64,000 bases of DNA from a virus (IMGVR_UViG_651703002_000001:64001-128000), one strand, 5' to 3'. Counted from the first letter of the stretch, positions 1 to 64,000 are shown. The notes: generated by a model from the letters alone, not told the origin. Made by a program: numbers and translations.

Positions 1-372
1 AAACAAATGCTTCTTTCAGAGAAGCCAGAAGGGATTCTGCCAATTGAGATTTAATACCGGACTCAATCGCTACTTTATTTTCGTCCATAAACTGTTCAGT
101 TAGATGTTCGAAATAACTATCGATAGTGCTAGTAAGATCTACAATTTTAGCAGCAGCAGCTTCTTCAATTAGAGCTTCACTTTGAGCGGCAATCTGTTCG
201 ATGTGAGATTCAGCAAGACGAGCGGATTCAACTTGAACTTTAGATTGGAACACTTCATTAAGAGTTTCTTTAACACTTTCACTCAGTTGAACACCTTCCA
301 GTGCTTTAGAAAGTGCGTCAGTTTCACGACAATCTTTTTAGATTCGCTGAGTAGTTGGTCTTTAATAGACAT
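1..372 (-). CDS. 22: Prohead core scaffold protein gp22, N-terminal part (runs off window; apparent 1-nt deletion near 326)
   Basis: ATG at 372 gives MSIKDQLLSESKKIVV, then a shifted frame continues ETDALSKALEGVQLSESVKETLNEVF...LAESHIEQIA...IDSYFEHLTEQFMDENKVAIESGIK, like T4 gp22; lies after gene 21. Confidence 0.85.
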
Positions 373-396
373 TTGGGTTTTTCCTTATTTTTAAAG

Positions 397-1122
397 TTAA
401 TTCTTTAATGCTTCGATTAAAGCAATAACTGCTTTATCTGAATTATTTAGGGTGCTATTTTCTTGGGTTTTTGACTCATTAACTCGATAAGCATTGGTAT
501 ATGCATTCGGAGCACTAGGTCCCCAAACAACATCAACCCCAACCGTAAGTTTATAACCCTCTTGAACTTCGTTTAAACCACGGGAGTTCTTTTTGAGTGA
601 ACCCAATCCGCGAGAAGATACACCGGGAACCCAACCAGCACGTATCAAAGCCGCAACTTTATCACCATGAGCATGATCACCCTCTACAATACGAGCGCGA
701 CCATATACGTCATTACCTTTCCACCACAGCTTTTCTATTACCAACGCCGATTTTGACGGGTCTGGATATGACCGATCTCCGGGGTGATTTAATTCACCCA
801 AAGATTGTTTGGATGCAACCTGTTCTTTGATATATTTATCGACCGCCTTTTCCATAATAGCTTTGGGATATATACGCCCATTCCCATTCGGGACTTCAGC
901 TTGTAGGAAAATTCCTTCAATATAAAGGTTGCCAGTAGATTTATCATCGAACGATTCAACTAAGTATTGTCCTTTATATGGGATATCCGACACACTCTTT
1001 TCTGTTAACGTTTCATTGGGAGTTCTATATTCATTGCTCCAATGTTCAATCAAAAGCATCGGATTTGATTGAACACCGTTATCTCTCCCTTCCCAATTTT
1101 CTACTAGAATATTTTCAAACAT
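397..1122 (-). CDS. 21: Prohead protease gp21
   Basis: LYIEGIFLQAEVPNGNGRIYPK, LGELNHP, GVSSRGLGSL, DVVWGPSAPNAY motifs. Confidence 0.97.
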   Translation of the reverse strand: MFENILVENWEGRDNGVQSNPMLLIEHWSNEYRTPNETLTEKSVSDIPYKGQYLVESFDDKSTGNLYIEGIFLQAEVPNGNGRIYPKAIMEKAVDKYIKEQVASKQSLGELNHPGDRSYPDPSKSALVIEKLWWKGNDVYGRARIVEGDHAHGDKVAALIRAGWVPGVSSRGLGSLKKNSRGLNEVQEGYKLTVGVDVVWGPSAPNAYTNAYRVNESKTQENSTLNNSDKAVIALIEALKN

Positions 1123-1124
1123 AA

Positions 1125-1595
1125 TTAGAGCCCCATAGCGTCACGCTTGCGCATTGCCTTTTTATATTTTCTACGGGCACGAATTTGAATACTAGGATTA
1201 GCCCGTTTGGTCTTAACTGCATGACGCGCAATTTGACGGCGCTGACTTTTGCTAAGTCCAGTTGTTTGGCTGGCTCTACGTGCTCGCGTAGCTCGGTCGT
1301 GTATCCGAGTTACAGCACCAGCAGCGTTTACACGCTTAACTAGAACCTCATTTAAATCTTCTTGACCTTCAATAATAGATATAATAGCCAAAGCAGAAAT
1401 TGCATTTTGAGCTATCATATTTTCAGCAACGATAATTGCATCGTCTCCAAAAGATTCCATCATCTTTTTGGCTACTGGCGTTTGAGTTTCTACGCATTCG
1501 GAAATTGCTTGCATGAGCATGTCATACTCAAGATCAGATTCAATAACGCGAGAACCTTTTACGCCCCATTTGGAAATAACTAACTCTTTTTCCAT
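1125..1595 (-). CDS. 68: Prohead core protein gp68
   Basis: Basic C-terminus RARRASQTTGLSKSQRRQIARHAVKTKRANPS...RKRDAMGL; synteny. Confidence 0.92.
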   Translation of the reverse strand: MEKELVISKWGVKGSRVIESDLEYDMLMQAISECVETQTPVAKKMMESFGDDAIIVAENMIAQNAISALAIISIIEGQEDLNEVLVKRVNAAGAVTRIHDRATRARRASQTTGLSKSQRRQIARHAVKTKRANPSIQIRARRKYKKAMRKRDAMGL

Positions 1596-1621
1596 TTTTA
1601 TTTTCCTTGGGTTGTTAAAAA

Positions 1622-1777
1622 TTATTCTTGGTCATCCTCAAACGGGGCAAGAGTCGCCCCAATATGATTCCGCATATCCTGAGTTTTAGCAGCAATGCGA
1701 GAGTACATTTCATTCTCAAAAGCAGACCTAGCCGCAATCAAATCACCATTTTGTGCTGCATTAATAAATTCTTCCAT
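1622..1777 (-). CDS. 67: Prohead core protein gp67 (51 aa, not in ORF track)
   Basis: MEEFINAAQNGDLIAARSAFENEMYSRIAAK..., resembles T4 gp67 N-terminus; between genes 20 and 68; CTAAATA upstream. Confidence 0.85.
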   Translation of the reverse strand: MEEFINAAQNGDLIAARSAFENEMYSRIAAKTQDMRNHIGATLAPFEDDQE

Positions 1778-1802
1778 CACTCTATACCTTTATTTAGTGT
1801 AG

Positions 1803-3377
1803 TTAAAAATCTTCAAGTTCATCGGGAGTTGGTTTATAAATAACATCCTTCAACTCTTCATCTATTTTACTTCTTTCTTCTTCGATCTGTTGATCTGTCA
1901 TCTTAAGGATGTTTTTCATTACCGTATCGTGGGAAATATATTTTCCGGTAATCTGGTTCTGAGCCATCATAGATATAATATTGATTCTACGTTCCAATAT
2001 TTCCAAATCCTTCAATTCTTCATAATAGGAATCTTTTGCGTAGACAATACGAATATTTTCTTTTTCCACATCCCATTCTTCTTGGGTCATTACTCCCTTA
2101 AGAATTAGGTTAGTAATTAGTGGGTCATAGAAAATAACATCAAATTGACGCTGCATTCCACGAACAATTTTACTGAATAACAGTTCATCGCGAGTAATAT
2201 CACCGCCAGACGAGAAAGTAACACCACCAGATTCCATAGGGAGACGACTAAGCGGAATTTTCATTGCTTCGAACAATTTACGGTTGAACCAACGAACGTC
2301 ATCCATTTCACCCATAGACTGAGCACCCGGAAGAGTAGATATTTCTGTAGTTGCTTTACCATCACGGCGCATCAACCAAAAATCTTCAGTCATACTTAGG
2401 TTATTTGAGGCAGTTTTAACTTTACCGGTAGAACTATCGTAAACAACTCGGTTTTTGAATCCCTGCATTACTTTGTTTACATGTTCAGTAGCCTTTTTAG
2501 GCTGCATATTACCTACATCAATATAAAATATTCTACGTTCTGGGGCGCGGGTTACACGATATATAACCATCGCATCTTCCAACATCTTCAATTGGTTTGC
2601 TGGTTTAATTGCAGCATGAAGATAACCAATTATAGAACGTCCATCACAAGAAACCTTACCGCTATGTGCGTAAGTCATCGCACTTTTAGGAATGGTTATT
2701 TGGTTGTTATTTGATGTGTTTATATTATTGAAAAGGAAGTTATCAGTACCTGAATACGTGAAATACTCTCTATATCCTTTATAAACCTGAGAACCGTTTT
2801 CGTCTTCTCTAAAGTTTTCTCTATGAAATTGTACCGTTCTTGGATCTAACAATCTAAGCTCAACGATACCTTTCTTTTTATCATTAGGGTCAATCATTTT
2901 ATGGAAGTAAATTCTACTATCTACGTACCATCTACGATATAACCGCTTTCCTTCTTTTTCAAATTTCAAGAGCCGCAATACTTCTTTAAATTCTTCTTGA
3001 ACTAGGTTTTTAACTCTTTCGTTCCATTTTGTGGAATCGAGATTAATAGATACACATTCTTTTTCATCTTCCTGTACTATCGCATCATTGATTATTTCAT
3101 CAATCGCATTATCAACTTCATGATAATTTGTTAGTGAGCGATATTGGTTGATTAATTGACGGGTATTTTGAATTTGGGGGTTTGTCCCGAAAGCATATGC
3201 TTGATACGCTTTATTTGGTGCAGACACATCATTTCTATCTATCGAGTTTGCGCCGTCTGGGTTATCAGGAGCGGCAAAACTATCAATACCTGATGTGAGT
3301 TCTTGCTTTAATTCTTTATCCTCGGATTTTGACCAAGGCTTTAAAAAACTAAGCATATTGAAGTAGCCATTTGCCAT
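1803..3377 (-). CDS. 20: Portal vertex protein gp20
   Basis: RRWYVDSRIYFHK, LEDAMVIYRVTRAPERRIFYIDVGN, TEISTLPG motifs; 524 aa. Confidence 0.98.
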   Translation of the reverse strand: MANGYFNMLSFLKPWSKSEDKELKQELTSGIDSFAAPDNPDGANSIDRNDVSAPNKAYQAYAFGTNPQIQNTRQLINQYRSLTNYHEVDNAIDEIINDAIVQEDEKECVSINLDSTKWNERVKNLVQEEFKEVLRLLKFEKEGKRLYRRWYVDSRIYFHKMIDPNDKKKGIVELRLLDPRTVQFHRENFREDENGSQVYKGYREYFTYSGTDNFLFNNINTSNNNQITIPKSAMTYAHSGKVSCDGRSIIGYLHAAIKPANQLKMLEDAMVIYRVTRAPERRIFYIDVGNMQPKKATEHVNKVMQGFKNRVVYDSSTGKVKTASNNLSMTEDFWLMRRDGKATTEISTLPGAQSMGEMDDVRWFNRKLFEAMKIPLSRLPMESGGVTFSSGGDITRDELLFSKIVRGMQRQFDVIFYDPLITNLILKGVMTQEEWDVEKENIRIVYAKDSYYEELKDLEILERRINIISMMAQNQITGKYISHDTVMKNILKMTDQQIEEERSKIDEELKDVIYKPTPDELEDF

Positions 3378-3466
3378 TATGAGTGTTCCTTAACTTATAT
3401 ACATTATTTAGGGTAGTTAAAAAGTAAAGGAATTGGGGATATATCAATATCCCCACACCCTTTTTA

Positions 3467-3955
3467 TTATTCCCACCAATCCAGAGTTGTTACTACTTCA
3501 AACATTTCAACTTCAGAACCGGTATCCCAATCAAGAGCGAGTTCTGAAATTTGTGAAGGCCACAATCCAAATATGGTATAAGAACGAGTACGATTACCCG
3601 CACGATCTAGCTGGTGAACAGTAGCTTCCTTTTTATAGGTTGCTGGCGCTTCACCGTTAATATTTCGACCAAGTGCTTGAGCTAGGTTTTGCCACTCAAT
3701 AAATTGTTGGCGGGTATTATGCTCTGGGTCATTATATACCGTAATAGTCCAGTCATCGAAAGTTCGGTCACCGGCAAGTTTCATTTTCTTATTTTGGTAA
3801 CCAAGAATAACCGGCTCTACGGTTGCAGCAGGCATAGAAGCCGCTTTAACTTTAAATCTGAGCGAATCCCCCATAAAAGGGATCTCTACTTCGAAAAGGT
3901 TTGGTCTTGCCAAGTCGCCATTTCCGAATGCTCTTGTAACATCTGTTAAATCCAT
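3467..3955 (-). CDS. 19: Tail tube protein gp19
   Basis: GDLARPNLFEVEIP, AGDRTFDDWTITVYND, terminal DWWE; 162 aa. Confidence 0.98.
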   Translation of the reverse strand: MDLTDVTRAFGNGDLARPNLFEVEIPFMGDSLRFKVKAASMPAATVEPVILGYQNKKMKLAGDRTFDDWTITVYNDPEHNTRQQFIEWQNLAQALGRNINGEAPATYKKEATVHQLDRAGNRTRSYTIFGLWPSQISELALDWDTGSEVEMFEVVTTLDWWE

Positions 3956-4010
3956 CAGAAAATCCTCTTAGAATATGGATTAATGGGGTTGTTACACCCC
4001 ATATATTAGT

Positions 4011-6047
4011 TTATACTGGTGCGCCGACAAGTTCTGCGAAATCAGTACCGGTTCCTACCGCCGAGAAATTCAGGGTAACGAAGTTGATAGAACGTGCTGG
4101 TTTGATCATGATGGTTGCAACAAACTCGTTACGGTCAATGACTGATGGAGTGTTGTTAGTTTCATCACATATAACCAAGAAGTCATAAATTCCGCCAAGA
4201 CTCTTAATAGAATCCAGATAGGAATTAACTTCACTACGGAAAGACGAACGGGTAAACGCATCGTTATTTTCGAACAGTTTGTATTTTGCACTTTCAGAAA
4301 TAGATTTCTTCAACAGGTTAAACAATCTACGAACGTTGATACGGTCAAACGGAGTAGGTGCCAAGCTCATTGTCTTATCACCGTACAGGATAAATCCTTG
4401 ACCGGGGAAGCCCACAACAGCGTTTAGACTATTCTGATAAAGCTCATCACGATGTGACTGACGGGTTTCTATAGCCAACTTACGAACGTTCATGATCTGT
4501 CCACGGTTGAAACCGGCAGGACTCATCCACGGTTGTGATACTGTGTCTGTACGTGCGCACAATCCAGCCAAGTCGGCAGACAGTGGGATCCAACGGTTAG
4601 TATCATTATACTTATCGTATTGATACTTGTAGTTGGCAGCAGCAGAACTATAGGTTGTACCAATATTCATGTTGTTATCAACTACAGCACCGCTATTAGT
4701 TAGACCTTTACGCCATTCAACTACTTTAGCAACCGCAGTCGCAACCGGTAGGTTGATCATATATTCCCGTGGTGGACTAATCCAACCCAAGCAATCCTGA
4801 CGCTCATCACATATTGCAGCTACAGACTTCTGTACGGTAGATGCAGTTTCAGCACCTTCACCAGCACAAGAACCAGCAATGAACAGGTTAACATCTACGT
4901 GCTCACGGTCAGAAAACATATCCCAACCAGTGATCCAATCCCCAGCACTTGCAGAATCGTTACCACTAGTTCCGCCACCGAATGTCAGAATACCAGAGAA
5001 TTCAGCGGGCCAGCTTTCAGAAACACCTTGAACGAATGTAGAATATCCGTTTACAAAGAATTCATCGATATGTATACTAGAACCATATATATCACGGTCT
5101 GATGGTTTAGTTGACAATACACGCGATTCAACGGCAGATCCGCCCATGAATACAATCATTGCAAACTGGTCTTTGGTTTGTGGACCATATTCCAGATAAG
5201 AACTTGGGGTTATATTTCCAAATTTAAGACCGGACGGGAAGGTATCCAAATTAACAGTATTAACTGTAGTTGGTTTTCCATCAACTCCAAATTTGTAATA
5301 ATCCTTATATGCAATAAATGCAACTTGAATATTATCACCCTTATCACCAGCATAACGAGATGCAACAACAGGGATCTTATATTTCTCACACATATCGATA
5401 TATGTGTCACTATTTTGATCTCGTCTTAGTAGAGATTCACGGGCATATTCATCATTTGGTATATAAATATTACTATCCTGTGAAATCCCATTAAGTACAC
5501 CAGTTGCACTTTGACCAGCACCGGGACCGCCCGAAGTAAATTGCATCTGCCAGCCATTTTGAAGATCTGGATAATCATTAAGCTCTTTGGCTTTTGCAAC
5601 GATTTCAGCAGATTTGAAAGTTACAAATTCAACACCACCAGTTGAGTTAACCGCAGTTACTTTACCGGTTGTTACAGTTACGCCATTTTGAAGAATTTTA
5701 ACATCGTCACCAATACGGTAATCTACGCCGGGTGATGTAATGGTAAAATCTACAGTATCAAATAGCGGGCTAGAGTTGCGAGCATTTACACTATCTAGAA
5801 TCCGGACAAGACGAAGGTCATTTCCATAATTCAAGAAGTTGATACCACTGAATACGCTATCAGCGGTTTGGTTATCTGGGCGTCCAAAACGATCTATTAG
5901 ATCTGGTTCGGAAACCACTTGAGATATCTGATATGCAGGCCCCCACTGGAATTTACCAGCTAATGCAGCGCGACCCGTAGAAGAACGCGCAATAGTAACC
6001 TGCATATTCATCTCTTTGGCTTCTACGCCGGGAGAAAGTAATGCCAT
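4011..6047 (-). CDS. 18: Tail sheath protein gp18
   Basis: MALLSPGVEAKE, GKFQWGPA, PWMSPAGFNRG, FDRINVRRLF. Confidence 0.98.
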   Translation of the reverse strand: MALLSPGVEAKEMNMQVTIARSSTGRAALAGKFQWGPAYQISQVVSEPDLIDRFGRPDNQTADSVFSGINFLNYGNDLRLVRILDSVNARNSSPLFDTVDFTITSPGVDYRIGDDVKILQNGVTVTTGKVTAVNSTGGVEFVTFKSAEIVAKAKELNDYPDLQNGWQMQFTSGGPGAGQSATGVLNGISQDSNIYIPNDEYARESLLRRDQNSDTYIDMCEKYKIPVVASRYAGDKGDNIQVAFIAYKDYYKFGVDGKPTTVNTVNLDTFPSGLKFGNITPSSYLEYGPQTKDQFAMIVFMGGSAVESRVLSTKPSDRDIYGSSIHIDEFFVNGYSTFVQGVSESWPAEFSGILTFGGGTSGNDSASAGDWITGWDMFSDREHVDVNLFIAGSCAGEGAETASTVQKSVAAICDERQDCLGWISPPREYMINLPVATAVAKVVEWRKGLTNSGAVVDNNMNIGTTYSSAAANYKYQYDKYNDTNRWIPLSADLAGLCARTDTVSQPWMSPAGFNRGQIMNVRKLAIETRQSHRDELYQNSLNAVVGFPGQGFILYGDKTMSLAPTPFDRINVRRLFNLLKKSISESAKYKLFENNDAFTRSSFRSEVNSYLDSIKSLGGIYDFLVICDETNNTPSVIDRNEFVATIMIKPARSINFVTLNFSAVGTGTDFAELVGAPV

Positions 6048-6059
6048 TTTATTTTCCTT

Positions 6060-8285
<2,226 letters not shown>

Positions 8286-8296
<11 letters not shown>

Positions 8297-8792
8297 CGTT
8301 CACCTCTTCAGATTCACCCTCAATAATAAGGGATTTAGCCTGTGTCTGAGTTCCTTCCTTCATCATTAATTCTGATGGTGTTCCAACAAAAACAGTAGCA
8401 TTCTCAATATTAATAGAGTCTTCTTTCTTAGTAGGAGTACCAGCTTTTGTTTTCTCAGATGTAATTGCATCCATTTCTTTATGGAGTCTTAATATTTCTT
8501 TGGTGTTTGCTGTCATAGCAGTCATAAGACTAACAAACGCATTTACTTGATTAGGACTCTCTGAATTTTTAGCGTTTTCTAATGCGATAGCAGCCATAGC
8601 CATCATCATTTGTTGTTGCTGGTTTATAGACTTACGGGCAAGGTTATAATCATCAGCAAGGTCTTGAACACGTTCCACTGGATTTGATACTACATCGACC
8701 AAAACTGTGGGTTCGTAAACTACTACGTCCCCACCATCAAATCCGGGTAATCCCGTAGTGTCTAAAAGACTCTTTATATCTAAACCTCTCAT
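8286..8792 (-). CDS. 16: Terminase small subunit gp16
   Basis: LDIKSLLDTTGLPG, DDYNLARKSI, ALENAKNSESP, INIENATVFVGTPSELM. Confidence 0.95.
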
Positions 8793-9613
8793 GGATTATT
8801 CTCTCTTGGTTCTGGTGGATTAGGTTCCACTGGAATAGGTATGCTATGGGACATTGTTTCTATATAAGAACCATCCCAATCTGATTTCAGAACGTCTACC
8901 GGTACTACTTGACTGTCAGCAGATTCAAAATATGAATCATCTGTTGGTAGTTGTTTCATATTACCGTTGAAATCTAGATATGTTGTTCGAATCTCACCTT
9001 TAAGATCTGCAAAATTGGCATATAACCATCCATCCAATTCAAATATCAAAGTCCATTCTAACCGTCTACGTTCCGACCGATCACCTTCCACACTCTCTTC
9101 CATAGCAACTGATTGGAATGTAATCTGAATATCTCTATCAATCGGAGTTGCCTTATCGTACAATTCCGTCATCTTACATACGAAATTAGGCTGAAAGTAA
9201 GGTAATATTTGCTCTACGATTGTAAGCATATCAGTTTCATATCGAGTCATTATAGAAACTTCATACATGAATTTATATGGAACTGGGTTGAAAATCATAT
9301 ATGACTTTCCGCATTTCTTATTAATGTTTCTAACGTTCATAGCGGTTTTCATTTGCCCGTTATAGTTCATATCAACCATATGAACACCGATTCTAGGTAA
9401 TATAGTTTCGCCTCGGGCAATCTCACCATCGCGCATATTATTAAATTCACTATTTATTTTAGTAACAAATCTTTCTTTAGAAGCATAAGTTAAAGGTACT
9501 TTATTGTAATATTTAATACCGTCTCTTTCTCTTTCTACTTGAACGCCACTCAAAAGTTCCATAAGGAGTATTGAATATCGTCTCATCGAACTATTATAAT
9601 TATAACCAAACAT
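8789..9613 (-). CDS. 15: Tail sheath stabilizer/terminator gp15
   Basis: MFGYNYNSSMRRY, KVPLTYASKERF, EQILPYFQPNF. Confidence 0.96.
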   Translation of the reverse strand: MFGYNYNSSMRRYSILLMELLSGVQVERERDGIKYYNKVPLTYASKERFVTKINSEFNNMRDGEIARGETILPRIGVHMVDMNYNGQMKTAMNVRNINKKCGKSYMIFNPVPYKFMYEVSIMTRYETDMLTIVEQILPYFQPNFVCKMTELYDKATPIDRDIQITFQSVAMEESVEGDRSERRRLEWTLIFELDGWLYANFADLKGEIRTTYLDFNGNMKQLPTDDSYFESADSQVVPVDVLKSDWDGSYIETMSHSIPIPVEPNPPEPRENNP

Positions 9614-9663
9614 AGGGATCCCCTTTATTGTTATTTAGGGGGATTTAATCCCCCAATCATTTT

Positions 9664-10465
9664 TTAATCAAAACCCCAATCTTTTTGTTTATCTTCACAT
9701 GGATCTTGTGGTTTATATTCAACCCATGGTGTAAATGGTGCAGTTGCTATAGGTAATCCAGTACCAATTATGGTATCAAAATCATCTATAAAATCTTCGG
9801 CTTCATCCGCAATGAAATCGTCTTCTTCATATTCGATTATTGATGTATCAACCCGCTTATCTAGATTTCTAATTGGATCCAATCCAGAATCCATAACAAA
9901 ATCAGAAGGATTAAATTCAGGTTTTGAGTTCTTCACCAGAATAAATAAATTTCTGAGCAGTTATTTTGTATTGTGTTTCCTGACCCATTTGGAAAAATGG
10001 GTTATTAGGTTCAACCCAAGTAACCTCAAAAATGGCATTATTCATAGGGAAATATATAAGATCGCCCTCCCGAGCTTTATCACCATCCGCCTGTCTATTA
10101 AACAACTCTGGGGAAATAGTGAATTGAGCTTCGTCATTAACACTCATACCGAATTTAGAAAAGAATTCCTGACGACCCTCATAACCTTCAAAGCTGTCAA
10201 GATACATTGCGACTCGATATGCCTTGTTGAATTTGGATTGCATATCCTCACCAAATAAAAGGTCTAGCTTTACAAACTCTCTCCGCATATAATAAACTTC
10301 AATACCTTTCATCTGTATAGATTCGGATATCAATTGTCTTGCAAATGCTTGAGAATATCCATATTGATAGTTGTTCATGTGGGGATTTAAAATTTCTTTC
10401 TTGTTTGTGTCGTCTTCGTATCCAGTACCGTTTTCAAGACGAGCAAAAAGATTTTCATTGAACAT
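9664..10465 (-). CDS. 14: Neck protein gp14 (split by apparent +1 indel near 9921)
   Basis: LFGEDMQSKF, SFEGYEG, FFSKFGM, EGDLIYFPM; EELK continues as PEFNPSDF in another frame at an A-run. Confidence 0.93.
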
Positions 10466-10470
10466 AGTAA

Positions 10471-11391
10471 TTACCCCACAATGATCGCATCAGGACCAGA
10501 TAATGAAAGAAGTTCTTCTCTAAGTTTTTCGATTTCTTCTTTAGCTTCTTGAATTAAACGAACCCCGTCAACGGTTACGCCTCCCGGTAATTGCATACCC
10601 TGATGTTTAGCCAATATACTACCCCATATGTCTTTTACGAATGCAGTAGACATATCTTTAATCCATCGGTTGTCGTATACCTTTTGATCTGGGAAATCAT
10701 TTCTAGCTTCGCCTACAACCCATTCAGGAAGTTTGTTATATGGATTAGCCCATTTTTGTTCTAGGGTTGCATTATCACCAGAACCAATCGGGGTATATGA
10801 CCCAAAATTATTATATGCAAATTCATCAAGATCTACGAAGTTTTGAATATATACTTCAATAACAAGAACGTCACCTTTTTTGAAATTTTTACCAGATATC
10901 TGAAGAATACCCGCCTTGGTATCAAAATCATATTCTGGTAATGGGTTTAGCTGATCTTGTAACAGCTTCTGATATGAACTAAATTGTGCAAAATAACCAA
11001 CACTACCAATATTACCGAATGGGCTTGGTCCGTGATAACAAGAACCACCTGCCCCACTAATGCTCATAATAAATCCGGTGAACCAGTTAAGAGGAACACC
11101 ACCACCTAACAGGGTTGTATTTCCAACTTGAGATCTAAGGATTTTTGTCACGGCGAATATAGGATATTCACTCAAATCTATATATCCCGTTAGAGCTTGT
11201 TCCTCGGTCATTACGATGGTAATGAAGGCTCTATTAAGTGCATCATGATGATAATCTTTATACAGTTCTAGGGCACGGCCTATACTGTCATAAATTTGAG
11301 TTTCCGTTACTTCTACGTTGATTACAGGGGCACCCAACCGGCGCAGAATATTATCTTTCAATTCTCTTGGATTGTTACAGGTATTAAACAT
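10471..11391 (-). CDS. 13: Neck protein gp13
   Basis: ELKDNILRRLGAPVINVEVT, KHQGMQLPGGVTVDG. Confidence 0.96.
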   Translation of the reverse strand: MFNTCNNPRELKDNILRRLGAPVINVEVTETQIYDSIGRALELYKDYHHDALNRAFITIVMTEEQALTGYIDLSEYPIFAVTKILRSQVGNTTLLGGGVPLNWFTGFIMSISGAGGSCYHGPSPFGNIGSVGYFAQFSSYQKLLQDQLNPLPEYDFDTKAGILQISGKNFKKGDVLVIEVYIQNFVDLDEFAYNNFGSYTPIGSGDNATLEQKWANPYNKLPEWVVGEARNDFPDQKVYDNRWIKDMSTAFVKDIWGSILAKHQGMQLPGGVTVDGVRLIQEAKEEIEKLREELLSLSGPDAIIVG

Positions 11392-11425
11392 TTTAGGATC
11401 CTTATTGTATTTCCTTTATTTAGAG

Positions 11426-11465
11426 AAAAGCCCCAATGCGTTTTTATTATGCATTGGGGCTTTTT
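11426..11465. terminator. Rho-independent terminator
   Basis: AAAAGCCCCAATGCG...TGCATTGGGGCTTTTT long inverted repeat with A/T tails. Confidence 0.8.
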
Positions 11466-11618
11466 ATTAAGATTTTTTATTCTTTTCGATCTCTTCCTGA
11501 TTTTCAAGTTGTTTTTTTGTTAACATTTCTCCCACGCCTTTAACACTTGTGTCAGGACTTCCAGCCGATTTGTTCTAAAGAACAAAAGTATGCCGGTTTG
11601 CATTTTATAGCCCCCCTT

Positions 11619-13115
11619 TCAAGAAAGTTGTATTCTCGTAGTTCTGGTTGAGACTGTACCATAAGGGTTAATAAACGATGCAAAATAGAATATTGATAAA
11701 TCCGTTTCGGCAGTTATTCCTATAGATAATTGTTTTTGGTTCCTAACAATATTACCTCTAGAGTCGTGCCACTCAACCGAATCATATCTTTCCGCATCAA
11801 CGTCTATAACAACCGTATCACCTATATTTGCAATATATACCATATTAGGTTGAAGGGTTATTTTTGGAGCTACGGTACTCCACCACGTCACATCTCCCTC
11901 AATATCCAACTCAAGTTTTCCGTTGGTTGAGGTTAATTTATTATCGCCATTGTTTGATATATTAAAAAGATAACTAACGTCATCTAGAAATATTTCAAAT
12001 TGTTCAATTCTGATACCAGAACCGTTTTTACCAAACACGGTATTAAGTCCATTATCTAAACTTAAATACGGTTCGGTTATTCTTGCGTATACTTCACCGT
12101 TAACATATAACCTTATGTTATTGGCGAATCCATTATTAACATCAAACCAAACAGATATACCAATACTAATACTACGTGGTATATTATATTTTAGTTTACT
12201 TCGATGATAAATTCCATCCGGTGTTTTTACCCAAAATTCATTTTTAATCAGATCTATACCGATACCAGTAGAGACGTTACCAACGTCCTTAGACGCAATT
12301 GTAAGCTCATCTGCACTATCACTCAATATCAACCCACCAGATATCTTATGGGAGCGGTTAGCGACCATTAGAGGCTGATTAGCAACAAACCCAGCAGCCC
12401 TATTGAATATTATAGATTCGTTGGTAATGGTTTGTGGTGTTGGGTGATAATCAATGACTTTATTTGTAGTTGTTACTTGTGGTGAATCGAATGAGAAGTT
12501 ACCATTGGTATTATACCTAACACCTATACCAAAGTTAAATTGAATAACGCAATCTTGTTTAGCGGTAAATGTAGAATATATGCTAGTTCTTGTATTATTA
12601 ACCAATGGATGATCATCAAACTTTTTGGTAAATGTTAGATAATCTGATGAATCTTCCCCATTATCCATATAGATATCTGCTAATACTCCACTATGGACCA
12701 ATGTTTCATCGTTATTTCTAACCATAACACTTGCCGTATATACCTTATCTTTCTTAAGGGATAGTCTGGTTTGGAAAAATATTCTAGAATCTATTGCTCT
12801 AAAAGTGTATCCTCTGGTATTTTCATTATCTTGATTGAAATACATAGCGAATGCATTGTTTCCAGTGTTAAACGAGTTATTATAAATCGTATAACATGGT
12901 GGAACGTGTCCAATTTTCGTATTATTTGCATACATGTATATATCAGAACCATTCAACATTCTACTATTTGATAATAGGTTTTCTTCCCCAATATCATATG
13001 CTCTATGCCAAGCCCCTTTAGAAAAAACCCAAGGTACAGATCTATGCCAGTTATTATGAAAAATATTAGGTGTGGCGTCATGCGCCACACCCTCCTTATA
13101 AATTTTGGTAGCCAT
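11619..13115 (-). CDS. Putative virion fibre/adhesin protein (beta-rich, C-terminal Ig-like domain)
   Basis: 498 aa directly after wac; aromatic beta-hairpin N-terminus (VFSKGAWHRAY); C-terminus PKITLQP...GDTVVIDVDA...VEWH...FINPYGTVST looks Ig-like. Confidence 0.6.
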   Translation of the reverse strand: MATKIYKEGVAHDATPNIFHNNWHRSVPWVFSKGAWHRAYDIGEENLLSNSRMLNGSDIYMYANNTKIGHVPPCYTIYNNSFNTGNNAFAMYFNQDNENTRGYTFRAIDSRIFFQTRLSLKKDKVYTASVMVRNNDETLVHSGVLADIYMDNGEDSSDYLTFTKKFDDHPLVNNTRTSIYSTFTAKQDCVIQFNFGIGVRYNTNGNFSFDSPQVTTTNKVIDYHPTPQTITNESIIFNRAAGFVANQPLMVANRSHKISGGLILSDSADELTIASKDVGNVSTGIGIDLIKNEFWVKTPDGIYHRSKLKYNIPRSISIGISVWFDVNNGFANNIRLYVNGEVYARITEPYLSLDNGLNTVFGKNGSGIRIEQFEIFLDDVSYLFNISNNGDNKLTSTNGKLELDIEGDVTWWSTVAPKITLQPNMVYIANIGDTVVIDVDAERYDSVEWHDSRGNIVRNQKQLSIGITAETDLSIFYFASFINPYGTVSTRTTRIQLS

Positions 13116-13126
13116 TAAAATATTCC

Positions 13127-16100
13127 TTAGTTAATGAACTCAAAGAACAAATCCCCTTCTTTCGGTGTAGCTGGTGCATCGGTTGCGAAATCACGGTAGT
13201 AATATGCGCGGGTCCATTCACCATCCTGTCTAACGTATTTATTCCCATCGTCAGGAGCCTCAAATTCATTTTTGGTAAGTATTTCATCACCATTTATGGT
13301 CATTTGAGTTGCGTTTACTCTTATAGGAACTGTAGAATCACCCAGTTGAATAAATTTCTCGATGGTAGGCTGAGAAATACTAAGCATATTAACCGACTGA
13401 CCTGAGATTGTTGTTGATATACCAAACGAGTTATTAGCTCCTACTTCGGTAATCTTCATTTGTGTAACTTTACCAGCAAACTCTAAGAATGTAGTATTGT
13501 CACCAATCTTCATCAACTTATCAACGCCAACAGTTTCAACTTTAGCAACGTCATATGTTCCGATCTTATATGCTTTTGTAGAGTTGATAACAACGTCTTT
13601 ATTGGGGTCCACACCATCATGGATTAGTGTCCATTGCTTCCCTTTCCGCGCATAGAAATTGGTATCGTTCGGCGCATCGTCTGCGTCAGTCCATACCTTA
13701 CTTGCACTACCAACCAAGCCAACATAAAGAGCACCGGTTGAGTAAACAGGAACTACGTTAGTTGCATCACCGATAACAAGAGAAGATGCACCGCGATCAA
13801 TTACACTACCCAGAGCCGTTGATATTTTTCTATTCAAAACAAAATCGTTTACAACACCTTCCAGTTTAACAAAGCCAGATGCCGCGCCGATATGAGTGGT
13901 TACACTTGCAGAATCTACAGATATCGCATTTACAACACCACCATTAGTGGTTGCTCTAATTGCAACGTTGGTTCCAAGTTGGATATCACGACCACCAACT
14001 TCTTGCCATGCACCAACACCATCGTCATTGACTCTTGCATAAGCTTTTCCTGATTGTGGAACTTCTGGAATATTTCCAGACCCACCAGATCCAGATGTAA
14101 TTACTTCCCATTGGTTATTTTTTCTTGCGTAAAAACTTCCATCGGAAGGTGCATCCATTCCTTGATGCCAAACCTTATAAAGAGTTGAAGCCGGTCCTTG
14201 TACATAGAAATCAGTGGATAATACGTTCTGTGCGTCTGCATCACCAAATATTATTTTATTTGAAGATTGAGAAACGACTGTACGTTCTGTATCTATTCCG
14301 ACATTAAACTTAATAGAACCCATGGGATCCAATACAAGTTTGTTGATATTGCTATCTATGGTCATAGTAGTTTGAGCAGAACCAAGAACAAAATCACTAC
14401 CAACCAGTTTTATAAAATCAGCGCCTGCATATCCAATTTTAGAATCTTGGTCTAAAGTAAAACCATTTTCTGGGTTTATGTCAGAAATATAACTGTTATA
14501 GTTACCAACGTGAAGAACTTCATATTCTCCATTACTAGTTAGGTATTTCAATGAAGAGTTATTTTTCCCACTGATAACGAAACTCTTATCCAGTTGACCA
14601 ACTGATACAGTTCTATCGGTAGATCCAAATAATATTTGTCCGAATTTTATAATATCAGAGGTTTGTTCTAGATATACGTTACCAATCAATTCTCCCAAGA
14701 CACGAACTTTAGTTGTTCCGTTATGTCCTATGGTAGGGATGTATTTCCCATCAGACCCAAGAGTGTAAGATAATACGTTAGTATCATCGGCAGCTTTTAT
14801 CTTATTATCTTCACCAAGTAGGAAATCAGTTTTAAATATGTTTCTCCAATCCCATTTAGTGCCGTCATATTCCCGCGCCCATGCAGAACGTGTTACCTGA
14901 TCTGTTGGGTTTGTCGCGTAGCCATTACCGGACTGATATTCTTGAAACATTCCGTCATACATTTCTTTTGAAGAAAGATAAACACCTTTCTTAACAAAAT
15001 CCACATCGGATGGCTTTTTAGAACCTTCCATCTTAACGTATAAACCTGTATTTGGATCCGAAACCGTTTTCTGAAGGTCTGAGATTGCAGTTCTATATTC
15101 AACGTTTACTGTTTCAGTCAGATTACCAACCCTATTATCCAAATCAGTAAAATGACCAGCTTCTCTTATATCAATAGCCCCAACTTTACCTTGCAAACCA
15201 TCAAGTGGACTGGCTCCCAATATAATTTCGTTTGTGGCGACTCGAAGACCCAGATCATTTATTTTCCCCCAAGCGGAAGGATTCAGAGTGGAATCGGCAG
15301 GAGATCCCAATGACCGGTCAATATCATCGATCTTGTTGGCGCTCTGCTTAGTTATATCTGCGATATAATCGATATCTTTCTTATTATTCTTAGAATAATC
15401 TATTAGTGTATCTATATCGATGTATGTCTCTGTTTCAACATCAAGATATTGCAGCGGAAATTCATCTAAACCTGTATGAGTTACTAGATTTTCAACAATC
15501 GGTGTATTAGTTTCTTCAGAGGATTCTAAACTATCGATTCGATTATATATCGTTTCCGGATTACCATTCGAATCACCCAATTCACTTCTTATTTGGTTAA
15601 CTTCTTCCATCAAAGACGCTGGGGTTGAATCGTCCCACCATTTTTCAAGAGCGGTAATTCTAGAGCCTTGGTTAACTAAAGAATTATAATTTCGCTCCAC
15701 TTGACCCTTAACACCATTGGCAGTAACGCCGGGGGCGGGATCCCCATCTATATTAAAATCGGTATAATTACCAATCATTCTTTTAATATGGAGATCGTCT
15801 TCCCTTAGAGTTCTATATCTCATAGAGGGATCGCCAACACCAATATTATCGGATATAGATTTTATCTTGACTTCAGTAACGGTATCAACATCCTTTAGGA
15901 TGGTTATTTCATTACTATGGGTTGTAGTAATGTCTTCTAACGCATCTACACGCTCATATAAATCAAGCCCATCACCCGAGTTTATAATCTCGTCATGTAT
16001 ATTGACTTTAGTTATAATCTCATTAACAGTCTCTAACATAGTATCTTGGTTTTTATCCAAAATATCTACGTTAGTTGATACTTGTACGGATGTTCTATTA

Positions 16101-16252
16101 ATAACACCACTTTTATCACCAACTATAGTTGGGTCTGCACCTACTGAACGTTCCCCATTTTTAACCCAGTCGATTTGTTGCTGACCGGAGCCAGCAACAG
16201 GAACTTCTGTGGTATATTTAAGATCGTCTAATATTGGTTTAATAATTTCCAT
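13127..16252 (-). CDS. wac: Fibritin (whisker protein), extended, about 1040 aa
   Basis: N-terminal IDWVKNGE...GVINR, long coiled coil, foldon motif EAPDDGNKYVRQDGEW; start MEIIKP follows TATAAATA and an RBS. Confidence 0.9.
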   Translation of the reverse strand: MEIIKPILDDLKYTTEVPVAGSGQQQIDWVKNGERSVGADPTIVGDKSGVINRTSVQVSTNVDILDKNQDTMLETVNEIITKVNIHDEIINSGDGLDLYERVDALEDITTTHSNEITILKDVDTVTEVKIKSISDNIGVGDPSMRYRTLREDDLHIKRMIGNYTDFNIDGDPAPGVTANGVKGQVERNYNSLVNQGSRITALEKWWDDSTPASLMEEVNQIRSELGDSNGNPETIYNRIDSLESSEETNTPIVENLVTHTGLDEFPLQYLDVETETYIDIDTLIDYSKNNKKDIDYIADITKQSANKIDDIDRSLGSPADSTLNPSAWGKINDLGLRVATNEIILGASPLDGLQGKVGAIDIREAGHFTDLDNRVGNLTETVNVEYRTAISDLQKTVSDPNTGLYVKMEGSKKPSDVDFVKKGVYLSSKEMYDGMFQEYQSGNGYATNPTDQVTRSAWAREYDGTKWDWRNIFKTDFLLGEDNKIKAADDTNVLSYTLGSDGKYIPTIGHNGTTKVRVLGELIGNVYLEQTSDIIKFGQILFGSTDRTVSVGQLDKSFVISGKNNSSLKYLTSNGEYEVLHVGNYNSYISDINPENGFTLDQDSKIGYAGADFIKLVGSDFVLGSAQTTMTIDSNINKLVLDPMGSIKFNVGIDTERTVVSQSSNKIIFGDADAQNVLSTDFYVQGPASTLYKVWHQGMDAPSDGSFYARKNNQWEVITSGSGGSGNIPEVPQSGKAYARVNDDGVGAWQEVGGRDIQLGTNVAIRATTNGGVVNAISVDSASVTTHIGAASGFVKLEGVVNDFVLNRKISTALGSVIDRGASSLVIGDATNVVPVYSTGALYVGLVGSASKVWTDADDAPNDTNFYARKGKQWTLIHDGVDPNKDVVINSTKAYKIGTYDVAKVETVGVDKLMKIGDNTTFLEFAGKVTQMKITEVGANNSFGISTTISGQSVNMLSISQPTIEKFIQLGDSTVPIRVNATQMTINGDEILTKNEFEAPDDGNKYVRQDGEWTRAYYYRDFATDAPATPKEGDLFFEFIN

Positions 16253-16290
16253 CAGGATTCCCTTATTTATATAAATCACTACTTTAGTAT

Positions 16291-17637
16291 TTAGGCTTGC
16301 GCATACACATCCTTATATCCATATACTCTCCACAATCTTGAGTTTTCTGAGGAAGTAAAGAATGTTCTTCCATCTGAACCAAATTTACCCATCCAATATA
16401 TTCCATCGGTTGAAAATACAAAGTAATTCACACGTTGTTGAAGTAGAGTTAATTCGGTTTTATCAAATGATTTTGTCACAAACCCATATTGATCATCTCC
16501 GGACCCTTCAAATATAATACCATCATAATTATCCCAACGATCATTTAATGAAAAGTTTCCGTTGGGTAGACCACCATTATAATTGAATAGTTGAGTAAGA
16601 ACCCGATTTGTCTTTTTAAATAAAGAACCATTGACAATTCTATTATTTATTTGAGTTTGAAGATTCGCATCCGCGCCATCAACATAATCTTTTCTTGTCA
16701 AAGCATTGGGATCTAACGATTGTGCTACGTTACTCCACATACCGTTCGCAGATATAGGAGCAGATATAGCCCCACCGGTAATCTTAGAAAGAAGGTTTGT
16801 TGCACCGTGGGCAGACAAAGCCTTATTGGTTGCCCCTGATTGAACCACGTCTAGAAGCGCTGTAATGCCGTATTGAGACGATGAAGCTATTGGTAGGGTA
16901 GCAGGACTAAGGGCAACATCGGTTGCTGTACGTGCGTTTGCTTGCGCCTGTGTAGCCATCACAACAGTACCGACCCTTGACTGGGTAGCTCTGGTTTCTA
17001 TAAATCCTTTCGGACTAACCGCAACCCCAACATGTAGGGCAGAATTTATAACTGGACTTGGGGATATTTTAACAACCCCATTTGTTGTTTCGGTTGCGGC
17101 GGCGGGGTTAGTGGTGATTGCAAATGTATCGATCATTGCCTTTACTACAAGCGGAGTTGTTACAGTTGTATTATCTGTACCAATTTGTCCAATTGCGGTA
17201 GTGGATAATTTAACCGATCCATTTTTGGTAGTAGTACCTAATGATTTGTTTCTTACAATATCCCATACACCGGCGGTATTCATACCAATAGAAACACTGG
17301 CAGACGCTTCAGCTCGTTCAGCTACGGTCGCGTATCTAACCAAACCCTTTACGGTATCAGATGCATCTGGTCTTATCCATTTAGCCTGTAATGTGGCTGG
17401 GGTTACAGTTGCATCAGTAACCATTCCCGCTAACACTTCAGCCTCGGTTGCTATTCTCAAAATACCCATTTTTGTGGTACTTGCTTTCATACTCTCATAT
17501 GTACCAATAGCATGAGGCTGAATAAGATTTGCCATCTTTTGTACATCAGTTGTATTAGATGGAAAATTAGTAGAGCTAGGATCTAGCTCCACCGATTCCG
17601 CTTTAGAACTGATATGTTGTTCTGTATTGTTTAACAT
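16291..17637 (-). CDS. 12: Short tail fibre gp12
   Basis: MLNNTEQHISSKA...NFPSNTTDVQ N-terminus and repeated ASxTxxGxxxxAT units; follows gene 11. Confidence 0.92.
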   Translation of the reverse strand: MLNNTEQHISSKAESVELDPSSTNFPSNTTDVQKMANLIQPHAIGTYESMKASTTKMGILRIATEAEVLAGMVTDATVTPATLQAKWIRPDASDTVKGLVRYATVAERAEASASVSIGMNTAGVWDIVRNKSLGTTTKNGSVKLSTTAIGQIGTDNTTVTTPLVVKAMIDTFAITTNPAAATETTNGVVKISPSPVINSALHVGVAVSPKGFIETRATQSRVGTVVMATQAQANARTATDVALSPATLPIASSSQYGITALLDVVQSGATNKALSAHGATNLLSKITGGAISAPISANGMWSNVAQSLDPNALTRKDYVDGADANLQTQINNRIVNGSLFKKTNRVLTQLFNYNGGLPNGNFSLNDRWDNYDGIIFEGSGDDQYGFVTKSFDKTELTLLQQRVNYFVFSTDGIYWMGKFGSDGRTFFTSSENSRLWRVYGYKDVYAQA

Positions 17638-18604
17638 TTATCCAATCCTTTTCCAGTAATATAATTTTACTACGCTGGTATCATTCGCGGTTTTATCTTC
17701 CGATAAAAACATATTCCAATATCCATACCCATATCTAGCAGGAGATCCGACCGACCAATCCATATTCATACCGTATTGGCTCCATGGCTCTGGGGTATGA
17801 TCTCGCATATCTCGATAAGCAAAAGTTAATTGTATCTGTTCCTAAAGGGACCACATCACGAACATATAGATCATTAGTTTGGAAATCCAATAGCATTTCT
17901 AACGTTGCGTCACGGACCGCAGTTGCACTAGAACCATCGGGAACTGTAACTCTACGCCCAAATATATCAAGAATAGCTACATCACCAGCGTTTGGTGAAC
18001 TAACTAAACCAGAAAAAACAAGGGTATCTAATTGAGGGGAACCGCCGGGGTCGGTATTATCAGTATTAATGATTATACTATTAACATTCAAACGTCCAAC
18101 ATAAGCCGCATCAGATATTGCATTTTGTACGGTAGGAAAATCTACATGTTTTGTAATATCCTGTAGTGTTGCGTTTCCGATATTCCAACAACCGAAAGTG
18201 TATCCATTACGGGTTTGTATAAATTCATGATCCGTGGATTTACGTGATCGAATCTTAGAACCATCACGCGCCCTTGTGGGTTTTCCGCTGGTTCTTCCAT
18301 CAAATACGGTTGCACTGGCTACGTCAGATTCTACCGTTGATGTAACTGCCCCTAGAGGATTCAATTCCTCAATTACTACTTTGTATTTGGTTTTTCCATA
18401 TGCCAAATTGGTAGGTGTTATTTTTAGATTATCAGTTGCAGCCGTTGGGTCGGCTACAACTGTCCAAGATATACCATCATTAGAAGAACTCCATTCATAC
18501 CGAACAGTATATTCCGGCAAATCTGAAGAAGCTAATACACTGAATTGGTAAGCACTTCCCGAGTAGTATGTAACATTACTCGGCTGTTTATAAATATTTA
18601 TCAT
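17638..18604 (-). CDS. 11: Baseplate wedge/tail pin gp11 with N-terminal Ig-like extension (apparent +1 indel near 17821)
   Basis: IGNATLQDITK...PTVQNAISD core; corrected C-terminus AYRDMRDH...GYGYW...LYYWKRIG. Confidence 0.88.
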
Positions 18605-20747
18605 ATTCTACCCTTAACCATCTATGGGCTGTAATTGTAGGTTGAACGATTTGGATCGGGTTTACTGTTGCACTTGGTCTAGTCAACACATAATCCTCTC
18701 TGTATTTTTTATATCCCGGTCCTTCTTCGTCTGGGTCATATTGACAACCACCAACTAGAATATCACCATCAGGATCTGATATAAGTGATTTCTCTGTACT
18801 TTTTGTACCGGGGGTATTTTCTGCCAGAATAACAATCTCATTCGATCCTATGGTTCCACCCGCACTGTGGCGAGGATTCCCGTTTAGATCCAAATCATTA
18901 TTATTCAATCCATATAATGGATCGTTCATATTTTGACTATTCCAACCAGCAACTGTCATTCCCTCTGCATATCGAACCCATACACCCATTCCCATATAAG
19001 ATTGTGGGTTATTTGGGTTGTCAGCATTTTCGTAAATGGTCCCGATTGGATGAAACATATCAAACAACATAGAAACCGTACTTACTTTAACACCGATTTG
19101 GTCATTCGGATCTGGAATAACAGTAGTAGGACCGGGTCTGAATGGATCAGAATACATAATCTTTCCAGTTATGTTAACTGGGGATGATGCAATATATCTC
19201 TCATCAGTTTCACCAAGTATTTCATCAAGTTCTAACAAGGACCCTATATCGTTATTAAACCAACGAATGGTAACAACATCTTCATGTTCCAATTCATCAT
19301 TTATAACGATATCTCTCATCATACCCGCAGAATCCGGAACTGGGCTATAATCCACACCAGAAGGAACCCAGACACCACCAGAACCAATACACGATTCCTC
19401 GGTTATTGCATCCGCACCCTCACATATAAAGAATGGGATATCAGCAGAACCAGATTTAACTAATTGACGACCGTTTACCAAAAGTTCCAACGTATTCGGG
19501 TTGAATGTTTCGTTTGGCTGGAATCCGAATTCGGTAATAGTGAATCGATATTTAGATGATAAATCACCAACATAACGTCTACCCGTCTCAGATACATAAT
19601 CTATAGGTGTTAGTTTGTTCGAATATACACGAATAGTCGCAGTTTCGTATGAACTTCTATATGTAGCCAAACCATCAAGGAAAGTCTCTACAATAACCAC
19701 ATCACCAGCTTCACAAGGTTTATCCAAACGTATTGTATAACCATCAAGAGCTGTTATTTTACTAACACCAACTTTTAAAGTAACGTTAGCAGTTCCTTTA
19801 AAAGCGGCTACGATTTCAGGAACTACACCAGTTGAAACGTATTCTTTAGATGATGGTGATTGTTTGAATATGTAATCTTTTCCGTTGAACGTTACCTTTA
19901 AGAAGTTTTGATTCAGGGGAGTTTTATTAAGATCAAAAAGAATATATGATAAGTTTTTAGTATCATCGATATAGAATTTTGTAATCTCAATATTTTCTAC
20001 TTTACCTGTCAAAACAGAACTAGCAACACCTTTAGTATATCCATACTTAGTGTTATCAAGTTTTTTAGGAGTAACTACTATATTGGATTGTGGTGCTGGA
20101 TTAACACCAACGATAGAACCGTAGTTAGATTCCGGACCGTAGTCTGCACCATAATAAAGAATGTTACCGCGCTTATATACGTTCACAGCAGCGGGATTAT
20201 ATCCTGATGGAAATATATCAGAAAAGTCGGTTTGACCTTCAGTAGCAATATATTCCCGTTTTGCTACAGTAGAAACGTCCCCAGATTTAATATCATCAAC
20301 GAACTTACTTGATACGTATTCCCAATTACCAGGAGAGCAATACACAAGCTCTACGTCCATACGGTTTTTATCTAATCTGTGAGTTCCAGATCCACCCTTA
20401 ACCGTGTTAAAACCCGCAGGGATCAACAGGACTGGGTTAGAACCCCATGTACCATTAACATCACGAATACGAACCACGTTACCGTAATCAGCAACGGTCC
20501 CTAGAGGTAGTTCTACTGTGATCCGACCTGTGGTTGTGTTGATAACCCAAGCCTGTCCCATAACCGCCTTTAGAGGCTTAGTATGGTCTGAATATGGCTT
20601 CCATGCACCAGCGGCATGGGGGATATTACCATCCCCCAGATTGTAATATAACTCGTTAAAGTTATCGTTTGTCTTCTGTCCCCCTTTGCGGAGATAATCA
20701 CCAGTTCCGTCATCAACACGGTTACCTATTATAATTTGCTGTTTCAT
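18588..20747 (-). CDS. 10: Baseplate wedge protein gp10
   Basis: MKQQIIIGNRVDDGTGDYLRKGGQK, ELVYCSPGNWEY, HPIGTIYEN, GGCQYDPD, VQPTITAHRWLRV. Confidence 0.93.
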   Translation of the reverse strand: MKQQIIIGNRVDDGTGDYLRKGGQKTNDNFNELYYNLGDGNIPHAAGAWKPYSDHTKPLKAVMGQAWVINTTTGRITVELPLGTVADYGNVVRIRDVNGTWGSNPVLLIPAGFNTVKGGSGTHRLDKNRMDVELVYCSPGNWEYVSSKFVDDIKSGDVSTVAKREYIATEGQTDFSDIFPSGYNPAAVNVYKRGNILYYGADYGPESNYGSIVGVNPAPQSNIVVTPKKLDNTKYGYTKGVASSVLTGKVENIEITKFYIDDTKNLSYILFDLNKTPLNQNFLKVTFNGKDYIFKQSPSSKEYVSTGVVPEIVAAFKGTANVTLKVGVSKITALDGYTIRLDKPCEAGDVVIVETFLDGLATYRSSYETATIRVYSNKLTPIDYVSETGRRYVGDLSSKYRFTITEFGFQPNETFNPNTLELLVNGRQLVKSGSADIPFFICEGADAITEESCIGSGGVWVPSGVDYSPVPDSAGMMRDIVINDELEHEDVVTIRWFNNDIGSLLELDEILGETDERYIASSPVNITGKIMYSDPFRPGPTTVIPDPNDQIGVKVSTVSMLFDMFHPIGTIYENADNPNNPQSYMGMGVWVRYAEGMTVAGWNSQNMNDPLYGLNNNDLDLNGNPRHSAGGTIGSNEIVILAENTPGTKSTEKSLISDPDGDILVGGCQYDPDEEGPGYKKYREDYVLTRPSATVNPIQIVQPTITAHRWLRVEYDKYL

Positions 20748-20752
20748 CGTTA

Positions 20753-21680
20753 TTATGCCCCCGATTGCATCAATAGATTTAACGTATACATCTATTGCTG
20801 TTTGACTGATATTAGTTACTGTCAAAATAACAGAACTTCCAGTTATACTATAAGTTGCATCAAATAGAAGGTTATCTTCCGGCTTTGATGGAGTTCTTGT
20901 TCGTATACGCGCATATTCAGTTGAATATACATTGGTGTCTGTATTACTGGTATTATTTACCATCAGTAAAGTTTCGCAAGATTCTTGATGTACAGATGCA
21001 CCACGCTGAGTTACAAATAACATATGCTTTACTACGTTATATTGAGCTTTATTGAAAAGAACTACGTTACGTTGAGCACCAGCGGCTATATTAAGAATAT
21101 TGGCAGCGTATGAAGTAGCACTATCACCAAACATAGAATCTAATTTATAATTCCATTTAGAACCGGCTGGACTACCTTCTGTAACCCACAATCTAATTCT
21201 AAAGTTGGTTCTATTGATTACCATTCTGTTACCCAACGATCCGATAGAATCTCCGGTCCCAGTAGTTTTGATAATTACCTCTCTACCGGTTCCAAATCCT
21301 ACGGAACCATCAGTATTGACCAACTCAATACATTCCCCCGCATGACCACTACCAGCAGGAAGGTTTATTGTAATATCACCCGCACCATCTCTTGTAACTG
21401 ATATATCATGCATAGACCCAAAATCTACAGGGTTACCTGATGGCTGTTCTGAACCTGCATAATACGCTCTTGTATGTTTCTGGTAATAACCGGTTCCATG
21501 CAATGTTTGTACTCGGTTTCCAAATCCAGAAGTTTTACCTATTCTATAATCCCCGAACACGTTCCACATACTATTCAGATCTGCGTTTAGTTTTTCACCA
21601 CCATCAAATAGTGTATCACCCGTTCCCTCTTGACCACGTATACCAGTATCGATTAGCTCTTTTGGTTTTTGAATCGACAT
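20753..21680 (-). CDS. 9: Baseplate tail-fibre connector gp9 (appears fused to gp10 by a probable extra G)
   Basis: QKPKELIDTG...TGDTLFDGGEKLN, HGTGYYQKH, STEYA; removing one G from GGGGG gives IGA-TAA-TAA just before the gp10 ATG. Confidence 0.9.
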
Positions 21681-21728
21681 TATTTTATCCTCGTTGATAG
21701 ATTACTTTAGTATTTAGGGTTTTGAAAT

Positions 21729-21763
21729 AAAAATCCCCAGCCGTTTAAGACTGGGGATTTTTT
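21729..21763 (-). terminator. Rho-independent terminator after gene 8
   Basis: AAAAATCCCCAG...CTGGGGATTTTT. Confidence 0.8.
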
Positions 21764-22745
21764 AAAAACTAAACACTACGTTAAATTCTTCGGTTTGATC
21801 TCTCGAACGAATTACCGGTTGTCTATTATCCATGTATATGATATTTCCTGTATGCCTCTCCAATTGAGAAGGTACATAGCTCATTGCAGTTGCTTTTACG
21901 TCCGGATCGCTAGGGTTTGCTTTGGCAAGTAACGGATTATAAATAATCCCCATTTGACGAAAACCGGTATTTCCTATCTTACTAGAAGCAGGAAAATTAT
22001 AACTATCAAAATATGCTCGGAATCTCAAAGTGCTACATCTGATTCTATTCAACAAATTGTAATCATTCGGATACCAAGTTATAACATGCTGATATCCCCA
22101 AGCGGAAGGATCCGCTTTAAGTTCGTCCGGTGTTGGTACAACAATATATTCGTTAGAACAATCGTTAATAGCAACATCTGACGGGATGGTATATAGATAT
22201 TCCCAAATGTACCCATCTTTCATATCAACACCATCAGATTTTCCGACAGGTAATATACTTTCGTGTGATGGAGTCCAATCACCCCCAACTTTCAAACAGT
22301 CTGTTTTATTGATTATAGAAGTGATAGAACATGCCCCATCTTCCGGAACATCAACACATCGATACACAATCCACCCAGAACCAATTTCAGTTCTGTTATA
22401 TGGAGCAGTGTTAGTAACCACGATATCATTGATATGGAAAGTGTATGGATTTGAATATCGTTGATCTCCCCAATCATTACGAGAAACTACAGGACGGATC
22501 ATCTCTTTTTGTATTTTTACCGCCCCCAACATCCTAGCCCACACATCAGAATATCCCTCAGTTGTATCGTCTGGATATGGGGGAGCAAATTTAGGATCAG
22601 ATTCGTTATCTGCCCAAGCTTGATCCCTCCCAAAATACGCATAAAGTGTATTTTTAGTGGGGTCATCCCCCACTAATGCATAGAAGTTAAGCAGGTTTGA
22701 TACCCTAAAATCGCTGGTAACAACCGCTCTATAAATTACTGACAT
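21762..22745 (-). CDS. 8: Baseplate wedge protein gp8
   Basis: SVIYRAVVTSDFR, PPYPDD, DGYIWEYLYTIP, GFRQ, NRQPVIRSRDQTEE. Confidence 0.96.
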   Translation of the reverse strand: MSVIYRAVVTSDFRVSNLLNFYALVGDDPTKNTLYAYFGRDQAWADNESDPKFAPPYPDDTTEGYSDVWARMLGAVKIQKEMIRPVVSRNDWGDQRYSNPYTFHINDIVVTNTAPYNRTEIGSGWIVYRCVDVPEDGACSITSIINKTDCLKVGGDWTPSHESILPVGKSDGVDMKDGYIWEYLYTIPSDVAINDCSNEYIVVPTPDELKADPSAWGYQHVITWYPNDYNLLNRIRCSTLRFRAYFDSYNFPASSKIGNTGFRQMGIIYNPLLAKANPSDPDVKATAMSYVPSQLERHTGNIIYMDNRQPVIRSRDQTEEFNVVFSF

Positions 22746-25700
22746 TTTTCACCTACCTTTATTTGTGTCGGCTGTTCTGGAATAACCAAATTACTAACAT
22801 CTCTGGGGTTATTCAGATCGTCTTTAAGTCTCTTAACACTCAATCTTGATAGATCTGTATATCTACTAGAAAAATAACTAAACAAAGGACTACCGTCTAA
22901 ACGTCTCTGAGACGGCGTATAAACGACTCCATCTATTGTCCAATTATCCTCATCGGCGTCATAATCCCTTGGCTCAAAAACGTTCCCAGTGGCTTCATTT
23001 ATCGCATTGTTCCATTCAGTCACACTAAAAGGTGTTTGTGTAAGTTCTTCCTGAACAAGTACACCAGTTGTCGGGTCGAACAATGGCAACGGATCAATAA
23101 ATGAACTGTTTGGATCCTGAACAGTTTTAAACTTTGGAGTCATAGAAGGTAATCCAGAATCCCATCTATAAGCCTTGTTTATTTCTGCAAAGGTTTCTTC
23201 ATGTTTCATAGATACACCACCATTAACAAATACGGTCAATAGAGTTATACCAACGAATCCAAAACCTACTGGATGAACAAAACGAATAACATCATCCTTG
23301 TATCTTGCTGTATTTAGCTCTGACCGGATACGCATAATGTAATATGAACGATTTCGGTTTATGTAATCAAGGTCTGAATATGCGAGTTCTTTACCCTTAA
23401 CCCCCCGAGTAATATTACCCTCAAACGGATTAGATTCAGATTTTATTATTTGACCATCCTCGAACTTACCTATAAGGTTATGAATTGTGATTTTCCATCT
23501 AAGGTTACCATCAACAAATTCACGTTCTATATAAGTTACGTTAGCTCTACCGGTTTTCGTATATATCGTTCTACCAACAAGATCCGGACTGATATTGGGT
23601 GATTTTACCAGTATATCATAGTCAACACCAACTTGTGATTCCGATTTCATATCCACATCAGCATTATATAGCAATTTGAACAAAAACTTATAACTATCTA
23701 TTTTTCCTCTAGAGCTATAAAAAGTAGCCGCATTTGCCTCAAAGAATTTACCACCTTCTCCCCGTTGGTTTGATCTAGAATATATTACGTCCTTCTCATT
23801 TCCGACCAAAGATATACAAAAGAATCTTTCTCTCTTGGATATTACAGTTTTATGAAGTTTTAACAATTTTACCATACATTGAGTCAGAACCCTCTGAAAG
23901 GAATTGCATATAATATTCCCCAAACTTAGTAAAGTTAGAATCGTTAAAGTAATATTCCCGGTCCCATCAATCTCAACATAGGGCTAATATCTGGGTCTAT
24001 CAAACCCGGTTATATCTTTCTCTTCTTCAACTCCCGGACGTTCTTGATTTACCCAATGAAGCCTTGTAGTGCGACATTTTCCGGCTTCCATAATAACAGA
24101 TGCAGTATCACGAACCCGATATGGAAACTCGTAATATCCAAATATTTCACCCCCTAAATCATTTTCTCTATTGTATTTCTTATGTATCAAAATACCATTC
24201 CAATATTTACTAAAGTTTTGGAAGTTTATATTATCTAAGAAGAACGTAACAGATCCAACATCCCACACTTCTTTGTTGATTTGACGTTTTTGGTCTATGG
24301 TGTATTGGTATTTTTCTGATGGAGTAACCAAAACTATTCTATTTTCATGGTTTTTCCAAATACGCTCACCAGTAATCGCCATATAATCAAATCCCGCCTC
24401 GTTGTAATATTTTGCGGGTTCTAATTTAAAGGTTATACCATCAGAGGTTTCCCATTGATACATATATACTTTTTTGTTACTAAGATAAGAATAATCCGAA
24501 CTATATTTAACCGCAGATGATACATCTTCCGGATAACAACTAGGTAGATCCAAATCAACTACGGTATCAGTATATTTGTAATTTGCCGCAGAAACAAACA
24601 GCTTAACCCCATTAATACTCATATCCGAGTATTCATGTTCTATATTAAATCGTTCCTCTTCGGACTCACCAAATACTCTTGTCCACGTTCCACCAGTAGG
24701 TACTGAAGGTTCCACGATTTGACCATTTTCCATGTATAGATCGAAAGTTGCCGGATATGCGAAATCCGCAACAAATCTTGCATATTTAAGTGGGTCAATA
24801 ATTTTATTAACTGGATCTGAATATATATCAGCAATAAATTTAAATGAATCCCGATTCCCAGCAGTAAACAAAAATCCACATCCATTAATGTCCCGTGAGT
24901 TTTCCCTTTGAAAATACGGGGTTTCCCAGCGAGGACTAACTTGCCCAACATGAGTACCATCAGGTAAAAACGTTGCGATACTTCTTACCCAACCATCAAT
25001 ACCATTAGTAAAATCAACATCTCCATCTGTTAAATTCATTTCCCCAAGTCTAAACACTTCCTTTTCATAGGTTTCATCGAATCTATAAACCCCAGAACAC
25101 TCAGATCTAACAACAAGTTTTTTATTCCGTTTGTCGTCATTTATAGATTTAACTTCACCACTAACTAGCGCATAGCAAGTATTGTTAAGTACGTCCATTT
25201 TTTTAATAACAATTCTTGGATTATCTGGGCAAATTTTATATTGAGTAGGATCCCACAATATTTTGCCGTTACTATCAACAGGACCACCACTTAGCTGAAT
25301 CCTACGCATAACACCATTAGCGGCAGCGTATAACCAACGATCTGATACTGTCTGAGATTCAACCTTACGGCGAATATCGTCCGGATACATGGCAAACGAA
25401 CCAAATACCATAGTTGGGAAAGGTATGGATGTATCAATATCCATTTTAACAAAGGTAAGTTCATCATCAGACCAGAAATGAAGATCTGAACTGAATCTAA
25501 CTTCATCCACGTTACGACCATAAAAAGCATAATCATAACCTAACAGGAATGCAGTATTATCATTTTGACTCATAATACTATTACCGGTAGGATATCCTAT
25601 ACGATCAGTAACCGCTTGGTAATAATACCAGTTTTGTCCACCGTCATTCGTTACTTTACTAAAGTTTTGATATTTCTCGAATGCATAGACTACTCTATTG

Positions 25701-26263
25701 TTCGCACCCAAATATATATTGGATAGATTGCTACAAATCTTAGAAACAGAACCAAGAATTTCATGATATTCATCATCTTCAGCTATCTTATCTTCTACGT
25801 TGGAGACGTTAGATATACCCGGATCGTATATGAAATTTTCATTCATAAGACTTGCCTGCATTACATCAGAGTTGAAATTGATATAATTCAATTTGTTCTT
25901 ATAAAGCTTCTTATCTATAAATTCAAACGAAGGGATAAAGTTTGACATAGTAGTTACTTGATAAGCATTCTCTGTAAATGTTTCAATTACTTCACTAGTC
26001 ACCCAATCGGATTGAGTAAGACCCGGATGTGTTGTTGAAATTCGGAGTTTATATTTTGTATCTGGTATTAAAGAAGAACTAAAATATTCAGGGGCGGATA
26101 CCACCCCTAATTGAGTCCAACTGTCATTACCAACTACATCAGAAACCATTGTATATTCAACAATATAATAAAAGTTAGAACCTACATCATCCCATTTCAG
26201 ATGAATAAAGTTTGCGCCTAACATAGCTACGCGCAAACTTGTAATAGTTGGAGCTTTATTCAT
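22736..26263 (-). CDS. 7: Baseplate wedge initiator gp7 (split by indels around 23800-24100)
   Basis: KAPTITSLRV...WDDVGSNFYYIVE N-terminus; FLFKLLYN and DVIRFVHPVGFGF C-terminus. Confidence 0.92.
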
Positions 26264-26264
26264 T

Positions 26265-28220
26265 TTATATTACCACCGCATTCATTTTAATGTTTGTGTA
26301 TTGTGGTCTGAGATTATTTTCAAAAACAATCAACGTCCCATCGGACGGGAATATGTTAAGAGAAATTGGGGAACTATGAAGTTCAATATAAGCACTTACA
26401 AACTGATCGGAATCTTTATTAAGAACCCCAAGGTCATAGCTTATTTGATCCGTTTCATAGTTAACAGACCCTACTGAATAGTATTTACTTCTCCCATCTA
26501 TAACCTTTCTATCAAAATCACTTCTGGTATATTCGGGAACAGATGTAATATGACCGGCAGAAAATGGACCAACCAACATCAATCCAGTATTCGCGTTACC
26601 GGTTCCTGTTGGGTCTAAAATACCATTTTTCTTAGTTGCTACGTAATGAACATCATATTTTGTAGATGTGTTATGGATATAACTAATCTCTGAGCTATAG
26701 ATAGACCCTTCTGTAAGGTCATTATTAAACCTTATACCATCCATCGGACTAGTATAATAGTTTTCTATCTCACGCACAAGCCCTATTTTTGTTTCAGTAC
26801 CAAGTATAGAAACGTCAGTTGCATCTATACGGCCATTCATCTTAGATGTATAGAAACCAGCGTTGAAAATCTCAACCTCTTCTGTATAATAGCGGTCAAT
26901 TGAGTTCAATACCTGCCCTTGTAACCACTCTTCAGTTTGTGGTAATTGGTTCAATGCGTAAGTTACCTTTATGTCAGACTTGACATACATGTAATTTGGA
27001 CTATGAACTACGGGGGTGATTGTACTAACGTTGTATGGTCTGAGATAGTTCTGTATATCTTCTTTCTGAACGGTAGTTAGATACAACCCATTAGTTGGTT
27101 TAATCGCTATAAAAGCATAACCGGGTTTCTCGGGGTTTGTATAGCACTGGATAGCCTGTGTGATGTTACCGAATCGAGCAGAAACAAACGTCTCATAATC
27201 TGAAGCAGTTACACAACGGCGCTGTGTTTCTCTCATAACAGGACCAAGAGCCCGAATTCTCTCAATATCTTCTGGCTCACCACCACCGATAGATCCGACA
27301 TAGTTTGGATCTTCGATACCTAGCGGGTTGTATGGATTTTCATCAATCGATTCTACAACCAAATTAGGAATGGTATCAACGTAATCAAAACCGCGAGTAC
27401 CGTTAGCAGCGGATCCTTTTGTATTGATATATTCAATTACAATAGTATCACCTACAGACGGACGCATACCACCCACATAATTACTACGCAACATACCATT
27501 AGTATCAACGGATGATTCACCTTCACCAAAATATATTTCAGTGAATGTATCTATGGTTTCTCTCTGGTAAAATACAGAAGAAGTGCCACCAACCCGAACT
27601 ATTGGGTTATTTGTCCAATCCGTCCATTTAGCTCCATTAACATAAACGTTAACATAACGGCGATCTATATTTGGGTCTTGAATAATTATACTAGCGTCTT
27701 TACCAAACGTAATTTGTTGGCGGATAATACGACCTTGAACTAAATTGAGGTCTGTTATATAACGCTTATCGATACCTCTAATAACTTCAACATCTTCCCA
27801 AGTAACGTAATCATAGAACTCAACTTCTTCAATAGAGGCGGTAAACTTGGTTCCTTTAGGAATAGTTATTGAAATCGGGCTACTATCGATTGGGCTGTAA
27901 TATGCTTTGAATCTGATAGTATTAGTTGATGCACTAGTACCAAATGGCATATATCCCATATCTTGAGCTAATTGTACTATAGACGAACGAAGGCGAGCAG
28001 TTTGGTTATACCCTTCAAACAATGCACCATTAGCAAACTGTTGATGATACAACAGCGCATATGACATTGCTTCAAGAAGAACGGTTAAACGGGATCCTTC
28101 GAAATCGTAATCTTTAAATTCATTTTGGTTTTTGAGGAAATCCCTCAATTTTTGTTTGAATCCATCAAAGGTACTTTCTTTAAATACATTTGGGATTTCT
28201 ACTGCATTAATCTTAGCCAT
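26265..28220 (-). CDS. 6: Baseplate wedge protein gp6
   Basis: EFKDYDFEGSRL, TARLRSSIVQLAQD, RETQRRCVTASDY. Confidence 0.97.
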   Translation of the reverse strand: MAKINAVEIPNVFKESTFDGFKQKLRDFLKNQNEFKDYDFEGSRLTVLLEAMSYALLYHQQFANGALFEGYNQTARLRSSIVQLAQDMGYMPFGTSASTNTIRFKAYYSPIDSSPISITIPKGTKFTASIEEVEFYDYVTWEDVEVIRGIDKRYITDLNLVQGRIIRQQITFGKDASIIIQDPNIDRRYVNVYVNGAKWTDWTNNPIVRVGGTSSVFYQRETIDTFTEIYFGEGESSVDTNGMLRSNYVGGMRPSVGDTIVIEYINTKGSAANGTRGFDYVDTIPNLVVESIDENPYNPLGIEDPNYVGSIGGGEPEDIERIRALGPVMRETQRRCVTASDYETFVSARFGNITQAIQCYTNPEKPGYAFIAIKPTNGLYLTTVQKEDIQNYLRPYNVSTITPVVHSPNYMYVKSDIKVTYALNQLPQTEEWLQGQVLNSIDRYYTEEVEIFNAGFYTSKMNGRIDATDVSILGTETKIGLVREIENYYTSPMDGIRFNNDLTEGSIYSSEISYIHNTSTKYDVHYVATKKNGILDPTGTGNANTGLMLVGPFSAGHITSVPEYTRSDFDRKVIDGRSKYYSVGSVNYETDQISYDLGVLNKDSDQFVSAYIELHSSPISLNIFPSDGTLIVFENNLRPQYTNIKMNAVVI

Positions 28221-28641
28221 CTGAGAGTTCCATTTTAAGTTCTATAACGTGGGCCAAATCGGTAATCAATGAATAATATATAGATACTATATATTCGTTT
28301 CTATCATACATAGGGACAACTTTAACTTGTCTGATTTGGGCTCTGGGTTCGTAATTTCGTATTGCATCATAAATACTACGTTCTACCGCACTAGTAGATG
28401 CATCGTTCATTAATTCAAATAATTGGGCTCCTATATCACAACCGAAATTTGGGTCGAATGGTTTCTCTCCTTTCCTTGTTGCAATAATACCAGCCATTGA
28501 TTGTTGTACAGCACTGACGTTAGTTATCATCAATACGTCATTGGTTTTAATATCTCTTCTGAATAACGAATCGATATCAGAATAATACGTTATTTTTTCG
28601 TTAGATATTATTTTTAACCGGTTACCGAAAAATTTAGACAT
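28213..28641 (-). CDS. 25: Baseplate wedge protein gp25
   Basis: YSDID, TRKGEKPFDPNFGCDI..QLFE, IRNYEPR. Confidence 0.95.
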   Translation of the reverse strand: MSKFFGNRLKIISNEKITYYSDIDSLFRRDIKTNDVLMITNVSAVQQSMAGIIATRKGEKPFDPNFGCDIGAQLFELMNDASTSAVERSIYDAIRNYEPRAQIRQVKVVPMYDRNEYIVSIYYSLITDLAHVIELKMELSDG

Positions 28642-28653
28642 AAGGTTTTCCTC

Positions 28654-28950
28654 TTAAACTACAAATACATTAGTTGAACACTCAACTATAACTTCACCTT
28701 CAGTACAAATATCGGCAAGTTGGGCAACCCGTTTTCCTTCAATAAAAACCTTAGCAGAGCTTGCAATGACTAATCCACTTTTTGGACTAGGGTCATCACC
28801 GGGTTTTATATGTGTTATTACTCGATCATCTTCTCTAACTAATATTTGTCTTCCATTAGCAAAAACCGTTGAAGTAGTCCCTATTACCTGACTTGGTAAC
28901 CACGGACCCGGTCCTATAGTTTTTGCTCCACTCAATACTAATCCAGCCAT
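28654..28950 (-). CDS. 5.4: PAAR-like spike tip protein gp5.4
   Basis: 98 aa, MAGL..., SAKVFIEGKRVAQLADIC, STNVFV. Confidence 0.85.
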   Translation of the reverse strand: MAGLVLSGAKTIGPGPWLPSQVIGTTSTVFANGRQILVREDDRVITHIKPGDDPSPKSGLVIASSAKVFIEGKRVAQLADICTEGEVIVECSTNVFVV

Positions 28951-29463
28951 TTAAATCTCCAATTTTGGGAACGGGCCAGATGCTTGTACATATGCCCGAA
29001 ATTTAGAAACCCAACCATTAAAAGACCCATAGATAGTCATTGTTTCATTTCGTGTTATCGTATGACGAACAGGAACCGTAGGTACTGTTATGTCATCATA
29101 AATCAACGGTTGGGTGTATGTGATTACACGTACCAACTCGCTAGGCGGGTTAAATGCTACAAGATCGCACGTACTGGCGTTGGGTAAGCTCGCGAATGAG
29201 TTAGTTTGGTGTATTTGTAAACTAACTCGGTACCTATACTTCAAAACCAAATCTACTTTTCCATCAAAATAATCGTTGACTTGTCCGTGAAGTCTGTTAC
29301 CATCTAGGAACAAACCATCAGATGACAGATCTTCGGATGGTACTACTTGAAAACTTACTAGCCTGTCAGTAGGTAGTAAGCTATACGAAAAAATGCTATC
29401 AATCTGGGTTTCGTTGTCATAAACAATCGGTTTCCAGTTTGTAGGTGTTATAATTTGTGCCAT
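28951..29463 (-). CDS. 5.1: gp5.1-like baseplate protein
   Basis: 170 aa between genes 5 and 5.4; IYGSFNGWVSKFRAYV C-terminus like T4 5.1. Confidence 0.7.
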   Translation of the reverse strand: MAQIITPTNWKPIVYDNETQIDSIFSYSLLPTDRLVSFQVVPSEDLSSDGLFLDGNRLHGQVNDYFDGKVDLVLKYRYRVSLQIHQTNSFASLPNASTCDLVAFNPPSELVRVITYTQPLIYDDITVPTVPVRHTITRNETMTIYGSFNGWVSKFRAYVQASGPFPKLEI

Positions 29464-29515
29464 TGGGAATTCCTCCTATGGTATTTAGGGCTAGTTATAT
29501 AAAAACGAGGTAATT

Positions 29516-29875
29516 ATGTATTACAAATTTAAAAATGAAGAAACAATTCAAGAATTTAATAAATCTAATATTAACTCAGAAGCTAATCATAAAATATCAA
29601 AAATTATCGGTAACTCAATTTTTAAAGTAAAGAAAATGGATGTTCGGGGTCAAATCGTTGATATAGAAGGAACTAACCTAAATGAAACATTACATCCAAT
29701 TTTTAACGGAGATGAAGTTTCAGAATTCCTAGAAGAGGTAACGTTTTTAGAATCAGAAAAATCAGATAACCACGTTATTAATAGTGTTAAAAATGAATTA
29801 TTGGTTATGCGTCAACGTCTTTTGGATCAAACATTTCGAATTGATGAGCTTTTGAACAAAATGGAGAATATGTAA
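29516..29875 (+). CDS. Hypothetical protein
   Basis: 119 aa, GAGG RBS. Confidence 0.75.
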   Translation: MYYKFKNEETIQEFNKSNINSEANHKISKIIGNSIFKVKKMDVRGQIVDIEGTNLNETLHPIFNGDEVSEFLEEVTFLESEKSDNHVINSVKNELLVMRQRLLDQTFRIDELLNKMENM

Positions 29876-30135
29876 TGAAATTAGTATATATTGGAAGTAA
29901 AGATGATCATCAAGTTAAAAACTTCCGAGTGAGAAGAGAACTGAAAAACTTCATTAAAGAATTTGATAAAGTGGAAGATGAAGATTTGCTGATGGAAGTA
30001 AAAATGAAAGAAACCATCTACTGGGATTACTGTCCTTATGATATGGATATAGGTAATGGAAAACAAACCTTCGTGTGGGGTCTTGAAAAAGAAGCTTTAT
30101 CCGACTATATCAATGAACGGGCACAAGATATTTAA
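29875..30135 (+). CDS. Hypothetical protein
   Basis: 86 aa, TAATG coupling to previous ORF. Confidence 0.75.
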   Translation: MKLVYIGSKDDHQVKNFRVRRELKNFIKEFDKVEDEDLLMEVKMKETIYWDYCPYDMDIGNGKQTFVWGLEKEALSDYINERAQDI

Positions 30136-30139
30136 AAAC

Positions 30140-30168
30140 AAAAGGGATCCCAATCGGGATCCCTTTTT
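30140..30168. terminator. Bidirectional terminator
   Basis: AAAAGGGATCCC AATC GGGATCCCTTTTT between convergent genes. Confidence 0.85.
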
Positions 30169-30170
30169 CA

Positions 30171-32012
30171 TTAGTTAATACTAACAGTTGCACCACTAAG
30201 TTCAGTTGTACCCTGAGAAGGAATAAGGCGATTGAGCAGCCTGTGATTTGTAACTACCTGCCACAGTAACATCATAATCACCCAACACGTTTAAAGACAT
30301 ATCGCCTTCAACATTTTGATTACAATTACCTTGAACAGTAGCAGTCAAATTTACTTTCTACTTCACTACCCACATTCCCCCCAACAGACATAGTAACATC
30401 AACGTCTGTGCGCGATTCTAAGCTACCGTTTATAGTTTGGCTTGGCATTCCCCTTGATTGTCTGGTCAACGTCCCCGTGTATCGTCTCAGACACGTTTCC
30501 TTTGACAACCTGAGTTAGATTACCATCCACTTGTTGTAAACAATTACCCATAACGTATACAGTTGCATTACCTTCAACTACAACTTGATAATCCCCTTTG
30601 ACGTTGACCAATTTATTAGCCATATCAATAGTAAAATCATCACCATATACTTTATTTAATTGACGACCATCACCAGAAACCTCTAAAAAAGTTCCAGATG
30701 GATGTTTCAAATGATAACGTTCCGCACCGGGAGTATCGTCAAATTCTTGAACATGACCGCTCTCCGATTCATATACATGATTATATGGATATTGTGCATT
30801 GTAAGAACTTTTAGGTTCTTCAAATAGCAATCCATCATCTCTAGGGACCGGTGGAACTGACGGATCATCAGGGTCTGTTTCTGCTAATGGTGTTGGGGCA
30901 GGAGCCGCAGAAAATGAACGAAGCATAGTTCTTCCCATTCTCATAGGAATCGGCAACTCTGGTTCTTCTTTAACCATAACCCCATAAGATTCTAAGTTTC
31001 CGGTTAATACGATTCTAGCGACTCTATTTGCTCGACCCGGCGTTTGTTTTGCCCATAACGAGTCCAACATACCAAGTTGAGCTTCTTTCCAACGTTCATT
31101 ATACATATGATCTAGCGTAGTTCTAAACTTTGAAAGACCACCCGCACCCATTTGGAAAGCCATATTTTCAAGAGCCATCTGACGAGAACGGTTTACTTTA
31201 ATATATACCTGTCGGATATTTTCAAATCTCAACATATCAGCTCGGGTTTTATTAATATCACTAGAAAATAAAGTTGATACTTCTTCGGCAGTAATAACTC
31301 CATTTACTTGTCTGCCTAATTGCTGAGATAATATTGAGTTGATTCTACCCATATCTCGGGTTTTTTCAAATATTATTAAATGACCAATACCTACAGTTGG
31401 ATATCCAAGATGATCCCAATATACGTCATTTCTAACGCCTTCATCACCTTTAAGCATTTCCTCAATTGTGAAATCTGGATTATCATCAGGTTTAACATCT
31501 GCAATATCTCGGTCATCAGGGGCAACTGCAACCGTTGTATTTTCGTCTTGGGTATAAACCCCAATAGGTTTTCCACCATACGATGGCGGTGATGAACCGT
31601 TTATACTATTACCCTTCTGACCGCCCCCAGCAAGGATATTAACATCATTACCGATATAACGTGGAAACCTACCAAATGGATCACAAAACCCTCTAAGGGT
31701 GTTTGGTTTTTCAGTATAGGAACCGGGAATACTAAACAATATCAATCCGTCCTGACGAAATGCGTCTCTAAACACCCCCATAACCCACGTACCCTCAACT
31801 AGGTTAGTTGGGCTATGACCTATACCGGAAATAGATGCGGAATCCGTAGAAGTGGCGGCATGGAACCATAACAGTTCTTCGGTGGGTATACCTACCATAT
31901 CACTTTTAGATTTTTGGTCAGTATGTATACCAAATACCCTTACTCTATATCTTCCTTGGTGAAGAGGATCGAATCGATCCTCAACTACCCCATAGAAAAA
32001 ATCACTGATCAT
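30171..32012 (-). CDS. 5: Baseplate hub/tail lysozyme gp5 (C-terminal beta-helix disrupted by indels near 30230-30445)
   Basis: GVVEDRFDPLHQGRYRVRVFG OB fold, lysozyme DEG...GYPTVGIGHLI, YPYNHVYESESGH, VxGxxxxx repeats, ends TVSIN. Confidence 0.96.
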
Positions 32013-33250
32013 TCTTTCTCTCCTTACCACGAATATCAGAATCTGAAATCAGTTCTGCGCTTATGAAATATGTTTCGCGTGTTAATGTGTGTGTCAACGA
32101 ATTTACTAACCAATGACCGGCGTCTTTTGATGTTAGTTCCCCGTTGGTATCACCAGCTATTATATTTACCGATGGTTCCACAAGACAGATCTGTATTACC
32201 GGGAATCTGTATCAGCATACGTTTTGCGTTGAGAGAAGCCCTATTTGTAGTTCTAATTCCAACAGAGTTACCATTAGACCCAATGTTTATATATTTATAC
32301 ATTTGATCTTCGTTGGAAAGAATAACACATGTATTCCGTTCTGGGGTTATTTCACCACCAAACCAAGGCTCTGGGTTTAATTTAGCGATATATCTGCTTA
32401 ACCCATAATAATCTTGGTAACTACTTCTATATGATTTATTTGTTATGCTCATTGTATGAACATCCACACCTAAACCACCAGATCTATATTGTTCTGCAAG
32501 ATTATATCCCTTCACCCTCTGTAGTTTTATTATTTTATTGTACATTGATATATCATGGGTTGCTTCAAATGTAAGATCCACTTTAGGTTCTTCTATCATT
32601 AAAGTGGTTCCACTCTTAAAGTTCACTCCATTTATATCTTCGTAAAAATAAAAATTACTATCCCCTTTAGCATTCGGTTCAGAAGATTGTGAATTCTGAG
32701 CTAAATGATTTATAACAGATAATGGAGTTAGGTTAGGTATTACTATATCCCGATTATATAAAGTTTTTTCTATAAAAATATAATCATCTTTAAATCCTAT
32801 TAAATTAAGCATATCCTTAATTATAGAATGAATTGAAGTATTCAAATAACTTTTACTAACTTTACGATATTCGTTATTCATTTCCTCTTCAGACTGAAAA
32901 TACATTCTAACATATTTCTTTATCTGTGTATTTGGAGAGGTTATATCTTCATATCTCAATATTTTAAACATCTTAGAATATGTTTTTGCTTCTTCACCAT
33001 TTAGATGTACTGACCGAAAACTTATTTGTATCTTTTCATCACCACGGGGGTTTATTGTGTTTATAAGGTTCATGGAATCTACAAAATCCATTGAACCTTT
33101 CAACAACCCTTGGGTGATTCCTTCGGTAATACTAACCGACTTAAATATTTCCGATATATCCAAGCCGGTAGGATCATTACCCTGAACAAAAGCAATTCGG
33201 TCGATAGTAAAGTTTTCATAAGCAACTGAACTACGGCGACTAATTCCCAC
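32002..33250 (-). CDS. 27: Baseplate hub protein gp27-like (indel near 32165)
   Basis: Between genes 53 and 5; FYFYEDINGVNFKS, IPGNTDL, shifted C-terminus DAGHWLVNSLTHTL. Confidence 0.78.
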
Positions 33251-33803
33251 GGATTTTCTCCATCATTCTGGTATATTCATCCATAAAGCGACCAAGATCG
33301 TTTGGATTCAATACGTTAATAGTTCGTCTGGATTCATTCACAGACAATTCATGTTCGATTGCAGTTACCGGAACGAGCGTTCCTACATGTTGGGGATATA
33401 AATGCATAGTATCCCCTATATCATACCAGACTTCTGATTGAATTGGATATTCAGTTAATCTGAAATACATTTCACCTTCATCATCCACATGATAAAGAAC
33501 GGTCCCTTCCTTAGCCTCAAGATTTGCATATTTTCTTAATGTATATTGATGAACTACTTCTTCAGGACATATCCAATCGTAAAAAGGATCGTATATATCA
33601 TTTAACATTAACAGTATCCAATAATATTTGGTGTCCCCATATATATCATAAGATACCTGTTCCGGACGAGGGGAACCAGAAAGAATATATTTTCTAACAA
33701 CGAATCTACTAATTATATCAGCAAAATAATCGCCATGCGGTTTGAATATATTTGCGGTAGGAGCGCCATTATAATTTATTGGTGGAAAGAAATTAAAAAG
33801 CAT
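33240..33803 (-). CDS. 53: Baseplate wedge protein gp53
   Basis: MLFNFFPPINY, GSPRPEQVSYDIYG...YWILLMLNDIYDPFYDW. Confidence 0.96.
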   Translation of the reverse strand: MLFNFFPPINYNGAPTANIFKPHGDYFADIISRFVVRKYILSGSPRPEQVSYDIYGDTKYYWILLMLNDIYDPFYDWICPEEVVHQYTLRKYANLEAKEGTVLYHVDDEGEMYFRLTEYPIQSEVWYDIGDTMHLYPQHVGTLVPVTAIEHELSVNESRRTINVLNPNDLGRFMDEYTRMMEKIRGN

Positions 33804-34879
33804 TATTTATCACCTTTAGTTGAACCATAAGAACCAAAGAAGAATTCCCCAGTATCAGGAGTACCAAGCCCTTTAGTAAGTTGTTCCCAGTAGTCACGAT
33901 AAACTGGACGCAATTCGGAGACGGTAATCTCAAAGTCGATTGCTATTGAATCCGCAGCGGTAGACGCAAACGTATCATATAATTGATCAGGTGTTTTGTT
34001 TATCCGAATGTTGGTTATACCGGCTGGACCCATAGCAAATTTAGGAGTAAACCTAATCTTATTGGTCCCTTCTTGGTTTACACGTTCTTCAATGAACCAT
34101 AGAGGGGGAACAGCAAGCGATGTATAGCCAGCACCAGCACCCAATTGTGAGTCTGTAGGAATACCAAGATCCTTCATACTAACAGCCCCACGGTTTTCAG
34201 CGGAACTATATATCATGAAAGTTTTGATGATCTGTCCTACTTCTTTAAGTTCTGCCATAGATCTAGGTCTAAACTGAAACATAAAGTTTTGTTGTCTAAC
34301 ACCAGTACCTTTATACATCTGTGCGGAACGGTCACCAAGTATATTTCCGGTTACTTGTGAGTTAAATCTTTGAGTTAATCCACCGGCTTCTACGATTAAT
34401 TTTTGTACTGCTGTTGTTGCGGTCGCAGATAGCGCATTTTTAGCAACGTCCATAAGGTCATCATTTGATTTTCCAGAAGATGCATAGTTCATTAGCAAAT
34501 CTTGCATAAAACCACCATCATTAGAATCGTATGTATGACTTATATTTTCATTCATGTTGGGCATATATAACTGAATTACTGCCAACGTTTCTTCATTGAA
34601 AGAACCTTTTACCGAATTCATAGACCGTTCATTTATATTATTATTGCTCAATCCACCGGTTGTTGGCTTTACTGCATAGAATACAAGATACGATGCATGT
34701 TTATTATCAGAACCTTTCATAGTTAGTGGATATTGCAATGCGGCTATTCCTTTTTGCTTCATATCAACGTTTTCTAAAATTAGCTCTGCTCCCTCGGCTT
34801 TAACACCACCATTACCGTATAAGGGTTTTGATTTTTTTGTGGTATTAGCTTTACTTACTATATTAACCTTCATTGTCAT
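33803..34879 (-). CDS. 48: Baseplate tail-tube cap gp48
   Basis: LQYP, IQLYMP, MYKGTGVRQQNFMFQFRPRS, VPPLWF, INKTPD. Confidence 0.88.
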   Translation of the reverse strand: MTMKVNIVSKANTTKKSKPLYGNGGVKAEGAELILENVDMKQKGIAALQYPLTMKGSDNKHASYLVFYAVKPTTGGLSNNNINERSMNSVKGSFNEETLAVIQLYMPNMNENISHTYDSNDGGFMQDLLMNYASSGKSNDDLMDVAKNALSATATTAVQKLIVEAGGLTQRFNSQVTGNILGDRSAQMYKGTGVRQQNFMFQFRPRSMAELKEVGQIIKTFMIYSSAENRGAVSMKDLGIPTDSQLGAGAGYTSLAVPPLWFIEERVNQEGTNKIRFTPKFAMGPAGITNIRINKTPDQLYDTFASTAADSIAIDFEITVSELRPVYRDYWEQLTKGLGTPDTGEFFFGSYGSTKGDK

Positions 34880-34899
34880 ATACCTCTGTCATTTATATT

Positions 34900-34922
34900 T
34901 ATTTAGGGCTGGTCCCTAAATA
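34900..34922. promoter_or_regulatory. Back-to-back divergent late promoters (CCCTAAATA on each strand)
   Basis: TATTTAGGG CTGGT CCCTAAATA between divergent genes 48 and 4. Confidence 0.8.
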
Positions 34923-34946
34923 TAAGTAAACAACGGAGGAATTATA

Positions 34947-35417
34947 ATGGCTGGTCATAAAGCCCATAAGGGGCAGTATTTTGTGAAGAACCCAGAAAAA
35001 TATAAAGGGGACCATAGAAAAGTAACCTATAGGAGTTCTTGGGAAAAATACATTATGGAACTTCTAGATAACCATCCCGATGTTAAATATTGGAACAGTG
35101 AAGAATTGGTAATTCCATATTTTTCAAATGCAGATGGAAAGAAAAGACGGTACTTTATGGACATGTATATACAATGGATTGATGGTAGCGTATCGCTTTG
35201 GGAGGTAAAGCCCACACACGAATGTTATCCCCCAGTACCACCAAAAAGAAATACATTGAAAGCTAAAAATGCATACATACATGCTCAATATACTTGGGCA
35301 GTAAATAATGATAAGTGGAAAACCACAGTCGCATTATGTGAAAAGAAGGGATGGAAATTCAATATAATAACTGAAATCGCTCTAAAGAAAATGGGCTTTA
35401 AAGGATTGAAGAAATGA
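34947..35417 (+). CDS. 4: Head completion nuclease gp4
   Basis: NPEKYKGD..VTYRSSWE, WNSEELVIPY, RRYFMD, EVKP, VNNDKW. Confidence 0.96.
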   Translation: MAGHKAHKGQYFVKNPEKYKGDHRKVTYRSSWEKYIMELLDNHPDVKYWNSEELVIPYFSNADGKKRRYFMDMYIQWIDGSVSLWEVKPTHECYPPVPPKRNTLKAKNAYIHAQYTWAVNNDKWKTTVALCEKKGWKFNIITEIALKKMGFKGLKK

Positions 35418-44494: not shown

Positions 44495-45691
44495 ATGGAT
44501 TGGGTTGGTATGCCTGCATTTAAGCAGGAAAAACAAAAAGAATATCACCTAATAACTGCAATAGAAATCGTTGATATGTTTTCTGATAAATCACCACAGA
44601 AAATCCTAATTCGTTTTGATAATGATGTAGATCTTAAATTATTTTCTGATAGATTGGGTGTTCCTTTATCCAAATCAGATAAAGAGATTTATTTTGATGA
44701 CATACATACTTTATCTATCCAGACGGATCAACCATTGACCGATAGAACAAAATCTATCTGGTTTCCTCAACTAGTTAGAGGTATTAATGCTGATAAAAGA
44801 TGGTTTGGTGATGATAAGAAAAATCGATATCCTATCTATATTGTTTCGAAAGGTCGTTATAAAAATGGCTTGACATGGAAAGCCTTGGATAGGGTAGGTG
44901 CCGATTATTATGTAGTATGTGAAAACCATGAATTAGAAAATTATTCTGAAGTTGTAGGTGTTCAACGTTGTTTGGTTCTTCCTCAACATTATCTAGATGA
45001 ATATGATACTTGTGATGATCTAGGTAATACAAGAAGTAAGGGACCGGGAGCGGCACGTAATTTTTGTATAGACCATTCAAAAGAACTTGGGTTTAAACGT
45101 CATTGGGTAATGGATGATAATTTGGATGATTTTCATCGCCTGCATAATAATATGAAGTTGCCGGTTAGGACACCTGCATGTTTTAGAGCAGCCGAGGATT
45201 TTGTTGATAGGTTTGACAACGTTCCCGTTAGTGGGTTAAACTACTATTCATTCTGTAAGTCTACAGATAAGGTAAATCCATACACTAAGAATACCCGAAT
45301 TTATTCTTGTCTTTTGATTGAGAATGATAGTGGTTATCGATGGAGAGGACGATATAACGAAGATACCGATCTAAGTTTGAGAGTTCTAAAGGATGGATTG
45401 TGTACTATTCAATTTAACGCATTCTTGTGTGGAAAAGTTACAACTCAAAGAATGCGGGGCGGAAACAGTAAAGAGTTTTATGACGAAGAGGGTACAATGC
45501 CAAAATCAAAAATGATTGAGGACCTACACCCTGACGTTGCCAAAGTAGTTTGGAAATTTAATAGATGGCATCACCATGTTGACTATACAGCTTATAAGAA
45601 TCTTAAATTGAATCTTATAAATCCGGATCAAAAATATAATGAAGTTGATGATTACGGTATGTATATGATTGATGGTATTAAAACAAAATAG
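44495..45691 (+). CDS. GT-A glycosyltransferase (TET/JBP-associated, GREB1-like) with N-terminal WxGMP domain; putative DNA base hypermodification
   Basis: YPIYIVSKGR, GAARNF, HWVMDDN, RIYSCLL, WRGRYNEDTDLSLRVL, MRGGN. Confidence 0.8.
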   Translation: MDWVGMPAFKQEKQKEYHLITAIEIVDMFSDKSPQKILIRFDNDVDLKLFSDRLGVPLSKSDKEIYFDDIHTLSIQTDQPLTDRTKSIWFPQLVRGINADKRWFGDDKKNRYPIYIVSKGRYKNGLTWKALDRVGADYYVVCENHELENYSEVVGVQRCLVLPQHYLDEYDTCDDLGNTRSKGPGAARNFCIDHSKELGFKRHWVMDDNLDDFHRLHNNMKLPVRTPACFRAAEDFVDRFDNVPVSGLNYYSFCKSTDKVNPYTKNTRIYSCLLIENDSGYRWRGRYNEDTDLSLRVLKDGLCTIQFNAFLCGKVTTQRMRGGNSKEFYDEEGTMPKSKMIEDLHPDVAKVVWKFNRWHHHVDYTAYKNLKLNLINPDQKYNEVDDYGMYMIDGIKTK

Positions 45692-45702
45692 GATACTTAA
45701 AA

Positions 45703-46125
45703 ATGAAAGTTAAGCTAGGTGTATATAATTCTCGAATTTCTGATAAGATGATTAAAAATAGGAATGGAACCATTTTTGTTATTGATCCGAGTGCATTGGA
45801 AAAATACAAACAAACTCTTCCTACAGAGATCAATTACGGTCAACAAATCGATCTTGATGAAATTCGGTCAACCCCAAAACCGGTAGGTCGTATTGATGAA
45901 ATTGAATATGATATCGAAAATGACCTAGTTCATGTTTACGCCAATATCACGAAATATTATAGTGAAATTTGGAATGAACAGCGTGGATTTACTTCATTCT
46001 CTGCTAGGTTGATCGGAAATCTTAGTAAAAAGAATTTTGATAGTGTTTTTGTTACAACTGATGTAATTACATGGGATGTTGAGAATTTCAAAACCGGTTT
46101 GGAGACGGAAGATGGGAAGCTTTAA
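45703..46125 (+). CDS. Hypothetical protein
   Basis: 140 aa, AGGA RBS. Confidence 0.7.
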   Translation: MKVKLGVYNSRISDKMIKNRNGTIFVIDPSALEKYKQTLPTEINYGQQIDLDEIRSTPKPVGRIDEIEYDIENDLVHVYANITKYYSEIWNEQRGFTSFSARLIGNLSKKNFDSVFVTTDVITWDVENFKTGLETEDGKL

Positions 46126-47137
46126 TACTATTTGTTCGGTAAGTCGCCAGATTGTTGAATGTGGGGATAAGGTAGTATTGTTGGCTATGGCAAATGGCGC
46201 TTGTATTAGCGCCATCCCATTAAACGCCGTATACGATGATTACGGAGACTTCGATGTAGCAAATGACCTTGGCTATGAATGTTTGTTCAAAAACGTTTCT
46301 ATGCACAACGAAGGCGTTACACATGATAATCTGATGTGTTGTTTGGGTTTAAACTCAGATAAACGGTGGACTGTTCCAAATCTATTTTCTACCACAAAAC
46401 GGTCTGAAATTACTTTGTCTGTCATAAAATCTTCGGTATATGATCTAGTTGCAGAATATGGATCCAGAAAATGGAACTACAAGAAAGAGTATAATTTAGA
46501 TCTTAGTTCCCGTTGGGAAAATCGTACTCCCGAATCTACAGCTAAAAATATAAAAAGGTTGGAACTTCAAATTGAAGAATATAAAAAGATGGATGAAGAA
46601 GACTTTTTAATCAATCATATGTATATGATGATTGATAATTTGAAGATGGGTAACGTTCGCCACCACGAACTATATTCACTTAGTCAGTATGGCGATATGA
46701 TCGATCATTATGCACACCATGATGATTCAACCAAAGCTATATTCGATAATATTGATATTTTTTCCAAATTAGAGGATTTCTTTATTGGTATTTCTGCTCT
46801 GGATATTACCCTTGTTCCTCAAGAATATGGTCGCCAGACAGTAAATCAATTCGAACGAGTTAAGATTTTGACTGATATCCAAATTGCTGGATTCAATCAA
46901 ACGGAAAAAATTCAGTTGACACCAATTGAATGGGATGTTAAAGTACCTTCAAATATAGTTGAAGAGTATACCAAACCTAACTGGTCTAATGAAATTGATC
47001 TTATTCGTATTGGAAATTCTCTTGAAATTACGGACTCGAAATATAATGAGTTTAAACAATACAAATACCCAAATGTTTTCTTGAGTGAAGAATTGGTATG
47101 GCCTAACGGTAATTTTGTTGAAAGTGATATGATATGA
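46112..47137 (+). CDS. Hypothetical protein
   Basis: About 341 aa starting MGSFNTICSVS, GGAG RBS. Confidence 0.8.
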   Translation: MGSFNTICSVSRQIVECGDKVVLLAMANGACISAIPLNAVYDDYGDFDVANDLGYECLFKNVSMHNEGVTHDNLMCCLGLNSDKRWTVPNLFSTTKRSEITLSVIKSSVYDLVAEYGSRKWNYKKEYNLDLSSRWENRTPESTAKNIKRLELQIEEYKKMDEEDFLINHMYMMIDNLKMGNVRHHELYSLSQYGDMIDHYAHHDDSTKAIFDNIDIFSKLEDFFIGISALDITLVPQEYGRQTVNQFERVKILTDIQIAGFNQTEKIQLTPIEWDVKVPSNIVEEYTKPNWSNEIDLIRIGNSLEITDSKYNEFKQYKYPNVFLSEELVWPNGNFVESDMI

Positions 47138-47511
47138 CACATGACTCATTTGTATATACTGTTTATAGTCCATGTTTTTGTATTGATGCAAAAACAAATA
47201 TACCGGTTTGGGGTTATCCTAAAGAAGGGGAACCGCCAATTAACATAATTCATCTAGAGAATCAAAGAGTTTATTTTGATGAGTCGATCCGTATTGATCT
47301 GCACGGTCTTGTAACTGCGGTACTTATGTTTATTAGAGAACGAACCCCAGAAGCAACACATCTTTATATGTACAATATAAATGTGGAACATCAATATGTT
47401 GAATATACTTTCATCAATAAAGAAAAGAAGTTGCGCCTAGCAAGGAGTAATATTCATAATAAAAATACACCTTTTGTTGAAAGTGAATGGTTGACCCCTA
47501 ATGAAAATTAA
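47134..47511 (+). CDS. Hypothetical protein
   Basis: 125 aa, ATGA overlap. Confidence 0.7.
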   Translation: MTHDSFVYTVYSPCFCIDAKTNIPVWGYPKEGEPPINIIHLENQRVYFDESIRIDLHGLVTAVLMFIRERTPEATHLYMYNINVEHQYVEYTFINKEKKLRLARSNIHNKNTPFVESEWLTPNEN

Positions 47512-47513
47512 AA

Positions 47514-47544
47514 GTTTACAAACCACATTTTGATATGTTATCAT
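47514..47544 (+). promoter_or_regulatory. Early promoter, predicted start at about 47551
   Basis: AAAA GTTTACA-N18-TATCAT with TG extension. Confidence 0.75.
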
Positions 47545-47550
47545 TGTTTT

Positions 47551-47690
47551 AGATACGAAAAGGTCGAGCGCGATGCGGTAAGGAAGCAAAGCGGTTACAT
47601 CCTTAATACTGAACCGATTAAGTTACGGCGGATGGACTGGGCTTTGGTAAACGGGGAAGCATAGACCCGAGCACCTGAGTAGTATCACCA
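47551..47690 (+). ncRNA. Candidate CCA-ended structured RNA (about 140 nt, non-tRNA)
   Basis: GATAC/GTATC-ACCA closing stem, GAA/AGTA bulged-G motif, AGGT/ACCT, CATCC/GGATG, CTTAAT/ATTAAG. Confidence 0.7.
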
Positions 47691-47708
47691 AATTATGGGA
47701 GTTTATTT

Positions 47709-48104
47709 ATGACACGTAATGAGAAATATAAATTAGGAGTTTCTAAATTTATCAAGAAAGGTTTAACATTGATACAATCTAGTATCATGTATAAACAGAC
47801 AGATCCTGAATGGGAAGAAAAAGACGAAATTTATTGCTACCTAAATAAGGATGATAAAGAGATTTACATTATTAAACGTCTTGGGTCGTGTTGTGGTCCT
47901 TGGCTTAGTGTAAGTTGTCGAATTCTTCGTAGAAAAGGTTATGCGGAATTCAATTTTGATGATACAATAGAAGCTGATTATATGGGTGGTAAACGAACTG
48001 CATATCGTGTGATGTTTACATCCGAACCGGAAGTAGTGTATAATGAAAACTTCCCGTTCTACAAATCGAATCTAATTCAGATTTATGAAAAACTAACCAA
48101 ATAA
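47709..48104 (+). CDS. Hypothetical protein
   Basis: 131 aa, GGGAG RBS. Confidence 0.75.
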   Translation: MTRNEKYKLGVSKFIKKGLTLIQSSIMYKQTDPEWEEKDEIYCYLNKDDKEIYIIKRLGSCCGPWLSVSCRILRRKGYAEFNFDDTIEADYMGGKRTAYRVMFTSEPEVVYNENFPFYKSNLIQIYEKLTK

Positions 48105-48107
48105 AAA

Positions 48108-48138
48108 GTTTACACATCATTGAATATTGTGATATGAT
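48108..48138 (+). promoter_or_regulatory. Early promoter of the main tRNA cluster
   Basis: AAAAA GTTTACA-N18-TATGAT with TG extension. Confidence 0.75.
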
Positions 48139-48202
48139 GGTTATATCGATGAGTCATCGAACAAACAGTTTTGTGATGTACATCTAGAATGTTTAAACTT
48201 GT

Positions 48203-48279
48203 GCGCTGTTAGCTCAGTTGGATAGAGCAACGTTCTTCTAAAGCGTGGGTCGCTGGTTCGAATCCAGCACGGCGCACCA
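48203..48279 (+). tRNA. tRNA-Arg(TCT)
   Basis: ACGTT-CTTCTAA-AGCGT, TTCGAAT T loop, CCA. Confidence 0.96.
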
Positions 48280-48285
48280 AAATTC

Positions 48286-48369
48286 GGGGATGTGGTGAAA
48301 TTGGCAGACACACCAGATTTAGGTTCTGGCGCTTATAGCGTGACGGTTCGAGTCCGTCCATCCCCACCA
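48286..48369 (+). tRNA. tRNA-Leu(TAG)
   Basis: CCAGA-TTTAGGT-TCTGG, variable arm, CCA. Confidence 0.96.
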
Positions 48370-48385
48370 GATTTAAGGGATAACT

Positions 48386-48454
48386 ATGAAAATCCTCAAA
48401 ATGAAGAAATACCCTTACACATGTAGATTGTGTGGTTGGGATTATGAAAATTGA
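48386..48454 (+). CDS. Cys-containing micropeptide (22 aa, possibly truncated)
   Basis: MKILKMKKYPYTCRLCGWDYEN; AAGGGA RBS; paralog at 49913. Confidence 0.5.
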   Translation: MKILKMKKYPYTCRLCGWDYEN

Positions 48455-48477
48455 AGTTTGTGAATAAAAAGCTTTAT

Positions 48478-48553
48478 GCGGGTGTAGCTCAGTTGGTAGA
48501 GCTTCTGATTTCCAATCAGAATGTCGCGTGTTCGAGTCACGTTACCCGCTCCA
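48478..48553 (+). tRNA. tRNA-Gly(TCC)
   Basis: TCTGA-TTTCCAA-TCAGA, U discriminator, CCA. Confidence 0.95.
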
Positions 48554-48556
48554 AAT

Positions 48557-48630
48557 TTGTATGTAACTCAATTGGTTAGAGCACGGGACACAAATCCCGT
48601 AGGATGTTGGTTCGAGTCCAATCATACAAA
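48557..48630 (+). ncRNA. tRNA-like RNA/pseudo-tRNA with 6-nt anticodon loop, no encoded CCA
   Basis: TTGTATG/CATACAA acceptor, recognisable D and T arms, CGGGA-CACAAA-TCCCG. Confidence 0.75.
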
Positions 48631-48641
48631 AATTTCAAGAT

Positions 48642-48719
48642 GGCCCCCATAGCTCAGTTGGTTAGAGCGTCCGACTCATAATCGGGTGGTCACTGGTTCG
48701 AGTCCAGTTGGGGCCACCA
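48642..48719 (+). tRNA. tRNA-Ile2(CAT) (lysidine type; Met not excluded)
   Basis: GGCCCC../GGGGCC-A-CCA and CGA-CTCATAA-TCG resemble enterobacterial tRNA-Ile2; one extra C in the 5' acceptor strand. Confidence 0.88.
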
Positions 48720-48740
48720 AATTTTGATGAGAACTATATT

Positions 48741-48935
48741 ATGTCTGGTATAAAATCCATAATTGAAAATTGGTCAGTTGGTGATGGTATAATCCACTGG
48801 AAGAATGGACGTCATAGTTTAGTAGTCTTTGGGTTTGCTCCAAATGGAGAACCTGCATTTAAGTTTAAAGGTAAGAATAAACTTACGTCAGTAAGACAGA
48901 TTGAAAAATCAATAGTGATGGCACATATTCTATAG
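48741..48935 (+). CDS. Hypothetical protein (64 aa)
   Basis: MSGIKSIIENWSVGDG...; the track start at 48708 lies inside a tRNA, so the ATG at 48741 is preferred. Confidence 0.6.
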   Translation: MSGIKSIIENWSVGDGIIHWKNGRHSLVVFGFAPNGEPAFKFKGKNKLTSVRQIEKSIVMAHIL

Positions 48936-49172
48936 TCGTAAGCTCTCACGAATTTAATGGTCGTTGACCTTACGATAACAATAAAGCGGGTATGAGTCCC
49001 CTAGCTTTTAAAATTATAAAAGGGATGTTGATGCGCGTATGTAGCCGGGTTATAATGACCGAGATTCATGAAGGGTAAAAGACTACCCTAAATATTAGTG
49101 TAAGAAGAGTATTTTGGGGTTATCGCAATTAAATTGTTATAATTTTTCGGAATACCAGTTACACTAATAAAT
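48936..49172 (+). ncRNA. Candidate structured RNA(s): hairpins/pseudoknot plus an 80-nt long hairpin
   Basis: TCGTAAG/CTTACGA, AAAGC/GCTTT, AGGGTA/TACCCT, TATTAGTGTAA/TTACACTAATA. Confidence 0.45.
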
Positions 49173-49177
49173 ATTAT

Positions 49178-49253
49178 TGCGAGTTGGAGAAGTGGTCATC
49201 TCGACAGGCTCATTACCTGTAGGTCGGTTGTTCGAATCAACCACTCGCAACCA
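49178..49253 (+). tRNA. tRNA-Met(CAT), initiator-like
   Basis: ACAGG-CTCATTA-CCTGT, fMet-like D arm TGGAG..CTCG, CCA. Confidence 0.92.
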
Positions 49254-49259
49254 AATTAA

Positions 49260-49335
49260 GGGCGTGTAGTTCCAGCGGTAGAACGATGGACTGTTAATCC
49301 ATGTGTCGGGGGTTCGAATCCCTCCACGCCCGCCA
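49260..49335 (+). tRNA. tRNA-Asn(GTT)
   Basis: ATGGA-CTGTTAA-TCCAT, GCCA end. Confidence 0.96.
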
Positions 49336-49338
49336 ATT

Positions 49339-49456
49339 TTGTGTATAGTTTAATCGGTTAGAACATGGTGTGGATCGACTCCACCTTTGCTGAATAGCGA
49401 AATAAATAACTGGCTTTAGTCGCCGGATGGTGCGGGTTCGAATCCCGTTACACAAA
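49339..49456 (+). ncRNA. tRNA-like RNA with multibranched insertion replacing the anticodon loop (118 nt), no encoded CCA
   Basis: TTGTGTA/TACACAA acceptor, D arm, GCGGG-TTCGAAT-CCCGT T arm; internal hairpins GTGGA/TCCAC and TTGCT/AGCGA. Confidence 0.75.
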
Positions 49457-49464
49457 AAAGTTTA

Positions 49465-49558
49465 GGAAGGTCAACCCGACGGTAGGCGACGGGAGCGGTC
49501 TTGAAAACCGCCGAGGCGTAACAGCGCCTTGTGAGTTCGATCCTCACATCTTCCGCCA
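49465..49558 (+). tRNA. tRNA-Ser(TGA)
   Basis: GCGGT-CTTGAAA-ACCGC, long variable arm, GCCA. Confidence 0.93.
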
Positions 49559-49567
49559 AGTTTTAAT

Positions 49568-49643
49568 GCATCGTTAGCTCAGCAGGTAGAGCATGGGACT
49601 TTTAATCTCAGGGTCGCTGGTTCGAATCCAGCACGATGTACCA
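49568..49643 (+). tRNA. tRNA-Lys(TTT)
   Basis: TGGGA-CTTTTAA-TCTCA, CCA. Confidence 0.96.
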
Positions 49644-49649
49644 GTTTTA

Positions 49650-49733
49650 GGATGCATAGGCAAATGGTTAAGCCAGCGGTCTGTAAAACCGTAGCCTTCG
49701 GGCTTCTTGGTTCGAATCCAAGTGTATCCACCA
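49650..49733 (+). tRNA. tRNA-Tyr(GTA)
   Basis: GCGGT-CTGTAAA-ACCGT, variable arm, CCA. Confidence 0.96.
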
Positions 49734-49739
49734 AATAAT

Positions 49740-49814
49740 AGGTCTATGGTGTAGTGGTAACATGCCGGATTCCAAATCCGTGCGTCTGGGGTTCAAGTCC
49801 TCATGGGCCTGCCA
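49740..49814 (+). tRNA. tRNA-Trp(CCA)
   Basis: CCGGA-TTCCAAA-TCCGT, AGG start, GCCA end. Confidence 0.93.
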
Positions 49815-49819
49815 AGTTT

Positions 49820-49896
49820 GGGGGATTAGCTCAGTTGGAATGAGCGACTGGTTTGCAACCAGTAGGTCATCGGTTCGACCCCGATATCCTCCACCA
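49820..49896 (+). tRNA. tRNA-Ala(TGC)
   Basis: ACTGG-TTTGCAA-CCAGT, G3:U70 pair, CCA. Confidence 0.96.
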
Positions 49897-49912
49897 ATTT
49901 TAATGAGCTTTT

Positions 49913-50008
49913 ATGAAAATAATCAAGGTAAGAAAGTATCCATATACATGCAACGTTTGTGGTAACGACTATGACGACTGTTATTGTGGATTCTTGTTAA
50001 GTGTGTAA
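49913..50008 (+). CDS. Cys-rich micropeptide (31 aa, CxxC...CxC)
   Basis: MKIIKVRKYPYTCNVCGNDYDDCYCGFLLSV; paralog of the 48386 ORF. Confidence 0.55.
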   Translation: MKIIKVRKYPYTCNVCGNDYDDCYCGFLLSV

Positions 50009-50014
50009 ATAGAT

Positions 50015-50209
50015 TATAATTAGGTTATGGGCTCTAGATTCCTAGTCAGTTTCGCACCCTATAATCGCAACGCTGGTTCGAATGTAGATGTTTTGACCGA
50101 CTATAAACTACAGCCAGCAACGTATAAAAATCAGGATAAGTCCTGTAAAATCCTCGGTTGTTTCTAAGTCCCTCTCTGGTTCGTGAGTAATCAGGCGATA
50201 CTAATTATA
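50015..50209 (+). ncRNA. Candidate structured RNA (about 195 nt)
   Basis: TATAATTAG/CTAATTATA closing stem, GGTTATGG/CTATAATC, GCTGGT/GCCAGC, CAGGA-TAAG-TCCTG, possible GACCGA/TCGGTT pseudoknot. Confidence 0.6.
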
Positions 50210-50230
50210 TAAACGGGGTAAATAATTTAA

Positions 50231-50336
50231 GCGAGATTAGGGTTGCAAACCGAAATCGTAAGTCGTCTTGTACATACCCACTCAAAGAAGGTATGAGTTT
50301 ACAAGGTGCGCCAGTTTTCAGTCTGGTTAAAACTGT
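50231..50336 (+). ncRNA. Candidate structured RNA or tRNA-Pro leader
   Basis: GGTT-GCAA-ACC, CTTGTA-CATACC/GGTATG-TACAAG, CAGTTTT/AAAACTG. Confidence 0.4.
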
Positions 50337-50339
50337 TAT

Positions 50340-50417
50340 CCGTGTGTAGGCTAGGCAGGTCAAGTCGTCTGTTTTGGGACCAGAAGATCGAAGGTTCGAA
50401 TCCTTCCACACGGACCA
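50340..50417 (+). tRNA. tRNA-Pro(TGG)
   Basis: TCTGT-TTTGGGA-CCAGA, C1:G72, CCA. Confidence 0.93.
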
Positions 50418-50438
50418 ATTTTTATGAGGAAAAATGAT

Positions 50439-50715
50439 ATGTGGCGATCTGTTGAAGTTACTGTTAAAAAGTTTGAAGAATCTCATCTCCGAAAATTGAC
50501 AAAATCGCGTATTAAGGCATTCAAAGCATCCTTGTCTCCGCGAAGTTGGTATGCGATTTACAGATGTTTGTTGTGAATCACGATGCGAAAGTATTGAAAA
50601 AGATCGCCAAACAGAAGCATATGAAATTTATATTCATAATATGGCTAATATCAACGCCATTTATGCCGAGAAATCAACAGACCTTTCCAATGGTTGCACC
50701 AACTGGTCAAATTAG
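50439..50715 (+). CDS. Hypothetical protein (probably one gene with an indel near 50535)
   Basis: GAGGA RBS; MWRSVEVTVKKFEESHLRK... joins REVGMRFTDVCCESRC...NWSN in another frame. Confidence 0.4.
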
Positions 50716-50987
50716 CACAAAGAACGGGATAACGGCGTATATCCCCGGAAGAAGCCAGCCATAGAGAATCTGGATATCCTATAAAGTGCTTGTAATTTAT
50801 AGGCGGGATTGGTAGTATAAAGACGATATGGTAACTACCCATTGACTAGCAGTGTGAAACTAGAGGTTACTGTCCTTAACCAAACTACGAACAGATGGAC
50901 AAAATGGTTGATTTCCCTTCCTCTTAGTGATAGCGTATCAACCAAATTAGGATATAATCACAATCTACGGACCCTGATTATATTCCG
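50714..50987 (+). ncRNA. Candidate structured RNA(s) (about 270 nt)
   Basis: GGGATA/TATCCC, CCTATAAA/TTTATAGG, GTAGT/ACTAC, GGTTA/TAACC, TGGTTGAT/ATCAACCA, GATATAATCA/TGATTATATT. Confidence 0.55.
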
Positions 50988-50990
50988 ACT

Positions 50991-51066
50991 GCCGAATTAG
51001 CTCATCTGGTAGAGCACAGCCTTTGTAACGCTGGGGTGGTCCGTTCGAGTCGGACATTCGGCACCA
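50991..51066 (+). tRNA. tRNA-Thr(TGT)
   Basis: CAGCC-TTTGTAA-CGCTG, CCA. Confidence 0.94.
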
Positions 51067-51078
51067 AATTAATTAAAT

Positions 51079-51154
51079 AGTGGATTAGCTCAGTAGGTAG
51101 AGCACTCGACCGATAATCGAGAGCGCATTGGTTCAACCCCAATATCCACTACCA
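51079..51154 (+). tRNA. tRNA-Ile(GAT)
   Basis: CTCGA-CCGATAA-TCGAG (C33), CCA. Confidence 0.93.
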
Positions 51155-51160
51155 ATTCTA

Positions 51161-51248
51161 GGAGAAGTGGATGAGCGGCTTAAATCGCTCCCCTGCTAAG
51201 GGAGTAAACCGGAAGGTTTCGAGAGTTCGAATCTCTCCTTCTCCGCCA
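51161..51248 (+). tRNA. tRNA-Ser(GCT)
   Basis: CTCCC-CTGCTAA-GGGAG, variable arm, GCCA. Confidence 0.96.
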
Positions 51249-51255
51249 AATATTT

Positions 51256-51331
51256 GAGGATGTAGTATAGTGGTCAATATCCCTGCCTGTCACGTAGGAG
51301 ATCGCGGGTTCGAGTCCCGTCATCCTCGCCA
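51256..51331 (+). tRNA. tRNA-Asp(GTC)
   Basis: CCTGC-CTGTCAC-GTAGG, GCCA. Confidence 0.96.
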
Positions 51332-51335
51332 ATTT

Positions 51336-51576
51336 GGATTCCCGTCAATAGTCCGGTCTATGGGAATCAACGCTTTAAGTAGCCCACCGGTATTTGTAAA
51401 GAGTGACTGTATCTAGTGGAAACATTAGACAAGGCTTAGATTCCCTTTCTCAGGGCCTAAGCGTAAAGTAACGAGCAAGACCTTCTTGTAGGCTTAACCC
51501 ATTGGGGTGTTTGAGGTTTACATGTGTGGGCTCGGATAGCCAATGCTATTAAGTCTGGTGATGGTGCGACCGGATC
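51336..51576 (+). ncRNA. Candidate large structured RNA (about 240 nt)
   Basis: GATTCCCGT/ATGGGAATC, AGCCCAC/GTGGGCT, TCTAGTG-GAAA-CATTAGA, GCTTAG/CTAAGC; loop TCCGGTC complementary to 3' GACCGGA. Confidence 0.65.
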
Positions 51577-51583
51577 AATTTTT

Positions 51584-51770
51584 GGAACCACAATAAACAA
51601 GTATGTGCCTTGGTGGTTCGACCTGCTTTGCAGCCGTACATGAAGCTAAAGTTTTTGGATTTCTAAATAAGAGTATGGGACTCTGGAAATCGACACATTA
51701 ATTTGTATCCCGTTAAACTAAAAACTGTGAGGTTGTATATGTCGCCGCTAAACGCAAGCCGTTAGGACGT
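51584..51770 (+). ncRNA. Candidate structured RNA (about 185 nt)
   Basis: GAACCAC/GTGGTTC, CGAC/GTCG, TGCAGCC/GGTTGTA, AGTTTTTGG/CTAAAAACT, GATTTC/GAAATC, AGAGT/ACTCT. Confidence 0.6.
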
Positions 51771-51876
51771 AAAAGTAAAAAATAGTATTTTCATAAATGG
51801 TTATCCTAATGATGGTGTTCCTGTATTATGTAACGTGTTTTATCAATATGAAACTAATGGAGGTCCGTTAGACATA

Positions 51877-52063
51877 ATGATAGAAACCCCTGTATAATTC
51901 CGGATATATTATTGATTGGTATTCTTTCATAAAAGATGCATTAAACATTGGATGGAAGAAAGAGACTATAATTAAGAAAATAAAGTATGCATTCGATGAT
52001 GTTGAAATACAAAATTCGGATGATATATTAAAAAGAGTTATCCAGTATATAGAAAGCCTATAA
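51877..52063 (+). CDS. Hypothetical protein (about 61 aa, apparent extra C near 51888)
   Basis: MIET joins LYNSGYIIDWYSFIKDALNIGW... if one C of CCCC is removed. Confidence 0.45.
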
Positions 52064-52074
52064 AGGAAAATGGT

Positions 52075-52323
52075 ATGGGTAAAACTGTTCGCCGTAAAAA
52101 TGAAAAATATCTCCACGAATTGTACGATAGTATTGATGTGACCCGCGATTTGGGAGATTATTACAATAAAAGTCCGGATAGTGGTGTTAAGGATCGATAT
52201 AATGTATTGTCCCGACAGCGGGATCGTAAGCTGAAGCATGACATTCTACATGGTGACCATGATGTTTTTGTTGATGATGATTACGAAAAGAAACGTTCAA
52301 ATTCAGGTTATCAATACAGTTAA
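52075..52323 (+). CDS. vs.7: T4 Vs.7-like hypothetical protein
   Basis: MGKTVRRK start and KKRSNSGYQYS end resemble the recalled T4 Vs.7 termini. Confidence 0.6.
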   Translation: MGKTVRRKNEKYLHELYDSIDVTRDLGDYYNKSPDSGVKDRYNVLSRQRDRKLKHDILHGDHDVFVDDDYEKKRSNSGYQYS

Positions 52324-52370
52324 GGATATTCTATGTACAGAGAAGAAAACGAAGGCTGGTTTTAAGTGTA

Positions 52371-52600
52371 AGGGGTAATTAATATACCCCAGCGGCGTCA
52401 AACTATGTAGTCAATGGTGTGGTGACACCATACATAGTCACTAGACGAAAAGAGGGCGTATAACCTCGCATACGCTTCCCGTTATTAGAGGGTAGTGTGA
52501 CCTACTACAACACGAAAGGTTGTCTCTCAACTTCACCTAGAGGGGCGCATTACAACGGGGACTCTATCTTGCTTTGACTGGCTTGATATAGTCCCCGTTT
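52371..52600 (+). ncRNA. Candidate large structured RNA (about 230 nt)
   Basis: GGGGTA/TACCCC, ACTATGTA..TGGTGT/ACACCA..TACATAGT, GCGTAT/ATACGC, ACAAC/GTTGT, AACGGGGACT/AGTCCCCGTT. Confidence 0.65.
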
Positions 52601-52624
52601 CCTTTGGTATAATGGAGTTTTATA

Positions 52625-52828
52625 ATGATTACTTCTTTACTATTAATTTATATTATTTTTATCTTTGTGTTTATGGCGGCATATGGATTAATTGATTACC
52701 GAGAGTCAGAACAAAAACGATATCCTGATATAAATGAAATATTTGACTACTTCTTGGCTGGTTGTATGTGGCCTATAAGTATTGCTATCTGTGTAATTTA
52801 TAAAGTGTCAGAAGGTAGCTCTAAATAA
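52625..52828 (+). CDS. Small membrane protein
   Basis: 67 aa with two hydrophobic segments (..AGCMWPISIA..). Confidence 0.7.
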   Translation: MITSLLLIYIIFIFVFMAAYGLIDYRESEQKRYPDINEIFDYFLAGCMWPISIAICVIYKVSEGSSK

Positions 52829-52906
52829 CAGTATATGTATAACCGATGACGAGAACGAACCTCCCACCAACGATCAAGACGGATTCGGTTCTACTGATTC
52901 TTATTA

Positions 52907-53152
52907 ATGCATGATTTTACAATACAAAATGATGAGGTTTATCCCGTGGCAATGATGCACGAAAAGAAACATGCCCGTGAGGGTAGAGGTTCCGCTAATG
53001 GTGGAAATGAAAAATGGTATAACTCCCCACTTTGGGAAAAAGTGGAAGCCAAGCAAGTATCATTGGATGCAACTCCTGATGATCTGCTAAAAGAGAAAGA
53101 AAATGAAGACCTTAGAGCAAAACAGCGCCGTATGTTTGCAATGGCTTATTAA
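52907..53152 (+). CDS. Hypothetical protein (start uncertain)
   Basis: 81-aa ORF in the operon direction. Confidence 0.55.
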   Translation: MHDFTIQNDEVYPVAMMHEKKHAREGRGSANGGNEKWYNSPLWEKVEAKQVSLDATPDDLLKEKENEDLRAKQRRMFAMAY

Positions 53153-53174
53153 CAACTAAAAAGGTAAAACAGAT

Positions 53175-53729
53175 ATGATAGTATCGCCAAACAGTTTCTT
53201 TAGAGACGAATATGTTAGTATGATAAATAAAAAGTTGAAACTTTTTAAAAGTTCCGATTACGTTAGTAGAATGAGACTTCAACTAGCCCCACATTCTTTT
53301 CAATCTGAGTTTGCAACCATATGTTTAGATATGGGTAGACAAACCGGTAAAACGTCTGCGGCTTTGATGTTACTTGAGCAACATAGTGATGCACTTTATA
53401 TTGTTCATAATAGCGCCGCGATGAGATCTATTGTTTGTTTTGCTCCGCATTTGAAAAATCAAGTATTGTCAATTAGTGATTTTGTCAATAGGTTCTATTC
53501 TCGCGGAACATATAACCATGTAGTTTTAGGTAGTAGAATAGAAAAATATAGTTTGATCATTCTTGATGAACCATATTTTACGTGTACGAATGGACAAAGA
53601 CAATATACAAATAAACCAAACTGTTCTTATTTCGAAAGTATAGACGGTGAGAGTGTGAAAACTTATGACCTTGTAAGTTTTGCAGCATTTAAAATGGATT
53701 CATTAATAGTTAAGTTGGGAATGCAATGA
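53175..53729 (+). CDS. vs.8: T4 Vs.8-like P-loop protein
   Basis: TICLDMGRQTGKT, IILDEP, terminal LGMQ as recalled for T4 Vs.8. Confidence 0.72.
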   Translation: MIVSPNSFFRDEYVSMINKKLKLFKSSDYVSRMRLQLAPHSFQSEFATICLDMGRQTGKTSAALMLLEQHSDALYIVHNSAAMRSIVCFAPHLKNQVLSISDFVNRFYSRGTYNHVVLGSRIEKYSLIILDEPYFTCTNGQRQYTNKPNCSYFESIDGESVKTYDLVSFAAFKMDSLIVKLGMQ

Positions 53730-54127
53730 AAATAGCTTATAAATATGATATTAAACGTATATCAGATCGGGTTTCTCAATTTGTTACTGTTGGTTTAAAA
53801 ACCGTAGCTAAGATCCATTATCTTCATTTGGTAACAAGTAACTATGCGTTGCATATGGCACTTGATGAATTTTATAAAGAGTTCCCAGATGATTATCTGG
53901 ATGGGGTTGCTGAGAGTGCGTTAGCCAACGATATAACGTTATCCTATGTACCCTTCGAAGTGTCCGGAGAAGACGCGCTAGAGGTCTTACAGAAGCTATA
54001 TGATACCGGTATTGAACTGGTTTCTATACTGGAAGGTAAACCTGAATTTAAAGGTACTCTAAACGCAGTTGAGGACTCACTTGAATTTATTAAGAAAGTG
54101 ATCTACAAGGTAAAACGATTCAATTAA
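53726..54127 (+). CDS. Ferritin/Dps-like four-helix protein
   Basis: HYLHLVTSNYALHMALDEFY...DGVAE metal-binding pattern, KVIYK C-terminus. Confidence 0.7.
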   Translation: MKIAYKYDIKRISDRVSQFVTVGLKTVAKIHYLHLVTSNYALHMALDEFYKEFPDDYLDGVAESALANDITLSYVPFEVSGEDALEVLQKLYDTGIELVSILEGKPEFKGTLNAVEDSLEFIKKVIYKVKRFN

Positions 54128-54132
54128 AAAAT

Positions 54133-54174
54133 AATCCCTCGTCTATTGACGGGGGATTTTTATTTGTGTATAGT
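54133..54174 (+). terminator. Terminator overlapping a sigma70 promoter (TTGACG-N17-TATAGT)
   Basis: AATCCCTCGTC TATT GACGGGGGATTTTT; -35 box lies within the hairpin. Confidence 0.7.
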
Positions 54175-54456
54175 AAAGAAATTATAAGAATAAGGAATAA
54201 AAATATGTACGATGTACAACGTGTGATTGATATTTGTAAAGATTCGTATGAATTTGTTGAAGTTGTTGATATGGGGTCGTATACAAAGATAAAAACTTAT
54301 TACAGCAAGGCTTGTTTCATTGACGAACCCTGTGTAATGGAATGTGAATATGTAATTGGGGTTTTGAATAGTGGTATTGTAGTTACTCCATTTAAAGACA
54401 AAAAAAGTATGGTTTTCAAAACCGTTGAGGAATTTTCTTATTGGGTAGATGCCTAA
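54166..54456 (+). CDS. Hypothetical protein (true start probably near 54205)
   Basis: AAGGA RBS before MYDVQRV. Confidence 0.65.
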   Translation: MYSKEIIRIRNKNMYDVQRVIDICKDSYEFVEVVDMGSYTKIKTYYSKACFIDEPCVMECEYVIGVLNSGIVVTPFKDKKSMVFKTVEEFSYWVDA

Positions 54457-54488
54457 ATATCAAGGTAATAACCTAAAAGGAAAATAAA

Positions 54489-55337
54489 ATGAAAAAGTTT
54501 AGTGAATTTATAAAGTTGGAAGAAAAATTGATGGTATTTGGTAAGAAAGCATACCCTAAATTTGGAAACGTTCTTATTCTCGCAGGCGGTGCAGGTAGCG
54601 GTAAGGGCTTTGTAACATCTAAATTAGTAGGTATTGAAGGTATTATTCTTGATGTGGATCGCGTTAAAGAACTGGCTATGGCATCTACAAAACTTTCTGC
54701 TCGTATCAAGAGAGAAACCGGTCATGATATTTCTCAGTTCGACCTAAAGAAACCGGAGAATGTATCTACGCTCCATAATCTACTTGCGTCTGAATATAAG
54801 ACTACCAAGAAAATGGATAAGCGGGTGTTTGATGGGGTTCTTGCCGCACCAGAAGGACGTAAACCCAATATTATATTTGACGTTACCTTGAAAGATATGG
54901 GTAAAATGGCTCAAATAGCAAAACAAGTTCGAGATCTTGGATATGAAAAGGAAAACGTTCATATTGTATGGGTTATGAACAAGGTTGATGTTGCTATCGA
55001 TCAGAATAATAAGCGTAGTCGTACAGTCCCTCTTGAAATTCTAGTATCTACCCATGAGGGGGCAGCAATGACCTTCAAAAACCTAATGGCGATGGGTGAA
55101 GGTGCTAAGAACTATGCGGATGGAGATTGGTATATCGCGTTTAACCAAGTTGGGGTTGACTCAGAACTTGCCAAGTCTGGTAACGGTGGTAGTTATATCA
55201 AAGAAGCCAACTATATTAGAGTAAAACAACAAGGCAAAGCTCCAATGAAAGCAACTGAATTAGATAAAGCTATTGTTGGTAAGATTGCCGATTATATTCC
55301 AAATCCGGAAACTTGGGCTATGATAATGAAGAAATAA
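54489..55337 (+). CDS. P-loop kinase-like protein with capsid-targeting-like N-terminus
   Basis: MKKFSEFIKLEE; ILAGGAGSGKG; DVD; IIFDVT; NNKRSR lid; CCTAAATA at 54452. Confidence 0.8.
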   Translation: MKKFSEFIKLEEKLMVFGKKAYPKFGNVLILAGGAGSGKGFVTSKLVGIEGIILDVDRVKELAMASTKLSARIKRETGHDISQFDLKKPENVSTLHNLLASEYKTTKKMDKRVFDGVLAAPEGRKPNIIFDVTLKDMGKMAQIAKQVRDLGYEKENVHIVWVMNKVDVAIDQNNKRSRTVPLEILVSTHEGAAMTFKNLMAMGEGAKNYADGDWYIAFNQVGVDSELAKSGNGGSYIKEANYIRVKQQGKAPMKATELDKAIVGKIADYIPNPETWAMIMKK

Positions 55338-55381
55338 TTTTCCCTAAATACCAATGAACATAAAATAAGAGGAAAATTAAA

Positions 55382-56176
55382 ATGGCTTATGTTTATATTG
55401 TAAAAGGTAAGTCCACTACTTTGACTTCTACTGTCACGGGTGGTACTGCCGAAGGATATTCTTTCGTATGGAAGAAAGATTCTTCTGTTATTTCCGGAAC
55501 TGGGAAAACTAAAACACTTAGTAACTTCACAGATGCGGATGCTGGGGTTTATACGGTTACAGCTTCTAAAGATGCAGAAGCTGACGTAGTTGATACATTC
55601 GAGCTTGGGTGTGTTGAACATGTTCCTGCTATTACAACTCCAACTCCTGTAGTTAATAAGGTTGAAGGTGATTCAGTTACATTCACAGTAACTAAAGGTA
55701 CTATTAAATTTACTCCAACCACTACAGATCCTTCAGTCACCAGTCTATATGATGTTTCTACACAATGGAAACGGGGTTCTGATGATATCCCTAGCGCAAC
55801 TTCTACGGTTTATACAAAAGTAGTTGATCTTGCTGATGATGGAATTACTTTTAGTGTGGTTCAGTCTTTCCTTAAAGAAACCGTAAGTCAATCAACAACT
55901 CCGTTTGATGTTGGTATACTGAATGTTTCTGAAGTGGTTCCGCTTGTTGCAGAATGGGCGGTTGTTCCATTGACATATCGGAACGCTTCATTTACTTGGA
56001 TTGGATATTGGGTAATAGATGAAATTAAATCTAAATCTGATTGGTTTGATGATTACTCTACCATGAAATACAAAAGTGAAGTAGAAACAATTGTTAAGGC
56101 ATTTAATGACTATGGTGAGGTTTTCCTTTTGGAAAGTCGAAATGGTCGCCTGTTGAAAGTTAGTGATTTGAAATAA
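55382..56176 (+). CDS. hoc: Hoc-like outer capsid protein (two Ig-like domains), paralog 1
   Basis: YSFVWKKD..DAGVYTV Ig motif; PLTYRNASFTWIGYWVIDEI...ESRNG capsid-binding domain. Confidence 0.88.
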   Translation: MAYVYIVKGKSTTLTSTVTGGTAEGYSFVWKKDSSVISGTGKTKTLSNFTDADAGVYTVTASKDAEADVVDTFELGCVEHVPAITTPTPVVNKVEGDSVTFTVTKGTIKFTPTTTDPSVTSLYDVSTQWKRGSDDIPSATSTVYTKVVDLADDGITFSVVQSFLKETVSQSTTPFDVGILNVSEVVPLVAEWAVVPLTYRNASFTWIGYWVIDEIKSKSDWFDDYSTMKYKSEVETIVKAFNDYGEVFLLESRNGRLLKVSDLK

Positions 56177-56180
56177 TATT

Positions 56181-56203
56181 AGGCTCCTTCGGGAGCCTTT
56201 TTT
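56181..56203 (+). terminator. Rho-independent terminator with cUUCGg loop
   Basis: AGGCTCC TTCG GGAGCCTTTTTT. Confidence 0.9.
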
Positions 56204-56234
56204 GATCCTAAATATAATTTTAGGAGATAACAAA

Positions 56235-56663
56235 ATGAAATATGAAAAAAGTCGCGGGATATCCCGCGATAAAATGCCACAAATAACGGTTGCGAATGTT
56301 CCAGTTTTCTTAGAGTTTATGTTAAAGAAAGGTGTTACCTATAGAAAAGAAAGGGTAGCGGTTAAATCTCTTCTTCCTACTCAATCTGAGTATAATGAGG
56401 ATAAAGTTAAAAATATGGTATCTGCTCCGGATTCTGTTCTGTGTGCTCCGATCATAACTTCTGATGATGATTATATTTTAGACGGGCATCATAGATATAG
56501 TGCTGTATTGGCTCAAAATCCAAATAAGCTGATGGAAATTTATAGAGTAGACATTCCTATTGATGATCTGTTACAATATGCATATGCGTTTCCTCTTACA
56601 TTTTATAAAGGCATAAATGAATGTAAGATTGGATTTAGTAAATTTATGAAATTAAAAGGATAA
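56235..56663 (+). CDS. ParB/Srx-like N-terminal domain protein
   Basis: LLPTQSE, PIITSDDDYILDGHHRY; CCTAAATA at 56207 and AGGAG RBS. Confidence 0.8.
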   Translation: MKYEKSRGISRDKMPQITVANVPVFLEFMLKKGVTYRKERVAVKSLLPTQSEYNEDKVKNMVSAPDSVLCAPIITSDDDYILDGHHRYSAVLAQNPNKLMEIYRVDIPIDDLLQYAYAFPLTFYKGINECKIGFSKFMKLKG

Positions 56664-56671
56664 TAAAAGAA

Positions 56672-57247
56672 ATGTCATCATTACATTTTCATCACTCTGC
56701 TATGAACTCCGGAAAAAGTACACACCTATTACAAGTTGCTTATAATTATGAAGAACGTGGTATGAATGTTCTGGTTATAAAGCCAAACATTGACACCCGA
56801 GATGGAGATTTTGTTAAAGCTAGAATTGGGCTATCAAGACCCGCCGTAATGTTCTCGAAAGACGAAAATCTGATAGATCTATTCCTAAGTTATAGTATTG
56901 GTTCAAAAAGAGATTGTATTCTTGTTGATGAAGCTCAATTCATGACAATAGAACAAGTAAAACAGTTGGCTAAAATTGTTGATGATTATGATGTTCCTGT
57001 CATGTGTTATGGTCTTATGTCAGATTCCAATGGTAATATGTTTGATGCGTCCCGTCAGTTGGTTGTAATGGCTGAACAGCTCGTTGAGCACAAAACTATA
57101 TGTTGGTGTGGATCTAAAGCTTCAATGAATATGCGTATTAATGAAGGTGGTGAGAAAATTCTAGGAGATCAGGTTTGTATCGGTGGAAATGATAAATTTA
57201 TTTCAGTATGTCGTAAACATTGGGTGAGTGGGAAACCACACCCTTAA
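56672..57247 (+). CDS. tk: Thymidine kinase
   Basis: SAMNSGKST, VDEAQF, VMCYGL, CWCG, IGGNDKFISVCRKHW. Confidence 0.97.
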   Translation: MSSLHFHHSAMNSGKSTHLLQVAYNYEERGMNVLVIKPNIDTRDGDFVKARIGLSRPAVMFSKDENLIDLFLSYSIGSKRDCILVDEAQFMTIEQVKQLAKIVDDYDVPVMCYGLMSDSNGNMFDASRQLVVMAEQLVEHKTICWCGSKASMNMRINEGGEKILGDQVCIGGNDKFISVCRKHWVSGKPHP

Positions 57248-57250
57248 AAC

Positions 57251-57283
57251 AAAAGGGATCCCCAATTGGGATCCCTTTTTTTT
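57251..57283. terminator. Bidirectional terminator
   Basis: AAAAGGGATCCC CAATT GGGATCCCTTTTTTTT between convergent genes. Confidence 0.85.
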
Positions 57284-58103
57284 ACGTAAGGTCTGCTCTA
57301 CCAAGAATTCTACCGTTTCTCGATTCCATTACTGTGAAGTTTGGATAGGTTTCAAAACCTTCTGCCAATAATGAAACTAAACATGGATATTTAAATCTTG
57401 GGTTTGTTGGATCGGATATCCAGTTAAATCCTTCATTCTTTGCTTTTAGAATTTCATCAGTTACCCAATAACCAACCCAAGTAAATCCGGCACTTCTATA
57501 ATGTAATGGAACAATATAGTAAGATCTACAGGATTCTGGTTCGATTTCATCAAACAGTCTTATATTGAATGTTTCGGTTTTCGGTATATATGCTCCGAGC
57601 TTAGTGGCAGTAACCACATAATTATATTCTCCATAATCCGAATCTGAAACTATTTTATTCAATGTATTTTCTGTGCTAATGGTATTACCATTTCGAATCC
57701 AATTGTAGCTAAGTGTACTTCTATTCCTAGAAACTAATATACTTGGTGTTAGAGTTAAATTAGCACCTTCTTCCACATGTATATCTACACTGGAAAGTAT
57801 TGATATATCAATTTCTCTGGGAATTACACCCACCTCAAAATTTATCTCATTTGATAATATATATGATGTACTACCTTCTTTGGTATAAATTAGTCTAGCA
57901 TAATATACCCCAGCGGCTGGATAATCTATATCATAAAGATCAAATGAATTGGGGCTCTCTTGTGGTAATTGGGGCATTAACGCCCCAGATTTATACCATT
58001 CAATACCAACAAGAATTCCCCCAACCGGTAATACCATTGAGTCGATAACGAAACTTACATTGTCACCAACTAATGCATAGTCTGGACCATTTATAAGAAT
58101 CAT
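57282..58103 (-). CDS. hoc: Hoc-like outer capsid protein (two Ig-like domains), paralog 2
   Basis: EWYK..AAGVYY, YNWIRNG..DYGEY; PLHYRSAGFTWVGYWVTDEI...ESRNG. Confidence 0.85.
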   Translation of the reverse strand: MILINGPDYALVGDNVSFVIDSMVLPVGGILVGIEWYKSGALMPQLPQESPNSFDLYDIDYPAAGVYYARLIYTKEGSTSYILSNEINFEVGVIPREIDISILSSVDIHVEEGANLTLTPSILVSRNRSTLSYNWIRNGNTISTENTLNKIVSDSDYGEYNYVVTATKLGAYIPKTETFNIRLFDEIEPESCRSYYIVPLHYRSAGFTWVGYWVTDEILKAKNEGFNWISDPTNPRFKYPCLVSLLAEGFETYPNFTVMESRNGRILGRADLT

Positions 58104-59164
58104 TGTGTTAAGTCCCTATGATTCAATTTAACTATTTCTGCTCTAACTACGTGGTTTGAACTTGTAGTATTTTCTCCAGAAACTGTTAAAAACACTTTAT
58201 ACCATTTATTGGTTGTTTGGTTATAAAAAGAACTACTATGTAATTCCATACTTCCACCATAAACACCATTATCTATTTCTGTATTTATTGTAGTTGCTAC
58301 CCAACCGGATTGATACCAAGAACGAATTCCGTTTGCACCACTTTGTATTGTATATTTTATATCATAAATTGCAGGAATTGTGGGATCTGTCAATTTAACA
58401 TTAAGGCTACTAGTGTTTCCAGTTCTTCTATTTAAAACTATAGTAAGACCTGAATCTCCAATTGGAAATGAATATGTTCCATTTAACGCAGGAGTTTGGA
58501 TTGTTCCCGAATAACTCCAATATGTTTGGGGTAGATATGGCAATAGTTTATTAAGGAGATTTCTTAGGTCTGTATCAGTAAGGGAATCCACATCAAATAC
58601 ACCAGACACTCCTTGTATTCCTTGGTCACCTTTATCTCCCTTGTCGCCCTGTATTCCTTGTATCCCTTGTATTCCTTGGTCACCTTTATCTCCCTTGTCG
58701 CCTTTATCACCTTTTGCCCCAACTGCCGACATTAATGCCCAATACACAGTATCTGTCGGTAATATTCCAGTTGATGATGTTATACAAAAATATGTAGCTC
58801 CTTCATAGGAAACTGCATCGTCATCAATGTATGCTACCAGCGGGTCATATATCCCTTTCCAGTTTAATCCAGATGGTCCAATAGGTCCTATATCCCCTTT
58901 ATCTCCCTTGTCGCCTTTATCTCCCTTCTCTCCCGGAACACCATCGAGCATTTCTTGGGTTATTCCTAAAATACCTCTAGCTTCCTCTGCGGTGTTTGAC
59001 TTAATTATAGATTTACCATAATCCGGAGAAGTTAATTTATCGGTGTCTAATGGGCTGGTAGATTTTAGTATAGAATCAAATTGAATTTTTGTTTCATCCA
59101 TTTCAACAAGATTCACCCCCTTAAAATCCCCACGACCATTATGACCAAATAACGGATCTGTCAT
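58100..59164 (-). CDS. Collagen-like fibre protein with an internal CBM5/12-like module
   Basis: Two G-X-Y runs (GDKGDK, GIQGIQ) flanking WKGIYDP..Y..DDAVSYEGATYFC..PTDTVYW. Confidence 0.8.
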   Translation of the reverse strand: MTDPLFGHNGRGDFKGVNLVEMDETKIQFDSILKSTSPLDTDKLTSPDYGKSIIKSNTAEEARGILGITQEMLDGVPGEKGDKGDKGDKGDIGPIGPSGLNWKGIYDPLVAYIDDDAVSYEGATYFCITSSTGILPTDTVYWALMSAVGAKGDKGDKGDKGDQGIQGIQGIQGDKGDKGDQGIQGVSGVFDVDSLTDTDLRNLLNKLLPYLPQTYWSYSGTIQTPALNGTYSFPIGDSGLTIVLNRRTGNTSSLNVKLTDPTIPAIYDIKYTIQSGANGIRSWYQSGWVATTINTEIDNGVYGGSMELHSSSFYNQTTNKWYKVFLTVSGENTTSSNHVVRAEIVKLNHRDLTQ

Positions 59165-59264
59165 TTTATTTTTCCTTCTTTGTAGTTGACTTCAACAAAA
59201 CCTTATGTTAACCTATAGCCAAAATAAAGTTTGAAATCATCATTTATATTTACGGGAGTTAAAA

Positions 59265-59636
59265 ATGAGTAAATTGCCTGAGTTTGTAAGTTTCAATAAA
59301 TCTGTTAAAATAGATGATATGACATTAATGTTACCAGTTAACACCCATAAATTTGATAAATTTGCGGTAACTATTAACGATAATGGATTGGTTGAATTGT
59401 GGCCTGAATCTTGTGTAGATGTGGGTATTTCTTACAACGAAAATATTGGATTTCATGTAAGTGCTAATCCAGATCATTATAGTTGGGATAGTGAAATTAT
59501 GGTTGGTCATATGTACGAAGATGATCCGGCTTCTGCCACATACCTTAATTGTATGTGGCAGTTTAAAAGAGAGGGTAGTTCAATTAAATTTATTTCAAAA
59601 GAATGCTTTACTTCTTACTCTGGTCGTGTAAAATAG
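59265..59636 (+). CDS. Hypothetical protein
   Basis: 123 aa, GGGAG RBS; TTGACT-N17-TAACCT upstream. Confidence 0.75.
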   Translation: MSKLPEFVSFNKSVKIDDMTLMLPVNTHKFDKFAVTINDNGLVELWPESCVDVGISYNENIGFHVSANPDHYSWDSEIMVGHMYEDDPASATYLNCMWQFKREGSSIKFISKECFTSYSGRVK

Positions 59637-59662
59637 GTTTTAGACATTAAGGGAGAGACGAC

Positions 59663-60001
59663 ATGAAAACCATCCATTGTAAGCCTGAGTTTGTGGAATT
59701 CTATCACGGTTCGTGTACTCTCGGCCTTAAAGGAAATATGTTGCTTCCTCCTGAAATGACTGATACTATTTCTGAGAAGGGTAGAAAGAAGAATCTAGAT
59801 CGGGTATTCTTCACCAAGGATAAAGGTCTTGCTAAGGTATACGCAAGGCGGGCGGCTCGGTCTATTGGTGGGGAACCTACTTTGTTTCGAGTTGTTGCGC
59901 CGGTAGATACCGTGTTTATGTCAGAAACTCCGGGGGCGACTGTGTATCATGCCGCATGGGCATTCGTTGAAGAAATGCCTTTTGGTAAATTGAGCGACTA
60001 A
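59663..60001 (+). CDS. Putative ADP-ribosyltransferase-fold (Arr-like) protein
   Basis: FYHGS...LLPP...VFFT.D...A..YA pattern. Confidence 0.6.
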   Translation: MKTIHCKPEFVEFYHGSCTLGLKGNMLLPPEMTDTISEKGRKKNLDRVFFTKDKGLAKVYARRAARSIGGEPTLFRVVAPVDTVFMSETPGATVYHAAWAFVEEMPFGKLSD

Positions 60002-60011
60002 GGAAATTATT

Positions 60012-64000: not shown

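Follow-up and report, generated by a model that had tools for sequence, protein, structure and literature searches.

The source phage of the window (the whole 64,000-nt stretch of DNA analyzed here) is a T4-like Aeromonas phage, and its closest named record is avDM6 (Ishigurovirus). A 5050-nt range of the window holds a tRNA island in which about ten conserved non-coding modules are interleaved with tRNA genes on the tRNA strand (+) (Table 1). The range divides into 1343 nt of tRNA, 1610 nt of modules, 1459 nt of ORFs, and a remainder of 638 nt, and its transcript would, judged from this composition, be mostly untranslated. All 16 canonical tRNA genes of the island encode CCA. The modules contain no conserved ORF and show no three-base periodicity of substitutions, and their identity to Ceceduovirus CC2 is 76–95% compared with 68–80% for the flanking ORFs.

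A sequence-only reading of the range had described more than 1.5 kb without ORFs, packed with about ten structured RNAs of 75–270 nt that are separated by the same A/T-rich spacers as the tRNAs and share no obvious sequence with each other. About 1.6 kb of the 5050 nt does lack ORFs, although parts of the gaps proved to be small ORFs that had been missed (about 1460 nt of the range). The roughly ten modules are indeed discrete units, but of 70–200 nt each, and at least five are supported as folded, whereas G-a, G-c, and G-d are at most tentative candidates. A/T-rich spacers like those 3′ of the tRNAs were seen around the modules by reading the sequence, and pairwise comparison found no likeness among the units except between E2 and F (z 3.8) and between overlapping neighbors. 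The gaps 48370-48477 and 49897-50010, formerly taken for RNA, were rejected as such; they hold the paralogous coding micro-ORFs B and E1, which differ mainly at synonymous third positions (read from sequence). Homologues of E1 were found by tblastn with 86% amino acid identity in eight records of unrelated ~100 kb Aeromonas phages, where they are annotated as hypothetical proteins.

Table 1. Features of the tRNA island, in order of position in the window.
Feature	Position	Strand	Description	Basis or remark
Promoter-like site	47515..47544	+	TTTACA-18-TATCAT, with TG	Consensus scan; directly 5′ of element A
Element A	47556..47690	+	Conserved leader, ~125 nt (core 47556-47679); first unit of tRNA operon	Homologue search
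ORF	47709..48104	+	131 aa; coding, not an RNA module	Annotated in avDM6; no Pfam family
Second promoter-like site	48109-48138	+	5′ of first tRNA	Consensus scan
tRNA span	48203..51331	+	16 canonical tRNA genes and one odd tRNA-like gene	ARAGORN, Rfam
Micro-ORF B	48386..48454	+	22 aa, MKILKMKKYPYTC..CG.DY	Paralogue of micro-ORF E1
Odd tRNA-like gene	48556..48631	+	Abnormal anticodon loop (6 or 8 nt); no encoded CCA	ARAGORN "tRNA-???"; Rfam tRNA 45.5 bits
ORF	48741..48935	+	64 aa; coding	96% identical to annotated CDS of AS-szw; no Pfam family
C2-a	48935..48980	+	44-nt hairpin (TCGTAAG...CTTACGA)	Structure by eye only
C2-b	48984..49100	+	Predicted structured RNA, ~115 nt, five helices	Covariation
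C2-c	49089..49167	+	79-nt cassette, 9-nt direct repeat on either side	Presence/absence in relatives
D	49341..49455	+	tRNA-like RNA: acceptor stem, D arm, T arm; no CCA	Read from sequence
Micro-ORF E1	49913..50008	+	31 aa; coding	tblastn
E2	50028..50226	+	Predicted structured RNA, ~200 nt, invariant 5′ block, long-range closing helix	Covariation
Non-coding stretch	50227..50339	+	113 nt, 5′ of tRNA-Pro	Present in relatives, runs X2, X3
Insertion	50418..50707	+	~290 nt with 50-aa ORF (50424-50576)	Relatives without insertion
F	50712..50906	+	Predicted structured RNA, ~190 nt, six helices, paired termini, candidate pseudoknot	Covariation
Two hairpins	50907..50990	+	Between F and tRNA-Thr	Structure by eye only
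G-a	51335..51431	+	Hairpin GATTCCC/GGGAATC, possible loop-to-tail pairing	Begins 3 nt past CCA of tRNA-Asp
G-b	51432..51582	+	Predicted structured RNA, ~150 nt, nearly invariant	Conservation and covariation
G-c	51581..51651	+	71-nt cassette	Presence/absence in relatives
G-d	51652..51735	+	~80-nt unit, nested hairpins	Structure by eye only
Coding region	51785..52062 (approximate start)	+	Homologue of avDM6 CDS 5078-5263, extended upstream	Third-position substitution pattern
ORF	52075..52323	+	82 aa; coding	72% identical to Ceceduovirus homologues
Mini-ORF	52333..52365	+	10 codons (MYREENEGWF), ends at 5′ edge of H	Conserved in avDM6, ZPAH1
H	52370..52546	+	Predicted structured RNA, ~180 nt, eight helices including junction-closing long-range helix	Comparative folding
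Terminator-like hairpin	52555..52598	+	Hairpin then T-rich run	End of island's transcription unit

Variable parts of the island and its tRNA-like genes

The promoter-like site 5′ of element A carries a GTTTAC motif (by reading the sequence), a resemblance to consensus that does not by itself indicate function, and at the other end of the island ZPAH1 has a different hairpin and T run at the site matching the terminator-like hairpin. The frame of the coding region 51785..52062 is disturbed in the window, with single-base differences at 51777 and 51887 relative to relatives, and the Arg codon of the mini-ORF varies among AGA, CGC, and CGT across its conserved copies. In avDM6, other sequence stands in place of the 113-nt stretch 5′ of tRNA-Pro, and tRNA-Pro is joined straight to F; contigs in runs X2 and X3 likewise skip the ~290-nt insertion. 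The pair of hairpins 3′ of F is conserved at 81–91% in avDM6 and the Ceceduoviruses.

Module D and the odd tRNA-like gene both retain the acceptor stem, D arm, and T arm, in common with tRNA mimics of the bacterial Y RNA type. They differ from regular tRNAs in the absence of CCA, in the anticodon loop of the odd gene, which has 6 or 8 nt instead of the normal 7, and in a three-hairpin insert of roughly 65 nt that takes the place of the anticodon arm in D. The odd gene, in which ARAGORN read a two-base anticodon, scores well above the Rfam gathering cut-off of 29 bits and is missing from avDM6 and, with a joint at 48555-48645, from a relative in run X3, whereas D reaches only 17.2 bits with the same tRNA model. 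Between the window and avDM6, the tRNA-like arms of D are invariant and its three insert stems are altered on both sides. At the level of predicted structure, D is a tRNA mimic. Rfam matches to YrlA at E up to 10 were far below threshold and located over true tRNAs.

Folding and distribution of the non-coding modules

Comparison among relatives identifies F, C2-b, H, G-b, and E2 as genes for RNAs that are predicted to fold compactly under selection on base pairing, with strong support for F, C2-b, and H as folded plus-strand RNAs and moderate support for the folding of G-b and E2. The sequence-only reading was correct in assigning the stems to the plus strand, since many of the invariant G-U pairs would turn into A-C mismatches if the opposite strand were transcribed. 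The GNRA loops it had claimed were seen (GTAA/GAAA in G-b of Ceceduoviruses), and one loop-to-distal complementarity was found in F as a candidate pseudoknot, with 44/44 cells paired and one covarying pair. The proposed structures fared unevenly under covariation and comparison with shuffled sequences. Compensatory changes occurred in 14/30 pairs of F, 12/29 of C2-b, 23/46 helix positions of H, 7/32 predicted pairs of E2 (with some broken), and 4/43 of G-b, but in 1/28 of A and 1/25 of G-a (with 3 pairs broken in 2 sequences each), each family covering only two to four clades and hence few independent events. Folding energies (40 shuffles) were low for C2 (z -3.05) and for the stretch 52324-52624 containing H (z -3.28), whereas most units folded no better than shuffles (A 0.17, about 0; E2 -0.45; 3′ part of F 0.53; G -0.6 to -1.6), and coding controls gave -1.5 and -2.5. 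For G-c and G-d, variation among copies is too small for compensatory changes to show, and a fold is supported slightly or not at all for five units (G-a, G-c, G-d, C2-a, and C2-c).

In module F, 99.4% of cells are paired, and the covariation score of 0.536 (0.202 in shuffles) was reached by 0/500 shuffles. Its covariance model, R1, scores 181.7 bits in the window. The family of F comprises 24 phage records, among them those of a Proteus Bragavirus and of E. coli Asteriusvirus phages, along with five metagenome loci, so that its carriers outside Aeromonas are a Proteus T4-like phage, E. coli jumbo phages, and five metagenome contigs. Same-strand tRNA genes lie within the locus in 8/8 of the non-Aeromonas loci, once only 3 nt distant. 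One six-helix fold is retained beside different tRNAs in unrelated phages, as a single copy per genome, and that Aeromonas, Proteus, and E. coli phages all carry F argues for a target common to these hosts.

Module C2-b was found in 25 phage records of four genera, and in Ah1 it is placed between tRNA-Gln and tRNA-Ser. Its cells are paired at 96.5%, and its covariation of 0.412 (0.178 in shuffles) was equaled by 0/500 shuffles. Of its neighbors, C2-a is conserved at 96–98% in avDM6, AS-szw, and P19, and C2-c, which includes TGTTATAAT (extended -10-like), is present in avDM6 and cleanly missing in relatives of 3/4 runs (X1, X3, X4; joint 49088-49168). Module H was found in 15 records by blastn and as diverged copies in ZPAH1 and Aswh_1. 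Minimum-energy folds made independently for three lineages have hairpins in common, and with helix registers set by hand, all four lineages are paired at 44 of the 46 helix positions, and 23 of the 46 have changes on both sides, at a sequence identity of 56–69%.

The 5′ block of E2 is 100% identical in 41/42 matching records, and phages of Tulanevirus and Biquartavirus carry the module with tRNA-Gly on one side and tRNA-Pro on the other. G-b, which has many G-U pairs, is 87–96% identical in eight phages compared with 68–80% for flanking ORFs. G-a is conserved at 94–97%; G-c is 95.5% identical in Ceceduoviruses and cleanly missing in avDM6 and in relatives of runs X3 and X2; and the only match to G-d outside the window was in avDM6 (95%). 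Element A is represented by 44 phage records (Tulanevirus, Biquartavirus, and Ishigurovirus; 86–97.5% identity), with one copy in the genome. In phage 31, Aes012, AS4, B614, and AhFM11 it lies ~10 nt 5′ of Leu-UAA, the first tRNA; the copy in the window carries an added tRNA-like ...CACCA tail. These homologues mark element A as a highly conserved 5′ leader of the operon, of which any fold is tentative.

Relatives gain and lose modules as discrete cassettes, exactly at module borders, and from phage to phage the tRNAs adjoining them differ. When 185,579 prokaryote species, each represented by one genome, were searched with block patterns for A, H, and F, no match appeared, and the distribution of these three modules appears to be phage-only.

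Comparison with catalogued RNAs

Several modules are well-supported folded RNAs without a match to any catalogued RNA family. Rfam cmscan of the whole window at gathering score matched no module and returned only tRNA-related matches, and at E up to 10, 0/31 matches in 47400-52900 fell in A, C2-b, E2, F, G-a to G-d, or H; the modules thus matched no Rfam model of a self-cleaving ribozyme, a riboswitch, GOLLD, or ROOL. GOLLD and ROOL, which the sequence-only reading had brought in as tRNA-associated RNAs, are described as large phage or prophage RNAs of unknown function, often near tRNA islands, with many GOLLD RNAs longer than 800 nt (bioRxiv 10.1101/2024.12.08.627333). The island modules measure only 70–200 nt, with no sign of multimeric cages. 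The absent Rfam match, at either setting, and the far smaller size rule out the modules as GOLLD or ROOL.

The parallel with T4 RNAs C and D holds for position and synteny but not for sequence. T4 rnaC (species 1, 139 nt) and rnaD (species 2, 119 nt) are similar in size to the modules and likewise lie on the tRNA strand inside a phage tRNA gene cluster, and the comparison fits by position because the island is downstream of a dNMP-kinase gene, as in T4. A T arm is present and CCA absent in rnaC, as in D. However, T4 has two such RNAs and the island about ten, in several unrelated families. When 10 modules were aligned locally with rnaC and rnaD (200 shuffles each), only D versus rnaC stood out (z 3.4), via a 15-nt T arm, and model R1 of module F had no match in the whole T4 record. 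Judged on these alignments, the likeness to T4 RNAs C and D is analogy, not homology. The function of the T4 RNAs is given as unknown (PMC3014915).

Element A showed no similarity to E. coli sroH: it had no blastn match in 20,395 E. coli records, and no Rfam sroH match was found in 47400-52900. The order around H (mini-ORF, folded domain, terminator hairpin, RBS, and ORF, with the next genes from 52625) is, from the folded domain on, that of riboswitch and attenuator leaders, and A is likewise a 5′ leader. Unlike such leaders, A and H match no Rfam cis-regulatory family, and A mostly precedes a tRNA instead of an ORF. No conserved alternative (antiterminator) pairing was found; a possible one in H is, by reading, not conserved in ZPAH1.

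Possible roles of the modules

We favor, with moderate confidence, the explanation that the modules are stable RNAs that would be co-transcribed and co-processed with the tRNAs and act in trans. The island would be one plus-strand transcription unit of ~5 kb, running from early-type promoter-like sites near 47515 and 48109 to the terminator-like hairpin, and along it 16 tRNA genes and two tRNA-like genes are interspersed with about ten non-coding modules and several very short protein genes. The modules share the A/U-rich spacer context of the tRNAs and abut tRNA ends, which argues for excision by the host enzymes that mature tRNAs: RNase P, cutting at the 5′ ends of tRNAs, and RNase E with 3′ exonucleases, acting in the spacers, would release them from the precursor. 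The excised modules are assumed to accumulate as stable small RNAs, as has been reported for T4 RNAs C and D. They may then act early in infection by binding a component common to gamma-proteobacterial hosts which, as a guess, would belong to the machinery of translation or RNA processing or be an RNA-directed defense protein.

Several points run against this explanation. Element A, as a leader just behind a promoter, and H, flanked by a mini-ORF and by the terminator that precedes the next gene, occupy positions usual for cis-acting elements. Most modules do not beat shuffles in folding energy, five lack firm structural support, and the covariation comes from few lineages.

A possible but somewhat unlikely alternative is that the modules act in cis on the operon. 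Element A, which lies directly 3′ of promoter-like sites and is always first in the tRNA operon, may as a leader make RNA polymerase termination-resistant or set the fate of the transcript, and H, from its place in the order given above, may act with the mini-ORF and terminator as a leader or attenuator that regulates whether transcription continues into the genes from 52625. The other modules may be structured spacers that guide processing or shield a long, mostly untranslated transcript from Rho or nucleases. In such spacers selection would maintain pairing rather than sequence, but near-invariance across genera is seen in G-b, A, and the 5′ block of E2, and the elaborate six-helix fold of F is constant beside different tRNAs in unrelated phages; for H, the lack of conservation of the possible antiterminator pairing in ZPAH1 also speaks against it.

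It is rather improbable that the modules are anti-defense RNAs, that is, decoys or sponges for host nucleases or sensors targeting tRNAs or other RNAs, in an island that also carries tRNAs replacing cleaved host tRNAs. The sequence-only reading had suggested co-processed RNAs that may be such decoys, sponges, or ribozymes. Phage tRNA regions are documented as anti-defense islands, and in T5-family phages tRNA-Tyr and neighboring genes counter retrons, although the anti-retron factor Rad described there is a protein (bioRxiv 10.1101/2023.03.15.532788). D and the odd tRNA, which mimic tRNA but lack CCA and a regular anticodon loop, would suit this role, but most modules have no likeness to tRNA. 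A patchy, cassette-like distribution is what accessory genes in an arms race typically show, whereas A and G-b are nearly invariant over genera, unlike fast-evolving counter-defense genes.

It is very unlikely that the modules are selfish mobile cassettes or remnants that spread in tRNA islands, for example with homing endonucleases, and whose fold serves their own propagation instead of the phage. In favor are the precise presence/absence polymorphism, the 9-nt direct repeat around C2-c, the homing-endonuclease genes in the same islands of relatives (P19, ZPAH1, Aes012) and of T4 (segB), and the sharing of F by unrelated phages; against it are the absence of a nuclease gene attached to modules within the window, the single copy per genome of A and F, and the strand-specific G-U pairs and compensatory changes that point to selection on the RNA fold.

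Composition of the tRNA island

The virus record containing the window has 235,229 bases, and its nearest named relative is avDM6 (Straboviridae, Ishigurovirus), with 93% identity over 76% of the 5050-base island. Eighteen tRNA genes were identified in the window by ARAGORN, 17 of which lie in the island, including one called only "tRNA-???". Pfam searches of 38 neighboring ORFs identified a dNMP kinase and baseplate genes upstream, which place the island at the site occupied in T4 by the tRNA genes and rnaC/rnaD; none of these ORFs had a Pfam match to a partner that would bind or repair RNA. The neighborhood also encodes a DnaJ-domain protein and a TnsA-like endonuclease domain that adjoins a NUMOD3 protein as a homing-endonuclease-like pair. 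DNA hypermodification is suggested by a further match, to a TET-associated glycosyltransferase (E 6e-62).

By assignment, the island divides into tRNA genes (1343 nt), conserved non-coding modules (1610 nt), ORFs (1459 nt), and unassigned bases (638 nt). The sequence-only reading that more than 1.5 kb lacks a credible ORF was right, as the modules alone sum to 1610 nt. Its attribution of the gaps between tRNAs to RNA holds for the modules, which are non-coding, whereas several gaps are coding, for example the one enclosing the 22-codon micro-ORF and the start of the gap after tRNA-Ala. The units had also been described as sharing no obvious sequence, and local alignment agrees, with no resemblance among the modules. 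The module families contain no complete ORF of more than 40 codons that is conserved, and variable columns show no three-base periodicity by codon position in F (41/39/31), C2-b (21/19/24), or H (44/43/43); G-b is less even (18/8/11).

Positions of the features in and around the tRNA island, in window coordinates
Feature	Position	Remarks
TnsA-like endonuclease domain	34947-36073	Pfam
dNMP kinase	41806-42543	Pfam
DnaJ-domain protein	42889-43623	Pfam
TET-associated glycosyltransferase	44486-45691	Pfam
Island	47551-52600	plus strand
Module A	47556-47690
ORF	47709-48104
17 tRNA genes	48203-51331	plus strand
Micro-ORF	48386-48454	22 codons, within 108-nt gap 48370-48477
Odd tRNA (tRNA-like gene)	48556-48631
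ORF	48741-48935
Module C2-b	48984-49100
Skipped segment	49089-49167	79 nt, flanked by 9-nt repeats
Module D	49341-49455
Micro-ORF	49913-50008	31 codons, start of gap after tRNA-Ala; paralogue of 48386-48454
Module E2	50028-50226
Non-coding stretch	50227-50339	113 nt, ahead of tRNA-Pro
Insertion	50416-50707	absent from relatives
ORF	50424-50576	inside the insertion
Module F	50712-50906
Module G-b	51432-51582
Skipped segment	51581-51651	71 nt
Gene before ORF82	51740-52062	coding, around 51785-52062
ORF	52075-52323
Mini-ORF MYREENEGWF	52333-52365	10 codons, good ribosome binding site; ends at 5' edge of module H
Module H	52370-52546

The two micro-ORFs share the motif KYPYTC..CG.DY and differ mostly at synonymous positions. 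Eight records of unrelated, roughly 100-kb Aeromonas phages (4_4572, LAh_6 to LAh_9) have annotated genes that match the 31-codon copy with 86% amino acid identity, and judging from these matches it looks like a tiny, horizontally shared cysteine-containing protein. The mini-ORF preceding module H is kept in avDM6 and ZPAH1, with its arginine encoded by AGA, CGC, or CGT across the three phages, and is absent from the Ceceduoviruses. In the gene before ORF82, coding-type substitutions begin well upstream of the first in-frame ATG (51877), and a 9-codon ORF with a strong ribosome binding site and an ATG at 51740 meets an in-frame TAG at 51764. Compared to relatives, two homopolymer runs (51777 and 51887) are each one base longer in the window, which shifts the frame of this gene; possible explanations are an assembly error, a pseudogene, and recoding. 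The non-coding stretch ahead of tRNA-Pro is kept in metagenomic relatives, and avDM6 has another sequence with a T-arm-like remnant at the equivalent position.

Covariation and predicted structures

In comparisons with 40 dinucleotide shuffles, the only folding energy outliers were the C2 stretch (z -3.05) and H (z -3.28). Scores for A, E2, the 3' part of F, and G ranged from z +0.5 to -1.7 (for A, z -0.05 with 200 shuffles). Two coding controls scored -1.5 and -2.5, and folding energy was dropped as a discriminator since it did not separate the modules from them; the case for structure therefore rests on covariation. Pair changes on both sides of helices were found in F, C2-b, and H. Covariation in F and C2-b exceeds that in shuffled controls and in slid controls, in which pairing partners were shifted, and H has more paired positions than its slid controls; the structures of these three modules are more than chance.

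The core of F was found by blastn in 24 records in total, including the Proteus phage Pm5461 (Bragavirus) and E. coli jumbo phages of Asteriusvirus. The alignment comprised 11 sequences, leaving out loci L026, L027, and L031 as near-duplicates (of L024, L023, and L028) as well as L003 and L021 from the Aeromonas set. Both-sided changes occur in 14 of the 30 predicted pairs, with 99.4% of 329 cells paired, and the covariation score of 0.536 compares with 0.202 for shuffled alignments (0/500 as high) and at most 0.123 for slid partners. Amongst Aeromonas phages only (seven sequences), 6 of 45 predicted pairs have both-sided changes and 99.7% of cells are paired. A loop-to-distal complementarity of the kind noticed in the initial reading is present in F as four pairs (44/44 cells paired), one of which has a both-sided change in three sequences from both clades. 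Because the 5' and 3' ends of F also pair, the module forms a closed unit of approximately 190 nt.

The 25 records with C2-b include those of Aeh1-like (Cinqassovirus) and Biquartavirus phages, and in Ah1 the module fills the gap between tRNA-Gln and tRNA-Ser. In nine sequences from four genera, after dropping the near-duplicate loci L020 and L002, both-sided changes occur in 12 of 29 pairs (0/500 shuffles as high), 96.5% of cells are paired, and the covariation score is 0.412 (0.178 shuffled, at most 0.073 slid). A reading of the C2-b core as a promoter (TTGATG-17-TATAAT) was set aside because avDM6 does not preserve the -10 hexamer and these bases covary as part of a stem.

Diverged copies of H occur in ZPAH1 and Aswh_1, and the same hairpins appear when the sequences from the window, CC2/AS-szw, and ZPAH1 are each folded independently to minimum energy. 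With helices placed on a MAFFT alignment, 44 of 46 helix positions are paired in all four lineages and 23 have both-sided changes, although registers were set by hand in three helices with differing loop lengths, which favors pairing. Slid controls leave 4-9 positions paired, and the lineages share only 56-69% of their sequence. The idea of a conserved antiterminator pairing in H was abandoned, as ZPAH1 has no such pairing.

Amongst the other modules, E2 has both-sided changes in 7 of 32 predicted pairs, with several cells broken, and 41 of 42 matching records carry its 31-nt 5' block without any difference. G-b has 4 of 43 such pairs with few broken cells and many G-U pairs, and in G-a a single pair out of 25 covaries and three are broken, each in two sequences. 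The window and avDM6 do not differ in the acceptor stem, D arm, or T arm of D, and an insert of about 65 nt in this module forms three small stems with both-sided changes; CCA is absent, and the Rfam tRNA model gives D a score of 17.2 bits. The fold of A is unproven since only 1 of 28 predicted pairs covaries. Structure in G-c, G-d, C2-a, C2-c, and two hairpins after F was judged by eye only. The initial observation of structured RNAs is real for the majority of units.

Distribution of the modules as cassettes

Alignments with six to eight related phages indicate that the modules are gained and lost as blocks, like tRNA genes. Identity to the Ceceduovirus CC2 is 76-95% for the modules (C2-b 88.5, F 87, G-a 94, G-b 91, G-c 95.5, and H 76) compared to 68-80% for flanking ORFs. 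G-c is absent from avDM6, G-d occurs only in the window and avDM6 among the phages aligned, and amid G-a, G-b, and G-c the Ceceduoviruses additionally carry tRNA-Trp and another module, approximately 170 nt long. This conserved non-coding module sits between G-a and G-b (CC2 locus L004, 4200-4500, and the equivalent Ceceduovirus loci L002 and L003), and in CC2 the 5' hairpin of G-b is duplicated around an insertion of about 135 nt.

Contigs of related phages in public runs, which bear on the presence or absence of DNA and not on RNA, exactly skip the 79-nt segment (in three of four runs) and the 71-nt segment, and also lack the odd tRNA and the ORF-bearing insertion. The odd tRNA has an anticodon loop of 6 or 8 nt and does not encode CCA; neither avDM6 nor one related phage of a public run carries this gene.

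All eight non-Aeromonas loci of F have tRNA genes on the same strand: F is flanked by tRNA-Gly and tRNA-Asp in Pm5461, by two tRNAs in locus L029, and lies 3 nt from tRNA-Arg in locus L032. An F covariance model recovers the known members and one copy in the window's own genome, and finds none in Tulanevirus and Biquartavirus loci or in the whole records of T4, Aeh1, phiAS4, or a 173,591-bp IMG/VR record. A degenerate F core pattern matched three IMG/VR records, five metagenome contigs, and no bacterial genomes, and an exact block pattern of A matched three IMG/VR records and no bacterial genomes. Exact patterns of H blocks likewise matched no bacterial genomes, that of E2 no JGI metagenome contigs, and that of G-b only one record in IMG/VR. 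The analysis shows folded plus-strand RNAs in the setting of a tRNA operon, which behave as discrete, phage-only cassettes and are patchily shared.

Relation to known RNAs and possible roles

Small stable RNAs of the T4 tRNA cluster have long been known. The distal end of the cluster encodes rnaC and rnaD in T4, and their roles are given as unknown in the available text of a 2010 review (PMC3014915). The proposed likeness to these RNAs is reasonable as an analogy, given the same genomic site, but does not extend to sequence: local alignments of ten modules with rnaC and rnaD (200 shuffles each) found nothing beyond a 15-nt T arm in common between D and rnaC. A by-eye suspicion that A is a homologue of rnaD was not supported by these alignments, nor was a link of A to sroH, which had no match at Rfam E up to 10 in 47400-52900. 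The suggested likeness to GOLLD and ROOL, phage RNAs that are often near tRNA islands and form cages according to the portion available (bioRxiv 10.1101/2024.12.08.627333), fails, as the island modules are far smaller and have no Rfam match. The Rfam scan proposed as a check returned 18 matches at gathering score in the whole window, of tRNA type only, and 31 at E up to 10 in 47400-52900, again of tRNA type and none of them inside A, C2-b, E2, F, G-a to G-d, or H.

The accessible parts of two papers on T4-like genomes (PMC1524935 and PMC2988022) mention only tRNAs and homing endonucleases. No published description of the island RNAs was found in the source texts as available, although the list of 10,006 candidate viral structured RNAs in PMC10690425 may include some, and the RNA families themselves appear undescribed.

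In tRNA precursor maturation, RNase P cleaves at tRNA 5' ends and RNase E and exonucleases act in A/U-rich spacers. From this, we infer that the modules would be freed from the same precursor as the tRNAs and persist as small RNAs, which might, as a guess, have a target in trans that Aeromonas, Proteus, and E. coli all possess. Cis-acting roles are a rival explanation, strongest for A as a leader and for H. A is found in 44 records with 86-97.5% identity across genera and lies about 10 nt ahead of the first tRNA of the cluster in all five phages checked, with a promoter-like site just before it in the window. H may form a unit of mini-ORF, fold, and terminator, as a terminator-like hairpin and T run follow it; ZPAH1 has a different hairpin and T run there. 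The modules may instead be counter-defence decoys, most plausibly D and the odd tRNA. Phage tRNA regions carry counter-defence functions, and the factor Rad is a protein, in the available part of one report (bioRxiv 10.1101/2023.03.15.532788). Selfish cassettes would be a further rival explanation for modules gained and lost as blocks.

The trans-acting reading can be widened, in a form that we consider rather unlikely, to tRNA islands of virulent phages as an exchangeable arsenal of small structured RNAs that would disable or re-programme conserved host RNA machinery or RNA-directed immunity, in which F cassettes would move with tRNA genes between unrelated lineages and T4 RNAs C and D would be two members of a much larger class. 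Under this wider reading, F would be a single RNA moving as a cassette with tRNA genes between T4-like phages of Aeromonas and Proteus and jumbo phages of E. coli.

With about ten modules in one operon, the phenomenon is much richer than in T4, and at least five modules have covariation-supported folds in families absent from Rfam. F is common to phages of three host genera, including genetically tractable E. coli phages, and alignable RNA families with defined ends are now in hand for follow-up. The island also fits with recent work that identifies phage tRNA regions as sites of counter-defence. The analysis also corrects annotation, as several "hypothetical protein" calls in relatives overlap RNAs and real micro-ORFs are unannotated. 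The calls Aeh1ORF172c (Aeh1 locus 2196-2528), CC2_359, and CC2_360 (CC2 record) overlap the C2-b and G modules and are probably over-annotations, with the underlying genes encoding RNA.
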